Below, piece by piece: positions 1-46,290 of a DNA stretch of 46,290 nucleotides (positions are counted from its first letter, which is position 1; the number at the start of each line of letters is the position of its first letter). The DNA comes from Anaerolineae bacterium. Its GTDB lineage: Bacteria; Chloroflexota; Anaerolineae; CG2-30-64-16. The DNA lies in NCBI GenBank assembly GCA_025454635.1, contig JALOOB010000013.1, positions 1-46,290 of the forward strand, given 5' to 3'. Both the position numbers and the translations under genes were made by a program. Below the pieces are notes generated by a model. It ran no database searches, was not told the origin of the DNA, and worked only from the letters and a program-made list of their open reading frames with translations.

Positions 1-285
1 CGCGAGCCGGCGGACGATCCGCGCGTGCTCGCCATTGCGGAGGCCGCGCGCGAACTCGTCGCCAAGCGCGATGCATGGCTTAACCCGGAGGGCGCGAGCG
101 AGGCCGACCTGGCAAAGCGCACGCTCACCAACCTCTACAACGAGCGACCGACGTGGCTGCGGCTGGCGCACGACAAGCTCGACCGAGCGGTCCTCGATGC
201 CTACGGCTGGCCCCACGACCTGCCCGACGAGGACATTCTCGCGCGGCTGCTCGCGCTGAACGGCGAGCGCGCGGCCACCGCCTAA
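1..285 (+). CDS. C-terminal fragment of an MmeI-like (type IIL/IIG) restriction-modification DNA methyltransferase; 5' end lies outside the window
   Basis: Frame 1 is open from base 1 to the stop at 283-285. The tail ...[35 protein letters not shown]... matches the conserved C-terminal motif (NLYN-RP-WL..AH..LD.AV..AYGW) recalled for MmeI/PglX-like methyltransferases. Confidence 0.5.
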
Positions 286-337
286 CTTCCCCGGACAGGC
301 CCCCCCATTAAACGCGCGCAAAAACCCGCACGCGCAA

Positions 338-366
338 TTGACGCTCCTCGTCGCTCGTGCTATCAT
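338..366 (+). promoter_or_regulatory. sigma70-type promoter for the amylase gene (TTGACG - 17 nt - TATCAT, with TGc extended -10)
   Basis: ttgacg at 338-343, 17-nt spacer, tgc+tatcat at 358-366. About 125 nt upstream of the ATG at 498. Confidence 0.5.
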
Positions 367-497
367 CCGCGTCACACCATTGTGCCAGTATCGAATCGGA
401 TAGGCCTCAACCGCCGGCGGGACGGGAGGAGGCTGTCACGTGACCCCACGCGCGCTCAACCTCACATCGATCGTGCTGATTGAAAGGAGTTTCATTG

Positions 498-3400
498 ATG
501 AAGCCCAGGCGTCCTCTGTTCATGACCCTCAACCTTCTCACCCTCCTTGCGCTGCTCTTCTCCTTTGCCGCAGGCGTCGCGCCAGCTCACGCCACTTCAG
601 TGGCGCCCGCGCCCCCCGCGGACCACACGCCCGACCCGATCAGCGTTGCCGTCGTCGGCTCGCTCCAGAGCGAGGCGTCGGGCGGCGCATGCGGCGACTG
701 GGACCCCGCCTGCGCGGGCGCGTTCGCCGCGGGGCAGGGCAACCTCGTCTACCTGTTCAACTCGGCCCCCATTCCCGCAGGCGCATATGAGTACAAGGTG
801 GCGCTCAACGGCTCGTGGGCCGAGAACTACGGCGGCAACTTCCAGCTGGACGGCCCGAATATCGCGCTCAATCTGGCAGCCGCGCGCGCCGTCCGCTTCT
901 ACTACGACCACAAGACGCACTACATCGCGGACAACGTCCGCAACACGATCTACACCATCCCCGGCTCCTTCAACGACGAGCTTGGCTGTTCGGGCGACTG
1001 GCAGCCGGAGTGCCTCCGCACCTTCATGAGCGACGTGGACGGCGACGGCGTCTTCACCTTCGTCACCGAGGCCATCCCCGCCGGCTCCTATGAGTTCAAG
1101 GTGGCGACCAACGAGTCGTGGTCGAACCCGAACTACGGCGACGGCGGCGGCCCGAACAACATCGCGTTCACTGTCCCCGGCGCGGGCTTCCGCGTGGCCT
1201 TCACCTTCAACACGGCAAACAACGCGCCCGGCGTGACGGTCACCTCGCTCGGTCCCAAGCCCGACAACAATGTCGAGTGGGATGGGGTGCGCCACGACTC
1301 GCGCGACCTGCTCTACCGCACCCCCGGCGGCGCGGTCACTGCGGGCACGCCCGTCACGCTGCGCCTGCGGACGTTCCATAACGACGTCACGGCGGCCACG
1401 CTGCGCGTGTACAGCGTGAACGCGAACGGCCAGTCGCTGCACCCGATGGCGCTCGAAGCGAGCGATGTCTCCTGCTACGAAGACGCGCTGGCCGGTGACA
1501 CGTGCGATTACTGGACCGCCACGTTGATGAACGAGGCGGTTGACAACATCTGGTACCGCTTCCTCGTCACCGACGGGACCGACACGGACTATTACGCGGA
1601 CAACACCCCTGCGCTCGACGGCGGCCCCGGCGCGATGAGCGACGAGCCGGTCGACAACAGTTACGCGCTGACTGTCTACGAGCCGAACTTCACCACGCCG
1701 GCCTGGGCCAAGCGCGCGTACATCTACCAGATCTTCCCCGACCGCTTCAGGAATGCGCGCACCGGCAACGATCCGCGCAACGGCCAGGCGCGCTACGACG
1801 ACCCGGTGATACGGCTGCCGTGGGGCACGCTGCCCGAAGGCTACTGCCGCAACTACGCGGACGCGGCGACCAACTGCCCGTGGCGCTTCGACGCCACCCC
1901 GCCCGACTGGAGCCCGACGAAGGAAGGCCCGCGCGGGCGGGACTACTTCGGCGGCGACCTGCTCGGCGTGACGCAGAAGCTGTCGTACCTGGATGAACTG
2001 GGCGTCTCGACACTCTACTTCAACCCGATCTTCGCGGCCAAGTCGAATCACCGCTATGACACCGCGGACTACATGCAGATCGACCCGAACCTGGGCACCT
2101 TCTGGGATTACCAGTCGCTCGTCCGCTCCGCGCGCAACCGCGGCATGAACATCGTGCTCGACGGTGTCTACAACCACATGTCGTCGGACAGCCCGACCTT
2201 CGACCGCTACCGCTACTACTCGACGGTGGGCGCGTGCGAGTCGGCCAGTTCGGCGTGGCGCACGTGGTTCTACTTCCGCACGCCCACAGGCCTCGAACCC
2301 GCGCCGTGCGTCCCGTCGACCCCTGGCGGCGCCGACACCTACTATAACGGTTGGTTCGGCTTCGACAGCATCCCGGTGATAAACAAGGACCTGCCGTCGG
2401 TGCAGCAGTACTTCCTCACCGACGCGAACAGCGTCACGCGCTTCTGGCTCAGGACGGGCATCGGCGGCTGGCGCATGGACGTCATGGGCGACTCCTCGTT
2501 CCCCGCGGGCTACTGGGAGACGTTCCGCCAGGTGGTGAAGGGCGAGAACCCCAACGCGGTCATCATCAGCGAGACGTGGCAGAAGGACACGACGCTGCTG
2601 CGGATGCTGCGCGGCGACCGCGCGGACACCACCATGAACTACCGCATGCGCGATGCGGTCATCGGCTACCTCTCGCCCAATGCGGCGTGGGACAGCAAGG
2701 GCTTCGCGGACAGCGGCCGGGTGCTCGCGCCGAGCGAGTTCCTCAGCCGGCTCGCCTCAATTCAGGAGGACACGCCCGCGCCCGCCTATTACACCATGAT
2801 GAACCTGCTCGGCTCGCACGACACCGAGCGCATCCGCTGGACGCTCACGCCCGGCCAGGAAACGCGCCAGGAGAAGGAGTTGAACCTGGCCAACGTCTCC
2901 GTGGGCCGCAAGCTGGTCCGCATGGCTTCCCTGATCCAGTTCACCCAGCCCGGCGCCCCCACCGTGTACTACGGCGACGAGATCGGGCTGACCGGCGACG
3001 ATGATCCCGACGACCGGCGCACCTTCCCGTGGAACCAGGCCAAGTGGCTGACCGACCTGCGCGCGCACTACAAGCGGCTCGCGTCGCTGCGGAAGAGCTC
3101 CTCGGCCTTGATCGATGGCGACTTCCGCCCGCTGCTGGCCGACGATCAGGCGGGGACGGCCGCATACGGCCGCAAGTCCGGCTCGCAGGCCGCACTGGTC
3201 GCGCTGAACCGTTCGCCGAACAATGTCATTGTGACCATCCCGGTCGCGGGCTACCTGCCCGACGGCGTGACGCTGGCGGGCAAGCTCGGCGCGCAGGGTG
3301 GGTTCACGGTGCTCAATGGGCAGGTGTCGGTCGCCCTCGCCCCGCAGACCGGCGCGCTGCTGATGACCGGCGACATCGACCTCACCCCGACCGACCCGCC

Positions 3401-4673
3401 CGCGGGCCTGGCGGTGACGAACGAGGGCGACGCGATGGTGAGCCTGTCCTGGGGGCCTGTGGCGGGCGCCGCGTCCTACAACGTCTACCGCAGCCCGGTT
3501 AGCGGCGGCGGCTGGGTCAAGGTGAACGCGGCGCCGGTGACGGGCGCGACCTTCACCGACACCGGGCTGGAGAACGGCCGCGCGGTCTACTACGCCGTGA
3601 CCGCGGTCGATGCGGCGGGCAACGAGAGCGCGCCGTCGGACGACGTGGCCGCGATCCCGCATTATCAGATCGGCTGGGCGAACCTCCAGTGGCCGCCCAC
3701 GATGAATCACACGATCAGCGTCACCGACCGCACCGACGAGGCGTACGGCCAGGTGTGGATCGATGGCGTGACGGGTCAGCCCGGCCCGACGCCGACGCTG
3801 ATGGCGCAGCTTGGCTTTGGCCCCGCTGGCAGCAACCCGCAGGGCAACGCGGCGTGGACGTGGGTCGACGCGGGCTTCAACGTGAATGCGGGCAACAACG
3901 ACGAGTTCAAGGCGTCGATGCTGCCGCAGGCAGTGGGCGCCTACGACTACGTCTACCGGTACTCGACCACGGGCGGCCGCGACTGGCTGTACGCGGACCT
4001 GAACGGCCCGGTGGCGGCGGGCGCGGCGCCGGCCAACCCCGGCAAGCTGACGGTGAGTCCGAGCGGCGACACGACCGCGCCTGCGACGCCGGCGAACCTC
4101 CTCGTGACATCCACTTCGCCGTTCGCGGTGAACCTGGCTTGGACCGCGGTGACCGGCGATGCGACGCTGTACGGCTACGAGGTGCTCCGGTCGGCCACGG
4201 CGGGCGGTCCGTACGCGACGATCGCCACGGTGACGACGAACAGTTACGGCGACGCGACGGTGGCCGAGGGCGCGAGCTACTACTACGTGGTGCGCGCGCT
4301 CGACACGTCGTTCAACCGCTCGGGCAACTCGAACGAGGTGAGCGCGACCGCGGCTGCGCGGACCGTGTCTGTGACGTTCAACGTGACGGCGCCGGACACG
4401 CAAGGGCGCACGGTGCACATCGCCGGCACGCTCTCGCGGCTCGACGGTGGGCTGGGCGACTGGAATCCCGGCGGCGTGGCCCTGACGAAGGTGAACGACA
4501 CTCTGTGGACGATCACGCTGACGGGCAAGGAAGGCACGCAGATCGAGTACAAGTACGCGCTCGGCTCGTGGGACTATGTGGAAAAGGACAACGTTTGCGG
4601 CGAGGTCGGGAATCGGATGCTGACGCTGGCGTACGGCGCGAACTGGCGCAACGTGGCGCCGTGCGGGAACTAG
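498..4673 (+). CDS. Secreted multidomain GH13 alpha-amylase/neopullulanase-like enzyme: signal peptide, two tandem Cys-containing starch-binding-like modules, amylase N-domain, GH13 catalytic domain, two FN3 domains, C-terminal CBM20-like module
   Basis: ORF 480..4673. AAAGGAG lies 8 nt before the ATG at 498, so that ATG is preferred over the TTG at 480. Signal peptide ...LLFSFAAGVAPAHA. GH13 motifs: YQIFPDRF, DGVYNHMS, GWRMDVMGD, IISETWQ, LLGSHDTER. Duplicated GDW..C..YEYKV modules. FN3-like 'YNVYRS...YYAVTAVDAAGNES' and 'YEVLRS...YYYVVRALDTSFNRS'. CBM20-like tail. Confidence 0.9.
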   Translation: MKPRRPLFMTLNLLTLLALLFSFAAGVAPAHATSVAPAPPADHTPDPISVAVVGSLQSEASGGACGDWDPACAGAFAAGQGNLVYLFNSAPIPAGAYEYKVALNGSWAENYGGNFQLDGPNIALNLAAARAVRFYYDHKTHYIADNVRNTIYTIPGSFNDELGCSGDWQPECLRTFMSDVDGDGVFTFVTEAIPAGSYEFKVATNESWSNPNYGDGGGPNNIAFTVPGAGFRVAFTFNTANNAPGVTVTSLGPKPDNNVEWDGVRHDSRDLLYRTPGGAVTAGTPVTLRLRTFHNDVTAATLRVYSVNANGQSLHPMALEASDVSCYEDALAGDTCDYWTATLMNEAVDNIWYRFLVTDGTDTDYYADNTPALDGGPGAMSDEPVDNSYALTVYEPNFTTPAWAKRAYIYQIFPDRFRNARTGNDPRNGQARYDDPVIRLPWGTLPEGYCRNYADAATNCPWRFDATPPDWSPTKEGPRGRDYFGGDLLGVTQKLSYLDELGVSTLYFNPIFAAKSNHRYDTADYMQIDPNLGTFWDYQSLVRSARNRGMNIVLDGVYNHMSSDSPTFDRYRYYSTVGACESASSAWRTWFYFRTPTGLEPAPCVPSTPGGADTYYNGWFGFDSIPVINKDLPSVQQYFLTDANSVTRFWLRTGIGGWRMDVMGDSSFPAGYWETFRQVVKGENPNAVIISETWQKDTTLLRMLRGDRADTTMNYRMRDAVIGYLSPNAAWDSKGFADSGRVLAPSEFLSRLASIQEDTPAPAYYTMMNLLGSHDTERIRWTLTPGQETRQEKELNLANVSVGRKLVRMASLIQFTQPGAPTVYYGDEIGLTGDDDPDDRRTFPWNQAKWLTDLRAHYKRLASLRKSSSALIDGDFRPLLADDQAGTAAYGRKSGSQAALVALNRSPNNVIVTIPVAGYLPDGVTLAGKLGAQGGFTVLNGQVSVALAPQTGALLMTGDIDLTPTDPPAGLAVTNEGDAMVSLSWGPVAGAASYNVYRSPVSGGGWVKVNAAPVTGATFTDTGLENGRAVYYAVTAVDAAGNESAPSDDVAAIPHYQIGWANLQWPPTMNHTISVTDRTDEAYGQVWIDGVTGQPGPTPTLMAQLGFGPAGSNPQGNAAWTWVDAGFNVNAGNNDEFKASMLPQAVGAYDYVYRYSTTGGRDWLYADLNGPVAAGAAPANPGKLTVSPSGDTTAPATPANLLVTSTSPFAVNLAWTAVTGDATLYGYEVLRSATAGGPYATIATVTTNSYGDATVAEGASYYYVVRALDTSFNRSGNSNEVSATAAARTVSVTFNVTAPDTQGRTVHIAGTLSRLDGGLGDWNPGGVALTKVNDTLWTITLTGKEGTQIEYKYALGSWDYVEKDNVCGEVGNRMLTLAYGANWRNVAPCGN

Positions 4674-4685
4674 CGTAGGCGCGAA

Positions 4686-4724
4686 AGACCTGACAGGTTT
4701 CCAGAACCTGTCAGGTCTCTTTTC
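4686..4724. terminator. Bidirectional intrinsic terminator between convergent genes
   Basis: Perfect 14-bp inverted repeat agacctgacaggtt (4686-4699) / aacctgtcaggtct (4705-4718) with 5-nt loop, followed by cttttctt. Confidence 0.8.
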
Positions 4725-5276
4725 TTATGCGCGCTTGCGCAGCTTCAACTCGGGCGCGAGCGGGGCCGCCTGTGGCTGCGCCGCCCGGTTCACCCGCATC
4801 TGCTCGCCCGCCTGATGCCGCGCGAGCTCCCCTTCCCACTGGATCTTCTCAAACGCAGCCTGCATGATCTCCGACGCGCCCACCGCCGACATGATGGTGA
4901 CGAGCGTGCGCGTCAGGTTTGGCGCGAAGCACATTCCGTAGACCAGCAGGGCCGAGATCCACGTGCCGTTGCAGATGGGGCAGGCGATCATCTCGCCCAA
5001 TGCCTTTTTGAAGCCGGTCGCGTCGCTGCGCGCCTGCGTGGTGAGGCCCGCGCCGCTGTCGTGCGGCACAGTCTCGACGACGGGCGCGCGGTACGTCTCC
5101 ATCACCTTGTCATAAGCCAGCATCCGCGAGAGGCGGAACGTTGCCAGCGCCAGCAGCCCCCAGTCCTTCAGCCCAATCTGGCCCGGCCGTCGCCACCAGC
5201 AGAAGAGCGCCAACGCGACATTGAAGATGCCCGAGAGTGCGACGTAACCTGCCTTGTCGCCAAACTTGCTGTTCAT
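4725..5276 (-). CDS. DUF1360 family membrane protein
   Basis: ORF 4725..5288. GAGGAAG Shine-Dalgarno lies just upstream of the ATG at 5276 (MNSKFG...). LATFRLSRMLAYDKV and CPICNGTW motifs are typical of DUF1360. Hydrophobic segments present. Confidence 0.7.
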   Translation of the reverse strand: MNSKFGDKAGYVALSGIFNVALALFCWWRRPGQIGLKDWGLLALATFRLSRMLAYDKVMETYRAPVVETVPHDSGAGLTTQARSDATGFKKALGEMIACPICNGTWISALLVYGMCFAPNLTRTLVTIMSAVGASEIMQAAFEKIQWEGELARHQAGEQMRVNRAAQPQAAPLAPELKLRKRA

Positions 5277-5440
5277 TCGCTTCCTCACACGCCTTTACAG
5301 GGTCATTGCAATACAACGTGAGCTTACAAAGAGAATGCGCCGCCGCGTGTTGGGCGCGTTCCCGTTCCAAGGTTGCCTTAAGGTTGAGCCTCGGGCGCCG
5401 GTGACGAAGAGCTCCACCCCGAAGCCTAACGGCGCGCCGC

Positions 5441-6277
5441 CTACTCCAAGTACACCCTAACCCCCTTCAGCGAGTACACTGGCACCCAGGGGAACAGCAC
5501 CGGCACGGTTCGGACGTACTCCTGGTACGCGGGCCGCTCGCCGTAGCGCTTGTCTTGCGCGTGCTCCAGCCGCTTGGTGGAGCCCATCATGATCAGCACG
5601 ATGCACACCCAGCCCATGAGCGCAAGGACGATCCGCAGCGGCGAGGTGAGAAACGCGGCCGCGGCGATCAGGCTGCCTGTCCACACCATGATCTCGCCTA
5701 GGTAGTTGGGGCAGCGCACCCAGCGGTACAGCCCGATCGAAGTGAAGCAGTCGGCGCACGCCCGTTTGAGCGCGCTTTTCTGCCGGTCGGCTACCGCCTC
5801 GATCACGACGCCCGCGGCCATTAGCCCGAGGCCGAGCCACTGCGCGAGCAGCGCAAGCCCGGCGAGCGGCCGCGCGTCCGCCGCGGCGAAGAGCGCGGGC
5901 GAGAACATCGCCACGTAGAGCAGCGATACGCTGATCCAGATGGGGAGGCGTTTGGGCCATGGCAACCGTCGGTCGGTGGCTTGGTTGCCCTCAAGCTGGC
6001 TCTTGTAGACCGTCTGCCGCTCACGCTGCGCCACGTACACGCCGAGCCGGATGCCCCACGCGGCAAGCAGCAGCAGTTGGAGCGCGGCGGGGAGGGTCAG
6101 CCGGCCGCGCAGCGCGAGCGCAGTGGCCGCGGCCATCGCAACGATCGAGAACGCGTAGCCGATGCTGACAAAGTAGACCACCCGGATGAAGCCGAGCGCT
6201 GAGACGAGCAGGCTGATGCCCAGCAGCCAGGGCGTGAGCGGGGGCAGTGATGCAAGCTGCGATGAGATAAACTGCAT
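5441..6277 (-). CDS. DUF1295 / steroid 5-alpha-reductase-like (isoprenylcysteine carboxyl methyltransferase-like) polytopic membrane protein
   Basis: ORF 5441..6433. AAGGAG lies 9 nt before the ATG at 6277 (MQFISSQ...). Multiple transmembrane segments. C-terminal GLYRWVRCPNYLGEI motif. Confidence 0.7.
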   Translation of the reverse strand: MQFISSQLASLPPLTPWLLGISLLVSALGFIRVVYFVSIGYAFSIVAMAAATALALRGRLTLPAALQLLLLAAWGIRLGVYVAQRERQTVYKSQLEGNQATDRRLPWPKRLPIWISVSLLYVAMFSPALFAAADARPLAGLALLAQWLGLGLMAAGVVIEAVADRQKSALKRACADCFTSIGLYRWVRCPNYLGEIMVWTGSLIAAAAFLTSPLRIVLALMGWVCIVLIMMGSTKRLEHAQDKRYGERPAYQEYVRTVPVLFPWVPVYSLKGVRVYLE

Positions 6278-6377
6278 AGCGCGATACTCCTTGCGCGATC
6301 CCTTGCCAGGATGAATATGCCGCGTTCTGACACGCGCCTGTGATATGCTTTGGGCGCACGACCGAACGGAGGACCGA

Positions 6378-6994
6378 ATGATTGTACTCGACTTGAAGAG
6401 AGACCTCAAACATCTGTATGCGCCCTCGGCCAAGGCGCCTGCGCTCGTCGACGTGCCCGCGCGCTCGTCGACGTGCCCGCGCTGCAGTTCGCGGCGGTCG
6501 ATGGCGCGATCGAGCCAGGCAGCAACCCCGACCTCTCGCCCGCGTTCGCCGCCGCGCTGCAGGCGCTCTACGGCGTCTCGTACACGCTCAAGTTCGCGCT
6601 TAAAAAGCGCGCGGCCGACCCGGTCGACTATCCGGTTATGCCGCTCGAAGCGCTGTGGTGGATCGAGATGATCATGCAGCCGGACGTCATCACGCCCGAA
6701 CTATTCGCGGACGCGGTTGCGGTCGCGCGGAAGAAGAAGGGCGACTCGGAGGCGTTCGACCGCATCCGGCTCGAGACGTTCCGCGAGGGGCTGTGCGTCC
6801 AGATGATGCACGTCGGCCCCTACGCCACCGAACCGGCGACGAAGGACAAGATGGAAGCGTTTGCGCGGGAGCAGGGCTACGAGTTCACAGGCAAGCACCA
6901 CGAGATCTATCTGGGCGACCCGCGGCAGGCCGACCCCGCGAAGCTCAAGACGGTGCTGCGGTATCCCGTAAGGCGCGCGGCCGGCAGCGAATAG
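6378..6994 (+). pseudogene. GyrI-like small-molecule-binding domain protein, frameshifted by a 20-bp tandem duplication
   Basis: GGAGG 5 nt before the ATG at 6378 gives MIVLDLKRDLKHLYAPSAKAPALVDVPA (frame of ORF 6345..6671). The family continues as LQFAAVDGAIEPGSNPDLSPAFAAALQALYGVSYTLKF... in the frame of ORF 6350..6994. Deleting one copy of the 20-bp repeat joins the two frames exactly. Confidence 0.8.
6441..6480. repeat. Perfect 20-bp direct tandem duplication (gcgctcgtcgacgtgcccgc x2)
   Basis: 6441-6460 and 6461-6480 are identical. The length is not a multiple of 3. Confidence 0.95.
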
Positions 6995-6999
6995 ACGAG

Positions 7000-8733
7000 T
7001 TACGACGAGTCGCTCCGGGTGACACGCGTATTCGCGCCGGATTCGTGGCCGCCGCCTACGCCCGCGCCCGGATTCATAATCCCGTTGGGGTCGAAGTGCC
7101 GCTTCAGCGCGCGGAGGACGGCCATCTCTTCGCGGCCGAGGAACCGCTCCATCCACGGCGACATGAGTCGGCCCACGCCGTGATGGTGCGACGGGGAGCC
7201 GCCCGCCGCCACCATCGCCTCGATCAGGCCGTTCCGGTACGCGACGTAATCCTCAAGCTGCCCCTTCACCGCGAAGATGAAGTAGAGGTTGGTCCCATAG
7301 GGGTAGAAGTGCGACATGTGGCTCATGCAGAAGGAGCCGGGCACGGTCGCCGCGTGGGCGAGCACCGCGTCGTGGATGCGATGCAGGTTGTCCCACTTGA
7401 CGGAGGTCTCGACCGTGTCCATGACGATGTCGTAATCCGTCACCGCCTCCGCGATGAGGTAGGAGGTGTAGCGGTCGCGCTCCCACTTCTTTGCCTGCCG
7501 CCCCGTGATCGTCATGCCTCCCGCGGCCCGAGCGAGCGCCCCCACCTTGCTGCGCACCAGCTTAGTGAAGTCGCGCTCGCCCTCCACCGTGCCCAGGCAG
7601 ATGCAGCGCTTTCCGGGCAGGTAGCCGCGCTTGCGGAGCACCCACTCCACCGCAGGGGGCTGCGGGTACATCTGGAAGCCGTGCTCCGTCTCGATCGCGT
7701 CGGAAATGCGGAACACCGCGGGCAATCCGAACTGCCCTTGGCACACCTCGCGCGCGAAATCCACGGCGCGCGTCCAATCGGGGAAGATATAGCCGAAATA
7801 GCGCCGGTTACCGGGCAGATAACGGAAGATTTTGACGGTTAATTCCGTGATAACTCCGAGCGCGCCCTCGCTGCCCTTGAGCATGTCCAGGACGCGCGGC
7901 CCGGTTGCGGTGGCGGGGTAGTCGCTCGTGTTGATAATGCCGTCAGGCGCGCCCGCCGGGCTGATCATCTCCACCGCGAGGACGAGGCTTGCAGCGTCGC
8001 CATAGTAGGTCGACGCCTGCCCGCTGCCCATCGTCACGAACCAACCGCCCACGGTGGAAATCTCGAACGACTGCGGGAAGTGGCCCTGCGTGAAGCGGTG
8101 GCGCGTCCCGAATAGTTCGGGCGCGCGGTTGAGCGCGTCCTCCAGCGCCGGTCCCAGGCACCCCGCCTCGACCCGGCAGGTGTGGTTCAGCTCGTTGACC
8201 TCCAGCACGCGGTTCATGTGGGTCGACATGACGAGGGTGACGCCCGGCTGCTCGGGCAGGAAGCTCTTGTTGACGCTCGACCCGCCGCCGTAGACATAGA
8301 GGGGGACCCGCGCCTCGTCGCACAGGGCGACGATCCGGCGCACGTCCGCTTTGCCGCGCGGGTGCACCGCCGCGCAGGTGACTTCGTGTAGCTCCCCGCG
8401 CTTCAGCCCAACCACTTCCTCCATGAGCTTGCCGTACGAGTGTTTGACGCGGCTATACGCATCCGTCTCCACGTTCTCCGCCCCAACGATTTCGCGTAGC
8501 GAATCAAGAAAGGCGGGGTCGAGGGGGCAGGCGGGCGGCTCCGCGACGGGGAGGTTGCCGTCGCGCTTCGTCTCGAAGAACTCCGGCGCGAGGTCAAGCT
8601 CGTGGCGCAGTTGCGCGAAGTAGCGCGCGGAGGGGAGGACGACCTGGTCCGCCCGGCCCATTTTGGCGATGGCGCGGTAGGTGCCGGGTGCCGGCGGGGT
8701 GGCTGTCCAGTCGGGGGTGAAGTCGTCGGGCAT
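7000..8733 (-). CDS. FAD-linked oxidase (FAD_binding_4 + FAD-oxidase_C; alkyldihydroxyacetonephosphate synthase/glycolate oxidase-like)
   Basis: ORF 7000..8748. GAGGAGG lies 6 nt before the ATG at 8733 (MPDDF...). PRGKADV..IV..., YVYGGGSS and C-terminal HHHGVG...LKRHFDPNGIMNPG motifs. Confidence 0.85.
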   Translation of the reverse strand: MPDDFTPDWTATPPAPGTYRAIAKMGRADQVVLPSARYFAQLRHELDLAPEFFETKRDGNLPVAEPPACPLDPAFLDSLREIVGAENVETDAYSRVKHSYGKLMEEVVGLKRGELHEVTCAAVHPRGKADVRRIVALCDEARVPLYVYGGGSSVNKSFLPEQPGVTLVMSTHMNRVLEVNELNHTCRVEAGCLGPALEDALNRAPELFGTRHRFTQGHFPQSFEISTVGGWFVTMGSGQASTYYGDAASLVLAVEMISPAGAPDGIINTSDYPATATGPRVLDMLKGSEGALGVITELTVKIFRYLPGNRRYFGYIFPDWTRAVDFAREVCQGQFGLPAVFRISDAIETEHGFQMYPQPPAVEWVLRKRGYLPGKRCICLGTVEGERDFTKLVRSKVGALARAAGGMTITGRQAKKWERDRYTSYLIAEAVTDYDIVMDTVETSVKWDNLHRIHDAVLAHAATVPGSFCMSHMSHFYPYGTNLYFIFAVKGQLEDYVAYRNGLIEAMVAAGGSPSHHHGVGRLMSPWMERFLGREEMAVLRALKRHFDPNGIMNPGAGVGGGHESGANTRVTRSDSS

Positions 8734-8765
8734 AGCGCGCCTCCTCATCGATGACGGTTGCCGGG

Positions 8766-8774
8766 ATTATAGCA
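8766..8774 (-). promoter_or_regulatory. Extended -10 element (TGcTATAAT) upstream of the FAD oxidase gene
   Basis: Minus strand reads ggTGcTATAATccc about 33 nt upstream of the ATG at 8733. No convincing -35. Confidence 0.3.
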
Positions 8775-8867
8775 CCGATGGAGCAGTCACGCCGTCGGTT
8801 GCCGCCACGGTGACGATCTGTTGCGATGTCGATGAACAGCGGTCTTTGCCCAAAGCGGCGTTGGCGT

Positions 8868-9010
8868 TTCTCAGAAGCTGTTTGAAAAAGGCGTCTGTCT
8901 TCCGCAGACCGCCCGGCGATCAATCGCCGGGCTTCTGAACGGCGCCGCGTAAACGGGGCTGACCCGCCCCGACAGCCGGGTCAACGCCTTTTCAAACAGC
9001 TTCTCAGAGA
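8868..9010. repeat. ~140-bp element bounded by ~25-nt inverted repeats (MITE-like or a large 3' stem-loop downstream of gltB)
   Basis: Left arm tctcagaagctgtttgaaaaaggcgt (8869-8894). Right arm acgccttttcaaacagcttctcagaga (8984-9010). Core of 21-22 nt identical in reverse complement. Inner perfect hairpin gcccggcga-tcaa-tcgccgggc (8911-8932). Confidence 0.65.
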
Positions 9011-9026
9011 CGTCTAGCGCGGCCCA

Positions 9027-12000
9027 CTATGCCCTCTCTGCGACTTCCTCGCCCTCCGTTACGCCCTCATTCTGCGCTTCGAGCTGCGCGACCTGCTCCA
9101 CGGGCGCGATGCGCCAGAAGAGCGGGAGGTGCGCATCCCACCCGTCGAGGATTTCACGCGCGCGCGGGCTGCCGGTGCGGTCGGCATGGCGTTCGAGCAA
9201 GTGACGCAACTCGGCGCGGTCCTCCGCGCGCTCGACGCGGCGCAGGGTGACAAGCTCCGTGTTGGCGCGGGCGGGCAGCGCGTCGTAACGGTCGTAGATG
9301 TAAGCGGCGCCGCCCGTCATGCCTGCGCCGAAGTTGCGGCCAGTCTTGCCGAGCACGACGACCACGCCGCCCGTCATATACTCGCACCCGTGATCGCCGA
9401 CACCCTCGACCACCGCGCGCGCGCCGGAGTTGCGCACCGCGAACCGCTCACCGGCGCGGCCCGCCGCGTACAACTCGCCCGCAGTGGCGCCGTAGAGCGC
9501 GGTATTGCCGAGGATGACGTTGTGATGCCAGACGTACTTCGCCTCGTCGGGTGGGCGAATCACGATCTCCCCGCCGGCAAGCCCCTTGCCCACATAGTCG
9601 TTTGCCTGCCCGGTCAGCCGGAGCGCGACCCCGTGGATGGTGAATGCGCCAAAGCTCTGCCCTGCGGTGCCGGTAAGGTTGACGACGATGGAATGCGGGG
9701 GAAGGCCCGCGTCACCGTGGACCGCCGCGATCGCGCCCGATAGCTTCGCGCCGACGGTGCGATCGGTGTTGCGGATTTCGTAGGCGAGGGAGATGGGAGA
9801 TTGAAGATTGAAGATTGAAGATGGCGCTTCTTCAATCTCCCATCTGCCATTTTCAATCTCCCATCTGCCAGTTTCAACTTCCGCCAGCGCGTCCTCAGCG
9901 AGGCGGTCACCCAGTTCGGAGTGGTGCAGGAGGCGATTGCGCTGCTCGGCGTTGCGCCGGGCGTAGCCGGTGTCGGGCGCCCACAGCAGCGGCGCGAGGT
10001 CCATCCCGCCCGCATCCGCGCCGACGACCTTCTGCTGGAGCAACTCCGCGTGGCCGATGATCTCGTCGAGCGAGGTCGCACCGAGCGCGGCCAGGATCTC
10101 CCGCACTTCCTCGGCCACGTGGGTGATGAAGGCCATGACGTGCTCGGCCTTGCCGGGGAACTTCTTGCGCAGGTCCTCCCGCTGCGTGGCGATACCCACG
10201 GGGCAGGTGTTGTTGTGGCAGGCGCGCGCCATCTTGCAGCCCGCGGCGACGAGCGCGGCCGTTCCAAACGAGAACTCGTCCGCGCCGAGCAAGGCCGCGA
10301 TGACCACGTCGCGCCCTGTCTTGAAGCCGCCGTCCACGCGGACCTTCACCCGGCCGCGGAGGCCGTTAACCAGGAGCGTCTGCTGCGTTTCGGCCAGCCC
10401 GACCTCCCACGGCGCGCCCGCGTTCTTGATCGACGAGAGCGGCGACGCGCCGGTGCCGCCGTTGTAGCCGCTGATGTGAACGACGTCCGCGCCGCCTTTC
10501 GTCACGCCGGCTGCGATCGTTCCGACGCCCGCCGCGGCCACCAGCTTCACCGAGATAGCCGCGGCAGGGTTGGCCTGCTTGAGATCGAAGATTAGCTGCG
10601 CAAGGTCCTCGATCGAGTAGATATCGTGGTGGGGCGGCGGCGAGATGAGCGCAACGCCAGGCGTGGTGTGACGGATGCGCGCGATCTCCGCGCTGACCTT
10701 GTGGCCGGGCAACTGCCCGCCTTCGCCCGGCTTGGAGCCCTGCGCCATCTTGATCTGCAGCTCTTCGGCCGACATGAGATAGGCGGGGGTGACGCCGAAC
10801 CGGCCCGACGCCACCTGTTTGATCTTGCTGTTGCGCTCGTCGCCGTAGCGCGCCGGGTCCTCGCCGCCTTCACCGCTGTTGGCCTTGCCGCCGAGCCGGT
10901 TCATCGCGATCGTGAGCACCTCATGCGCCTCCGCGCTGAGCGCGCCGTGCGACATGGCGGCGGAGGAAAAGCGGCGGAGGATGGTTTCGGCCGGCTCGAC
11001 CTCGTCAAGGGGAACAGGCGCGCGGCCGTTCGGGCTGAAGTCGAGCAGGTCGCGCAGCTCGACCGGCGCGCGTTCCTCGACCAGTCCGCGATACTTTTCC
11101 CACACGCCTGCATCGTTAGCGCCGGCCGGCCGTTTCCCGAGCCCGACGACGGCGTGCAGCGCGCTGACTACCTCCGGGCTGAATGCGTGCTGCTCGCCGC
11201 CGCGGCGGCTCTTGTAGAAGCCGTAGCTATCCAGCCTGGGCTCCGCGCCGTGGGAGCGCGGAAACGCGTTGCGGTGCCACTGGAGGACGTCGCGCGCGAG
11301 GTCTTCGTAGGTGATGCCGCCAACCCGGTAGTGGTCGGTCCCGGCAAAGGCCGCGTTGAGCAGTTCCTCGCTAATGCCGAGCGCCTCGAAGACCTGCGCG
11401 CCGCAGTACGCGTCGAGGGTGGCAATGCCCATTTTGGACATGACCTTAAGCACGCCCTTCTCGGCTGCCTTGGCGAAGTTGTGGCGCGCTGTGTCCGGGT
11501 CGATATCGGCGGCTTGCCGGCCGCCCTCGCTGACCATGTCCTCGACCGCAGCGTAGGCTAGCCACGGGTTGATCGCGTTGGCGCCGTATCCGAGCAGCGC
11601 GGCGAAATGGTGGACCTCGCGCGGCTCGCCGCTTTCAACGATGAGGCTGGCGCGCATGCGCTGCCCGGCGTCGATCAGGGCGTGATGGACTGCTGACGTT
11701 GCGAGCAGGGAGGGGAGGGGCGCGCGCTGGCTGCTGACCCCACGATCCGAGAGGATCAGCAGGGTTGCGCCGCTGACCACGGCGGCCACCGCTTGGGCGC
11801 AAACGCGCGCCACCGCGCGGCGGAGCCCGCTTACGCCTTCGCTGACCGGCCACGTCGTGTCGACACTGGCCGTGCTGAACCCGTCGAGCCGCGAGTCGCG
11901 CGCATGCCGCAGCGCCGCGCGGTCGGAAGGCAAGCCGATGCCAAGGTCGCCCCCGCGCTCGCCGAGCGAGCGCAGCGCGGCGACGTCGTCGTCGGAGAGG

Positions 12001-13769
12001 ATCGGGCTGGAGATTTCGAGCAGCCGCGCGGCGTCCGGTCCCTCGGTGAGATAGGCGCCGCGGCGGCCGAGCGCCTGGGAGAGGGACATCACCAAATCCT
12101 CGCGCAGCGGGTCGATGGGTGGGTTGGTGACTTCCGCAAAGCGCTGCTTGAAGAAGTGGAAGAGGGGCCGAGGCACGTCGGAGATGGCGGCCGCGGGTGT
12201 GTCGTCGCCCATGGAGCCGACCGGCTCGCGGCCGTCGCGCCACATCGGGCGGAGCACGACGAGCAACTCCTCGCGCGTGTAGCCGAATGCGGCCTGAAGC
12301 GCGGGGATGGAGATCAGCGGACGCGGCGCATCCTTTGCCGGCGGCCCGGAAGGCGCCCCGCCATTCCGCTCAGACGGCTCGACCGCTGCCGCGGGGAAGG
12401 CGCGATGGGACGCGTCGCGCTGCCACTTCACGTCGTCCAGCGTCACCAGGTTCGCATCAAGCCATTCGCCATACGGCTGCGCCTCGAAGAAACGCGCGAC
12501 GATGCTGGCGTCGTTTTCGATGCGGCCCGTCGTCGTGTCGACCGCGATCATCTCGCCGGGCCGCAGCCGGCCCTTCTGAACGACGCGCGCCTCGTCCACC
12601 TCGACCGCGCCGGCCTCCGACGAGACGATCACCACGCCGTCGTCCAGGATGACGAAGCGCGCGGGCCGCAAGCCGTTGCGGTCCAGCAGGCAGCCGGCGA
12701 CCGCGCCGTCGCTGAAGGTCAGCGCGGCAGGGCCATCCCACGGCTCTTGCAGGCAGCGGTGGTAGCGGTAGAACGCGCGCTGCTGCGGCGTTACATCACC
12801 GACGCGCTCCCATGCCTTTGGCACGAGCATCATCATGGCGTGGCGGATGTCGCGGCCCGACTGAACGAGCAGATCGAGCGCATTGTCGAACTTAGCCGAG
12901 TCGCTGCCGTGGGGGCCGATGACCGGCGCAAGCACGCCGGCTTCGTCGCCCCAGACGTTCGAGCAGCACAAGTCGGCCTCGCGCGCGCGCATCCAGGTGA
13001 GGTTGCCTTGCAGCGTGTTGATTTCGCCGTTGTGGCAGACCAGGCGGAACGGCTGCGCGCGCTCCCAGGTGGGGAAGGTGTTGGTGCTGTACCGCTGGTG
13101 GAACACGGCGATGGCGGTGCGGTAGTCCGGGTCGGACAGGTCGCAATAGAACTTCGACAACTGCGGCGCGACGAAGAGGCCCTTGTAGACGATCGTCTTG
13201 CTGGAGATAGAGGGCAAGTAGAAATTGGAGATGCTCTCGGCCCAGATGCGCTGCGTCGCGTGCTTGCGGACGAGGTAGAGCTTGCGCTCGAAGTCGGCGC
13301 CGGCGGCGATCCCGGCAGGGCGGGCGAGGATGATCTGCTCGATGTAGGGGCGGAGCGACTGGGCCCACTCGCCGAGCGCGTCGCCGTCGACGGGCACGTC
13401 GCGCCAGGCGATTTTCTCGATGCCGTACTCGCCGATCGTGTCCTCGAGGATTTTGCGCGCGCGTTCGCGGTGGGCGAGGTTGTAGCGCGGGAGAAAGACC
13501 ATGCCGACCGCGAGGTCGCCCGCGGCAGGCGTGAGGCGCTCGAGCGCTGCGAGGTCGCGGCCGATAATGTCGCGCGGCAGCTGGGTGAGGACGCCTGCGC
13601 CGTCGCCGCTCTTGCCGTCGGCCGCGACTGCGCCGCGATGCGCGTGGTTCTTGAGCGCGGTGAGCGCGGTCTCCAGGATGGCGTGGCTGGCCGCGCCGTC
13701 CTTCTGCGCGACAAAGCCCATGCCGCAGGCGTCGCGTTCGTGATGCGATTGATAGAGCGGATAATCCAT
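9027..13769 (-). CDS. gltB: Glutamate synthase large subunit (GltB/GlsF-type; amidotransferase, FMN and GXGXG domains). No gltD-like small subunit adjacent.
   Basis: 1580-aa ORF. N-terminal ...ERDACGMGFV (Ntn Cys), HQRYSTNTFP, FMN-domain and C-terminal beta-helix motifs (IRNTDRTVGAKLSG, GQSFGAF, GDHGCEYMTGG). Confidence 0.95.
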   Translation of the reverse strand: MDYPLYQSHHERDACGMGFVAQKDGAASHAILETALTALKNHAHRGAVAADGKSGDGAGVLTQLPRDIIGRDLAALERLTPAAGDLAVGMVFLPRYNLAHRERARKILEDTIGEYGIEKIAWRDVPVDGDALGEWAQSLRPYIEQIILARPAGIAAGADFERKLYLVRKHATQRIWAESISNFYLPSISSKTIVYKGLFVAPQLSKFYCDLSDPDYRTAIAVFHQRYSTNTFPTWERAQPFRLVCHNGEINTLQGNLTWMRAREADLCCSNVWGDEAGVLAPVIGPHGSDSAKFDNALDLLVQSGRDIRHAMMMLVPKAWERVGDVTPQQRAFYRYHRCLQEPWDGPAALTFSDGAVAGCLLDRNGLRPARFVILDDGVVIVSSEAGAVEVDEARVVQKGRLRPGEMIAVDTTTGRIENDASIVARFFEAQPYGEWLDANLVTLDDVKWQRDASHRAFPAAAVEPSERNGGAPSGPPAKDAPRPLISIPALQAAFGYTREELLVVLRPMWRDGREPVGSMGDDTPAAAISDVPRPLFHFFKQRFAEVTNPPIDPLREDLVMSLSQALGRRGAYLTEGPDAARLLEISSPILSDDDVAALRSLGERGGDLGIGLPSDRAALRHARDSRLDGFSTASVDTTWPVSEGVSGLRRAVARVCAQAVAAVVSGATLLILSDRGVSSQRAPLPSLLATSAVHHALIDAGQRMRASLIVESGEPREVHHFAALLGYGANAINPWLAYAAVEDMVSEGGRQAADIDPDTARHNFAKAAEKGVLKVMSKMGIATLDAYCGAQVFEALGISEELLNAAFAGTDHYRVGGITYEDLARDVLQWHRNAFPRSHGAEPRLDSYGFYKSRRGGEQHAFSPEVVSALHAVVGLGKRPAGANDAGVWEKYRGLVEERAPVELRDLLDFSPNGRAPVPLDEVEPAETILRRFSSAAMSHGALSAEAHEVLTIAMNRLGGKANSGEGGEDPARYGDERNSKIKQVASGRFGVTPAYLMSAEELQIKMAQGSKPGEGGQLPGHKVSAEIARIRHTTPGVALISPPPHHDIYSIEDLAQLIFDLKQANPAAAISVKLVAAAGVGTIAAGVTKGGADVVHISGYNGGTGASPLSSIKNAGAPWEVGLAETQQTLLVNGLRGRVKVRVDGGFKTGRDVVIAALLGADEFSFGTAALVAAGCKMARACHNNTCPVGIATQREDLRKKFPGKAEHVMAFITHVAEEVREILAALGATSLDEIIGHAELLQQKVVGADAGGMDLAPLLWAPDTGYARRNAEQRNRLLHHSELGDRLAEDALAEVETGRWEIENGRWEIEEAPSSIFNLQSPISLAYEIRNTDRTVGAKLSGAIAAVHGDAGLPPHSIVVNLTGTAGQSFGAFTIHGVALRLTGQANDYVGKGLAGGEIVIRPPDEAKYVWHHNVILGNTALYGATAGELYAAGRAGERFAVRNSGARAVVEGVGDHGCEYMTGGVVVVLGKTGRNFGAGMTGGAAYIYDRYDALPARANTELVTLRRVERAEDRAELRHLLERHADRTGSPRAREILDGWDAHLPLFWRIAPVEQVAQLEAQNEGVTEGEEVAERA
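9790..9875. repeat. Heptamer-phased palindromic element embedded in frame in gltB (encodes GRWEIENGRWEIEEAPSSIFNLQSP)
   Basis: Plus strand reads gggagat gggagat tgaagat tgaagat tgaagat ggcgctt | cttcaat ctcccat ctgccat tttcaat ctcccat ctgccag. Perfect 16-bp inverted repeat 9792-9807 / 9829-9844. Shares the core GAAGATTGAAG with the intergenic element at 23668-23741. Confidence 0.8.
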
Positions 13770-13845
13770 AAATGCTGCTCCGGGATGCGGCGACTACTGA
13801 AGGCCGCCGGCTGGCAGACGAACCGGCCGAGGCCGGTTGGCGCCG

Positions 13846-13887
13846 GGAAAACAAAAGCCCTCCGCGCCAAACAGGGCGCGTGAGGGC
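13846..13887 (-). terminator. Strong intrinsic-terminator-like hairpin inside the gltB 5' leader
   Basis: Minus strand: GCCCTCaCGCGCC-ctgttt-GGCGCGGAGGGC (12 bp, one bulge) followed by TTTTGTTTT. Located between the predicted gltB promoter and the ATG at 13769. Confidence 0.6.
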
Positions 13888-13949
13888 TACGTTGCGAAAG
13901 GGTGCGTCAGTGCGGGAGTTCGACGGTGAAGATCGTGTTTGAGGGTACG

Positions 13950-13978
13950 AGTTTAGCAGGCGCGGGGCAGGCTGTCAA
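13950..13978 (-). promoter_or_regulatory. sigma70-type promoter for gltB (TTGACA - 17 nt - TAAACT)
   Basis: Reverse complement of 13973-13978 is TTGACA. 17-nt spacer. Reverse complement of 13950-13955 is TAAACT. Confidence 0.5.
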
Positions 13979-14014
13979 ACGCGCGAAAGGGCGCGCGGCC
14001 CCGTCAAACGACGG

Positions 14015-14043
14015 ATGACAAAAAGCACAAACGGTAATAGAAT
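14015..14043 (+). promoter_or_regulatory. sigma70-type promoter for the small zinc-finger gene (ATGACA - 17 nt - TAGAAT), divergent from the gltB promoter
   Basis: atgaca at 14015-14020, 17-nt spacer, tagaat at 14038-14043. Confidence 0.45.
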
Positions 14044-14090
14044 ATGCAAGATTGCCGTATTGATTGCCAGTTTCCCCGTGGAGGCCGCTC

Positions 14091-14333
14091 ATGAATGACA
14101 AAGCCGTGGCCTGTTTGATGTTCGGCATTTACGAGAAGAACGCAACCGGCGTCGTCGATCGTCGCGAGTGCTCCGTTTGCAAGGGCGACCACTGCCCGTA
14201 CGAGCTTGGCGAGCCCCAACACGGCGCATGCCCGCAGTGTTTTGGCACGGGCATGGCGCCGGCCGCGGTCTTCGACATTTCGGACCGCAATGAAGCGCAG
14301 TGCCCGCGCTGCGGGGGAACGGGGAAGGTTTAG
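14091..14333 (+). CDS. Small (80 aa) Cys-rich protein with DnaJ-type CxxCxGxG zinc-finger repeats
   Basis: GGAGG 7 nt before the ATG at 14091. Motifs CSVCKGDHC, CPQCFGTG, CPRCGGTG. Confidence 0.55.
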   Translation: MNDKAVACLMFGIYEKNATGVVDRRECSVCKGDHCPYELGEPQHGACPQCFGTGMAPAAVFDISDRNEAQCPRCGGTGKV

Positions 14334-14347
14334 CCGCGAAATGCGCC

Positions 14348-14773
14348 TCAACCTGCCAGAGCGATCAGCCCTAGCAGGTAACTCCGCGCGCCGAAGCCGC
14401 TGATCTGCCCGAGGCACACGGGCGCGAGCACGGAGGTGTGGCGGAACTGCTCACGAGCGTGGACGTTGCTCAGGTGGACCTCGACGGTGGGCAGGGCGAC
14501 CGCGGCAATTGCGTCGCGTAGCGCGTAGGAGTAGTGGGTCAGCGCGCCGGGATTAATCAGCACACCATCTGCCCACCCGCGCGCCTCGTGCAGCGCGTCG
14601 ATGAGCGCGCCCTCGTGATTCGACTGGAGGATGAGCAACTCCGCGCCCCTCTCCGCCGCCGCTTGCTCAAGCATGGCGTTGATCTCGGCCAGCGTCGTCG
14701 CGCCGTAGACGCCCGGCTCGCGTGTGCCGAGCAGGTTAAGGTTCGGGCCGTGGAGGACAAGAATGCGCTTCAT
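14348..14773 (-). CDS. aroQ: Type II 3-dehydroquinate dehydratase
   Basis: [24 protein letters not shown]...NHEG...[16 protein letters not shown]...[16 protein letters not shown] is the typical AroQ signature. Confidence 0.95.
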
Positions 14774-14799
14774 ATCTTCTCCCGACAGGTGGCGAGGCC

Positions 14800-14869
14800 G
14801 CCACGAATGACACGAATTAGACGAATTTCACGAATTCGAGTAATTTGGGTCATTCGTGAAATTCGTGGC
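14800..14869. repeat. AT-rich palindromic intercistronic element made of eight phased 9-mers (gccacgaat gacacgaat tagacgaat ttcacgaat tcgagtaat ttgggtcat tcgtgaaat tcgtggc)
   Basis: Lies in the aroKB stop / aroQ start spacer. Arms ACGAATTTCACGAAT / ATTCGTGAAATTCGT are perfectly complementary. Outer pair GCCACGAAT / ATTCGTGGC. Confidence 0.8.
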
Positions 14870-14881
14870 AGAGAAGGCGCG

Positions 14882-16501
14882 TCATCTGCGTTGAATTCTG
14901 CTCAATGCCGAGCGGACGTCATCCTCTGCGACATGGTCGGCTACGCGCACTTTTCCGATGCGCTCGATGACCACGAAGCGCAGCGAGCGGCCCCGGCGCT
15001 TTTTGTCAGTCCCCATCCCCGCCAGAACTGCGTCCTCGTCGAACGAATAGCTCGTCGGCAGGCCTAGGCGCGCGAGCATTTCCGCCAGCACATCGGTTAG
15101 GCCGTGTCCGTCCCCGGACCCATCGCACGCGCCGATGCGCTCGCTCAGCGCAGCGGCGGCAACCATGCCGATGCTCACCGCTTCGCCGTGACGCAGGGAG
15201 AAGTTGGAGTATAGCTCGAGCGCGTGGCCGAAGGTGTGGCCGAGGTTGAGCCAGGCGCGGTCGCCCCGCTCATAAGGGTCGCGGCGAACAATGTCGGCCT
15301 TAACGCGCACTGCGCGGCCGATCATATCGGGCAGCGAGGCGGGGCCGTCGCTCTGCAACTCGCGGAAAAGCTGCGGATCGCCGATGATGCCGGCCTTGAC
15401 CACCTCGGCCAGCCCTGAGCGGAACTCGGCGGGCGGCAGGGTGCGGAGCGTGTCGGGATCGATGAGCACCAGCGCGGGTTGCTTGAATGCGCCAACGAGG
15501 TTCTTGCCTTGCGGCAGGTCGACGCCCACCTTGCCGCCTACGCTGGAATCGACCATCGCAAGCAGGGTGGTCGGAATCTGCGCGAAGGGCGCGCCGCGCA
15601 GCCAGGTCGCCGCGACGAAGCCCGCCGTGTCCCCGATCACTCCGCCGCCGAGAGCGATGACAGGCTCGTTGCGCGCCAGCTTCGCCGTGGCCAGGCCCTC
15701 CAACAACTCTCCCACGGTAGCGAGGTTTTTGTGCGCCTCGCCGTCCGGCGCGAGAAGGACGACTGGCTCGAACCCGACTGCGGCGAGCGAGGCTTCGAGC
15801 GCGGGCAGGTGATGCTCCGCCAGTGTCCGGTTCGTGATGACCGCGCACCGTCCCGGTTGGATGCCCGCCGCAATCAGGCGTGACCCTGCCTCGTGCAGCA
15901 GACCCTCCGCAATCAGGATGTCGTAACCGTGATCTTCGGACGCCGGCGGCGGGACCGGGAGGCGGCGCGCGCCCTCGGGCAGATTAGCCGTGATCGCGAG
16001 GATGCGCTGCGTAACCTCGTCGGGGGTCAGGCTTGTCGTGTTGACGTGGTGGGGCGCGAGCGCGTAGGCTGGCGCTCGTTGTTCGAGCAGCGTGGCGATG
16101 CGCGCCTGCAGATCGTTCTCGCTCTGCGGGTGGCCGAGCATCGGCCGACCGGCGTCCTTCCCAACGCGTTGGAGGATGGCGTCGGACGCGGCCTCGAGAC
16201 AAATGACTGTCCCGGCAGCTTCTAGCGCCTCCCGGTTCGCCGCGCGCAGCACCGCGCCTCCGCCCGTGGCAACGACCAGGCGACTCTCTTCGACAAGACT
16301 GCGGCACGCGTCAGTTTCGAGGTCGCGGAACGCCTGCTCGCCGTCCTCGGCGAAGATGGCCGGGATTGCCTTGCCTGCGGAGCGGGCGATGCGTTCATCG
16401 AGGTCGACAAAGGTCCAGCCAAGCTGCTCCGCGAGGATGCGGCCGGCAGTGGATTTGCCCGTTCCCATGAAGCCTGTGAGGATGATATTGTTACCCGCCA
16501 A
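14882..16501 (-). CDS. aroKB: Bifunctional shikimate kinase / 3-dehydroquinate synthase
   Basis: N-terminal P-loop GFMGTGKST plus the shikimate kinase fold. C-terminal DHQS motifs (GGGVIGDTAGFVAATWLRG, VDSSVGGKVGVD, NLGHTFGHALE). TTG start with GAGGAG 9 nt upstream. Confidence 0.9.
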   Translation of the reverse strand: MAGNNIILTGFMGTGKSTAGRILAEQLGWTFVDLDERIARSAGKAIPAIFAEDGEQAFRDLETDACRSLVEESRLVVATGGGAVLRAANREALEAAGTVICLEAASDAILQRVGKDAGRPMLGHPQSENDLQARIATLLEQRAPAYALAPHHVNTTSLTPDEVTQRILAITANLPEGARRLPVPPPASEDHGYDILIAEGLLHEAGSRLIAAGIQPGRCAVITNRTLAEHHLPALEASLAAVGFEPVVLLAPDGEAHKNLATVGELLEGLATAKLARNEPVIALGGGVIGDTAGFVAATWLRGAPFAQIPTTLLAMVDSSVGGKVGVDLPQGKNLVGAFKQPALVLIDPDTLRTLPPAEFRSGLAEVVKAGIIGDPQLFRELQSDGPASLPDMIGRAVRVKADIVRRDPYERGDRAWLNLGHTFGHALELYSNFSLRHGEAVSIGMVAAAALSERIGACDGSGDGHGLTDVLAEMLARLGLPTSYSFDEDAVLAGMGTDKKRRGRSLRFVVIERIGKVRVADHVAEDDVRSALSRIQRR

Positions 16502-16540
16502 AGAGGCTACTCCTCTATGCTGAGAGCGCGGGGCCGGAGG

Positions 16541-17725
16541 TCACCCCTCGTACCCAAACCGCCACGCCGCTCCGTTCATCGGCACGTCGGCCAGGCGGCT
16601 GCGCCGCAATGCTGCGAACCGCGGCAGTTGCTCCTCAAGGGAGTCCCCGCCCAACTTCTCCAGGAGCGCACCGGCAATCACCCACGCGGCCATTGCCTCG
16701 CCGATGACCACCGCGCGCGGGACGGCGGAGAAGTCGCTGCGTTCGTACTTTGTCGGCGCGGGCTCACCGGTGGCGAGATCAACCGACATGAGCGGGGTCA
16801 GCGTGGTGCTGATCGGCTTCATAGCGATGCGGAGCACGATGGGCTCGCCCGTGGTGACTCCGCCTTCGAGGCCGCCGGCGCGGTTCGTCTTGCGCTGAAG
16901 GGCGCCGTCTTCGCCGAGGACAATCTCATCGTGCACCTGCGTGCCTCGCAGGCGGGCATTGGCGAACGCAGTGCCGATTTCCACGCCCTTCATCGCCTGG
17001 ATGCTGAGCATGGCCGCGGCGAGCCGCGCGTCCAGTTTCCGGTCGAAGTGGACGTGCGAGCCGAGACCGGGCGGCGCGCCGAGGATGACCACCTCAAAGA
17101 CCCCGCCAAGCGTGTCCTTTGCCTGCATCGCGTCCCAAATCGCCTGACGCATGGGTTCGACCGCGGCGGCGTCCGGGCAGCGCACATCATTTTCCTCGGC
17201 TGCGGCGAAACGCTCAGCATATGGCATGCCGGTGGGCAAGGCGGCCTCGACTTCTCCGATACTCGTGACATAACCGCCGACCGCGATGCCGAACTGCGCG
17301 AGGTACTTGCGGCATATAGCGCCGGCCGCGACCCGCATCGTCGTTTCGCGCGCGCTCGCCCGCTCCAACGCAAGGCGCAGGTCGCGATAGCCGTACTTGA
17401 TTGCGCCGGTGAGGTCCGCGTGGCCGGGCCGCGGGATGGTCATCGGGGGGATGTCCTTCTCGGCCCACGATTTATAGTCGAGGTTGGGCACTTCGAGCGA
17501 GATCGGCGCGCCGGTCGTTAACCCGGCGGCGATACCCGCAGTGATGCGGACGCTGTCCTTCTCGATCTTCATGCGCCCGCCCGCGCCGTAGGCCACCTGC
17601 CGCCGCGCGAGGTCGCGGTCGATGTCGTCGGCGCGTAGTGGCAGCCCGGCGATCATGCCTTCGAGGATCGCGGTGAGCGATGGACCATGGCTCTCGCCGG
17701 CAGTAAGAAAACGGAGATTGCTCAT
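16541..17725 (-). CDS. aroC: Chorismate synthase
   Basis: MSNLRFLTAGESHGPSL..., RPGHADL, GRSSARETA-like and GGxxGG motifs. The start shares one nt with the GNAT stop (TGATG). Confidence 0.95.
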   Translation of the reverse strand: MSNLRFLTAGESHGPSLTAILEGMIAGLPLRADDIDRDLARRQVAYGAGGRMKIEKDSVRITAGIAAGLTTGAPISLEVPNLDYKSWAEKDIPPMTIPRPGHADLTGAIKYGYRDLRLALERASARETTMRVAAGAICRKYLAQFGIAVGGYVTSIGEVEAALPTGMPYAERFAAAEENDVRCPDAAAVEPMRQAIWDAMQAKDTLGGVFEVVILGAPPGLGSHVHFDRKLDARLAAAMLSIQAMKGVEIGTAFANARLRGTQVHDEIVLGEDGALQRKTNRAGGLEGGVTTGEPIVLRIAMKPISTTLTPLMSVDLATGEPAPTKYERSDFSAVPRAVVIGEAMAAWVIAGALLEKLGGDSLEEQLPRFAALRRSRLADVPMNGAAWRFGYEG

Positions 17726-18336
17726 CAGGTGGTTAACCCCGGTGGTTCATACGTATCCGCAGCGGGCGCGTGAGCGTATCGCACGCCGACCACCTGCATC
17801 CACTCCGGCTCGGGCAGGGGGTTGCGGGTGAGTGTCATGCCCGCCTTGAGCATGACGGCCTGCGACGCGTGGTTATCGTGTTCGGTTGTGGCGAGGATGC
17901 GCCAGAGCCGCAAATGGTCGAACGCGAAGGCGATGAGCACCCGCGCAGCCTCTGTCGCGTATCCGCGACGCTGCCGCACCGGGTCGATGGCCCAGAACAG
18001 GCCGATCTCCGGCGTCATCTCCCCCGCCATGGATGGTCCGGGCGTCCGCGTCAGCTCGGGGATCTGGTCGAAGGGCATGAGCAGGGGGACGTAGCCGGCC
18101 GCGCCGATAACGTCGCCGGTCTCGCGCAGCGCGATTGCGCGGTCGCCGTAAGGGGGCTGGCCCATGCGCGGGAGCCACTCGGCGTTGAGTTGGTTCCACT
18201 CGAGCCAGGTCCCGCGCTCGGCCAGCGCGCGGGGCGCGTCGGCCTCGTTCGAATGGAACGCCTCGCGCAAGATGCGGTGGATCGTGGGGAGGTCGTCGCG
18301 TCCGAAAGGTCGTATCACCAATCGCTCAGTCGTCAA
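17725..18336 (-). CDS. GNAT family N-acetyltransferase (RimJ/RimL-like)
   Basis: MTTERLVIRPFGRDDL...RQRRGYATEAARVLIAFAFD...HDNHASQAVMLKAGM. TTG start. Confidence 0.8.
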   Translation of the reverse strand: MTTERLVIRPFGRDDLPTIHRILREAFHSNEADAPRALAERGTWLEWNQLNAEWLPRMGQPPYGDRAIALRETGDVIGAAGYVPLLMPFDQIPELTRTPGPSMAGEMTPEIGLFWAIDPVRQRRGYATEAARVLIAFAFDHLRLWRILATTEHDNHASQAVMLKAGMTLTRNPLPEPEWMQVVGVRYAHAPAADTYEPPGLTT

Positions 18337-18592
18337 TTCGTCCAGCTAGCTCTCCTTGCGCATCCTGTTCGTCGTCGCAGCGCACGCAGTTCAACTCGTA
18401 GCCGAGAAAGCGCGCCCGGCCCTCCGGCTCCAACACCCACGAGCGGAATCGCAGCGGCGGGTTGTGGCGCACATGCTGTCCGTGCCCGCACGCCAGCTCC
18501 GCCACCCAGTCCCCCTCGTCGTCCTGATGCCAGCCGATGATGGGTTGCTTCACGACTCCTGTCCAATGCCTTTGTATCGCTGCGCCGGGCAT
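18326..18592 (-). CDS. DUF3565 domain protein
   Basis: IIGWHQDDEGDWVAELACGHGQHVRHNPP motif recalled for DUF3565. Overlaps the GNAT start by 11 nt. Confidence 0.65.
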   Translation of the reverse strand: MPGAAIQRHWTGVVKQPIIGWHQDDEGDWVAELACGHGQHVRHNPPLRFRSWVLEPEGRARFLGYELNCVRCDDEQDAQGELAGRIDD

Positions 18593-18600
18593 GTTATCAT
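18572..18600 (+). promoter_or_regulatory. Promoter for the MNT/HepT pair (TTGTAT - 17 nt - TATCAT with TGt extended -10)
   Basis: ttgtat at 18572-18577, 17-nt spacer, tgt+tatcat at 18592-18600. Overlaps the 5' end of the divergent DUF3565 gene. Confidence 0.4.
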
Positions 18601-18653
18601 CATCGAAGACCTACGGCAAGGGCATTGTTGCCTCCTTGCGCAGGAGGGAGGGC

Positions 18654-18971
18654 ATGATCAACCGCAACTTTGACTGGCCGATGGAGCAGATCCGAGCGTT
18701 CTGCGAGCGATGGAAGATCACCGAACTGTCGGTGTTCGGGTCGGTGCTGCGCGACGACTTCCGGCCGGACAGCGACATTGATTTGCTCGTCTCCTTCGCG
18801 CCGCATGCGGGATGGAGCCTGTTTGACCTCGCTCATATGGAAGAGGAACTTGAGCAGATGCTTGGGCGGGACGTGGATCTTGTCACTCGCCGCGGGCTCG
18901 AGCGCAGCCGCAACTACCTCCGCAAAGCGGCCATCTTCGGCAGTGAGGAGCCAGTCTATGTCGCGGGATGA
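18654..18971 (+). CDS. mntA: MNT-type nucleotidyltransferase antitoxin
   Basis: AGGAGGGA before the ATG at 18654. FGSVLRDDFRPDSDIDLLV nucleotidyltransferase motif. Confidence 0.85.
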   Translation: MINRNFDWPMEQIRAFCERWKITELSVFGSVLRDDFRPDSDIDLLVSFAPHAGWSLFDLAHMEEELEQMLGRDVDLVTRRGLERSRNYLRKAAIFGSEEPVYVAG

Positions 18972-19296
18972 AGTTGTGCTCCTGGACATCGCTAACGCCT
19001 GCGAAAACATCGCCGAGTTTATTCGCGAAATGGACTCTGCTGAGTTCTTCGACGACATCAAGACTCAATCTGCCGTGATGCATCAGATCCTTGTCATTGG
19101 CGAAGCCGTCAAGCGTCTTTCGCCCGAATTCCGCCAATTCCATGCCGAAATCCCGTGGAAAGATATGGCGGGCATGCGCGACAGGCTCATTCACGACTAC
19201 GACAACGTGGATTTGGACCGTGTTTGGGATACCGTAACTGAGAGTCTGCCGGCCCTCTTGAAGCAGATTCGGCCATTTATTCCACCTCCCCCTTAA
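18958..19296 (+). CDS. hepT: HepT (DUF86/HEPN) toxin
   Basis: The ATG at 18958 overlaps the mntA stop by 14 nt. R-x4-H HEPN motif in MRDRLIHDYDNVD. Confidence 0.85.
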   Translation: MSRDEVVLLDIANACENIAEFIREMDSAEFFDDIKTQSAVMHQILVIGEAVKRLSPEFRQFHAEIPWKDMAGMRDRLIHDYDNVDLDRVWDTVTESLPALLKQIRPFIPPPP

Positions 19297-20275
19297 GGTC
19301 ACGCCCGTTCTCCTTGCCCATCAGACCATCGTTGATTTTCGCCTCATCAACCGCGTCATCAACGTTTGCCTCACGCATCGCTCGCCCCAGCGTCAGAGCG
19401 ACCATGATGTCAGAAAGCGGCGCGCCTTCCGCCGCGGCCCGCATCACATCCACCGGCGCGGACGCGCCCGTCCACAGCTCAAAAGCGCGCGCGCCCTGGT
19501 GGACCAACATGCCTAACCCGTTGATGGTGGTGGCGCCGCGCTCGCGCGCGAGCCGCAGCCACTCCGTCTCGCGGTGATAGATCAGGTCATAGGCCACTTG
19601 CCCCGGCCCAATCACGGCGGCTTCCGTCCATGGCAGCGGATCGCCCTCATGCAGACCGAGGCTGGTCGCGTTGACGATTAATTCGGGTTGAGGCGTAGCC
19701 TGCGTTAGGGACGGAAGCGCGTTGGGGAAGGGGTGAGCGGACACCCGCGCACCGGGATGCGCTGCGCGCACGGCTCGACATAACTCCTCTGCCTTTGACG
19801 CGTCCCGCGCGCACACCGCGACCTCGCTGCCGGCTTCGGTCAGCGCGAAGACGACCGAGCGCGCGGCGCCCCCTGCGCCGATTACGATGCTGCGACTGCC
19901 GATCAACACGTTATGTTCGCGCAGATCGGCCAGGAACCCGTAGCCGTCCGTCGTGTCGCCCAGCAGCGACCCGTCCTCCCGCACGATGATCGTGTTCACC
20001 GCGCCAACGGCGCGCGCCGCGGCGGTGAGTTCGTCGAGGTAAGGAATGACCGCCTGCTTATGCGGCACGGTGACGTTCGCGCCGCGGAAGCCGAGCGCGC
20101 GGAGGCCGCGCAGCGCCTCATCCACGCGGTCCGGCTCCACCGGCAGCGGGACATACGCCCAGTCGAGCCCGAGCGCGGCGAACGCCGCGTTGTGCATGGC
20201 GGGGCTGCGGCTGTGGCTGACAGGCCAGCCGATCACCCCGACCAATCGTGTGTTTCCTGAAATCATCCTTGCCAT
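19277..20275 (-). CDS. aroE: Shikimate dehydrogenase with ~40-aa non-conserved C-terminal extension
   Basis: GVIGWPVSHSRSPAMHNAAF, NVTVPHK, GAGGAARSV, MLVHQGARAFELWTG. The ORF runs on into lower-GC DNA and overlaps the hepT 3' end by 20 nt. Start (20275 vs 20266) uncertain. Confidence 0.85.
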   Translation of the reverse strand: MARMISGNTRLVGVIGWPVSHSRSPAMHNAAFAALGLDWAYVPLPVEPDRVDEALRGLRALGFRGANVTVPHKQAVIPYLDELTAAARAVGAVNTIIVREDGSLLGDTTDGYGFLADLREHNVLIGSRSIVIGAGGAARSVVFALTEAGSEVAVCARDASKAEELCRAVRAAHPGARVSAHPFPNALPSLTQATPQPELIVNATSLGLHEGDPLPWTEAAVIGPGQVAYDLIYHRETEWLRLARERGATTINGLGMLVHQGARAFELWTGASAPVDVMRAAAEGAPLSDIMVALTLGRAMREANVDDAVDEAKINDGLMGKENGRDLKGEVE

Positions 20276-20294
20276 CTTGGCTGCGAAACGGCAA

Positions 20295-20370
20295 GCAGAT
20301 GACGCAGATGGGGTGGATCAGCATAATCTTGATCGAGATCGTGTCGATCCGCCTTATCTGCGTTATCTGC
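20295..20370. repeat. AT-rich palindromic intercistronic element (9-nt phased, ...GAT units), homologous to the element at 22533-22629
   Basis: Arms gcagatgacgcagatggggtggatc (20295-20319) / gatccgccttatctgcgttatctgc (20346-20370), 21 of 25 complementary. Begins 3 nt after the aroA stop. Confidence 0.8.
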
Positions 20371-20373
20371 GTC

Positions 20374-21591
20374 CTACTCCCATTTTATCTGCGCGCCGAG
20401 CTGCCGCATGGCCTCGACAAAGCCGGGGAACGAATCGTTGATCGCCTGCGCACCCTTAACGATTGTCGGACTGTCTGCGACGAGACCGGCGACCGCCAGC
20501 GCCATGGCGAGGCGGTGATCGCGGTGGCACTCGACCTCCGCGCCGCGCAACTTGACCGGCCCGGTGATCGCCATGCCGTCGGGACGCTCCTCGACCTTTG
20601 CGCCCATCTTGCGCAGTTCCGTCGCGACCGAGGCGATGCGGTCCGATTCTTTCACGCGGAGCTCGGCTGCGTCGCGTACGATCGTCGTCCCCTCCGCCTG
20701 GGTGGCAAGGACGGCGAAGATGGGGAACTCATCAATGGCGCGCACGACAGTGTCGCCGGCGACCTCGACCGCGTGGAGGTCCGCGTGGAGAACGGCCAAT
20801 TCTCCGACCGGCTCGCCGACCCCCTCTGTGTCCTCGGCACTCTCCGAGATCCCCAAATCGTACGCCTGCGCCGCGACCCCGCCCATCTCGAGCAGCAGGT
20901 CGAGCAGGCCCGTGCGCGTTGGGTTGAGGCCAACGTTGGCGAGCGTGACGCGCGAGCGCCGCACGATGGTTGCCGCCACCAGCGGGAACGCGGCCGATGA
21001 GAAATCGCCGGGGATAATCAATGGTCGCTTGCCCCCCGCGCAGCCGCACGATCGGCCCATCCGTCTCCACCTCTACGCCGAACCAGCGCAGCATCCGCTC
21101 GGTGTGGTCGCGCGAGGGACCGGGCTCGCGCACGGTGGTCTCGCCCTCGCCAAACAGCGCCGCAAGCAGGATAGCTGACTTGACCTGCGCGCTGGCGACT
21201 GGCAGGGTGTAGTCGATCCCGCGCAGGTTGCCCCCCGTGATGGCCAGCGGCGGGAATCTGCCGCCGTCCGCGCCGTTCACGGTGGCGCCCATGAGGCGTA
21301 ACGGCTCGGCCACCCGGCCCATGGGGCGCCGGCGCAGCGGTTCCGTCCCGTCGAGCAGGCGCATCGTCGTGCCGGACCCCTCGCAGAAGAGCGTCCCCGC
21401 GGGCGGGGTGAGCGCCCGCAGGCCCTTGCCGCGGACGCGCAGAACACCTCAGCCGGCACCCAACCCTCGACGACCGTTTCGCCCCTGGCAAGGGGCGCGA
21501 GCATCAGCGCGCGGTGCGTGATGGACTTGTCGCCGGGAACGGCAACAGTCCCGCGGAGGGGGCCGGAGGGATGGATGATGAGATCGGACAT
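20374..21591 (-). pseudogene. aroA: EPSP synthase split over three frames by two lesions (or two sequence errors)
   Basis: N-terminal piece [48 protein letters not shown] (frame of ORF 21277..21591). Middle piece [31 protein letters not shown]...ASAQVKSAILLA...SRDHTERML (frame of ORF 20732..21364). C-terminal piece IIPGDFSSAAFPLVAA...KESDRI...HRDHRLAMA (ORF 20374..21060). Confidence 0.85.
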
Positions 21592-21654
21592 AGGGCCGCG
21601 CCTTTCGTGTGAGCCAACTGTGAGATTCCCGAGAACCCGTCTGGTCGCCGTGGC

Positions 21655-22509
21655 CTACAACTTCAAACCGCTCCGCAGGGCGCTCGCGGCGGCGAGCCGT
21701 TCGCTCAACGCGGCTTCGTCACCTGCGGCGAGCGCGGCGCGCAGCGACGCCATTTCCGTGGCGAAGAGATCGAGCCACGCGAGCACCGCGGGCCGGTTCG
21801 TCATCAGGATGTCGAGAAACATGGCCGCATCGCTGGCTGCGACGCGCGTCGTGTCGCGGAAGCCGGACGCCGCGAGCGCCCAGGCCAGCGGATCGTTGCC
21901 CGCAGCGACCGCGTTGACGAGCCCTGTCGCCGCAAGATAGGGCAGGTGGCTGATCGCGGCGACCGCGCGGTCGTGCTCGGAAGGATCGAGGACGAGCGCC
22001 CGACTGCCCGCAGCTTCGGCCAGCGCGGTGGCGGTCAGCAGCGCGGCCTCCGACGTGCGCGAGAGCGGGCAAAGGACGAATGTCTTGCCGCTGTACAAGT
22101 CCGCGTCGGCGGACGCGAACCCGCCGGTCTCCTTGCCGCACATGGGGTGTCCGCCGATGGGTTGAAGCCCCTCAGGGAGGCGCGCCATGGCCGCGCAGAC
22201 CTCGCCCTTTGCGCTACCGAGGTCGAGGACGAGCGCGCCGGGCCGCGCGTGGCGGGCGACTTCGTCGAGTTGAGAGAGCAGCGCGCGGACGGGTGTGGCA
22301 AGGACGATGACATCGGCGTCGGGCGCGGCCTCCGCCAGCGTCGCGCCGGCGCGGTCGATTGCGCCGCTGGCTTGCGCGGCCGCGCGTGTGGCCGGGCTGC
22401 GGCTGACGCCGATGATCTTGCGCGGCCACTCCGCGCGCTGCAGCGCGAGCGCGAGCGACCCGCCCATCAGGCCGAGCCCGACAATGCAGATAGAAGGTTT
22501 GTCCGGCAT
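21655..22509 (-). CDS. tyrA: Prephenate dehydrogenase
   Basis: ICIVGLGLMGGSLALAL Rossmann motif. GGHPMCGKE. HDRAVAAISHLPYL. Confidence 0.9.
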   Translation of the reverse strand: MPDKPSICIVGLGLMGGSLALALQRAEWPRKIIGVSRSPATRAAAQASGAIDRAGATLAEAAPDADVIVLATPVRALLSQLDEVARHARPGALVLDLGSAKGEVCAAMARLPEGLQPIGGHPMCGKETGGFASADADLYSGKTFVLCPLSRTSEAALLTATALAEAAGSRALVLDPSEHDRAVAAISHLPYLAATGLVNAVAAGNDPLAWALAASGFRDTTRVAASDAAMFLDILMTNRPAVLAWLDLFATEMASLRAALAAGDEAALSERLAAASALRSGLKL

Positions 22510-22532
22510 AAATCACCGTCTGTGGGGGAGCT

Positions 22533-22629
22533 GGAATTCAACGCGGATAACGAAGATGGGGTGGATTCGCAAGGAGCCCCTTGAGATCACGCTGATCCAC
22601 CAAAATCTGCGTCATTTGCGTTCAATTCC
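22533..22629. repeat. AT-rich palindromic intercistronic element, same family as 20295-20370
   Basis: ggaattcaacgcggataacgaagatggggtggat ... atccaccaaaatctgcgtcatttgcgttcaattcc. Shares (A/C)GAAGATGGGGTGGAT ... GATCC(A/G)CC..ATCTGCGT with the aroA/aroE element. Confidence 0.8.
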
Positions 22630-22639
22630 GTTTCCACTC

Positions 22640-23653
22640 TCAGAGTGTCCTTCCAACTGCGAGCGCGAGCTGCTTCAGTTCGCGCACGAGCGCAGCAAAC
22701 TTTTCCGGCTTGAGCGACTGCGCGCCGTCAGACATGGCCTGCGCCGGATTGGGATGCACCTCGATCATCAGGCCGTCGGCGCCCGCGGCGATGCACGCCC
22801 GCGCGGTCGGCGCGATCAGCTCCCACTTGCCCGTGCCGTGGCTCGGGTCGCCGAAGATGGGCAGGTGCGTCCATTGCTTCATCAGGGCGATGCCGTTGAT
22901 GTCAAGTGTGTTTCGGGTGGCCGTCTCGAACGTGCGGATGCCGCGCTCGCAGACCATCACCTGCCGGTTGCCGCCGCTCAGCACATACTCGGCAGCCATC
23001 AATGTCTCCTGCACGGTCGCCATCATGCTGCGCTTAAGGAAGACGGGCGTGCGTGTCTTGCCGACCGAGAGCAGCAGCGCGAAGTTTTGCATGTTGCGCG
23101 CGCCGATCTGGAACACATCGGTGTACTTGCCCACGAGCGGCACGGCCTCGGGCGACATGACCTCGGTGATGATGGGCAGGCCGCTCTCCTCGCGCGCCTC
23201 GGCGAGCATCTCCAGCCCGTCCTCACCCAACCCCTGGAAGGAGTAGGGGGAGGAGCGCGGTTTGAACGCGCCGCCGCGCAGGAGGTCGGCGCCCGCTTCC
23301 TTGACCGCGCACGCGGTCTCGATGAGCATGGCGCGACTCTCGACCGAGCACGGGCCGGCGATCATCGTGATTTTCGGGCCGCCGACTTCGACCCCGCGCA
23401 CGTCGATCACGGTGTTCTCGGGGTGGAAGTCGCGGCTCGCCAGTTTGAACGGCTGGAGGATGCGGACGACCTGCTCCACGCCCGCGAGCATTTCGAAATT
23501 GTGGGACTGGACCGGGCGGTCGTCTCCGACGACGCCGATGATAGTGCGCTCGGTGCCCTGCGACAGGTGCGCCTTGTAGCCCAGCGTTTCGACCTGCTGG
23601 ACGACGGTGTCGATCTCGGCCGCGGTGGCCGAGCGTTTCATGACGACAATCAT
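22640..23653 (-). CDS. aroF: Type I-beta DAHP synthase with N-terminal ferredoxin-like regulatory domain
   Basis: AAGGAG 7 nt before the [36 protein letters not shown] (regulatory domain), then [39 protein letters not shown]. Confidence 0.9.
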
Positions 23654-23667
23654 GTGTGACTCCTTTA

Positions 23668-23741
23668 GAAATCGAAGATTGCAAATTGAAGATTGAAGGT
23701 GGCCCGCCGATTTTCAATCTTCACTCCCCAATCTTCAATAT
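23668..23741. repeat. Heptamer-phased AT-rich palindromic intercistronic element (GAAGATT/AATCTTC units)
   Basis: gaagatt gcaaatt gaagatt gaaggtg gcccgcc gattttc aatcttc actcccc aatcttc aatatct. Perfect 11-bp pair 23687-23697 / 23713-23723 and 8-bp pair 23674-23681 / 23729-23736. Confidence 0.8.
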
Positions 23742-24989
23742 CTACTCGTTTGCCGCGGGGTAACTGCCAAGCAGCTTCAGGAACGCGGTGCGCGTCAGCA
23801 GGCCGAGCAGCGCGCGGTTGATCGTCGCGTCCTGCCAGTGGCCTTCCAGGTCGACGTAGAAGACATAGTGCCACGGGCGGTTGCGCCGTGGGCGGCTCTC
23901 GATTTTGGTCAGGTTGATGCTGCGCGTCGCCAGCTCGCCGAGCACGTGGTAAAGCGCGCCTGGCGTGTGCATCGTGGCGAAAACGATGCTGGTCTTGTTG
24001 ACCTTTGCGGGGGGCGGCTCCTCCCGGCCGAGCAGGAAGAAGCGAGTGGTGTTATCCGGCGAGTCCTCGATGCCGGCGTCGAGCACTTCCAGGCCGTAGG
24101 TTTCGGCGGCTAGCGCGCTGGCAATGGCGGCCGTGCCGGGCTGCGGATCGGCGGCAAGGTCTTTCGCTGCGCCCGCGGTGTCATAGGCGACGATGGCTTC
24201 CCACCCACGCGTGCGGAGGTACCGTTCGCACTGGGCGAGGGCCTGGTAGTGCGAATGGACGCGCTTGATTTCGGACTGCTTCGTTCCCGACGGAGCGAGC
24301 AGGCAGTGGCGCACGCGGAGCTTGACCTCGCCCACGACGCGCAGGTCGTGGTCAAGGAGCAGGTCGAATGCCTGGTTGATCGAGCCTGCCTGCGAGTTTT
24401 CCACCGGCAGCAAGCCGAGGGTGGCCGTGCCGTCCTCGACCGCGCGGAAAACGTCCTCGAACGTAGCGCACGGCACGGTGTTCACCTGACGGCCGAAGTG
24501 CTGGAAGATGGCTTCCTGCGAGTAGGCGCCCGGCTCGCCCTGGAAGGCGACCGTGCGCGGTGACTCGACGCGCGCCTTGCCGTTGCTCTTGGGCTCCTCA
24601 ACGACCGGCGGCTCAATGGGCGTGAACTCGGAGCCGATGTCCGGGCGGAGCGCGACCGCGCCCCGCAGGTAGATGTGGCGCACGTCGTAGATGGGGCGCT
24701 CAGTGTTCCAGTGGATGAGCGTGCGGACCGTGCGCGGCAAGCCCTCGTTGGTCTCAATTTCGACCGCGGAGAGCAGGGGGACGTGATGCCAGCCGAACTC
24801 GCGCGCGGCGCGGGCCGGGAACGCGGCGTTGAGGTCAGGCGTGACGGTGAAGATGGCGCTCGCGACATCCTCCGGGCTGACCCCGTTCGCCGTGACGATC
24901 GCAGCGAGCAGTTCCTGGGTGGCGGTGAGAATTTCCTCGACGGTGTTGGCGGCCACGGTGGTGGCCCCGCGGATGCCTCGAACGGCCAT
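23742..24989 (-). CDS. pheA: Fusion of AroH-class chorismate mutase with prephenate dehydratase and ACT domain
   Basis: GGAGGAG 3 nt before the ATG at 24989. [12 protein letters not shown]...[20 protein letters not shown] resembles B. subtilis AroH. Then [15 protein letters not shown]...TRFF...ESRP (PDT plus ACT). Confidence 0.9.
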
Positions 24990-25040
24990 GATCTCCTCCA
25001 GATGTAGGTCGGGGGTCACGCTCACCACCAAGAACCCAAG

Positions 25041-25105
25041 ACATTAAGTTTCACGAAGCTTGCTAAGCCCTTAGTGAACCTTTGGTTCATTGATTCTTAG
25101 TGGTG
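25041..25105. repeat. Weaker AT-rich repeat-containing spacer (CTTAGTG/GCTAAG units, tgaacc-ttt-ggttca hairpin) between the attenuator and pheA
   Basis: cttagtg occurs twice, its near-complement gctaag occurs once, and there is a small hairpin. Less regular than the other elements. Confidence 0.3.
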
Positions 25106-25131
25106 ACCGGCTCCTTCCGGCGACGGACAAT

Positions 25132-25163
25132 AAAAAGAGCGTGGAAGCTGGGCCTCCACGCTC
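25132..25163 (-). terminator. Intrinsic terminator in the aromatic-operon leader (attenuator terminator)
   Basis: Minus strand GAGCGUGGAGG-cccag-CUUCCACGCUC (11 bp including one G-U) followed by UUUUUAUU. About 140 nt upstream of the pheA ATG. Confidence 0.75.
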
Positions 25164-25188
25164 GGCTAATCTTGGCTGGACTCTGGCG

Positions 25189-25290
25189 TCATTGCTTCAG
25201 CGGCAAACCTGTTCCAGCCGGCGGGGGGCAAAGCCGGGGCGGGCTGGAATAATAAAAGTAGAAGCTCGCGCCGCTGAGCAGGTAAAGCAT
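25189..25290 (-). CDS. Candidate leader peptide MLYLLSGASFYFYYSSPPRLCPPPAGTGLPLKQ (33 aa) with five consecutive Phe/Tyr codons
   Basis: AAGAGG 9 nt upstream of the ATG at 25290. Codons UUC UAC UUU UAU UAU at 25263-25249. UGA at 25191-25189. Lies between a consensus promoter and a terminator. Confidence 0.6.
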   Translation of the reverse strand: MLYLLSGASFYFYYSSPPRLCPPPAGTGLPLKQ

Positions 25291-25331
25291 CTTTAGCAGC
25301 CTCTTGAAGTGCGGGTCACAAGATGGGCGGG

Positions 25332-25360
25332 ATGATAGCGCGGTTTTCGAGGTTTGTCAA
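25332..25360 (-). promoter_or_regulatory. sigma70-type promoter of the aromatic operon (TTGACA - 17 nt - TATCAT)
   Basis: Reverse complement of 25355-25360 is TTGACA. 17-nt spacer. Reverse complement of 25332-25337 is TATCAT. Confidence 0.6.
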
Positions 25361-25447
25361 GCCGCGAAAGCGCCGCGCCATCCCGAACTTTGAGCGAGAG
25401 ACGAATTGGCCGCAGTGTGAACGAATCGCAGCGATGAAACCGCTCAC

Positions 25448-25504
25448 CAAAGACCTTCGAGGGTGACCTCAGCTTCGGTGAAGGTCAAAACCTCGAAGGT
25501 CTGG
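25448..25504 (-). terminator. Terminator-like nested hairpin downstream of the M1 peptidase gene
   Basis: Perfect 12-bp inverted repeat agaccttcgagg (25451-25462) / cctcgaaggtct (25491-25502). On the minus strand it is followed by TTTGGTG (weak U tract). Confidence 0.45.
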
Positions 25505-25522
25505 CAGCGGTTGCGCGCAGCT

Positions 25523-26932
25523 TTAGTCGATCGCGGGTTCGCCCATCTTGTTCAGCCACTCGTCGAACCGCGCGGACAACTCCTGCCCGCTGACTTCCTC
25601 TGCAACGGCGATGAACTCCTCCGAGCTTGCCGTCCCATCGCGGTAGCGTTCGAGATACGTGCGCAGCAGCTTAAAGAAAGCCTCTTCGCCCACCTGCTTG
25701 CGGAGCGCGTGTATGACGAGCGCGCCGCCAATGTAGGGCTCGTCATTATAGAGTCTGTTCGCGCCAGGATCGCCCACGGGCGCCGTAGCCTGATACGCAT
25801 CCGCATAGACCTTGGCAACCTTGTCGAGCGTCTGGAGGTCCCTTTCGCGCGTCTGCCAGAGCCACTCGGCATAGGTGGCCATGCCTTCCTTGAGCCACAC
25901 ATCCTGCCATGCTTCCAGACTGACGCTGTTGCCGAACCACTGGTGAGCGATCTCGTGCGCAATGACATCGGCTGCGGCGGAAGGCAAGGAGGGGCACAAG
26001 ACGACCAATTCGTGCTGCTCGGCTCCCCCAATGGACCCCGCGCACAACGGGTGCGCGTCGCTCGCAATGACGGAAGCGTACGCCTTGAAGGGGTAAGGGC
26101 CAAAGAGGCTGCTGAAGTAGGCGATCATCTCCGGAGCTTTCCGGAAATGCGTCCTCTGGCCTTCATAGTATTCCGGAGGGAAGTAGTTGCGGATGACGAC
26201 GCCGTTCGGGCCGTCCAGCGTCTCGACTTCATATTGACCGACGTTAACGGATGTCAGATAGGTAGTAGTGGGTTGCGCGGATTCAAAGATGAAACGCGTG
26301 CGGTCGCCGAGGTCGCTTTGTTCCCGCGGCTCGCCGGAGGCGACGACAATCCAGGGCTTGGGCACCGTGACCTCGAACCGGAACGCCGCCTTATCGCGAG
26401 GGTGGTCGTTGGCGGGGAACCAGCCGCGCGCGCCGCTTGGCTCGTTCATCGCGTTGATGGAGCCGTCCGTATCATGCGCCCAGCCCAGCCCTTCGCTGCC
26501 GTACACGACATCCGGCGCAGGGCCGGGCTGACCGTGATAGCGGATGGTCACCGTGAAGTCTCGGCCCGCGGTGAGCGGGCGGGATGGCGTGAGGAGCAAC
26601 TCGGCTTGCTCCTGCTCGAATTTGGCGGCGTTCCCGTTGACCTGCGCTTCGTCGATGGTGAGGCCGGTGAAGTCGAGGTAGAAGGCCCCTAGCTGTTCGG
26701 TGGCGATTGCTTCGATCCGGGTTTCGCCGGCGACCGTGTTGCTCTCCGGCAGGATGTCGAGCGCGATGACATAGCGCTTGACGTCATAACCGCCGTTGCC
26801 CAGGGCGGGGTAGTATGAGTCGCCCGACGTCGACGGCCCCACCACCGCGGGCAGCGACTGCGCGCAGCCCGACAAGATCGCGAGAACGAGAAACGCGGCG
26901 CTGAGACGCGCCGTTGTTAGCCGCCTGCTCAT
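25523..26932 (-). CDS. M1-family zinc aminopeptidase, lipoprotein
   Basis: GGAGGA before the ATG at 26932. Lipobox LAILSGC. HEIAHQWFGN ... WLKEGMATY (HExxH-18-E). Confidence 0.85.
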   Translation of the reverse strand: MSRRLTTARLSAAFLVLAILSGCAQSLPAVVGPSTSGDSYYPALGNGGYDVKRYVIALDILPESNTVAGETRIEAIATEQLGAFYLDFTGLTIDEAQVNGNAAKFEQEQAELLLTPSRPLTAGRDFTVTIRYHGQPGPAPDVVYGSEGLGWAHDTDGSINAMNEPSGARGWFPANDHPRDKAAFRFEVTVPKPWIVVASGEPREQSDLGDRTRFIFESAQPTTTYLTSVNVGQYEVETLDGPNGVVIRNYFPPEYYEGQRTHFRKAPEMIAYFSSLFGPYPFKAYASVIASDAHPLCAGSIGGAEQHELVVLCPSLPSAAADVIAHEIAHQWFGNSVSLEAWQDVWLKEGMATYAEWLWQTRERDLQTLDKVAKVYADAYQATAPVGDPGANRLYNDEPYIGGALVIHALRKQVGEEAFFKLLRTYLERYRDGTASSEEFIAVAEEVSGQELSARFDEWLNKMGEPAID

Positions 26933-27052
26933 GCCATCCTCCACTTCACAATGAGCAATCAGGGCTGGCTGTCAGTATTGGTAAACGTCCGGGCGCGCGA
27001 TATTACAGTAGGGAAGGATGCAATCGGAACGAGAATCGCGCGAGTCTACGTT

Positions 27053-27080
27053 TTCGCAAAGTGGCCGGGTCTGCTACACT
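27053..27080 (+). promoter_or_regulatory. Possible promoter giving a leaderless transcript for the SpoU methyltransferase (TTCGCA - 16 nt - TACACT with TGc)
   Basis: The -10 ends 6 nt before the ATG at 27087. No Shine-Dalgarno sequence is visible. Confidence 0.3.
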
Positions 27081-27086
27081 CGCCGC

Positions 27087-27656
27087 ATGACAACGGACAA
27101 ACCCATGAAGCAGCTCCACAAGAAGAAGGAAACGAAGGAATTCCTCAGGCAGGTCGCAAGGCCCAGCATCGAGCTGGCATTCCTGCTGCGCAGCGTGGAG
27201 GACCCGGTGAATGTAGGCGCGGCCTTTCGCATTGCGGACTGCGTCGGCGCGACGCGGCTGCTGCTGACCAACACAACGCCGCAGCCGCCGCATCCCACGA
27301 TTGCCGGCGTGGGTCGGGGGACACATCGCCGCGTCAAGTGGGACTATTTCGCGGAGGATGCCGCGGCCATCGCGGACGTCAAGCGCCACGGCTTTCATGT
27401 CTGCGCGATCGAGCTGGCGACGGGCGCACAGCCGTACTATGCGTTCGAGTATCCAGAGAAGACATGCTTGCTGGTGGGGAGCGAGGGGTTGGGCGTGTCG
27501 AAGGCGACGCTGGCGCTGTGCGACTCGGCCGTGTTTATCCCCATGTACGGCAAGGCGCCGTCGCTCAACGTGCACGTGTCGCTGGCGGTGGTCGCGTTTC
27601 ATGCGGTGTATCAGAGCATCAGTTTCACGGCAGATGAGATTGAGCAAACGCAATGA
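27087..27656 (+). CDS. SpoU/TrmH-family RNA 2'-O-methyltransferase
   Basis: VEDPVNVGAAFRIADCVGA, LLVGSEGLGVS, IPMYGKAPSLNVHVSLAV motifs. Start codon uncertain. Confidence 0.8.
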   Translation: MTTDKPMKQLHKKKETKEFLRQVARPSIELAFLLRSVEDPVNVGAAFRIADCVGATRLLLTNTTPQPPHPTIAGVGRGTHRRVKWDYFAEDAAAIADVKRHGFHVCAIELATGAQPYYAFEYPEKTCLLVGSEGLGVSKATLALCDSAVFIPMYGKAPSLNVHVSLAVVAFHAVYQSISFTADEIEQTQ

Positions 27657-27703
27657 CACGGAGTCATTGACCTTGCGGCACCGTGCCATTGGATTATTCC
27701 GTG

Positions 27704-27732
27704 TTGCCATTTACCCGCGATAGCCCTACAAT
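27704..27732 (+). promoter_or_regulatory. sigma70-type promoter (TTGCCA - 17 nt - TACAAT)
   Basis: ttgcca at 27704-27709, 17-nt spacer, tacaat at 27727-27732. About 35 nt upstream of the ATG at 27768. Confidence 0.5.
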
Positions 27733-27767
27733 GCCCGCAACGGAAACCTAACGGGAAGGAGCGCCAA

Positions 27768-28310
27768 ATGTCCATCCAGGAAACCCGAGAGAGAGTCCGC
27801 ACGCGCGTGTGGCAGTCAATCGCGTCGAGCGGCGTGTCGGTGACAGCGATCCCGAAGGAGCAGCTCGACACCCTTGTCGATGCGATCGTCGACGGCGTGC
27901 TGGTTGCGATCGACAGCGAGTTTGAGCAGGCAGGGTTGCCGGCGCAGCAGGCAGCGGCGGCCGGGGAGACGCTGGCAGAGGAAGAGAAGGTGCTGTGGGA
28001 GGGGCGGCCGTTCCTCTCACTGACCACGCATTACAAGATCACCAATGAGCGTGTCCGCGCGCGCTATGGCCTGTTGGGCAGGGATTTCGACGACATCGAG
28101 CTGATCCGAATTCAGGACCTCGACCGCACGCAGGGGATTGGGGAGCGGATGATCGACATCGGCGACATCCACATCCAGAGCGCGGATCCGTCAATGCCCA
28201 AGCTCGTTCTCTCCAACGTCGCGGAGCCGGACAAGGTGCATGAGATCTTGCGCCGCGCAATGCTGGAGGCGCGGAAGAAGTTCCGGTACAGCGTCCAGGA
28301 AGAGATGTAA
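27768..28310 (+). CDS. Bacterial PH-domain (bPH_2/YdbS-like) protein
   Basis: AAGGAG 7 nt before the ATG. EKVLWEGRP...YKITNERV....I.L.RIQDLD..QG...R..GIGDI pattern. Confidence 0.6.
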   Translation: MSIQETRERVRTRVWQSIASSGVSVTAIPKEQLDTLVDAIVDGVLVAIDSEFEQAGLPAQQAAAAGETLAEEEKVLWEGRPFLSLTTHYKITNERVRARYGLLGRDFDDIELIRIQDLDRTQGIGERMIDIGDIHIQSADPSMPKLVLSNVAEPDKVHEILRRAMLEARKKFRYSVQEEM

Positions 28311-28394
28311 CAAGTCACTTCAAACCCGGCGGGGCGCCCCTGTTTCGGTGTTCCCGCCGGGACTCTGCGCATTCCCCGTCGGAGCCGTTTCCTC

Positions 28395-29411
28395 ATGCCC
28401 CCACGACAGACCGACCGCCGCATCCAGTGGCGCCGCTCGCCCGTGCCGCGCGATGCGCTGCCCGTGCTCAACCAGCGTAGCGACGCGAAGGGCCTGATCC
28501 AGACGCTCGGCCATCTCGGCCTGCTTCTTATCACCGGCGTCGCAGCCTGGGCTGCTCTCTACCGCCTCTCCGGCCCCGCGCGTATCCCCGTGTTTGTCGC
28601 TGTCGTTTACCTCCACGGCGCACTGTGGGCGTTTTTGCTGAACGGCTTCCACGAGCTGTGCCACAGGAGCGTGTTCAAGACGAAGGCGCTGAACACCTTC
28701 TTTCTCAACGTCGTCAGCTTCCTGAGCTGGTATAACCCGGTCATTTTTTGGGCGAGCCACCAGGAGCACCACAAGTGGACGCTGCATCCGCCGGACGACC
28801 TCGAAGTGGTGTTGCCCGCGCGGCTGACCGTCGTCAGCTTCCTCAAGGTGCTGATAGTCAGCCCGTGGGAGTTGTGGAAGCGGTTCAGCGAGTTCGTCCG
28901 GTTCAGTATGGGGCGGCTGGAGGGGCAGTGGGAGAATCACCTGTTTCCGCCGGAAGCAGTTGAGGAACGGCGCGCGCTATTCCGCTATGCGCGGCTGCAC
29001 CTGCTCGGCCACGCGCTCATCGTGGTCGTTTCGCTGGCGCTGGGCTGGTGGCTTGTGCCGGTGCTGGTCACGCTCGCGCCATTCTACGGCAACGGCTTGC
29101 AGTGGCTGCTCAATAACACACAGCACACGGGGCTGATCGACAACACGCCCGACTACCGGTTGTGCTGCCGCACCATCCTCATAAATCCGTTCTTCCGCTT
29201 TATCTATTGGAACATGAACTACCACACGGAGCACCACATGTACGCGGCGGTGCCGTGCTACAACCTGCCGAAGCTGCATGAGTACGTGAAGGCTGACTTG
29301 CCGCCGAGCCCGCGGGGATTGGTTGGCGCGTGGCGCGAAATTGCCGGCATTTTGCGGCGGCAGGAAGTGGAGCCGGGGTATCAGCACCGGCAGGAGATCC
29401 CGGTCGCGTGA
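28395..29411 (+). CDS. Membrane fatty-acid desaturase family protein
   Basis: Three His boxes (HELCHRS, HQEHHKW, HTEHHMY) plus transmembrane segments. Confidence 0.85.
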   Translation: MPPRQTDRRIQWRRSPVPRDALPVLNQRSDAKGLIQTLGHLGLLLITGVAAWAALYRLSGPARIPVFVAVVYLHGALWAFLLNGFHELCHRSVFKTKALNTFFLNVVSFLSWYNPVIFWASHQEHHKWTLHPPDDLEVVLPARLTVVSFLKVLIVSPWELWKRFSEFVRFSMGRLEGQWENHLFPPEAVEERRALFRYARLHLLGHALIVVVSLALGWWLVPVLVTLAPFYGNGLQWLLNNTQHTGLIDNTPDYRLCCRTILINPFFRFIYWNMNYHTEHHMYAAVPCYNLPKLHEYVKADLPPSPRGLVGAWREIAGILRRQEVEPGYQHRQEIPVA

Positions 29412-29455
29412 ACCAAAGACGGGTCTCTTGCCAGCTTCGCCGCAAGAGACCCGTC
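29411..29455 (-). terminator. Terminator between convergent desaturase and sulfatase genes
   Basis: Perfect 14-bp inverted repeat gacgggtctcttgc (29418-29431) / gcaagagacccgtc (29442-29455). TTTGGTT follows on the minus strand. Confidence 0.6.
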
Positions 29456-29487
29456 GGGTCTGGTATTCAGCGCACCTAATACAACTT

Positions 29488-29514
29488 GTAGGGGCAACCA
29501 CCGGTCGCCCCTAC
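29488..29514. repeat. GC-rich REP-like hairpin gtaggggcaacc-acc-ggtcgcccctac
   Basis: 12-nt arms with one mismatch. Only one copy in this window. Confidence 0.5.
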
Positions 29515-29560
29515 GACGGCGGCTTTGTCAGGCGCCCTTAGCGCAGGAACGCGCGCCTGC

Positions 29561-31921
29561 CTACTGCCGCGCGAGGATGGCCCGCAGCGCGGCCTCGTCG
29601 TCCTTGATCAGTTCCCCGCTTACGTCCACCGTGACGCTATGCAGCTTGCCCGTGAACCTGAACGGCGGCTTGTACTTGTCCCACACAGGCGAGCCGGTGT
29701 CCGCACCCGCGACGACCCCGCCGGCCAGCCCGATGATCAGCGGCATCGTGAGCGGCACGTCGACTGCGCCCACCAGCTTATTATCGATGTAAAGCTGAGC
29801 GCAGCCCGGCGCACCCTTGCCGGACGCGATGTCAGGCTTGCCCGTGACCTCGAACTCCAGGCGGAGACTGTGGTGGCCTTCCGGCACGCGCGCGTTCGAC
29901 TCGGCGTGGTAGAACTCGGCGCCCACGTAGTTGTAGACGTAGTGCAGCCGGCCGTCCTGCATGTAAAGCGCGAAACCGCCCTGCACGTCGCCTGCAGAGA
30001 GGAGCGCGCCCTCAGCGCCGCCGGCCGGGATTTCAACGTCCGCGGTGATGCTGTGGGGCCGGTTGAGGAACTGCGGCCCGGCGTTCGTGGGGACCATCTG
30101 CGTATTGGGATAGTAGGTGTAGCTCGTGCGGTTGACAGCGATAGCGGGTCTTGGCTCGGCGAAGCGCTGGGTGCCGCGGCCGTCGACCGGGAGCACGTTG
30201 TATTTGCCGGCTTCGACGTACCAGGTGGCGATCATCTCGATCAGCTTGGCCCGGTTCTGCTCAGCGATGTTGTGGTTCTCCGCGTAGTCCTCGTCGACGT
30301 GGTAGAGTTCCCAACCCTTCGCGTCCAGCTCGGTCAGCTTGTCCTTGTCGATCGGCGCGCCGAAGAACATGCCGGCCTCTTTGAAGGATGTGCCCGGCCA
30401 CGGGCAAATTGCGCGCCAGCCGTCGTGGTAGATCGAGCGATGGCCCATCATCTCGAAGTACTGCGTGATGTGTTTTGAGGGCGCGAGCGAGTCGTCCAGC
30501 GCGTGGGCGAAGCTGTGGCCCTCGATCGGGGATTGCGTGACGCCCTTGATCGCGGTGGGCGGCTCGACGGCGAGCAGTTCGAGGATCGTCGGGGCCATGT
30601 CGATAGCGTGCGCGTACTGCGTGCGGACGTCGCCCTTCGCCTGGATGCCCTTCGGCCAGTGAATGATGAACGGGTCGCTAATGCCGCCGCGGTAGGTCTC
30701 GCGCTTCCAGCGCCTGAAAGGCGTGTTGCCTGCCCAGGTCCAGCCCCACGCGTAATGGTTGAAGGTATTGGGCATCCCGATGTCGTCGATCATTGCCAGG
30801 TTCTGTTCGAGCGAATCGGGGACATTGTTGAAGAACTTGTTCTCGTTCACAGAGCCGGTCGGCCCACCCTCAGAGCTGGCCCCGTTGTCTGAGATGAACA
30901 TAATGATGGTATTGTCCCACTCGCCGATGCTCTTCAGGAAATCGAACAGGCGGCCGTAGTGGTAGTCGGTATGTGTGAGGAACCCGGCGAAAACCTCCAT
31001 CATGCGCGCGTAGAGGCGCTTCTCGTCCGCGGAGAGAGAGTCCCACTCCTGCACGTCGGGGTCGTGCCGTGAGAGCTCCGCGTCCGCCGGCACGATCCCG
31101 AGCTCTTTCTGCCGCGCGAAGACCTTCTCCCGGTACGCGTCCCAACCATCGTCGAACTGGCCCTTGTACTCGTCTGACCATTCCTTGGACACGTGATGCG
31201 GCGCGTGCATGGCGCCGGGGCAGAAGTACATGAAGAAGGGCTTGTTAGGCGCGACTTGCTTGGCGTCTGCGATGAACGCGATTGCGTGGTCGACCAGGTC
31301 CTCCGTGAGGTGGTAGCCCTCTTCCGGGGTCTTTTCCGGCTCGACCGAGTGATTGTCGTACACCAACTCGGGGTAGTACTGGTGGGTGTCGCCGCCGAGG
31401 AAGCCGTAGAAGCGCTCGAAGCCGCGGCCAAGCGGCCAGCGATCATAAGGACCGGCCGCGGAGATCTGGTCGCCCGGCGTGAGATGCCATTTGCCGATGG
31501 CATAGGTGTTGTAGCCCTGCTGGAGCAGGATTTCCGAAAGCATCCCGTTCTCGAAGGGGATGTTGGCGTTCCCGCCAGGGAAGCCGGTCGAGCCTTCGGT
31601 GATGCACGACATGGCGTTCGAATGGTGATTGCGGCCGGTGAGGATGCAAGAGCGCGTCGGCGAGCAGAGCGCGGTAGTGTGCATGTTGTTGAAGAGCAAC
31701 CCTTCGGCTGCAAGCGCGTCGATGTTGGGCGTCTTGATGGGACTACCGTAGCACCCCATCTGGCCGAAACCCGTGTCGTCCTGCACGATGAACAGGACGT
31801 TGGGCGCGCCTTCGCGCGCGCGTAGCGGCTGCGGCCACGCAGGGCTGGAGACGTCGAAAGTGCGGCCGATGACGCCGCTGAACGCGGTCCCGGGTTTATA
31901 TTCTTTCAGTGCCACGGTCAA
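29561..31921 (-). CDS. Arylsulfatase (formylglycine-dependent sulfatase family, no signal peptide seen)
   Basis: LFIVQDDTGFG, CSPTRSCILTGRNHH (C-x-P-x-R), GKWHL motifs. Start is TTG at 31921 or GTG at 31915. Confidence 0.9.
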   Translation of the reverse strand: MTVALKEYKPGTAFSGVIGRTFDVSSPAWPQPLRAREGAPNVLFIVQDDTGFGQMGCYGSPIKTPNIDALAAEGLLFNNMHTTALCSPTRSCILTGRNHHSNAMSCITEGSTGFPGGNANIPFENGMLSEILLQQGYNTYAIGKWHLTPGDQISAAGPYDRWPLGRGFERFYGFLGGDTHQYYPELVYDNHSVEPEKTPEEGYHLTEDLVDHAIAFIADAKQVAPNKPFFMYFCPGAMHAPHHVSKEWSDEYKGQFDDGWDAYREKVFARQKELGIVPADAELSRHDPDVQEWDSLSADEKRLYARMMEVFAGFLTHTDYHYGRLFDFLKSIGEWDNTIIMFISDNGASSEGGPTGSVNENKFFNNVPDSLEQNLAMIDDIGMPNTFNHYAWGWTWAGNTPFRRWKRETYRGGISDPFIIHWPKGIQAKGDVRTQYAHAIDMAPTILELLAVEPPTAIKGVTQSPIEGHSFAHALDDSLAPSKHITQYFEMMGHRSIYHDGWRAICPWPGTSFKEAGMFFGAPIDKDKLTELDAKGWELYHVDEDYAENHNIAEQNRAKLIEMIATWYVEAGKYNVLPVDGRGTQRFAEPRPAIAVNRTSYTYYPNTQMVPTNAGPQFLNRPHSITADVEIPAGGAEGALLSAGDVQGGFALYMQDGRLHYVYNYVGAEFYHAESNARVPEGHHSLRLEFEVTGKPDIASGKGAPGCAQLYIDNKLVGAVDVPLTMPLIIGLAGGVVAGADTGSPVWDKYKPPFRFTGKLHSVTVDVSGELIKDDEAALRAILARQ

Positions 31922-32045
31922 TTCCCCCTCTCGCAGGTAGTGCGCCCGTCGCCGGCGCGTGAGCTCATTGTGGGCATGATACGCGATTGGGGGAGGGCGC
32001 GCATCGCCTTAGTTGGTGTAAGAACGGAGTAGACGCGCGGTTATC

Positions 32046-34856
32046 TCATTCGACGAGACCGAGCGCGCGGGCCTTAAGCGCGGCCTGGCGGCGGTTGCGC
32101 ACCTGTAGCTTGCCGAGGATGTTGGTGACGTGCTTGTGCGCGGTAAGGGGCGAGATGGTGAGGGCTTCAGCGATCTCTTTATTGCTCATGCGCTCCACAA
32201 GGAGCCGCAGCACCTCTTCTTCGCGGTTGGTGAGCGACTCCAGGAGTTCCGCGTCCTCCCGGCTGACCGTCGAGCGTCGACGCGCTGCGGTTGCGCCGGC
32301 GCCCATCTGCGAAAGGAGTCTTGAGCGGAAGGTGGCGGCGACGCCTTCTGGCAAGTCGGCAAGGAGGGCCGCGAAGTCGGCGCGGGCCTCCAGGAAGGGC
32401 AGCGCGAGGCGGCCCGGCTCTGCCAGCGCGAGCGCTTCCTGGGCGCGGCTGCGCGCATCCTGCTTGCGCCCGAGCCGCCACAACGCCACCGCTTCGAGCG
32501 CCAGCCCCTCCACGAGACGGCGATCGTCATGGGCCGCGCGATTCGCCACCTGCGCTTCTGCCAGATACACCTGCGCCGCAGCCAGGTCGGCCGGCGAACC
32601 GCGCGCAAGGAGCAGCCGCGCGTGGGTCAGCGCGGGCATTTCGATGTACGCGTTCCAGGTGAACGCGGGCGGCGGATCGCCGAGCGCAAGCTTCCGCGCG
32701 TCCTCTCCGCGCAGCAGCGCCAGCCGCGTCAGGATCGCGCGCGACTCCGCCGCGTCGCGCGGGGTGAGCGACTCCGTGGCGAACGCGAGCGCGGCCTGGG
32801 CAGCCTCCTGCGCGGCGTCTGCCTCTCCGAGCGCCTGCCGCGCAAGCGCCAGTCCGTGCAGGCTGTCCTGATACGCCTTGGCATTGGCGAGGTAGCGCAG
32901 CTCGACCACGCGGCCGAACCGATCAATTGCGGCCAGCGGGTCGCCCTGCAACAACGCTTTGCAGCCCAGGAAGTAGGAGGCGAACGCAATGCTGTTGTAG
33001 AGGCCTGCCGCGACGCCCAGTTCCAGCAGCGAGCTCGCGCAGTCGCCCAACCGCTCGAGATCCGCGCCCTGCAGGTAGATGGTGGCGAGGCCGATGAGTT
33101 GGCGGAACGCGCCCTTATGGCGGCCTTCGAGCGCCAGGGCCAGCTCCCCGCGGAGCCGGGCGAGCGCCTCCTCGCGGCGGCCGAGCCGGTTGAACGCCAC
33201 CCCCAACACCAGCATGGCGGTGAAGTAGGCGTGCGTGTCGCCGGCCGCGAGCCGGTCGAGCGCTGATTGCGCGCGTTCCGCGCCGCGCGCCGGATCATCC
33301 TGCGCAAAGATCGACGCCATTGCGGCGAGCGCGTCGAGGTGCGCGGTCAGCCGCGCGGCGGTTTCAGGGCGCATAGCATCGTCGTTTGCGAGCGCTGCAG
33401 CGGCCTGGTCGAGGCTGTCGACGAGGTCGCGCAGGCGCCAGCGAAAGACGAGGGTCCAACACTTCGCAATCAGCACGGTGGCCCGCGTCAGGGGCTGGGG
33501 CAACAGCGCGAGCAACTGATCCGCTGCGGCTAAGCGCTCCGCATTATTCATGTCGAGCGCCCACTCGCCGACGATCGCGGCCGCGTAGTCCGTCTCGCCC
33601 GCGGCCAGGTAGTGGCGCGTGGCCTCCTCCGCCAGGCCGCGTTCAACGAACCACTCGGCTGCGCGGCGGTGCGAATCGGCAATCTCGCTCGCGTCCGCGG
33701 TCTGCGCCAGGCGCGCGAGCAGAAATTCGCGGAACAGGTGATGGTAGCGATACCAGTTCCGCTCGGCATCGAGCGGGATGAGGAACATATTGCTGCGCTC
33801 GAGGCGCTCCAACCAGTCCCGGCCGCACGAACCGGCCGGTCCGTCCAGGCACAGCACCGCGGCGCAGACCTCGCTGCTCATGCGGTCAAGGATGGCGCTG
33901 CGGAGCAGGAAGTAGCGCATGTCCTCGTCCTGCTGCTCGAGGACCTGTTCCGCAAGGAACTCCATTGCGGGACGGCGCGCGGCTGCCAGCGCGTCGACGA
34001 CTTGCTCCGGGTCGGATGACTCCTGCATGGAAATGGCGGCCAGACGCATCGCGGCGATCCAACCTTCGGTTTGATCCTCGAGCTTCGCCACCGCGCCGGG
34101 CGGGAGCGGCCGGCCGAGAGCGTTGCTGACGAACGCGGCGGCTTCGGCTTCGCTAAAGCGCAGGTCGGACGCGCGCACCTCCGTGAGTTGCTGCTGGACG
34201 CGCAGCCGCGCAAGGGGGAGCGGTGGGTCGTAGCGTGTGATGAGCACGAGGTGGGCGCGCGGGGACATGCCCGCCAGGACCGCGGCGACGAGACGATGCG
34301 TGGCCGGGTCGTTGATGAGGTGGAAGTCCTCTAGCACGAGGAAGAATTCGTCGGGCAGGGTGGACAATTCGGCCAGGATGACGTTGGCGAGGTAGGCGAC
34401 GGGAGGCAGCTCCGGCGCCTCGATCAGCGCGGTGAGGCGCTCGAACGCGTTCGGAAAGACGATGCGCACCGCGGCGATGACGTAGCGGAGGAAATGCGCG
34501 AGCGAGTTGTCGCCTTCATCGCAGGAGAACCAGGCGGAGTTCACTGGCGGGCCGACCGGATTGGGCGAGGTGAGCGACTGAAGCCACGAGACCGCCAGCG
34601 TCGACTTGCCGAAGCCGGCCGGCGCGGAGATAAGAATGAGCTTACGCGACAGGCCGGAGTTGAGTTTCGCAAGCAGTCTCGGGCGCACGACGAAGTCGCC
34701 GGTCAGCGGAGGCCGGTTCAGCTTGGTCGGGAGCAGGATTATTCCCGCGGATGGCTCCAATGTTGTCACGGTCCCTTGTCTTGCGGCAGATACGTTCGCT
34801 AGTGGGTGTATACCACAGCCGCATTGAGTCGGCAAGGCATCCCCTGACGCAGACAC
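32046..34856 (-). CDS. MalT/LuxR-type STAND ATPase transcriptional regulator
   Basis: P-loop ISAPAGFGKSTL, long TPR-like helical region, C-terminal LuxR HTH (LTNREEEVLRLLVERMSNKEIAEALTISPLTAHKHVTNILGKL). The true start is probably downstream of 34856. Confidence 0.8.
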   Translation of the reverse strand: MSASGDALPTQCGCGIHPLANVSAARQGTVTTLEPSAGIILLPTKLNRPPLTGDFVVRPRLLAKLNSGLSRKLILISAPAGFGKSTLAVSWLQSLTSPNPVGPPVNSAWFSCDEGDNSLAHFLRYVIAAVRIVFPNAFERLTALIEAPELPPVAYLANVILAELSTLPDEFFLVLEDFHLINDPATHRLVAAVLAGMSPRAHLVLITRYDPPLPLARLRVQQQLTEVRASDLRFSEAEAAAFVSNALGRPLPPGAVAKLEDQTEGWIAAMRLAAISMQESSDPEQVVDALAAARRPAMEFLAEQVLEQQDEDMRYFLLRSAILDRMSSEVCAAVLCLDGPAGSCGRDWLERLERSNMFLIPLDAERNWYRYHHLFREFLLARLAQTADASEIADSHRRAAEWFVERGLAEEATRHYLAAGETDYAAAIVGEWALDMNNAERLAAADQLLALLPQPLTRATVLIAKCWTLVFRWRLRDLVDSLDQAAAALANDDAMRPETAARLTAHLDALAAMASIFAQDDPARGAERAQSALDRLAAGDTHAYFTAMLVLGVAFNRLGRREEALARLRGELALALEGRHKGAFRQLIGLATIYLQGADLERLGDCASSLLELGVAAGLYNSIAFASYFLGCKALLQGDPLAAIDRFGRVVELRYLANAKAYQDSLHGLALARQALGEADAAQEAAQAALAFATESLTPRDAAESRAILTRLALLRGEDARKLALGDPPPAFTWNAYIEMPALTHARLLLARGSPADLAAAQVYLAEAQVANRAAHDDRRLVEGLALEAVALWRLGRKQDARSRAQEALALAEPGRLALPFLEARADFAALLADLPEGVAATFRSRLLSQMGAGATAARRRSTVSREDAELLESLTNREEEVLRLLVERMSNKEIAEALTISPLTAHKHVTNILGKLQVRNRRQAALKARALGLVE

Positions 34857-34891
34857 GCGAATGGCGTCGAGCGTTCGCTGCCATTCGCGTG
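34854..34891. promoter_or_regulatory. 12-bp perfect inverted repeat (CACGCGAATGGC - 14 nt - GCCATTCGCGTG): A2M terminator hairpin or operator
   Basis: Arms at 34854-34865 and 34880-34891. Lies between the A2M stop (34919) and the regulator. Overlaps the GTG proposed by the ORF track. Confidence 0.5.
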
Positions 34892-34918
34892 TCGAGGGTT
34901 GCTTTTCGCGGCCGGGTC

Positions 34919-37900
34919 TTAGCGCACGATCACGACATCTCCTGCGCTGCGCCCGAAGGTCTCAGGCGCGTACATTTCCTCCGCCTTCGCCGGCGGGACC
35001 ACGAAGCGGCCGGGGGTGGTGGCGCGGGCGACGTAGCTGTACTCGTGGACACCTTCCCAAAGGGTGGTTGCGAACGCCTCCGCGCGCTGGTCGCGGAGGT
35101 TCTGGTGGTTGTACCACGGACCCCACCACCACCAATACCCCATTGGCGAAGGTTCGTTCGGGTTCTGGTCACGGGGCAGGGTGGCTGTTGTTGCCAGCGC
35201 CGGATTCAGCGCCTCCAGTCCGGCGGGCAGGGGGTCGGCCAGCGCGACATGGTATCGCCGGGCCGGGTTGACCATCGTCAGCTTGACGCGCACCCGCGCG
35301 CCCGCCTTGATGATCCAGTCTCCGTTGTCGTCCTGGGTCACGTCGCCCAGGTCGTCCACTGCCTCATAGGTGCGCATCACGGTGAAGCCTGCGTCGTAGG
35401 GCGGCAGATCGAGGTCGCGCGGCGCGTAGCGCATGCCGAGCCGGTAGTACAGCCGGCCGGGTCCCTCCTTCTGCAGGATGATGTTCGCGGCCGCGCCTCC
35501 GGCCGGCACCTGCTGCGCCACCACGTCCATCGGCACTTCGATCAGCTGGTAGTCGGTCGTCCGCCCGCGGAACTCCGTCGAGCCCGCGTATGTCTCGCCG
35601 AGCCAGGCGCGCGCGACGAAGTCGGGCGTAACGGCCTCGTAGGTGTTGAAGTAGCGGTCGAGCGCAAGCAGGATGAAGACGTTCTCCTGCGTGTTCGACC
35701 ACCGGCCGCGCGTTGCGCCGCCGAGCAGCCCCGCGACGAGTTTCGGGATCAGGTCGGAATCGGGCGTATCGCCGATCATCGCATCGAGGATGACTCCGTC
35801 GCCGCGGCGATCTGAGTAGAGGATGACATAATCCTGATCACCGTAGTCCGCCGCGAAGTGGGCCGCGCCCGCAGTCTCCGTCACGCGGTTCAGCAGGTGG
35901 CGGCGGATCTGCTCGACTTGGGTCCGGGAAGCCGGATCGTCCGATAGCACGGAGAGCAGCCAGCCGATCGCCTCGGGCTGCAGCTTTTCGAGCGTGGCGT
36001 CGGCCAACAGCTTGCGCGCCTTGGCCGCGTCCTTGTCGCCCATCAGGTTACGCACGTTCAAGGCGTACGCGCTCAGGGTGTTGCGGATCGACTGATCGTA
36101 CCAGTAGGGGTACTTGCTCTCCACGTCCACGAGGTAGCCACGCGCCGCGTCCAGCATTTCCTGTGGCACCGCATAGCCCTTCATCTTCGCGCGCTGGAGC
36201 GCGTTAGCTGCGTGGATGGTGTGGTAAGGCCACGACTCTTCGCCGCGCTTCCAGAGGGGGAAGCCGCCGTCCGCGTTCTGCATGGCCTGCAGCCGCTCGA
36301 TATCGCGTTTCATTGCCGCTTCGATCTCAGGCGCCGGGGGCAACCCCTGCGCCTGGAACGCGGTGAGCACGTCGCGCAGCGCGGCCACGGCCAGAATGCG
36401 CGAGGCAAGCTGCTCGGAGCACTCGAACGGGTACGCGACCAGGTAGAGGAACGCATCCGTGAGCGACTGGAGCGCGGTGCTCGACGTCTGGATTTCCAGC
36501 CCGCCAAACTGCGTGTACACGCCCGAAGGAGCGATGACCGGCTGGGCTACGGCGCTTTGCGCCGCGCCGTCGTCGATGACGCCATAGGTCGCGAACGCTT
36601 CGGTCGTGGCGGGCGTGTAGACGGGCAGCGCGGCGCTCGCCGCGTCGGCCCATTTGCCGGAGGCCGCAGCTACCTGGAAGCGCGCAGTGCCCGACGTGAG
36701 CGTCGTCGCGGGGAAGCGAACCTCCACGCGGTCGTTCGCCGGCACGGTGACGCGCTTGCCCGCGCCTTCCGTGAGCAGCAGGTTGGCCGTTTGCAGCGCC
36801 ACGTCGACCGTCAGCGGCGCGTCGGTTTGATTCTGCACGACGATGGGCAGCTCGAAGCGGTCGCCAAAGTTGAGGAAGCGCGGCGCGGACGGGCGCACCA
36901 TCAGCGGCAGCCGCGCGGTGATTGCCGATGCGCCCTTGCCGAACTGCTGCCCGCCCGCAACCGCGACGACCATGACGCGGTAGCGCGTGAGGTTATCGGG
37001 CACCTTCACCGCAACGATCGCGCGGCCGTCCGGCCCCGTGGGCACGGCGGGCTCCCACGCGGCGAGCGGGTTGAAGTCCGCGCGAACCGCGATGGGGGTG
37101 TCGGGCTGCTGCGCGGCCGACTGCGCTTGCGCGGGCGCCATCGTTGCGGCCGGCATAGGCGCAGCGGCGGGCGCTTCCATCGCCTTTTCCATCTCCACTG
37201 CGCCGGCTGCGGTGTCATCGTTGGCCGCGGCGCGCGCCGGGTCAGCATCCAGTGTGACCGGGCTGGCGAGCACGATGTAGCCGCGGTTGTGGCTGTCCTG
37301 CATGTCCGACCCGCGCTCGGTGTACATCGCGGTCAGCGGATCGGGCAGGTCATAGCCGGTGAGCGCGAGGATGGACTCGTCGACCACGGCGATGGCAAGC
37401 TCGGCGTTCGGCACAGGCTTCCCGTTCGCGTCCGTGACGAGGACTTCGACCTCGGTGGTCCCACCCGGCTCCAGCTTTTCGGCCGCGGGCTGCGCCTCAA
37501 CGGTGAGCGCGCGCGCCAGCGGCGGGACGCTCAGGTTGATTTCCCCGCGCGCGAACGCGGGCCGCCTGGGCAGGTCGGTGCGGCCCGCACCGCCCGGATC
37601 GCTCTGCTGGTCGCCCGAGCGGTCCGCCGCGCCCACGAGGTCGACCTGCGCGAAGAGGTTCGGGACGTAGCCTTCTTCGATTGGAATGCGCAGGACGGCA
37701 GACGGCTCATTCATCGTGAAGCGGACGGTCTTCAGCAGGCCGCTGCGACGCAGGGTCAGCACGCCCTCCGCGGGAACGAACGGCGCCTGGACGAGGATCT
37801 CAGCGGTCTCGCCCGCGCGGTATTCCTTCTTGTCCGGCACGAGCGTGATCTCTTCCTGCTGCACGCCGCGCTGCGGGATGCGCTCGCCGCCGGAAACCCA

Positions 37901-40900
37901 ACGGGTCAACTCGGACTGGTTCGGACGGCTCTCGCTGTCGTTCACGACCGCGCGGATGCGATACGTGCCGCCCTCGGGGGTCTCGAAAACGCAACGGACG
38001 GGCTGCTCTTTCGACAACGCAGTACAGGGCTGCGGGTTGACCTCAGTCTCCTCGTACCGCTCGCCGGTCCACTTCCACTCGATGCGCGCGGCGGTGAGCT
38101 TCACTTCCACGCCCGCCTGCGCGTTCCCGTCCAGGTCGGTGACGATGATGTCGACGGGCAACGGCTCGTCCTTTTCGACGAACATGCGCTCCGTCTTGAG
38201 GCCCACGTAGAGCGTCGCGGGGTGGACGAGCAGGTCCGCCTTGCCGGTCCACGCCTGCCGGTTGACGTCCATCACGGTCGATTCAATATGCACTGCGCTC
38301 GGCTCGGGCGGATTGACCGCGTCGAAGTCGATTTTGACCTGGTGCAGGCCGGCTGCATCGGTCGTGCCGGTGAAGGTCTTGCCCTGCTCGATGTTGGGCG
38401 CGCCCCATTCGCCCGACTCGCTCCACCAGAGGCGCCACCAGGGGACCCACTTGCCGAACGTGAAGTCGTCCCAGCCGGGCGGAGAGTACTGGCCGGGCTG
38501 CGATGTGACGGTCCAGTTGACCTCCGCGTTCGGCAGCGGACCGCCCGCGTAGTAGGCTGCGCTAACCTCTGCGGTTGCGCTCTCTCCGATGAAATACGGG
38601 CCCTCGCCGGCGTTAACCTTCACCTCGAACTCCGGCCGGCGGAACTCCTGCACCTGGATCTGGTGCCCGTAGGAGCGCATGTCGATGTTGCCCGCGCCCA
38701 GGACGTCGAACTGGATGTAAGCGGGGCCGAGGTTCATGGTGTCGGTGAGCTTGAAGGCGAAGTCGAAGCCGCCGCTTGCGTTCAGGTCCGCGCGGCCGTT
38801 CGTTATCTCGTTGCCCTGAGCGTCGCTGACGCGGTACTGCACCGCCTCACCGCCCTGCAGCAAGCCGATGTCGCCGCGCGGGGTGGCGCCCATGCGGCGC
38901 ACCCAGCCCTTGACGTGGACTTCTTCGCCAGGACGGTACATCTGGCGGTCGTCGAAGACGTACCAGCGCAGCTGGTCGATCTGCGGGCGCTGCTGCCAAC
39001 CGCCATCGCCCCAGTAGTAAATGTCGGACGGGAGGAAGGCCGTCTCGCCGTTCGCCTTTGCGACGAGCAACTGCGCTGGGACGCTTGCGGGCAGGGGTAA
39101 GGTCGCGGTGCCGTCCCCGGCGGTGCGGGCCGACTGGCTGCCGGGCCACAGCGAGAGTTCCGCGTTCGCGAGGGGCGCACCGGTCTTGAGGTCGTTGGCC
39201 CAGGCGAGCAACTGGCTCGCATCTGCGAACGCGTCGAGGCCGATGTTCGTGCGCTGCGTCCAGATGACTGCCTCTTCCACCCGGTCTCCGCGCTGGAAGA
39301 GCGCGGGCAGGCCGGTCTGTTCGGGCTTGACGAGGACGACGAGGTGGCCTTGCGCCCGCCGAAGCGCAGGCTCGAGGTTGATGAACGTCTCGGCCAGCTT
39401 ATCCGCCGGCGACTCGACGTTGACAGTGCCCTGCCAGACCTGCTTGCCAGGGATGGGCGGCGGCGCGTCTGTTCGGTACCGCTCGCGCAGGTAATTCTTG
39501 AACGCAGGCCAGTCCTCGGGCGTGACCGCATACGCCCGTACGTTCAGCCGCGAGAAGTTGATGGTATACGCGGAAAGGCCGGGTGTCGCGAAGGGATCGA
39601 GAACAACGAAGTTGCCGCCGGGGATCTGCATCGCAGGTCGCGCGGAGCCGACTGCTACGGTCACGGTTTCGTCCCGGCCGAGCGTCTGCCCGAACACGTC
39701 CGTGGTCCTCGCGCTGAACGTGATGCGATAGGTGGTGCGGCCGACGCTGGCTCCGCGAATCTGGACCGTGTTGCCGAAGACGTCGAGCGCCATGGCGGGG
39801 AGCGCGGGCTCCACCTTCACTGTGTCCGTCGTGACCGTGCTCCGGTCGAGGGGATTCGTGAATTCGATCTGCCACGGCATGAACGGTGCGCATTCGCCGC
39901 CCCAGCCGCACTCGGTCCGCGTGATTTTGAGCGGACCGAACGTGGTAAAGCTGAAGGTCTGCGCGTTCGCGCTCTTGAGCGGGCCTTCGGCCGAGGGCAC
40001 GCCGGGGCCGAATGTCACGTCAACTTTTGTCGCATTCGGCAGCCGCTCGGTCGTGCGGAAGGCGAGCCACCGGCCATCTTGCGCGCCGGCGACGCGGCTG
40101 CTGAGCCGCGCGTCGTCCTTCGCCGCTGCCTCGCTGATCAGGACGACCGGGTACGTCCGGCCGCCCGCCTTGACCGTGATCGCCTTCAGGACATCCGCCG
40201 GGTTGATCCGCTGGTTGAACTGCGCGAACATCGGCACATCGGTCGGCTGCGAGTCGATGTTCGGGCTGAAGCGTTCGACGGTGGCTGTCGGCGTGGTGAA
40301 TGTGAACGTTACGGCTTTTGCGAGCGCGTTCCCGGAGGCGGACTTCGCGCCTGCCGGGATTTCGACCGTGTATTTCGTGGCCGCGGGGAAGCGCCCGGCC
40401 GCGAATCCCGTCTTGGCGGCCGGCTCGAAGAGGAGAGTCTTCGTTCCGACCCAGCGCCACTGCCCCTCGACCTGCGGTGTGAGTTTGACCGGAACAGGCC
40501 CTTGGGCCAGGTCGCTGAGGCCGGTCAGCGCGACCATCGGCTGATTGAACGTGACGTTCAGGTTCGGCGCAATTGGCACGTCGCCTTCCGGCGCGTAGCG
40601 CACCACTTCGAGCGGACCGGTCGTGACCTCGGGCGCGGCGACGGGAGCGGGCGGCGGGGGGAACGTCTGCTTAATCGTCTCGCCCGGACGCGGCGCAGGG
40701 AGAGTCTCCTTGGGCAGGTTGAGTTCGAGCGTATCGCCGGCTTGCCCTTCGAGCGGCGGCAGGCGGCGGAGCAGGGCGGCTGTCTCCGCATCGGAGAGCG
40801 GTTCGGAGGACGCGGGCGGCAGAACTGCCGACGCGCCGCCTTCCTCGCTCCCTGCGGAGAGAGTGAACTGAAGGCCGGGTATGGGTGTGGGCGAGGCGGC

Positions 40901-41041
40901 TGCGCGAACGGCGGGCACGTCGACCTCCGGGTCTGTCAGCACGGGTGGCTTCGCGGCGCAGGCGACGAGCGCGCCGCTGAAGAGGGAAAGCGCGATGAGC
41001 GCGAAGAGCAAAGCTCGGAACGGCGCAGCGCGGTTAGGCAT
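34919..41041 (-). CDS. Very large bacterial alpha-2-macroglobulin family lipoprotein with intact thioester motif
   Basis: GGAGGAGGAG 6 nt before the ATG at 41041. Lipobox GALVAC. Repeated MG-like beta domains. YPFECSEQ (CxEQ) encoded at 36410-36421. Confidence 0.9.
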   Translation of the reverse strand: MPNRAAPFRALLFALIALSLFSGALVACAAKPPVLTDPEVDVPAVRAAASPTPIPGLQFTLSAGSEEGGASAVLPPASSEPLSDAETAALLRRLPPLEGQAGDTLELNLPKETLPAPRPGETIKQTFPPPPAPVAAPEVTTGPLEVVRYAPEGDVPIAPNLNVTFNQPMVALTGLSDLAQGPVPVKLTPQVEGQWRWVGTKTLLFEPAAKTGFAAGRFPAATKYTVEIPAGAKSASGNALAKAVTFTFTTPTATVERFSPNIDSQPTDVPMFAQFNQRINPADVLKAITVKAGGRTYPVVLISEAAAKDDARLSSRVAGAQDGRWLAFRTTERLPNATKVDVTFGPGVPSAEGPLKSANAQTFSFTTFGPLKITRTECGWGGECAPFMPWQIEFTNPLDRSTVTTDTVKVEPALPAMALDVFGNTVQIRGASVGRTTYRITFSARTTDVFGQTLGRDETVTVAVGSARPAMQIPGGNFVVLDPFATPGLSAYTINFSRLNVRAYAVTPEDWPAFKNYLRERYRTDAPPPIPGKQVWQGTVNVESPADKLAETFINLEPALRRAQGHLVVLVKPEQTGLPALFQRGDRVEEAVIWTQRTNIGLDAFADASQLLAWANDLKTGAPLANAELSLWPGSQSARTAGDGTATLPLPASVPAQLLVAKANGETAFLPSDIYYWGDGGWQQRPQIDQLRWYVFDDRQMYRPGEEVHVKGWVRRMGATPRGDIGLLQGGEAVQYRVSDAQGNEITNGRADLNASGGFDFAFKLTDTMNLGPAYIQFDVLGAGNIDMRSYGHQIQVQEFRRPEFEVKVNAGEGPYFIGESATAEVSAAYYAGGPLPNAEVNWTVTSQPGQYSPPGWDDFTFGKWVPWWRLWWSESGEWGAPNIEQGKTFTGTTDAAGLHQVKIDFDAVNPPEPSAVHIESTVMDVNRQAWTGKADLLVHPATLYVGLKTERMFVEKDEPLPVDIIVTDLDGNAQAGVEVKLTAARIEWKWTGERYEETEVNPQPCTALSKEQPVRCVFETPEGGTYRIRAVVNDSESRPNQSELTRWVSGGERIPQRGVQQEEITLVPDKKEYRAGETAEILVQAPFVPAEGVLTLRRSGLLKTVRFTMNEPSAVLRIPIEEGYVPNLFAQVDLVGAADRSGDQQSDPGGAGRTDLPRRPAFARGEINLSVPPLARALTVEAQPAAEKLEPGGTTEVEVLVTDANGKPVPNAELAIAVVDESILALTGYDLPDPLTAMYTERGSDMQDSHNRGYIVLASPVTLDADPARAAANDDTAAGAVEMEKAMEAPAAAPMPAATMAPAQAQSAAQQPDTPIAVRADFNPLAAWEPAVPTGPDGRAIVAVKVPDNLTRYRVMVVAVAGGQQFGKGASAITARLPLMVRPSAPRFLNFGDRFELPIVVQNQTDAPLTVDVALQTANLLLTEGAGKRVTVPANDRVEVRFPATTLTSGTARFQVAAASGKWADAASAALPVYTPATTEAFATYGVIDDGAAQSAVAQPVIAPSGVYTQFGGLEIQTSSTALQSLTDAFLYLVAYPFECSEQLASRILAVAALRDVLTAFQAQGLPPAPEIEAAMKRDIERLQAMQNADGGFPLWKRGEESWPYHTIHAANALQRAKMKGYAVPQEMLDAARGYLVDVESKYPYWYDQSIRNTLSAYALNVRNLMGDKDAAKARKLLADATLEKLQPEAIGWLLSVLSDDPASRTQVEQIRRHLLNRVTETAGAAHFAADYGDQDYVILYSDRRGDGVILDAMIGDTPDSDLIPKLVAGLLGGATRGRWSNTQENVFILLALDRYFNTYEAVTPDFVARAWLGETYAGSTEFRGRTTDYQLIEVPMDVVAQQVPAGGAAANIILQKEGPGRLYYRLGMRYAPRDLDLPPYDAGFTVMRTYEAVDDLGDVTQDDNGDWIIKAGARVRVKLTMVNPARRYHVALADPLPAGLEALNPALATTATLPRDQNPNEPSPMGYWWWWGPWYNHQNLRDQRAEAFATTLWEGVHEYSYVARATTPGRFVVPPAKAEEMYAPETFGRSAGDVVIVR

Positions 41042-41155
41042 GGAAGGCTCCTCCTCCGTCGACACGCAAGGCGGCCTGTGCGGGCAGGGCCGGCTTCTTT
41101 CATTATAGCAGCGTGTCACCGAAGTGACGCACGGGTGATTCTGCCGGTTCCGCGG

Positions 41156-41593
41156 CTAGACGCGCCGCCGCAAGAGGCGGCGCGCGGCCTGCCAGAGGCG
41201 CGCTCGGCCGACCCACCGGGTAGCGCGGATGCGCTCGCCGCGGCGGGGCCACACTTGCCGCTCGCCGTCGAACGCGGCGACGACGCGGCCGAGGACCTGG
41301 TCACGCGGCAGCGGCGGGTCGGGGGCGCGGCGGTTGTCGCCTTGCGCAATCCAGGCAGCGCCGCGCTGCGCGGTCAGTCGGTGGGCGACGAGGCCCGCGC
41401 CGAGCGCGAAGACGAGCAACTCGCCGGGGCGCGGCTCACGGCCGAGGGGCGCGACCTCAATCTCGCACGCGAGGGGCAGAGTGGGGAGCATGCTGTCGCC
41501 GCGGAGGGGCAGCCGCGCGCGGCCTTCGCGGGCGAGGGCCTCCTGAAGCAGCGGCAGCCAGTCAGTCGCGGGCCGGGGGCGCATCAGTGGCAT
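41156..41593 (-). CDS. S24/S26-like (LexA/signal-peptidase fold) small protein
   Basis: LRGDSMLPTL ... GELLVF ... VAHRL ... AQGDN pattern. The N-terminal 71 aa of ORF 41156..41806 overlap the kinase gene and look non-coding. Start taken at M72 (41593); M75 at 41584 is an alternative. Confidence 0.55.
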   Translation of the reverse strand: MPLMRPRPATDWLPLLQEALAREGRARLPLRGDSMLPTLPLACEIEVAPLGREPRPGELLVFALGAGLVAHRLTAQRGAAWIAQGDNRRAPDPPLPRDQVLGRVVAAFDGERQVWPRRGERIRATRWVGRARLWQAARRLLRRRV

Positions 41594-42047
41594 CTTCCGG
41601 AGCGGCAAGGCGTTTGGTGAGGACGACGGTGTTGCCGTAGGTGGCGTCGTAACGGTAGCGAACGTCGTCCATGACCTGGCGCACCAGATGCCAGCCGAGG
41701 CCGCCGATGGGGCGCAATTCCGGCGGGGAGTCGAGGTCGGGGGGCGGCGCGTGCTCGGGGTCGAAGGGCTCCGCCCGATCGGAGATGGTAACGCTGATTG
41801 TTTCATCGTCGGCGCAAAATGAGATTTCGAGCGGGCCCGGCGCGCGCTCGCTATAGCCGTGCATCATGACGTTGGCGCAGACTTCTTCGATGGCGAGACG
41901 AAGATCGAACTGGTCGCGCTCGCCGATGCCCGCCTGCTCGCAGAAGGCATCGACGAAGTCCAGCAGCTCGCTGATGTGGTCCAGCCGCGCGGAGGGCAGG
42001 CTGACCATGTCGCAGGTCAAGCCGCGGCGGCGTCGGGACGTGGGCAT
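41562..42047 (-). CDS. RsbW/SpoIIAB-like anti-sigma-factor serine kinase (HATPase_c_2)
   Basis: GGAG 7 nt before the ATG at 42047. EEVCANVMMHGY ... ISDRAEPFDP ... GGLGWHLVRQVMDDV. Confidence 0.7.
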   Translation of the reverse strand: MPTSRRRRGLTCDMVSLPSARLDHISELLDFVDAFCEQAGIGERDQFDLRLAIEEVCANVMMHGYSERAPGPLEISFCADDETISVTISDRAEPFDPEHAPPPDLDSPPELRPIGGLGWHLVRQVMDDVRYRYDATYGNTVVLTKRLAAPEDATDAPPARD

Positions 42048-42131
42048 TGCGCGCTCCGAATGATGGCTGAGGGTAAGGATAGCGGATTTGGAGGCGATGC
42101 GCAAGGGCCCTGAGGCGAGCGCCCCGCGCAA

Positions 42132-43022
42132 CTACGCCAGAGCCGCCAGCGCGATCGCGCCCAGCACGCCCGCCCGGCGGCCGAGCCCAGGGCGGACGAT
42201 GTAGTCCGCGAGACCCGGCTTGAGCCACGGCGACTGGATGTAGCCGCGCAGCAGCCGCTCGACTTCGGCGCGCACCTTTGCCAGCAGGTGCTCCTGCTCG
42301 GCCACGCCACCGCCCAGGATGATCATTTGGGGCGCGAGCGTGAAGATCATGTTGGTGAGCGCGTGCGCGAGCGTGCGCGCTTCGAGCGCCCACGCGGGGT
42401 GATCTTCGGGCAGCGTCTGCGCGGGCTGGCCCCAGCGCTTTGCGATGGCGGGGCCGGAGGCCAATCCTTCGAGGCAGTCGCCGTGGTACGGGCAAGCGCC
42501 CGCGAAGAGCGCAACTTCTTCGGGATCACGCGGGAGGTACATATGCCCCATCTCGGGGTGCTGAAGCCCATGCACCGGCCTGCCGCCGACCAGCAACCCA
42601 CCGCCAACGCCAGTGCCGACAGTCAGGTAGATGAGCGGGTCGCGGCCCTGCCCCGCGCCCCAGACATATTCGCCGAGCGCGGCCGCGTTGACGTCGGTGT
42701 CGAAGAAGACGGGGAGTGCGAGCGCCGCGGCCATTGCGCCCGCGAAGTCGATGTTGGCCCAGCCGGGTTTCGGCGTTGTGGTGATGTAACCGTAGGTGGG
42801 AGAGGCACGGTCGAGGTCGACCGGGCCGAACGAGGCAATGCCGAGCGCGGCAAGCGGCTCGCCGTGCGCTTCGTTTTGAAAGAACCGAATCGCCCGGCCA
42901 AAGGTCTCGGCGGGCGTGGTGGTGGGAAAGCTGACCTCGGCCCGCAGGTCGTCCGGCCCGGATGCGATCGCGCACACGAATTTCGTGCCGCCGGCCTCGA
43001 TGCCCCCGTAGAGTTGTGTCAT
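42132..43022 (-). CDS. ROK-family sugar kinase (fructokinase/Mak-like)
   Basis: GAGG 7 nt before the ATG at 43022. [35 protein letters not shown]...[10 protein letters not shown] zinc motif. Confidence 0.85.
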
Positions 43023-43114
43023 GCTGTGTCCTCGCGCTGGTGGTTGCGTGGTCGGCCTATTGTAACCTACGTGAGGCGGAGTTGCCACTGCGAGAGGGAC
43101 GTCGCCCGGCTCAG

Positions 43115-43145
43115 AAAAAAGGCCCCGGGGGATGCCGGGGCCTTT
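43115..43145 (-). terminator. Intrinsic terminator downstream of katG
   Basis: GGCCCCGG-6 nt-CCGGGGCC (43121-43142), flanked by A6 on the plus strand (U6 after the hairpin on the minus strand). Confidence 0.85.
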
Positions 43146-43177
43146 GCCTTACCGTGTTTCTCGCTTCTGCGCCGCGA

Positions 43178-45416
<2,239 letters not shown>

Positions 45417-45860
45417 CTACGGACTGCGCCGGCATGCCGGGCATACGCCGTAGAAATCGAGACGGTGGCTGATCACCTGGTATCCGGTGAGTTCGGCGAC
45501 CTCCTGGGTCAGGTCGTCAACCAGCGACACCTGCGGATCCATAATGTTGTGGCACCGTACGCAGATCAGGTGCGGATGGGGATAGGGGCGGTTGCCGTCG
45601 TAACGGTTGTCGTCGTTGCTGAAACCCAACTCGAGCACCTCGCCCAGCTCCTTGAGCAGGCTGAGCGTCTTGTAGACCGTCGCAAGGCTGGTCGTCGGGA
45701 ACTGCGTTTTAATCTGCTCGTAAAGCCCGGTGGCGCTGGGATGGCCTTCACCGGACGCGATGATACGCAGCAGCGCCATACGTTGGGGAGTGAGGCGATG
45801 ATCGCTCCCCTTCAGCCTGGCGACCAGTTGCTGATAGCGGGATTCGGTGTCCGTCGTCAC
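45417..45860 (-). CDS. Fur-family (FurA/PerR-like) transcriptional regulator upstream of katG
   Basis: LTPQRMALLRII, winged-helix region, HPHLICVRCHNI and C-terminal CPAC metal sites. GTG at 45860 preferred because the predicted transcription start (~45904) lies 5 nt upstream of the TTG at 45899. Confidence 0.8.
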   Translation of the reverse strand: MTTDTESRYQQLVARLKGSDHRLTPQRMALLRIIASGEGHPSATGLYEQIKTQFPTTSLATVYKTLSLLKELGEVLELGFSNDDNRYDGNRPYPHPHLICVRCHNIMDPQVSLVDDLTQEVAELTGYQVISHRLDFYGVCPACRRSP

Positions 45861-45910
45861 TATGTAACTTCGCGCAAGCAATAGTCTATGGATAATCAAT
45901 TTCCGTAACG

Positions 45911-45939
45911 ATTGTATGCGGACGGGCCGCGCTTGTCAA
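45911..45939 (-). promoter_or_regulatory. Consensus sigma70 promoter of the fur-katG unit (TTGACA - 17 nt - TACAAT), followed by AT-rich Fur-box-like sequence
   Basis: Reverse complement of 45934-45939 is TTGACA. Reverse complement of 45911-45916 is TACAAT. Downstream is GAAATTGATTATCCATAGACTATTG (45903-45879). Confidence 0.55.
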
Positions 45940-46199
45940 GGCTGCCGGCGGCCGGATAGCCGCGATGGGCTTCTGCTCGGCTGCAGCGCACAACTCGCGA
46001 CAATCGCCGGCGGTCTTGAGCATGGCGCGGAAGTCGTCGATGCATCGCTTGTCGTAGTCAAGCGCCCTGGACAAAAGGACCAACATCGGGTTAACTCTAC
46101 GGGGGCTGGTTGGGTGGGGTCAGAGGCAATTTGTGGATGCTCAGACACACGCCTGTTGTCCGGCGCAAGTGGCTTAGAAGGGCATATGGGGGCTGCATA

Positions 46200-46290
46200 A
46201 TGTGTCCGATGCGAAACATCCGGGTGGTGGCTTATGATCCTGCCTGGCCCGCGGCTTTCGAGCAGGAGGCTGCCGCTCTGTCCGTCATCC
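46200..46290 (+). CDS. GrpB-family protein, N-terminal fragment (continues beyond the window)
   Basis: MCPMRNIRVVAYDPAWPAAFEQEAAALSVI matches the 'I.V..YDP.WP..F..E' N-terminus recalled for GrpB proteins. Confidence 0.5.
   Translation, partial: MCPMRNIRVVAYDPAWPAAFEQEAAALSVI

Follow-up and report, generated by a model that had tools for sequence, protein, structure and literature searches.

The heptamer-phased hairpin within gltB is probably one copy of a dispersed class of heptamer-array hairpins, which entered, or grew in, a linker of the glutamate synthase large subunit (GltB) and is carried there as a tolerated passenger through which the ribosome reads. The element, of about 85-90 nt, lies in an intact open reading frame of an Anaerolineae bacterium, within a window (the whole stretch of DNA analysed here) of 46,290 nt. 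The encoded protein is identical to MCU0507136.1, from an Anaerolineae MAG; Pfam recovers the GATase_2, Glu_syn_central, Glu_synthase and GXGXG domains on this exact protein, and its C-terminal 457 residues match the solved GltB structure 1EA0 with E = 1e-123.

Anatomy and coding logic of the gltB element

A first-pass annotation, made from the sequence alone, had described an AT-rich palindrome, phased in 7-nt units with a 21-nt period and containing a perfect 16-bp inverted repeat, placed in frame just before the C-terminal GXGXG beta-helix of an otherwise conserved GltB. This description holds throughout. The open reading frame, its translation and the Pfam matches agree on an in-frame insertion immediately N-terminal to the first strand of the beta-helix. 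In 80-nt windows the GC content drops as low as 0.41, whereas the flanks have 0.65-0.79 and the window as a whole 0.664. TRF finds a period of 7 at 9791-9824 and 9835-9870 and a period of 21 at 9831-9877 (96% matches), in agreement with an alignment of the units, and the perfect inverted repeat was recovered within a longer pair (Table 1). On the plus strand the element begins with two GGGAGAT and three TGAAGAT units (9788-9822), while its other side holds a tandem duplication, 9831-9851 and 9852-9872. The duplicated units read GGCAGAT GGGAGAT TGAAAAT and GGCAGAT GGGAGAT TGAAGAA on the coding strand. The longest arms that can be drawn, 9788-9822 and 9835-9869, are 35 nt long and 83% complementary, and one arm has a period-7 self-identity of 0.88.

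Table 1. Coordinates of gltB, of the parts of its element and of the other hairpins in the window
Feature	Position	Strand	Description
gltB, glutamate synthase large subunit	9027-13769	minus	1580 aa, intact ORF; from ORF and translation
Whole heptamer-phased inverted repeat, in frame in gltB	9788-9877	minus	encodes approximately residues 1299-1327 (ETGRWEIENGRWEIEEAPSSIFNLQSPIS)
Perfect 16-bp inverted repeat	9792-9807 / 9829-9844		within a 20-nt pair, 95% complementary
5' purine-rich arm (coding strand)	9831-9872	minus	two 21-nt units, 95% identical, encoding GRWEIEN GRWEIEE
Apical loop of the predicted hairpin	9822-9828	minus	AGCGCCA on the coding strand, inside codons E-A-P; minimum-free-energy structure
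3' pyrimidine-rich arm (coding strand)	9788-9821	minus	ATCTTCA x3 then ATCTCCC x2; encodes SSIFNLQSPIS
Hairpin of like architecture, unit CACGAAT, period 9	14800-14869		between co-directional minus-strand genes; fold z = -5.59
Hairpin of like architecture, GCAGAT-type units, period 9	20295-20370		between co-directional minus-strand genes; fold z = -4.99
Sibling intergenic hairpin	23666-23744		GAAGATT/AATCTTC units as in the gltB element; RNA fold z = -5.12

Folded as RNA, the element reaches -48.5 kcal/mol (z = -5.85 against shuffled sequences), and as DNA it has a z of -6.1 against shuffles. No Rfam family matches anywhere in the window at gathering scores; under relaxed thresholds the sub-threshold matches are nearly all to eukaryotic microRNA precursor models, because the element resembles a plain long hairpin.

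The coding strand across the element reads ETGRWEIENGRWEIEEAPSSIFNLQSPISLAY (residues 1299-1330), with …ETGRWEIENGRWEIEEAPSSIFNLQSP… as the core of the insert peptide and the conserved ISLAYEIRNTDRTVGAKLSG directly after it. Relative to unrelated homologs the net insertion in GltB is about 19-21 residues, and the tryptic peptides of the insert would be WEIENGR and WEIEEAPSSIFNLQSPISLAYEIR. The pyrimidine-arm unit is stop-free in all three frames, the codons of (TTCAATC)n being TTC, TCA, CAA, AAT, ATC, TCT and CTT. In the purine arm it is the alteration of one heptamer in three, avoiding an in-frame TGA, that gives rise to the 21-nt super-period: in the phase that would put the TGA of the family unit AGATTGA in frame, gltB carries AAATGGC (Asn-Gly). 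The insert may form a surface loop, as had been proposed: an AlphaFold model predicts a helix extension followed by coil just ahead of the strand ISLAYEI, but the coil is of low confidence, with pLDDT below 50. The E-A-P encoded around the apical loop may derive from an ancestral [D/E]-A-P preceding the beta-strand and would then be of host origin; in one homolog (L004) the sequence GAAGCGCCG, containing E-A-P, adjoins the strand, and DAP or EAP is found at this place in distant homologs. Both junctions of the element, as well as its loop, look host-like (GAAGTTGAA, ATCTCCC and GAAGCGCC).

The insertion site in related glutamate synthases

About 45 more distant homologs, along with the solved structures PDB 1EA0 and 6S6S, have only a short loop at the position of the insert, and the unrelated lineages aligned carry no equivalent segment. 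Judged from these alignments, the gltB segment appears to be an insertion rather than an ancestral loop. Among the closest GltB relatives (66-83% identity) the site is variable. All of them have some extra residues here, several with a common E-G-R motif, and the insert sequences are wholly different. One relative (L002) carries a different heptamer hairpin, with four TTCAACC units, that ends at the same codon boundary (fold z = -3.05); four others (P0001-P0003 and P0044) carry a GC-rich, unstructured insert of about the same length, and in two more (P0004 and P0045) the loops are shorter. Folding of the GC-rich inserts, considered as decayed hairpins, shows that they are not hairpins now, the z values being -1.2, 0.0 and +0.7; through the E-G-R motif they could conceivably share ancestry with the element of the window.

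An empty gltB site was not found among alleles closer than about 83% identity, so that neither the exact DNA boundaries of the element nor a target duplication can be defined. A metagenome scan with the GltB C-terminus gave, among the matches listed, only loci of at most 61% identity and no closer relatives, the list being filled by matches to generic motifs. One further locus (L195) was rejected as an empty-site comparator: although it is 90% identical downstream, at the junction its contig breaks off and gives way to an IS630-like ORF and an unrelated hairpin.

A dispersed class of heptamer-array hairpins

The gltB element was said to have relatives, first of all an intergenic element in the same contig with which it shares a core and a peptide signature, and such copies are present both there and in many other genomes. 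Allowing at most one mismatch, the core GAAGATTGAAG occurs six times in the window, in every case within the gltB element or the sibling hairpin, against 0.35 occurrences in shuffled sequences, none of 100 shuffles reaching six. The peptide signature is seen on the minus-strand translation of the sibling, which fills the spacer from the stop codon of one minus-strand gene (23742-25031) to the ribosome-binding site of another (22640-23653). All three of the hairpins outside gltB (Table 1) lie in spacers separating co-directional genes.

The architecture of the class is a purine-rich (GAAGATT)n array, a short copy-specific loop and a mirrored (AATCTTC)n array, the unit also having GATTxxx variants. 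A scan of genomes with a single pattern, TTGAAGATTGAAG-N5-30-TTCAATCT, returned, among the matches listed, over 104 stretches of genomic DNA, compared with about 7 expected by chance from a uniform-composition estimate. Nearly all of the listed matches are extended periodic hairpins and about half come from Chloroflexota; the others include Gemmatimonadales, Acidobacteriota, Planctomycetota, Bacteroidota, Desulfobacterota and CPR bacteria. In 820 kb comprising the hit loci, the window and the loci of the gltB relatives we counted 105 hairpins with periodic arms, 93 of them with period 7; the control, 501 kb of unselected loci taken from the GltB C-terminus metagenome scan, held six. The arrays are polarised, since in the selected loci the purine-rich array is 5' in 29 pairs and the opposite order occurs in none, and over 91 period-7 hairpins purines make up a fraction of 0.66 of the left arm and 0.34 of the right. 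Moreover, the GAAGATT-type heptamer dominates the other hairpins near each match (about 48 of 67, in selected genomes), and hairpins of one locus (L090) also contain GGGAGAT-type units. Hairpin elements at orthologous positions are conserved between species. By an overlap-based ORF and GC3 heuristic, 20 copies lie between tandem, four between convergent and three between divergent genes, and seven are within genes, so that the gltB copy belongs to an intragenic minority.

The first-pass annotation regarded the element as a mobile or expanding repeat. Dispersed copies, steps of 21 nt and a preserved frame bear out the part of this claim that concerns expansion and spread, but mobility in the sense of a transposon does not follow: among the copies of the class no two near-identical ones were seen, nor any transposase or target duplication. 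Loops and unit order differ among all copies examined, including all seven from the MAG CALFEW01; only the heptamer units are common, and no conserved unit beyond them was evident. No direct repeat flanking the gltB element was found by eye, a weak negative given that the periodic arms blur the boundaries. A phage vector was also considered and set aside, the pattern being present in four viral contigs only, which gives no sign of phage carriage.

In-frame copies recur in other genes. At least six, in Pfam-verified genes, give the module LKIE[DN]…SSIFNLQS, the genes being a DEAD helicase, purB (two copies), glyQS, an AMP-ligase and a CapD-like gene; fmt has an in-frame hairpin of another unit family. 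Inter-domain linkers host four of the eight in-frame copies (gltB, glyQS, fmt and the hinge of the AMP-ligase). That the frame is kept by adding three heptamers at a time, as had been proposed, agrees with an allelic series of purB from rumen Bacteroidaceae, in which lengths vary by 7 residues (21 nt), and with the tandem duplication in gltB. In coding copies the regularity of the purine arm is lower than that of the pyrimidine arm (0.59 versus 0.74, n = 7), whereas the other copies are symmetric (0.68 versus 0.68, n = 67). A protein search with a 68-aa composite of the module returned 11 candidates, and an exhaustive search with the 30-aa insert returned 16 weak matches, mostly spurious ORFs from translated heptamer arrays, short low-complexity queries being ill-suited to counting the proteins that bear the module.

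The closest precedent for the gltB-type element is provided by the convergent GGGNATC heptamer repeats of Xanthomonas. Heptameric repeats of the types GGGNATC and GGGGA(C/T)T were described in Xanthomonas and Nostoc; in Xanthomonas, 70-75 cases per genome of two nearby convergent arrays form inverted repeats, and the repeats lie mostly between aligned ORFs, near stop or start codons, with 7-11% intragenic (Rehm et al., 2015; PMC4692102). Tandem purine-rich heptamers, variable copy number, convergent arrays and a similar gene context are common to these repeats and the GAAGATT class. The units differ, however, being GAAGATT with GGGAGAT variants here. Moreover, a G-quadruplex reading of the GGGNATC type does not apply to the gltB element because four G-tracts are absent: each strand has two GGG only, and the main unit TGAAGAT has none. 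Unlike the repeats of Rehm et al. (2015), the GAAGATT class is found in many phyla and is centred on Chloroflexota, and that report (PMC4692102) has neither a recurrent in-frame colonisation of conserved enzymes nor a recognisable peptide module. Rickettsia palindromic elements (RPE), which the first-pass annotation had named as a precedent, occur in frame in unrelated housekeeping genes (Ogata et al., 2000; reviewed in PMC10969869). The precedent stands for the behaviour, as both are small palindromes that add a peptide in frame without destroying the protein, but not for family membership: RPE are about 100-150 bp long, conserved along their full length and confined to Rickettsia, whereas GAAGATT copies have only the heptamer units of their arms in common, with unique loops, and occur in an Anaerolineae MAG and in many other phyla. 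The likeness is thus by analogy only.

Classical MITEs are likewise small, non-autonomous and hairpin-forming, and are sometimes fused in frame to ORFs. In MITEs, however, a conserved interior lies between terminal inverted repeats flanked by target-site duplications, and copies within a genome are near-identical, whereas the GAAGATT class has a copy-specific loop and no target duplication was seen among its copies; the class does not behave as a classical MITE. REPs are mobilised by RAYT transposases, whose genes are linked to them, and consist of units of 20-40 bp, conserved within a genome, with GTAG or CGTC at the head. The gltB-type class resembles REP, BIME and REPIN elements as short, abundant, extragenic palindromes of operon spacers, whose hairpins have been proposed to act in mRNA stabilisation or transcription termination, but it has periodic arms and no evident conserved unit or head; a GTAG at 9781-9784 is gltB's conserved Ala-Tyr codon pair read on the opposite strand. 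Cyanobacterial STRR are heptanucleotide tandem repeats. TAACTGA repeats, for their part, comprise 169 direct sets and one indirect set (MacGregor, 2015; PMC4679880). Both are heptamer tandem arrays, intergenic, dispersed and common to distant lineages, but they are essentially direct, with no mirrored hairpins and no reported in-frame inserts in conserved enzymes. A search of the literature found no publication with the 14-mers or the peptide.

Origin and persistence of the gltB element

In the reading that we favour, the element would have entered, or grown within, the variable linker before the first beta-helix strand of GltB in this Anaerolineae lineage. The ribosome would read through it, adding about 20-25 residues, and its length would change by slippage in steps of three heptamers (21 nt). 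The copy would persist because the site tolerates insertions, because the pyrimidine arm is stop-free in any frame and because the purine heptamer that would give TGA is altered. Most likely the insert has no catalytic role, the passenger being presumably selfish or neutral and the mRNA hairpin a side effect. If this is correct, a simple class of repeats helps to form operon spacers as well as the sequences of essential proteins in several bacterial phyla, most conspicuously Chloroflexota, and conserved enzymes acquire from it lineage-specific loops whose source can be recognised from the sequence. To judge from the GC-rich inserts in related GltB proteins, these loops may cease to look repetitive with time. 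Some of the odd low-complexity segments and spurious ORFs of protein databases would also be explained, and annotators and structure predictors would be warned of repeat-derived segments. The mechanistic question is how mirrored heptamer arrays with unique loops originate and disperse without the marks of transposition, a question that the purB allelic series makes testable on existing data.

More tentatively, and with considerable doubt, we suggest that hairpins of the GAAGATT type, together with those of sister units, may form a distinct and as yet undescribed cross-phylum class with a dedicated process, which would write one peptide module (…LKIE[DN]/WEIEN…SSIFNLQS…) into hot-spot loops of housekeeping enzymes. 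Such hot spots would include gltB in Anaerolineae and, elsewhere, purB, glyQS, the helicase, the AMP-ligase and the CapD-like gene. This process may flank a short stretch of host sequence, which would then be the loop, with two mirrored heptamer arrays, an architecture that does not match known transposons.

An origin purely in place, with no element brought in, seems unlikely. A chance proto-repeat of the ancestral loop, GAAGTTGAA on one side and GATCTSCC or ATCTCCC on the other, would have been expanded by slipped-strand mispairing and turned into a palindrome by fold-back template switching at replication, its likeness to other loci reflecting convergence on heptamers that are slippage-prone and stop-free. 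The host-like sequence at both junctions and in the loop of the gltB element is as this scenario would have it, as are the 21-nt duplication inside gltB, the GATTGGA already present at the empty purB site, the very unequal arms of some copies (e.g. L197), and the fact that loop and order of unit variants are particular to each copy, with no near-identical copies seen. However, independent seeds are not expected to converge on one unit per genome, and yet the heptamer of gltB is met again on this contig at a distance of 14 kb and dominates the hairpins near other matches in the selected genomes; one peptide module, moreover, is found in unrelated genes and phyla.

The stability of the hairpin (z of about -6) raises the question of whether it is kept in gltB for an effect on expression, and so stable a structure (-48.5 kcal/mol) where two domains meet could indeed exert an effect of its own, be it a ribosome pause between the FMN domain and the beta-helix that aids folding, a site for RNase or mRNA stability, or an internal promoter. 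We consider such selection quite improbable. Although the intergenic siblings occupy operon spacers, like REP-type stabilisers, the nearest relatives keep gltB with no structured RNA at this place, and coding copies show an eroded purine arm and weaker pairing. The concentration of in-frame copies in inter-domain linkers could equally come about because linkers simply tolerate insertions, and the single promoter-like match (9877-9849, minus strand, 9 of 12 positions) is a weak match to the consensus.

That the loop was selected at the protein level, for instance as a subunit contact, with the repetitive DNA incidental, is very improbable: extra residues at this site in all the closest relatives, and the E-G-R motif in several of them, would fit such a role, but their insert sequences are entirely different, identical DNA units occur in non-coding spacers, unrelated enzymes carry the same peptide and the AlphaFold model has no confident structure here. 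Finally, a chimeric junction or a collapsed repeat can be virtually dismissed, short AT-rich palindromes being difficult to assemble but the frame being intact with conserved sequence on either side; going by its occurrence elsewhere, the element is no assembly artefact, its DNA, junctions included, being identical on two other NCBI contigs from separate assemblies and its peptide on three JGI contigs.

A hairpin of heptamers inserted in frame in gltB

The window, of 46,290 bp, is an entire contig from an Anaerolineae MAG, and the GltB that it encodes is identical to MCU0507136.1. Over 9788-9877 the GC content of the gene drops as low as 0.41, where the flanking DNA has 0.65-0.79 and the window as a whole 0.664. 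TRF returns periods of 7 and 21 for this element, whose two 21-nt units are 95% identical to each other and whose halves are inverted repeats with 35-nt arms at 83%. The coding strand is predicted to form a single long hairpin (RNA fold, -48.5 kcal/mol, z = -5.85; folded as DNA, z = -6.1), and no shuffle equals either value. Translated in frame, the element reads ETGRWEIENGRWEIEEAPSSIFNLQSP; after it, the GXGXG domain begins with ISLAYEIRNTDRTVGAKLSG. The first-pass annotation, which described a palindromic heptamer repeat in frame in gltB, was correct in every detail checked, and the SIFNLQS peptide that it attributed to the intergenic element was recovered on translating 23666-23744. With up to one mismatch, GAAGATTGAAG occurs six times in the window, always in one of these two elements (0.35 in shuffles). 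The three intergenic hairpins of the window fill spacers of co-directional genes, each with z close to -5; the two besides 23666-23744 have the shared architecture built from other units. A weak sigma-70-like match also lies inside the gltB element (9849-9877, minus strand; TTGAAA, 17 nt, GAAAAT; 9/12 positions); TTGAAG-type units resemble the -35 hexamer, and on sequence grounds arrays of them could yield promoter-like sites by chance.

Features of the window and in-frame GAAGATT-type copies in other genes
Feature	Position	Strand or context	Description
gltB	9027-13769	minus	1580-aa ORF; four expected Pfam domains found
Heptamer units of the gltB element	9788-9877	plus, as read	GGGAGAT x2, TGAAGAT x3, 8-nt centre, then two 21-nt units
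Perfect 16-mer inverted repeat	9792-9807 / 9829-9844	within arms of gltB element
Periodic-arm hairpin	14800-14869	spacer between co-directional minus-strand genes	CACGAAT type, period 9; RNA fold z = -5.6
Periodic-arm hairpin	20295-20370	spacer between co-directional minus-strand genes	GCAGAT type, period 9; RNA fold z = -5.0
Sibling intergenic hairpin	23666-23744	spacer of co-directional genes	GAAGATT type
AT-rich structured segment	25010-25120	just upstream of gene ending at 25031	non-periodic arms; long outer stem CACCACTAAGAA / TTCTTGGTGGTG; minus-strand RNA fold z = -5.1
In-frame copy		DEAD-box helicase	peptide QKIEDSRLSTQSSIFNP
In-frame copies, two		purB	one peptide EIENGRLKIENGDANPQSSIFNLQS
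In-frame copy		fused GlyQS, in linker
In-frame copy		AMP-ligase, at hinge
In-frame copy		CapD-like enzyme

The element is genuine and constitutes an insertion. Its DNA is also found on two other NCBI contigs, and the identical insert peptide on three JGI metagenome contigs. The alignment of homologs by which the first-pass annotation proposed to delimit the insert was made with 60 GltB sequences: the more distant ones, about 45, have only a short loop of the …LAxLxA-NP-DAP-VRL… type, and the solved structures 1EA0 and 6S6S have an alignment gap across the insert position. AlphaFold modelling of the 457 C-terminal residues (mean pLDDT 81) shows the insert extending the preceding helix and then becoming coil, with pLDDT below 50 at fragment residues 187-195, immediately ahead of the strand ISLAYEI; the model fits a disordered and probably protruding excursion.

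Among the closest relatives (66-83% identity) the insert site is unstable. The homolog P0012 (locus L002) has a different heptamer hairpin, TTCAACC x4 opposite degenerate GGTTGCA/GGTTCCA units, that stops at the same codon boundary (fold z = -3.05). Homologs P0001, P0002, P0003 and P0044 have inserts of similar length that are GC-rich and unstructured (z about 0), the loops of P0004 and P0045 are likewise GC-rich but shorter, and in the homolog alignment P0005-P0007 have no insert at this site. Several relatives' inserts carry an E-G-R motif, to be compared with the window's E-N-G-R, and may have arisen from such an element by decay. On contig L195, whose GltB beta-helix region is 90% identical to that of the window, the gltB sequence breaks off precisely at the junction of the insert; the DNA upstream of that point (1-545) holds an IS630-like ORF (HTH_23/29/32) and a hairpin of unrelated sequence whose 14-bp arms pair perfectly, AGACCTGACGGGTC TTCGA GACCCGTCAGGTCT (z = -6.4). 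The break may be due to a rearrangement at a hot spot or to chimeric assembly of this 1.4-kb contig, and we do not rely on it. On the ENA contig L001 (1558-6414) the gltB ortholog is split into five successive ORF calls, likely through frameshift errors or because it is a pseudogene; the insert region there is rich in GC and lacks structure.

A class of heptamer hairpins

Related copies, for which the first-pass annotation had proposed a search, proved numerous: a scan for TTGAAGATTGAAG-N5-30-TTCAATCT in one genome per species returned more than 104 stretches, where about 7 are expected by chance (our own estimate, assuming uniform composition). Nearly all matches listed belong to extended hairpins built as (GATTxxx)n, loop, (xxxAATC)n. 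Chloroflexota account for about half of the 80 records listed (Anaerolineae, Caldilineaceae, Chloroflexia, Roseiflexaceae, Ardenticatenaceae), and the remainder include Gemmatimonadales, Acidobacteriota, Planctomycetota, Bacteroidota, Desulfobacterota, CPR bacteria and one cyanobacterium. A hairpin scan of 820 kb (match loci, the window and gltB-relative loci) detected 105 periodic-arm hairpins, 93 of them with period 7; 501 kb of unselected gltB loci gave six, half of these in one locus. The loop and the order of unit variants differ in every copy, and variants of one arm tend to have mirror counterparts in the other. The purine-rich array is always 5' (29 array pairs, none of opposite polarity), and in period-7 hairpins purines make up 0.66 of the left arm and 0.34 of the right one. 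Orthologous copies are about as conserved between species as their flanks. A rough heuristic based on ORFs and GC3 places 20 copies in spacers of co-directional genes, 4 between convergent and 3 between divergent ones, and 7 inside genes. Further unit families, GGAGACT and CACGAAG for example, were found in several genomes. Several families can coexist in one genome: L116, a soil contig encoding a 61%-identical GltB, has three heptamer hairpins of three families (GACGAAx, GAGGACT, GGGGATG) within 2 kb (384-2396). Public protein collections also hold ORF calls made purely of translated heptamer arrays or hairpins (P0121-P0123, P0124-P0126, P0130, P0137), such as (GRWEMGD)n, (GRWKMED)n and RLKIEN…, which are probably spurious genes.

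In-frame copies and the avoidance of stop codons

GAAGATT-type hairpins are in frame in five other genes, as judged by translation and by Pfam matches on both sides of the insert, and the Fmt linker holds a hairpin of another unit family. The gltB peptide ENGRWEIE…SSIFNLQS clearly represents the same module. The AMP-ligase with such an insert (L085, 4280-5941) contains two more repeat-like peptide stretches, HNSQFTIHNYQ and NSEQSVHNSQFIIHNSQF, whose sequence suggests further in-frame insertions of another unit type. The purB (adenylosuccinate lyase) loop FDEI|GG|LxxYKEF in rumen Bacteroidaceae is an insertion hot spot: in 120 homologs (P0140-P0259; loci L035, L097, L196-L199) the site is empty in 94, and filled sites carry GAAGATT-type alleles differing by exactly 7 residues (P0140, P0143, P0160), a GTGAAGA/TCTTCAC variant (P0208) or unrelated small palindromes (P0201), pairs of which occur as CTCTCCCTTAAAGGGAGAG. 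A second purB site also bears inserts.

Since 7 and 3 have no common factor, (TTCAATC)n encodes the same cyclic peptide, FNLQSSI, in every frame; none of its seven codons (TTC, TCA, CAA, AAT, ATC, TCT, CTT) is a stop. The array (GATTGAA)n has one TGA per 21 nt in each frame, and every third unit of the purine arm must therefore be altered in an in-frame copy, which accounts for the three-unit super-repeat noticed in the first-pass annotation. The would-be stop position reads AAATGGC (Asn-Gly) in gltB, AATGGA in the purB copies and TGG, TAC or TCA in others. In coding copies (n = 7) regularity is lower in the purine than in the pyrimidine arm (0.59 vs 0.74), while in other copies (n = 67) the arms are symmetric (0.68 and 0.68); this fits stop avoidance, as only a trend in a small sample. 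The 7-residue steps between purB alleles fit the same 21-nt logic.

Origin and relation to known repeats

We consider it likely that the gltB element is a translated, tolerated passenger, and this copy probably does no harm; translation, neutrality, slippage-driven change of length and the route of arrival are steps that we infer. The first-pass annotation, which saw a mobile or expanding palindromic repeat that had colonised GltB, reported a real finding and read it essentially correctly. A classical mobile element would be hard to reconcile with copy-specific loops, with the lack of near-identical copies among those compared and of visible target duplication at the elements inspected, and with host-like sequence at both junctions and in the loop of the gltB element, where GAAGCGCCA (E-A-P) matches the ancestral [D/E]AP abutting the strand in GltB homologs. 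The main rival, a purely local origin by slippage and fold-back template switching, seems unlikely to us: recurrence of the unit elsewhere in the contig, dominance of one unit family in each genome and recurrence of the module in unrelated genes all favour dispersal over independent local birth. That the hairpin is a functional mRNA structure at a domain boundary is more doubtful still, because the nearest relatives lack structure at the insert site.

In the literature, exact-sequence and peptide queries gave no match for the element, and Rfam has no family matching it. The nearest published description is that of the GGGNATC heptamer repeats of Xanthomonas and Nostoc (Rehm et al., 2015; PMC4692102). 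Xanthomonas genomes have 70-75 convergent pairs each; the repeats lie mainly between aligned ORFs, with 7-11% intragenic, and the authors read them as G-quadruplex formers. Architecture and placement are shared; however, the present elements lack G-tracts, use other units, cross phyla and lie in frame in conserved enzymes. Rickettsia palindromic elements resemble them in behaviour but form another family, and REP/REPIN and MITEs have in common with the present elements only the hairpin habit. The hairpin class, and its writing of one peptide module into housekeeping proteins of several phyla, seem undescribed; the class is testable with existing data. At relaxed threshold, 9791-9874 matches the Xanthomonas sRNA-Xcc1 family of Rfam (18.6 bits; gathering score, 53), along with generic microRNA precursors; the sub-threshold sRNA-Xcc1 match is probably meaningless and is mentioned since convergent heptamer repeats were described in Xanthomonas.

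Follow-up and report, generated by a model that had tools for sequence, protein, structure and literature searches.

The DNA analysed here is a window of 46 kb (46,290 nucleotides) from a metagenome-assembled genome of the class Anaerolineae (Chloroflexota), and all the putative attenuator features in it lie on the minus strand. Three genes recognized by their Pfam domains follow one another on that strand: an AroH-type chorismate mutase-prephenate dehydratase-ACT fusion (CM-PDT, 24989-23742), a DAHP synthase with an FXD domain (DAHPS, 23653-22640), and the prephenate dehydrogenase TyrA (22509-21655). They are the genes that we propose to be regulated (21655-24989), and no strong internal terminator was found on the minus strand within this operon. 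A Shine-Dalgarno sequence, GGAGGAG (24999-24993), precedes CM-PDT at the end of the spacer that separates this gene from an intrinsic terminator (24990-25131). The spacer is not conserved, is about 100 nt longer than the spacers of relatives, and no conserved promoter was seen in this variable region. The gene order CM-PDT-DAHPS-TyrA is conserved: DAHPS was found downstream of CM-PDT at 65 of the 67 loci with enough sequence to judge, and TyrA followed at 51 of 64. The two loci that had room upstream and no leader lacked the downstream DAHPS as well.

Upstream of the terminator there is a sigma-70-type promoter composed of TTGACA (25360-25355), a 17-nt spacer, and TATCAT (25337-25332), with 11 of 12 positions matching the consensus and a transcript start predicted near 25325. 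It was the sole site of such quality between 24000 and 26500, where 0.3 were expected. Moreover, TTGACA with a near-consensus -10 element (score 9-11) was present in all 66 related leaders tested, as compared with 43 of 650 control windows. The Shine-Dalgarno sequence AAGAGG (25305-25300) is located 9 nt before an ATG at 25290, which opens an ORF of 33 codons, MLYLLSGASFYFYYSSPPRLCPPPAGTGLPLKQ, closed by UGA at 25191-25189. The GAGG is retained at the same position in close relatives, while family-wide an SD-like tetramer was detected in just 44 of 71 leaders. Homologous leader ORFs were found in L001, L022, L002, and others, and an in-frame start and stop are kept in about 70 relatives; the ORF is presumably translated. 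It contains five consecutive aromatic codons, UUC UAC UUU UAU UAU (F Y F Y Y, 25263-25249), and no UGG codon. The promoter, the ribosome-binding site, the 33-codon ORF, and the Trp-free aromatic run had all been claimed in a preliminary description of this DNA, and each was found where that description had placed it.

The same description had raised the question of whether the mini-ORF and its run are conserved. We searched the upstream regions of CM-PDT orthologues (48-92% identical in protein) for a short ORF with at least five aromatics in six residues. Such an ORF was present at 65 of 74 loci, but only in 1 of 1380 control windows, in none of 370 shuffles, and in none of 74 reverse complements. 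The 46-kb window itself contains one other short ORF of this kind, apparently the end of a larger gene. Chance does not account for the aromatic run. Among the Anaerolineae leaders it is 5-13 codons long, and its 505 codons family-wide include 216 for Phe, 186 for Tyr, and 14 for Trp, with synonymous variation. The near-equal use of Phe and Tyr codons suggests that both amino acids would be sensed, and it is on these codons that a ribosome would be expected to stall.

ORF, promoter, and terminator are arranged alike in about 70 related genomes, and a variable-gap motif search of the window retrieved a single copy. An ORF with its own promoter, SD, start, and terminator could also encode a functional small hydrophobic peptide, acting for instance in the membrane or in signalling, with the hairpin as its terminator and CM-PDT expressed from a second promoter or by readthrough; the whole peptide is indeed common to close relatives. 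Across the class, however, the conservation of the peptide is confined to the aromatic run and to stretches constrained by RNA helices, and its length varies between about 29 and about 68 residues. Each locus also has just one copy of the element, invariably on the CM-PDT strand and immediately upstream of that gene, the variable spacer offers no conserved promoter, and the tail of the ORF covaries with a terminator arm at the RNA level, as described below. We consider a functional peptide extremely unlikely.

The intrinsic terminator (25163-25132) consists of an 11-bp stem, GAGCGUGGAGG (25163-25153) paired with CUUCCACGCUC (25147-25137), a CCCAG loop, and a U5 tract (25136-25132), with a folding energy of -21.0 kcal/mol, in agreement with the terminator that had been noticed previously. 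All 71 leaders have a terminator with a U-run, ranging from -14 to -29 kcal/mol and beginning 20-40 nt (median 27) past the leader stop. When 68 leaders were aligned with MAFFT, blind to structure, and helices were evaluated against slid-partner and shuffle controls, the terminator helix (3:4) was 98% paired family-wide and had 30 compensatory cells, as compared with 8.5 expected, a value reached by none of 500 shuffles.

The leader RNA of the window contains several further complementary segments, and it is more stably folded than shuffled sequences (z = -2.9). Segment 1, CUCAGCGGC (25278-25270), lies just 5' of the aromatic run, and in the ribosome-free MFE fold it pairs with segment 2b, GCCGCUGAAG (25204-25195), which adjoins the stop codon; the two segments would thus be paired with each other in the terminated state. 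In the window subclade, which comprises 17 leaders, this helix was 68.6% paired and had four compensatory pairs, for example CACACC:GGUGUG in L003. Directly 3' of the run is box 1, UUCCAGCC (25249-25242), the putative anti-antiterminator arm, which a ribosome stalled on the run would cover. Its partner, box 2, GGCUGGAA (25219-25212), follows segment 2, GCCCCCCGCC (25229-25220), in the ORF tail, and the two make up a switch strand (25229-25212) that can pair either with box 1 or with segment 3, that is, UUAGCC plus the terminator 5' arm (25169-25153). The box 1:box 2 hairpin has an energy of -18.6 kcal/mol in the window, and this helix is 82.7% paired in the 17 relatives. Box 2 can also pair with box 3, UCCAGCC (25180-25174), which lies just 3' of the stop codon; this helix was 89.8% paired across the subclade, where L021 provides a single compensatory change (GAUUGG/CCAACC).

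Boxes 1, 2, and 3 were thus located as previously described, and they are conserved and complementary within the window subclade. The description had further proposed that one box has three competing partners, the third being the CCAGC of the terminator loop and 3' arm (25151-25147). Box 3 stands as a partner conserved in the subclade; the third CCAGC was rejected, since the loop varies among relatives, which have CCAAGC, CUAGC, AUCAGC, or GCAGC in its place. An EF-P-dependent pause at the PPR..PPP stretch of the peptide had also been suggested. That motif was found only in the closest relatives, others having APAPAG or SPAPAG, and it appears to be a side effect of the C-richness of RNA segment 2, which leaves the pause with no comparative support.

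The author of the preliminary description had seen no antiterminator by eye. One was found: segment 2, which lies inside the ORF in 70 of 71 leaders, pairs with the terminator 5' arm, and the pairing covaries family-wide. The antiterminator helix (2:3) was paired in 81.1% of cells, as compared with 27-59% with slid partners; it had 67 compensatory cells, with 30.2 expected, and a covariation score of 0.290 versus 0.177, each reached by none of 500 shuffles. The arm types change together, GUGGAGC occurring with GCUCCAC, GUGGGAC with GUCCCAC, and GGUUGGCG with CGCCARCC. In the window this pairing is weak: the core of segment 2 and the arm has an energy of -12.1 kcal/mol, near the weak end of the family range (median -15), and it includes a C-U mismatch and an A bulge. 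There the helix is extended by box 2, pairing with the adjacent AGCC or with the post-stop UCCAGCC; which of the two is used we can only infer. In the antiterminated state, segment 3 and CCCCCGCCGGCUGG (25227-25214) form 14 bp with three 1-nt bulges. When the ribosome was placed at F10-F12 and the terminator 3' arm was excluded, this antiterminator was the best fold of the window leader, exceeding the fold with an unpaired 5' arm by 5.5-12.6 kcal/mol. Within the subclade, segment 3 was paired in the antiterminator at 82.8%, as compared with 32-45% in slid controls. Helices of the terminated state were 83% paired and those of the antiterminated state 83-85% (slid controls, 32-52%), the same columns serving both, so that mutually exclusive structures were found both by folding and by comparison.

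The terminator stem, GAGCGUGGAG, is nearly invariant across the whole class, which is unusual for a plain terminator, as if a protein or an uncharged tRNA bound this stem or the leader RNA in a T-box-like or TRAP/PyrR-like manner and the aromatic ORF were incidental. RNAalifold, which recovered the terminator alone in the window subclade, fits such a factor-dependent riboregulator, as does the lack of covariation in the 1:2 helix, whose family-wide pairing (72%) did not rise above the shuffle control (43/500). Conservation of the stem can, however, be attributed to its two partners, segment 2 and the 3' arm, both of which it has to match, and changes in the stem are accompanied by changes in both. 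Rfam covariance models gave no matches at the gathering score over the whole window, and at E <= 10 over 24900-25500 only a spurious RNaseP_arch fragment in the CM-PDT coding start, so that T-box and known leader families are ruled out for the region. There is also no repeated GAG/UAG array of the type bound by TRAP. Moreover, although the remainder of the peptide drifts, about 70 lineages preserve the aromatic run within a reading frame that has a start and a stop, segment 2 is kept within the ORF, and the spacing between stop and terminator is fixed. Control by a bound factor is, in our estimation, very improbable.

Taken together, the tests of conservation, of Rfam matches, and of mutually exclusive structures support the ribosome-mediated Phe/Tyr attenuation that had been proposed for this locus, and the element is very probably a classical leader-peptide transcription attenuator that senses Phe and Tyr for an aromatic amino-acid operon, a reading drawn from comparative sequence analysis. 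Its geometry suits attenuation as well: segment 2 falls within the ORF, and 20-40 nt separate the stop from the terminator. Transcription would start at about 25325, and a ribosome would enter the 33-codon leader. With Phe-tRNA and Tyr-tRNA plentiful, it would pass FYFYY and reach the UGA, and behind it box 1 would re-pair with box 2, locking segment 2 away; the terminator (25163-25137 and the U5 tract) would therefore form, and the transcript would end at about 25132. With either charged tRNA scarce, the ribosome would halt on the run and cover segment 1 and box 1, and the free switch strand would pair with the emerging segment 3, possibly with the help of box 3 in starting this pairing. The terminator 5' arm being occupied, RNA polymerase would then continue into CM-PDT, DAHPS, and tyrA. 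In the window, segment 2 ends 21-29 nt upstream of the stop, and a ribosome at the stop would leave it uncovered; termination in the replete state would therefore depend on the re-formation of the box 1:box 2 helix.

The terminator state was more stable by 10-17 kcal/mol even with a stalled ribosome, and the switch must therefore be kinetic if it operates as proposed. The terminator of the E. coli trp attenuator is also the thermodynamically stronger helix, and there too the choice is kinetic. Ribosome-masked MFE folding of 71 leaders with dinucleotide-shuffle controls mostly left the terminator in the MFE structure, with the 5' arm scored as paired upstream at 0.77 versus 0.61 in shuffles. 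As this approach does not discriminate in such GC-rich leaders, covariation was used instead. When ORF tails were tested against the arms of other subclades, the own arm was favoured overall (0.65 versus 0.53 of the maximum); this swap test was noisy and failed for some types, including that of the window, and is thus supportive only.

The preliminary description had extended the control to the whole operon, including aroA and aroE. Attenuation of CM-PDT, DAHPS, and TyrA is supported. Its reach to the other two genes is putative, aroA being frame-broken in the window and aroE being preceded by weak promoter-like sites, and the distance down the operon over which the attenuator would act is likewise one that we infer.

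Ribosome-mediated leader-peptide attenuation is the established logic of pheA, pheST, trp, and his in Proteobacteria, and it has been documented mainly in that phylum, in some Actinobacteria, and in a few other groups; Lopatovskaya and colleagues reportedly treated attenuation across bacterial taxa in 2010. The Anaerolineae leaders resemble pheL-pheA and pheM-pheST of E. coli in that terminator and antiterminator alternatives come after a short ORF with consecutive aromatic codons, and the CM-PDT target is partly common. The E. coli leaders are, however, gammaproteobacterial and essentially Phe-only, whereas about half of the Anaerolineae run is Tyr and the operon adds DAHPS and TyrA; no Rfam leader model, the Phe leader among them, matches the Anaerolineae region. 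As in the E. coli trp attenuator, there are four segments, with the codons beside segment 1, segment 2 pairing with 1 or 3, and segment 3 with 2 or 4. In contrast to trp, segment 2 is inside the leader ORF, the stop lies between segments 2 and 3, and in the window subclade box 1 is 3' of the regulatory codons.

The claim that a mixed Phe/Tyr leader before an aromatic operon would be new outside Proteobacteria was overstated. The aroR leader of Corynebacterium glutamicum, with Phe-Tyr-Phe ahead of the aroF (DAHP synthase) operon, is a tested precedent that was shown to work by attenuation (Neshat et al. 2014, summarized in PMC11802643); the stalled ribosome raised readthrough, and only Phe limitation had an effect. 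As a mixed Phe/Tyr leader peptide that precedes a DAHPS-containing operon outside the Proteobacteria, aroR is a functional analogue of the Anaerolineae element. It differs in belonging to another phylum, in having a run of 3 codons rather than 5-13, and in responding to Phe limitation alone, whereas Phe and Tyr codons are about equal in the Anaerolineae leaders, where DAHPS and TyrA would come after the AroH-CM/PDT/ACT fusion as the first regulated gene. In Acholeplasma, uORFC-13-1, which precedes aroF and combines a uORF with Phe codons and an adjacent intrinsic terminator, was predicted by comparative genomics only (PMC8632094). It is likewise placed before a DAHP synthase, but in another phylum and with another motif, having at least one Phe from a U-run and no long mixed F/Y run. 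No earlier description of attenuators in Chloroflexi/Anaerolineae was found in the literature searched, which is weak evidence, as many subscription-journal papers were outside its coverage.

The Anaerolineae leader would thus represent no new regulatory principle but a known mechanism in a new host group, a class-wide example in Chloroflexota with about 70 independent lineages and covariation for both terminator and antiterminator. It is absent from Rfam. It is a candidate for a new RNA/uORF family, and with it the CM-PDT-DAHPS-TyrA operons of many metagenome-assembled genomes could be given a regulatory annotation. If the attenuator reading is true, it is also indirect evidence that transcription and translation in Chloroflexota, a phylum that has been little studied, are coupled closely enough for attenuation.

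A distant, Caldilineales-like branch departs further from the trp scheme by an extra 0:1 hairpin. About 30 of these relatives have a strong covarying hairpin, CCGCGCC...GGCGCGG (-15 to -22 kcal/mol), that ends precisely at UUUUAUUUU; the regulatory codons would then serve as the U-tract of an initial terminator or pause signal within the leader ORF. This, and the fact that the regulatory codons are themselves a U-rich tract, would fit a leader ORF that does not read tRNA charging, serving instead as a translation-coupling checkpoint or sensing UTP at the run as in pyrBI. However, the operon makes Phe and Tyr and not pyrimidines, the codons are confined to Phe and Tyr, UUC and UAC occurring freely among them, which means that U-richness alone is not the conserved trait, and the window subclade has no upstream hairpin. 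A mechanism independent of tRNA charging therefore seems to us highly unlikely. Returning to attenuation by tRNA charging, the distant branch might, as a tentative and rather doubtful possibility, use two checkpoints, the Phe/Tyr codons first holding or aborting RNA polymerase until the ribosome arrives and the downstream terminator then reading tRNA charging. An in-frame UGG, conserved in this branch within WRGFYF, could add Trp sensing, which, if true, would let Phe, Tyr, and Trp all act on the shared DAHPS step. Short and long leaders, with or without the upstream hairpin, form a natural series of variants for studies of attenuator evolution.

The elements listed in the preliminary description are all present in the window, as confirmed by reading the minus strand, on which they all lie, and by scripted location of each motif. 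The promoter (TTGACA at 25360-25355, a 17-nt spacer, TATCAT at 25337-25332; 11/12 match) is unique within 24000-26500, where 0.3 such matches would be expected. It is followed by a ribosome-binding site, AAGAGG (25305-25300), 9 nt 5' of the ATG at 25290, and by the 33-codon leader ORF MLYLLSGASFYFYYSSPPRLCPPPAGTGLPLKQ, which ends with UGA at 25191-25189 and contains the aromatic codons UUC UAC UUU UAU UAU (25263-25249) and no Trp codon. Box 1, UUCCAGCC (25249-25242), borders this run directly on its 3' side, box 2, GGCUGGAA (25219-25212), lies in the ORF tail, and box 3, UCCAGCC (25180-25174), follows the stop codon. The terminator (arms 25163-25153 and 25147-25137, U5 at 25136-25132) has a folding energy of -21.0 kcal/mol, and the leader fold as a whole is more stable than those of shuffled sequences (z = -2.9). 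Two further proposals did not hold: CCAGC in the terminator loop/3' arm region (25151-25147), regarded as a third pairing partner, fails the conservation test, and the PPP motif thought to add an EF-P-dependent pause is confined to the closest relatives.

The leader precedes genes whose products were identified with Pfam, all on the minus strand: CM-PDT, a fusion of AroH-type chorismate mutase, prephenate dehydratase and ACT domains (24989-23742), DAHP synthase (DAHPS) with a ferredoxin-like N-domain (23653-22640), the prephenate dehydrogenase TyrA (22509-21655), a frame-broken EPSP synthase gene, aroA (20374-21591), and the shikimate dehydrogenase gene aroE (20275-19277). Successive parts of the aroA profile are found in three overlapping ORFs (frames 1, 0 and 1), and part of the conserved core is apparently absent. 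Either aroA is a pseudogene, or the metagenome-derived assembly contains a sequencing or assembly error here. Between aroE and the chorismate synthase gene aroC, farther downstream, there are three genes unrelated to aromatic biosynthesis (17725-19061): an ORF without a Pfam match (19061-18600), and genes of a DUF3565 protein (18592-18326) and a GNAT acetyltransferase (18336-17725).

The main prediction that could have failed was that the mini-ORF and its aromatic run are conserved in relatives. The CM-PDT homologues and 80 genomic loci that we fetched were all from metagenome-assembled Anaerolineae, Caldilineales or unclassified Chloroflexota. Upstream regions (500 nt) of 74 CM-PDT orthologues (48-92% protein identity) were scanned for short ORFs with at least five aromatic residues per six-residue window. 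Such ORFs occurred in 65 of the 74 loci but in just 1 of 1380 other 500-nt windows from these loci, and none was seen in 370 shuffles or 74 reverse complements. The runs (e.g., FYFYY, YFFFYY, FYYFYF, YYYFYF, WRGFYFGYF) contain Phe and Tyr codons in near-equal numbers (216 and 186) and 14 Trp codons, with every synonymous codon used, and peptide conservation beyond them is limited to RNA-constrained stretches. In all 71 loci analysed in detail, the leader is followed by a strong terminator and its U-run (-14 to -29 kcal/mol). This terminator starts 20-40 nt (median 27) past the leader stop, and its motif is single-copy per locus and in the window. TTGACA with a near-consensus -10 box precedes the leader in 66/66 loci tested, a score equalled in just 43 of 650 control windows. 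DAHPS is encoded downstream of CM-PDT on the same strand in 65 of the 67 loci with sufficient sequence, and TyrA in 51 of 64. Among the loci with ample flanks, only L050 and L057 are without the aromatic leader and terminator; in both, DAHPS is likewise missing downstream of the PDT gene, which suggests that the leader travels with the CM-PDT–DAHPS arrangement.

An antiterminator overlapping the terminator, which could not be established by eye in the preliminary description, became apparent when the leaders were lined up, revealing a four-segment layout. Segment 1 (GGCGCGG or GGCGUGG) adjoins the run, segment 2 (CCGCGCC, CUCCACGCC, GUCCCACGC or CGCCARCCCGCG) lies in the ORF tail, and segments 3 and 4 are the 5' and 3' arms of the terminator. 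The best partner of the 5' arm is located 3-23 nt 3' of the run, inside the ORF in 70 of 71 leaders, and varies in step with the arm type: GUGGAGC with GCUCCAC, GUGGGAC with GUCCCAC, and GGUUGGCG with CGCCARCC; in locus L045 the match extends over 15 nt. Pairs were counted in A3, a MAFFT alignment of 68 leaders built without structural information, against 500 shuffles and slid-partner controls. For the 2:3 antiterminator, 81.1% of cells were paired (shuffle mean 73.3%, slid 27-59%), with 67 compensatory cells vs. 30.2 in shuffles and a covariation score of 0.290 vs. 0.177; none of the 500 shuffles reached any of these values. The 3:4 terminator gave 98% (92.3%, slid 32-73%) and 30 compensatory cells vs. 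8.5, and helix 0:1, an additional hairpin 5' of the run present only in a subset, gave 64% (55.2%, slid 34-41%) and 36 vs. 23.3, again with 0/500 shuffles reaching either value. Helix 1:2 is complementary (72%, slid 36-53%), yet shows no excess over the shuffle control (mean 71.2%, reached by 43/500; 17 compensatory cells vs. 14.5, reached by 114/500).

The 17 leaders of the window's subclade (alignment A2) are short, about 33 codons, and carry the extra boxes. Their terminated state consists of segment 1 paired with 2b, a segment near the stop codon, of box 1 paired with box 2, and of the terminator (83% paired vs. 36-52% with slid partners). In their antiterminated state segment 2 pairs with the arm, and box 2 with box 3 or with the terminator-abutting AGCC, either of which may be its working partner (83-85% vs. 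32-45%). As identical columns serve both states, the structures are mutually exclusive, as the proposal of attenuation demands. These helices are supported by a few compensatory changes (e.g., CACACC:GGUGUG in L003; GAUU:AGUC and GAUUGG:CCAACC in L021). RNAalifold recovered the terminator alone in this subclade. In constrained folding of the window's leader without a ribosome, the terminator formed and segment 2 was sequestered in the hairpin of box 1 with box 2 (-18.6 kcal/mol). When a ribosome was placed at F10-F12 and the 3' arm was treated as still to emerge, the optimal fold was a single continuous helix of CCCCCGCCGGCUGG (25227-25214) with UUAGCC-GAGCGUGGAGG (25169-25153), gaining 5.5-12.6 kcal/mol over the arm left unpaired. 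The core segment 2:arm pairing is weak in the window (-12.1 kcal/mol vs. a family median of -15), and in folding the terminator state keeps an advantage of 10-17 kcal/mol even when a ribosome is stalled; therefore, the decision must be kinetic. In the E. coli trp attenuator the terminator state is likewise more stable and the choice is kinetic.

The best-supported reading is that the leader is a classical ribosome-mediated attenuator. Under replete conditions, the ribosome would pass the run, box 1 and box 2 would re-pair behind it, and the terminator would halt transcription near 25132. With Phe or Tyr limiting, the ribosome would stall on the run, covering segment 1 and box 1, so that segment 2 and box 2 could capture the emerging terminator 5' arm and polymerase could continue into the CM-PDT, DAHPS and tyrA genes. 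The mixed Phe/Tyr codons fit an operon making both amino acids and the common entry enzyme. No strong internal terminator was found on the minus strand of the operon; control past tyrA is uncertain, since weak promoter-like sites lie 5' of aroE and aroA is broken in the window.

No Rfam family matches the leader region. Its logic is common to E. coli trpL, pheL and pheM. The precedent nearest in function is aroR of C. glutamicum, a leader with Phe-Tyr-Phe that precedes the aroF operon and for which attenuation was shown experimentally (PMC11802643). A Phe uORF upstream of aroF was predicted in Acholeplasma (PMC8632094), and in Actinobacteria a survey from 2005 detected no Phe/Tyr RNA elements (PMC1262725). 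With aroR and the Acholeplasma uORF as predecessors, the novelty earlier attributed to a mixed Phe/Tyr leader on an aromatic operon outside Proteobacteria was overstated. We found no literature on such attenuators in Chloroflexi/Anaerolineae, which, given the incomplete coverage, is weak evidence of absence. The window's leader is a well-supported further case of a known logic, in a phylum for which we found no earlier description.

In about 30 of the ~52 distant (Caldilineales-like) leaders a GC-rich hairpin, CCGCGCC...GGCGCGG, both strong (-15 to -22 kcal/mol) and covarying, lies just 5' of the run (A3 columns 17-42; L026:2696-2760, L053, L066-L068, L036, L039, L045 and ~25 other loci). This hairpin resembles a terminator or pause signal within the ORF and ends exactly at the start of the UUUUAUUUU Phe/Tyr codons, so the regulatory codons would double as a U-tract. 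Nothing comparable is present in the window's subclade (median hairpin energy -5.6 kcal/mol). In ~35 distant loci an in-frame UGG (Trp) codon is conserved two codons 5' of the Phe/Tyr run (motif WRGFYF); it also lies within segment 1 (UGGCGCGG), and it may add Trp sensing or may be kept for pairing alone.

Three other features of the window's minus strand were recorded. The spacer that separates the terminator from the start of CM-PDT (24990-25131) is 142 nt long vs. 20-60 nt in most close relatives, i.e., ~100 nt longer; it is unrelated in sequence to their spacers, holds a hairpin, UGAACCaaaGGUUCA (25089-25075), and may be an insertion. Soon past the stop of the upstream M1 peptidase gene (25523), an 11-bp inverted repeat, GACCUUCGAGG (25501-25491) and CCUCGAAGGUC (25462-25452), precedes UUU. 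This repeat probably terminates transcription of the peptidase gene; if so, it would shield the promoter of the aro leader against transcription coming from upstream. Apart from the leader, a single short ORF in the window, MGYWWWWGPWYNHQ... (~34919-35143), has at least five aromatics in six residues; it resembles the C-terminal portion of a larger protein-coding gene rather than a leader peptide.
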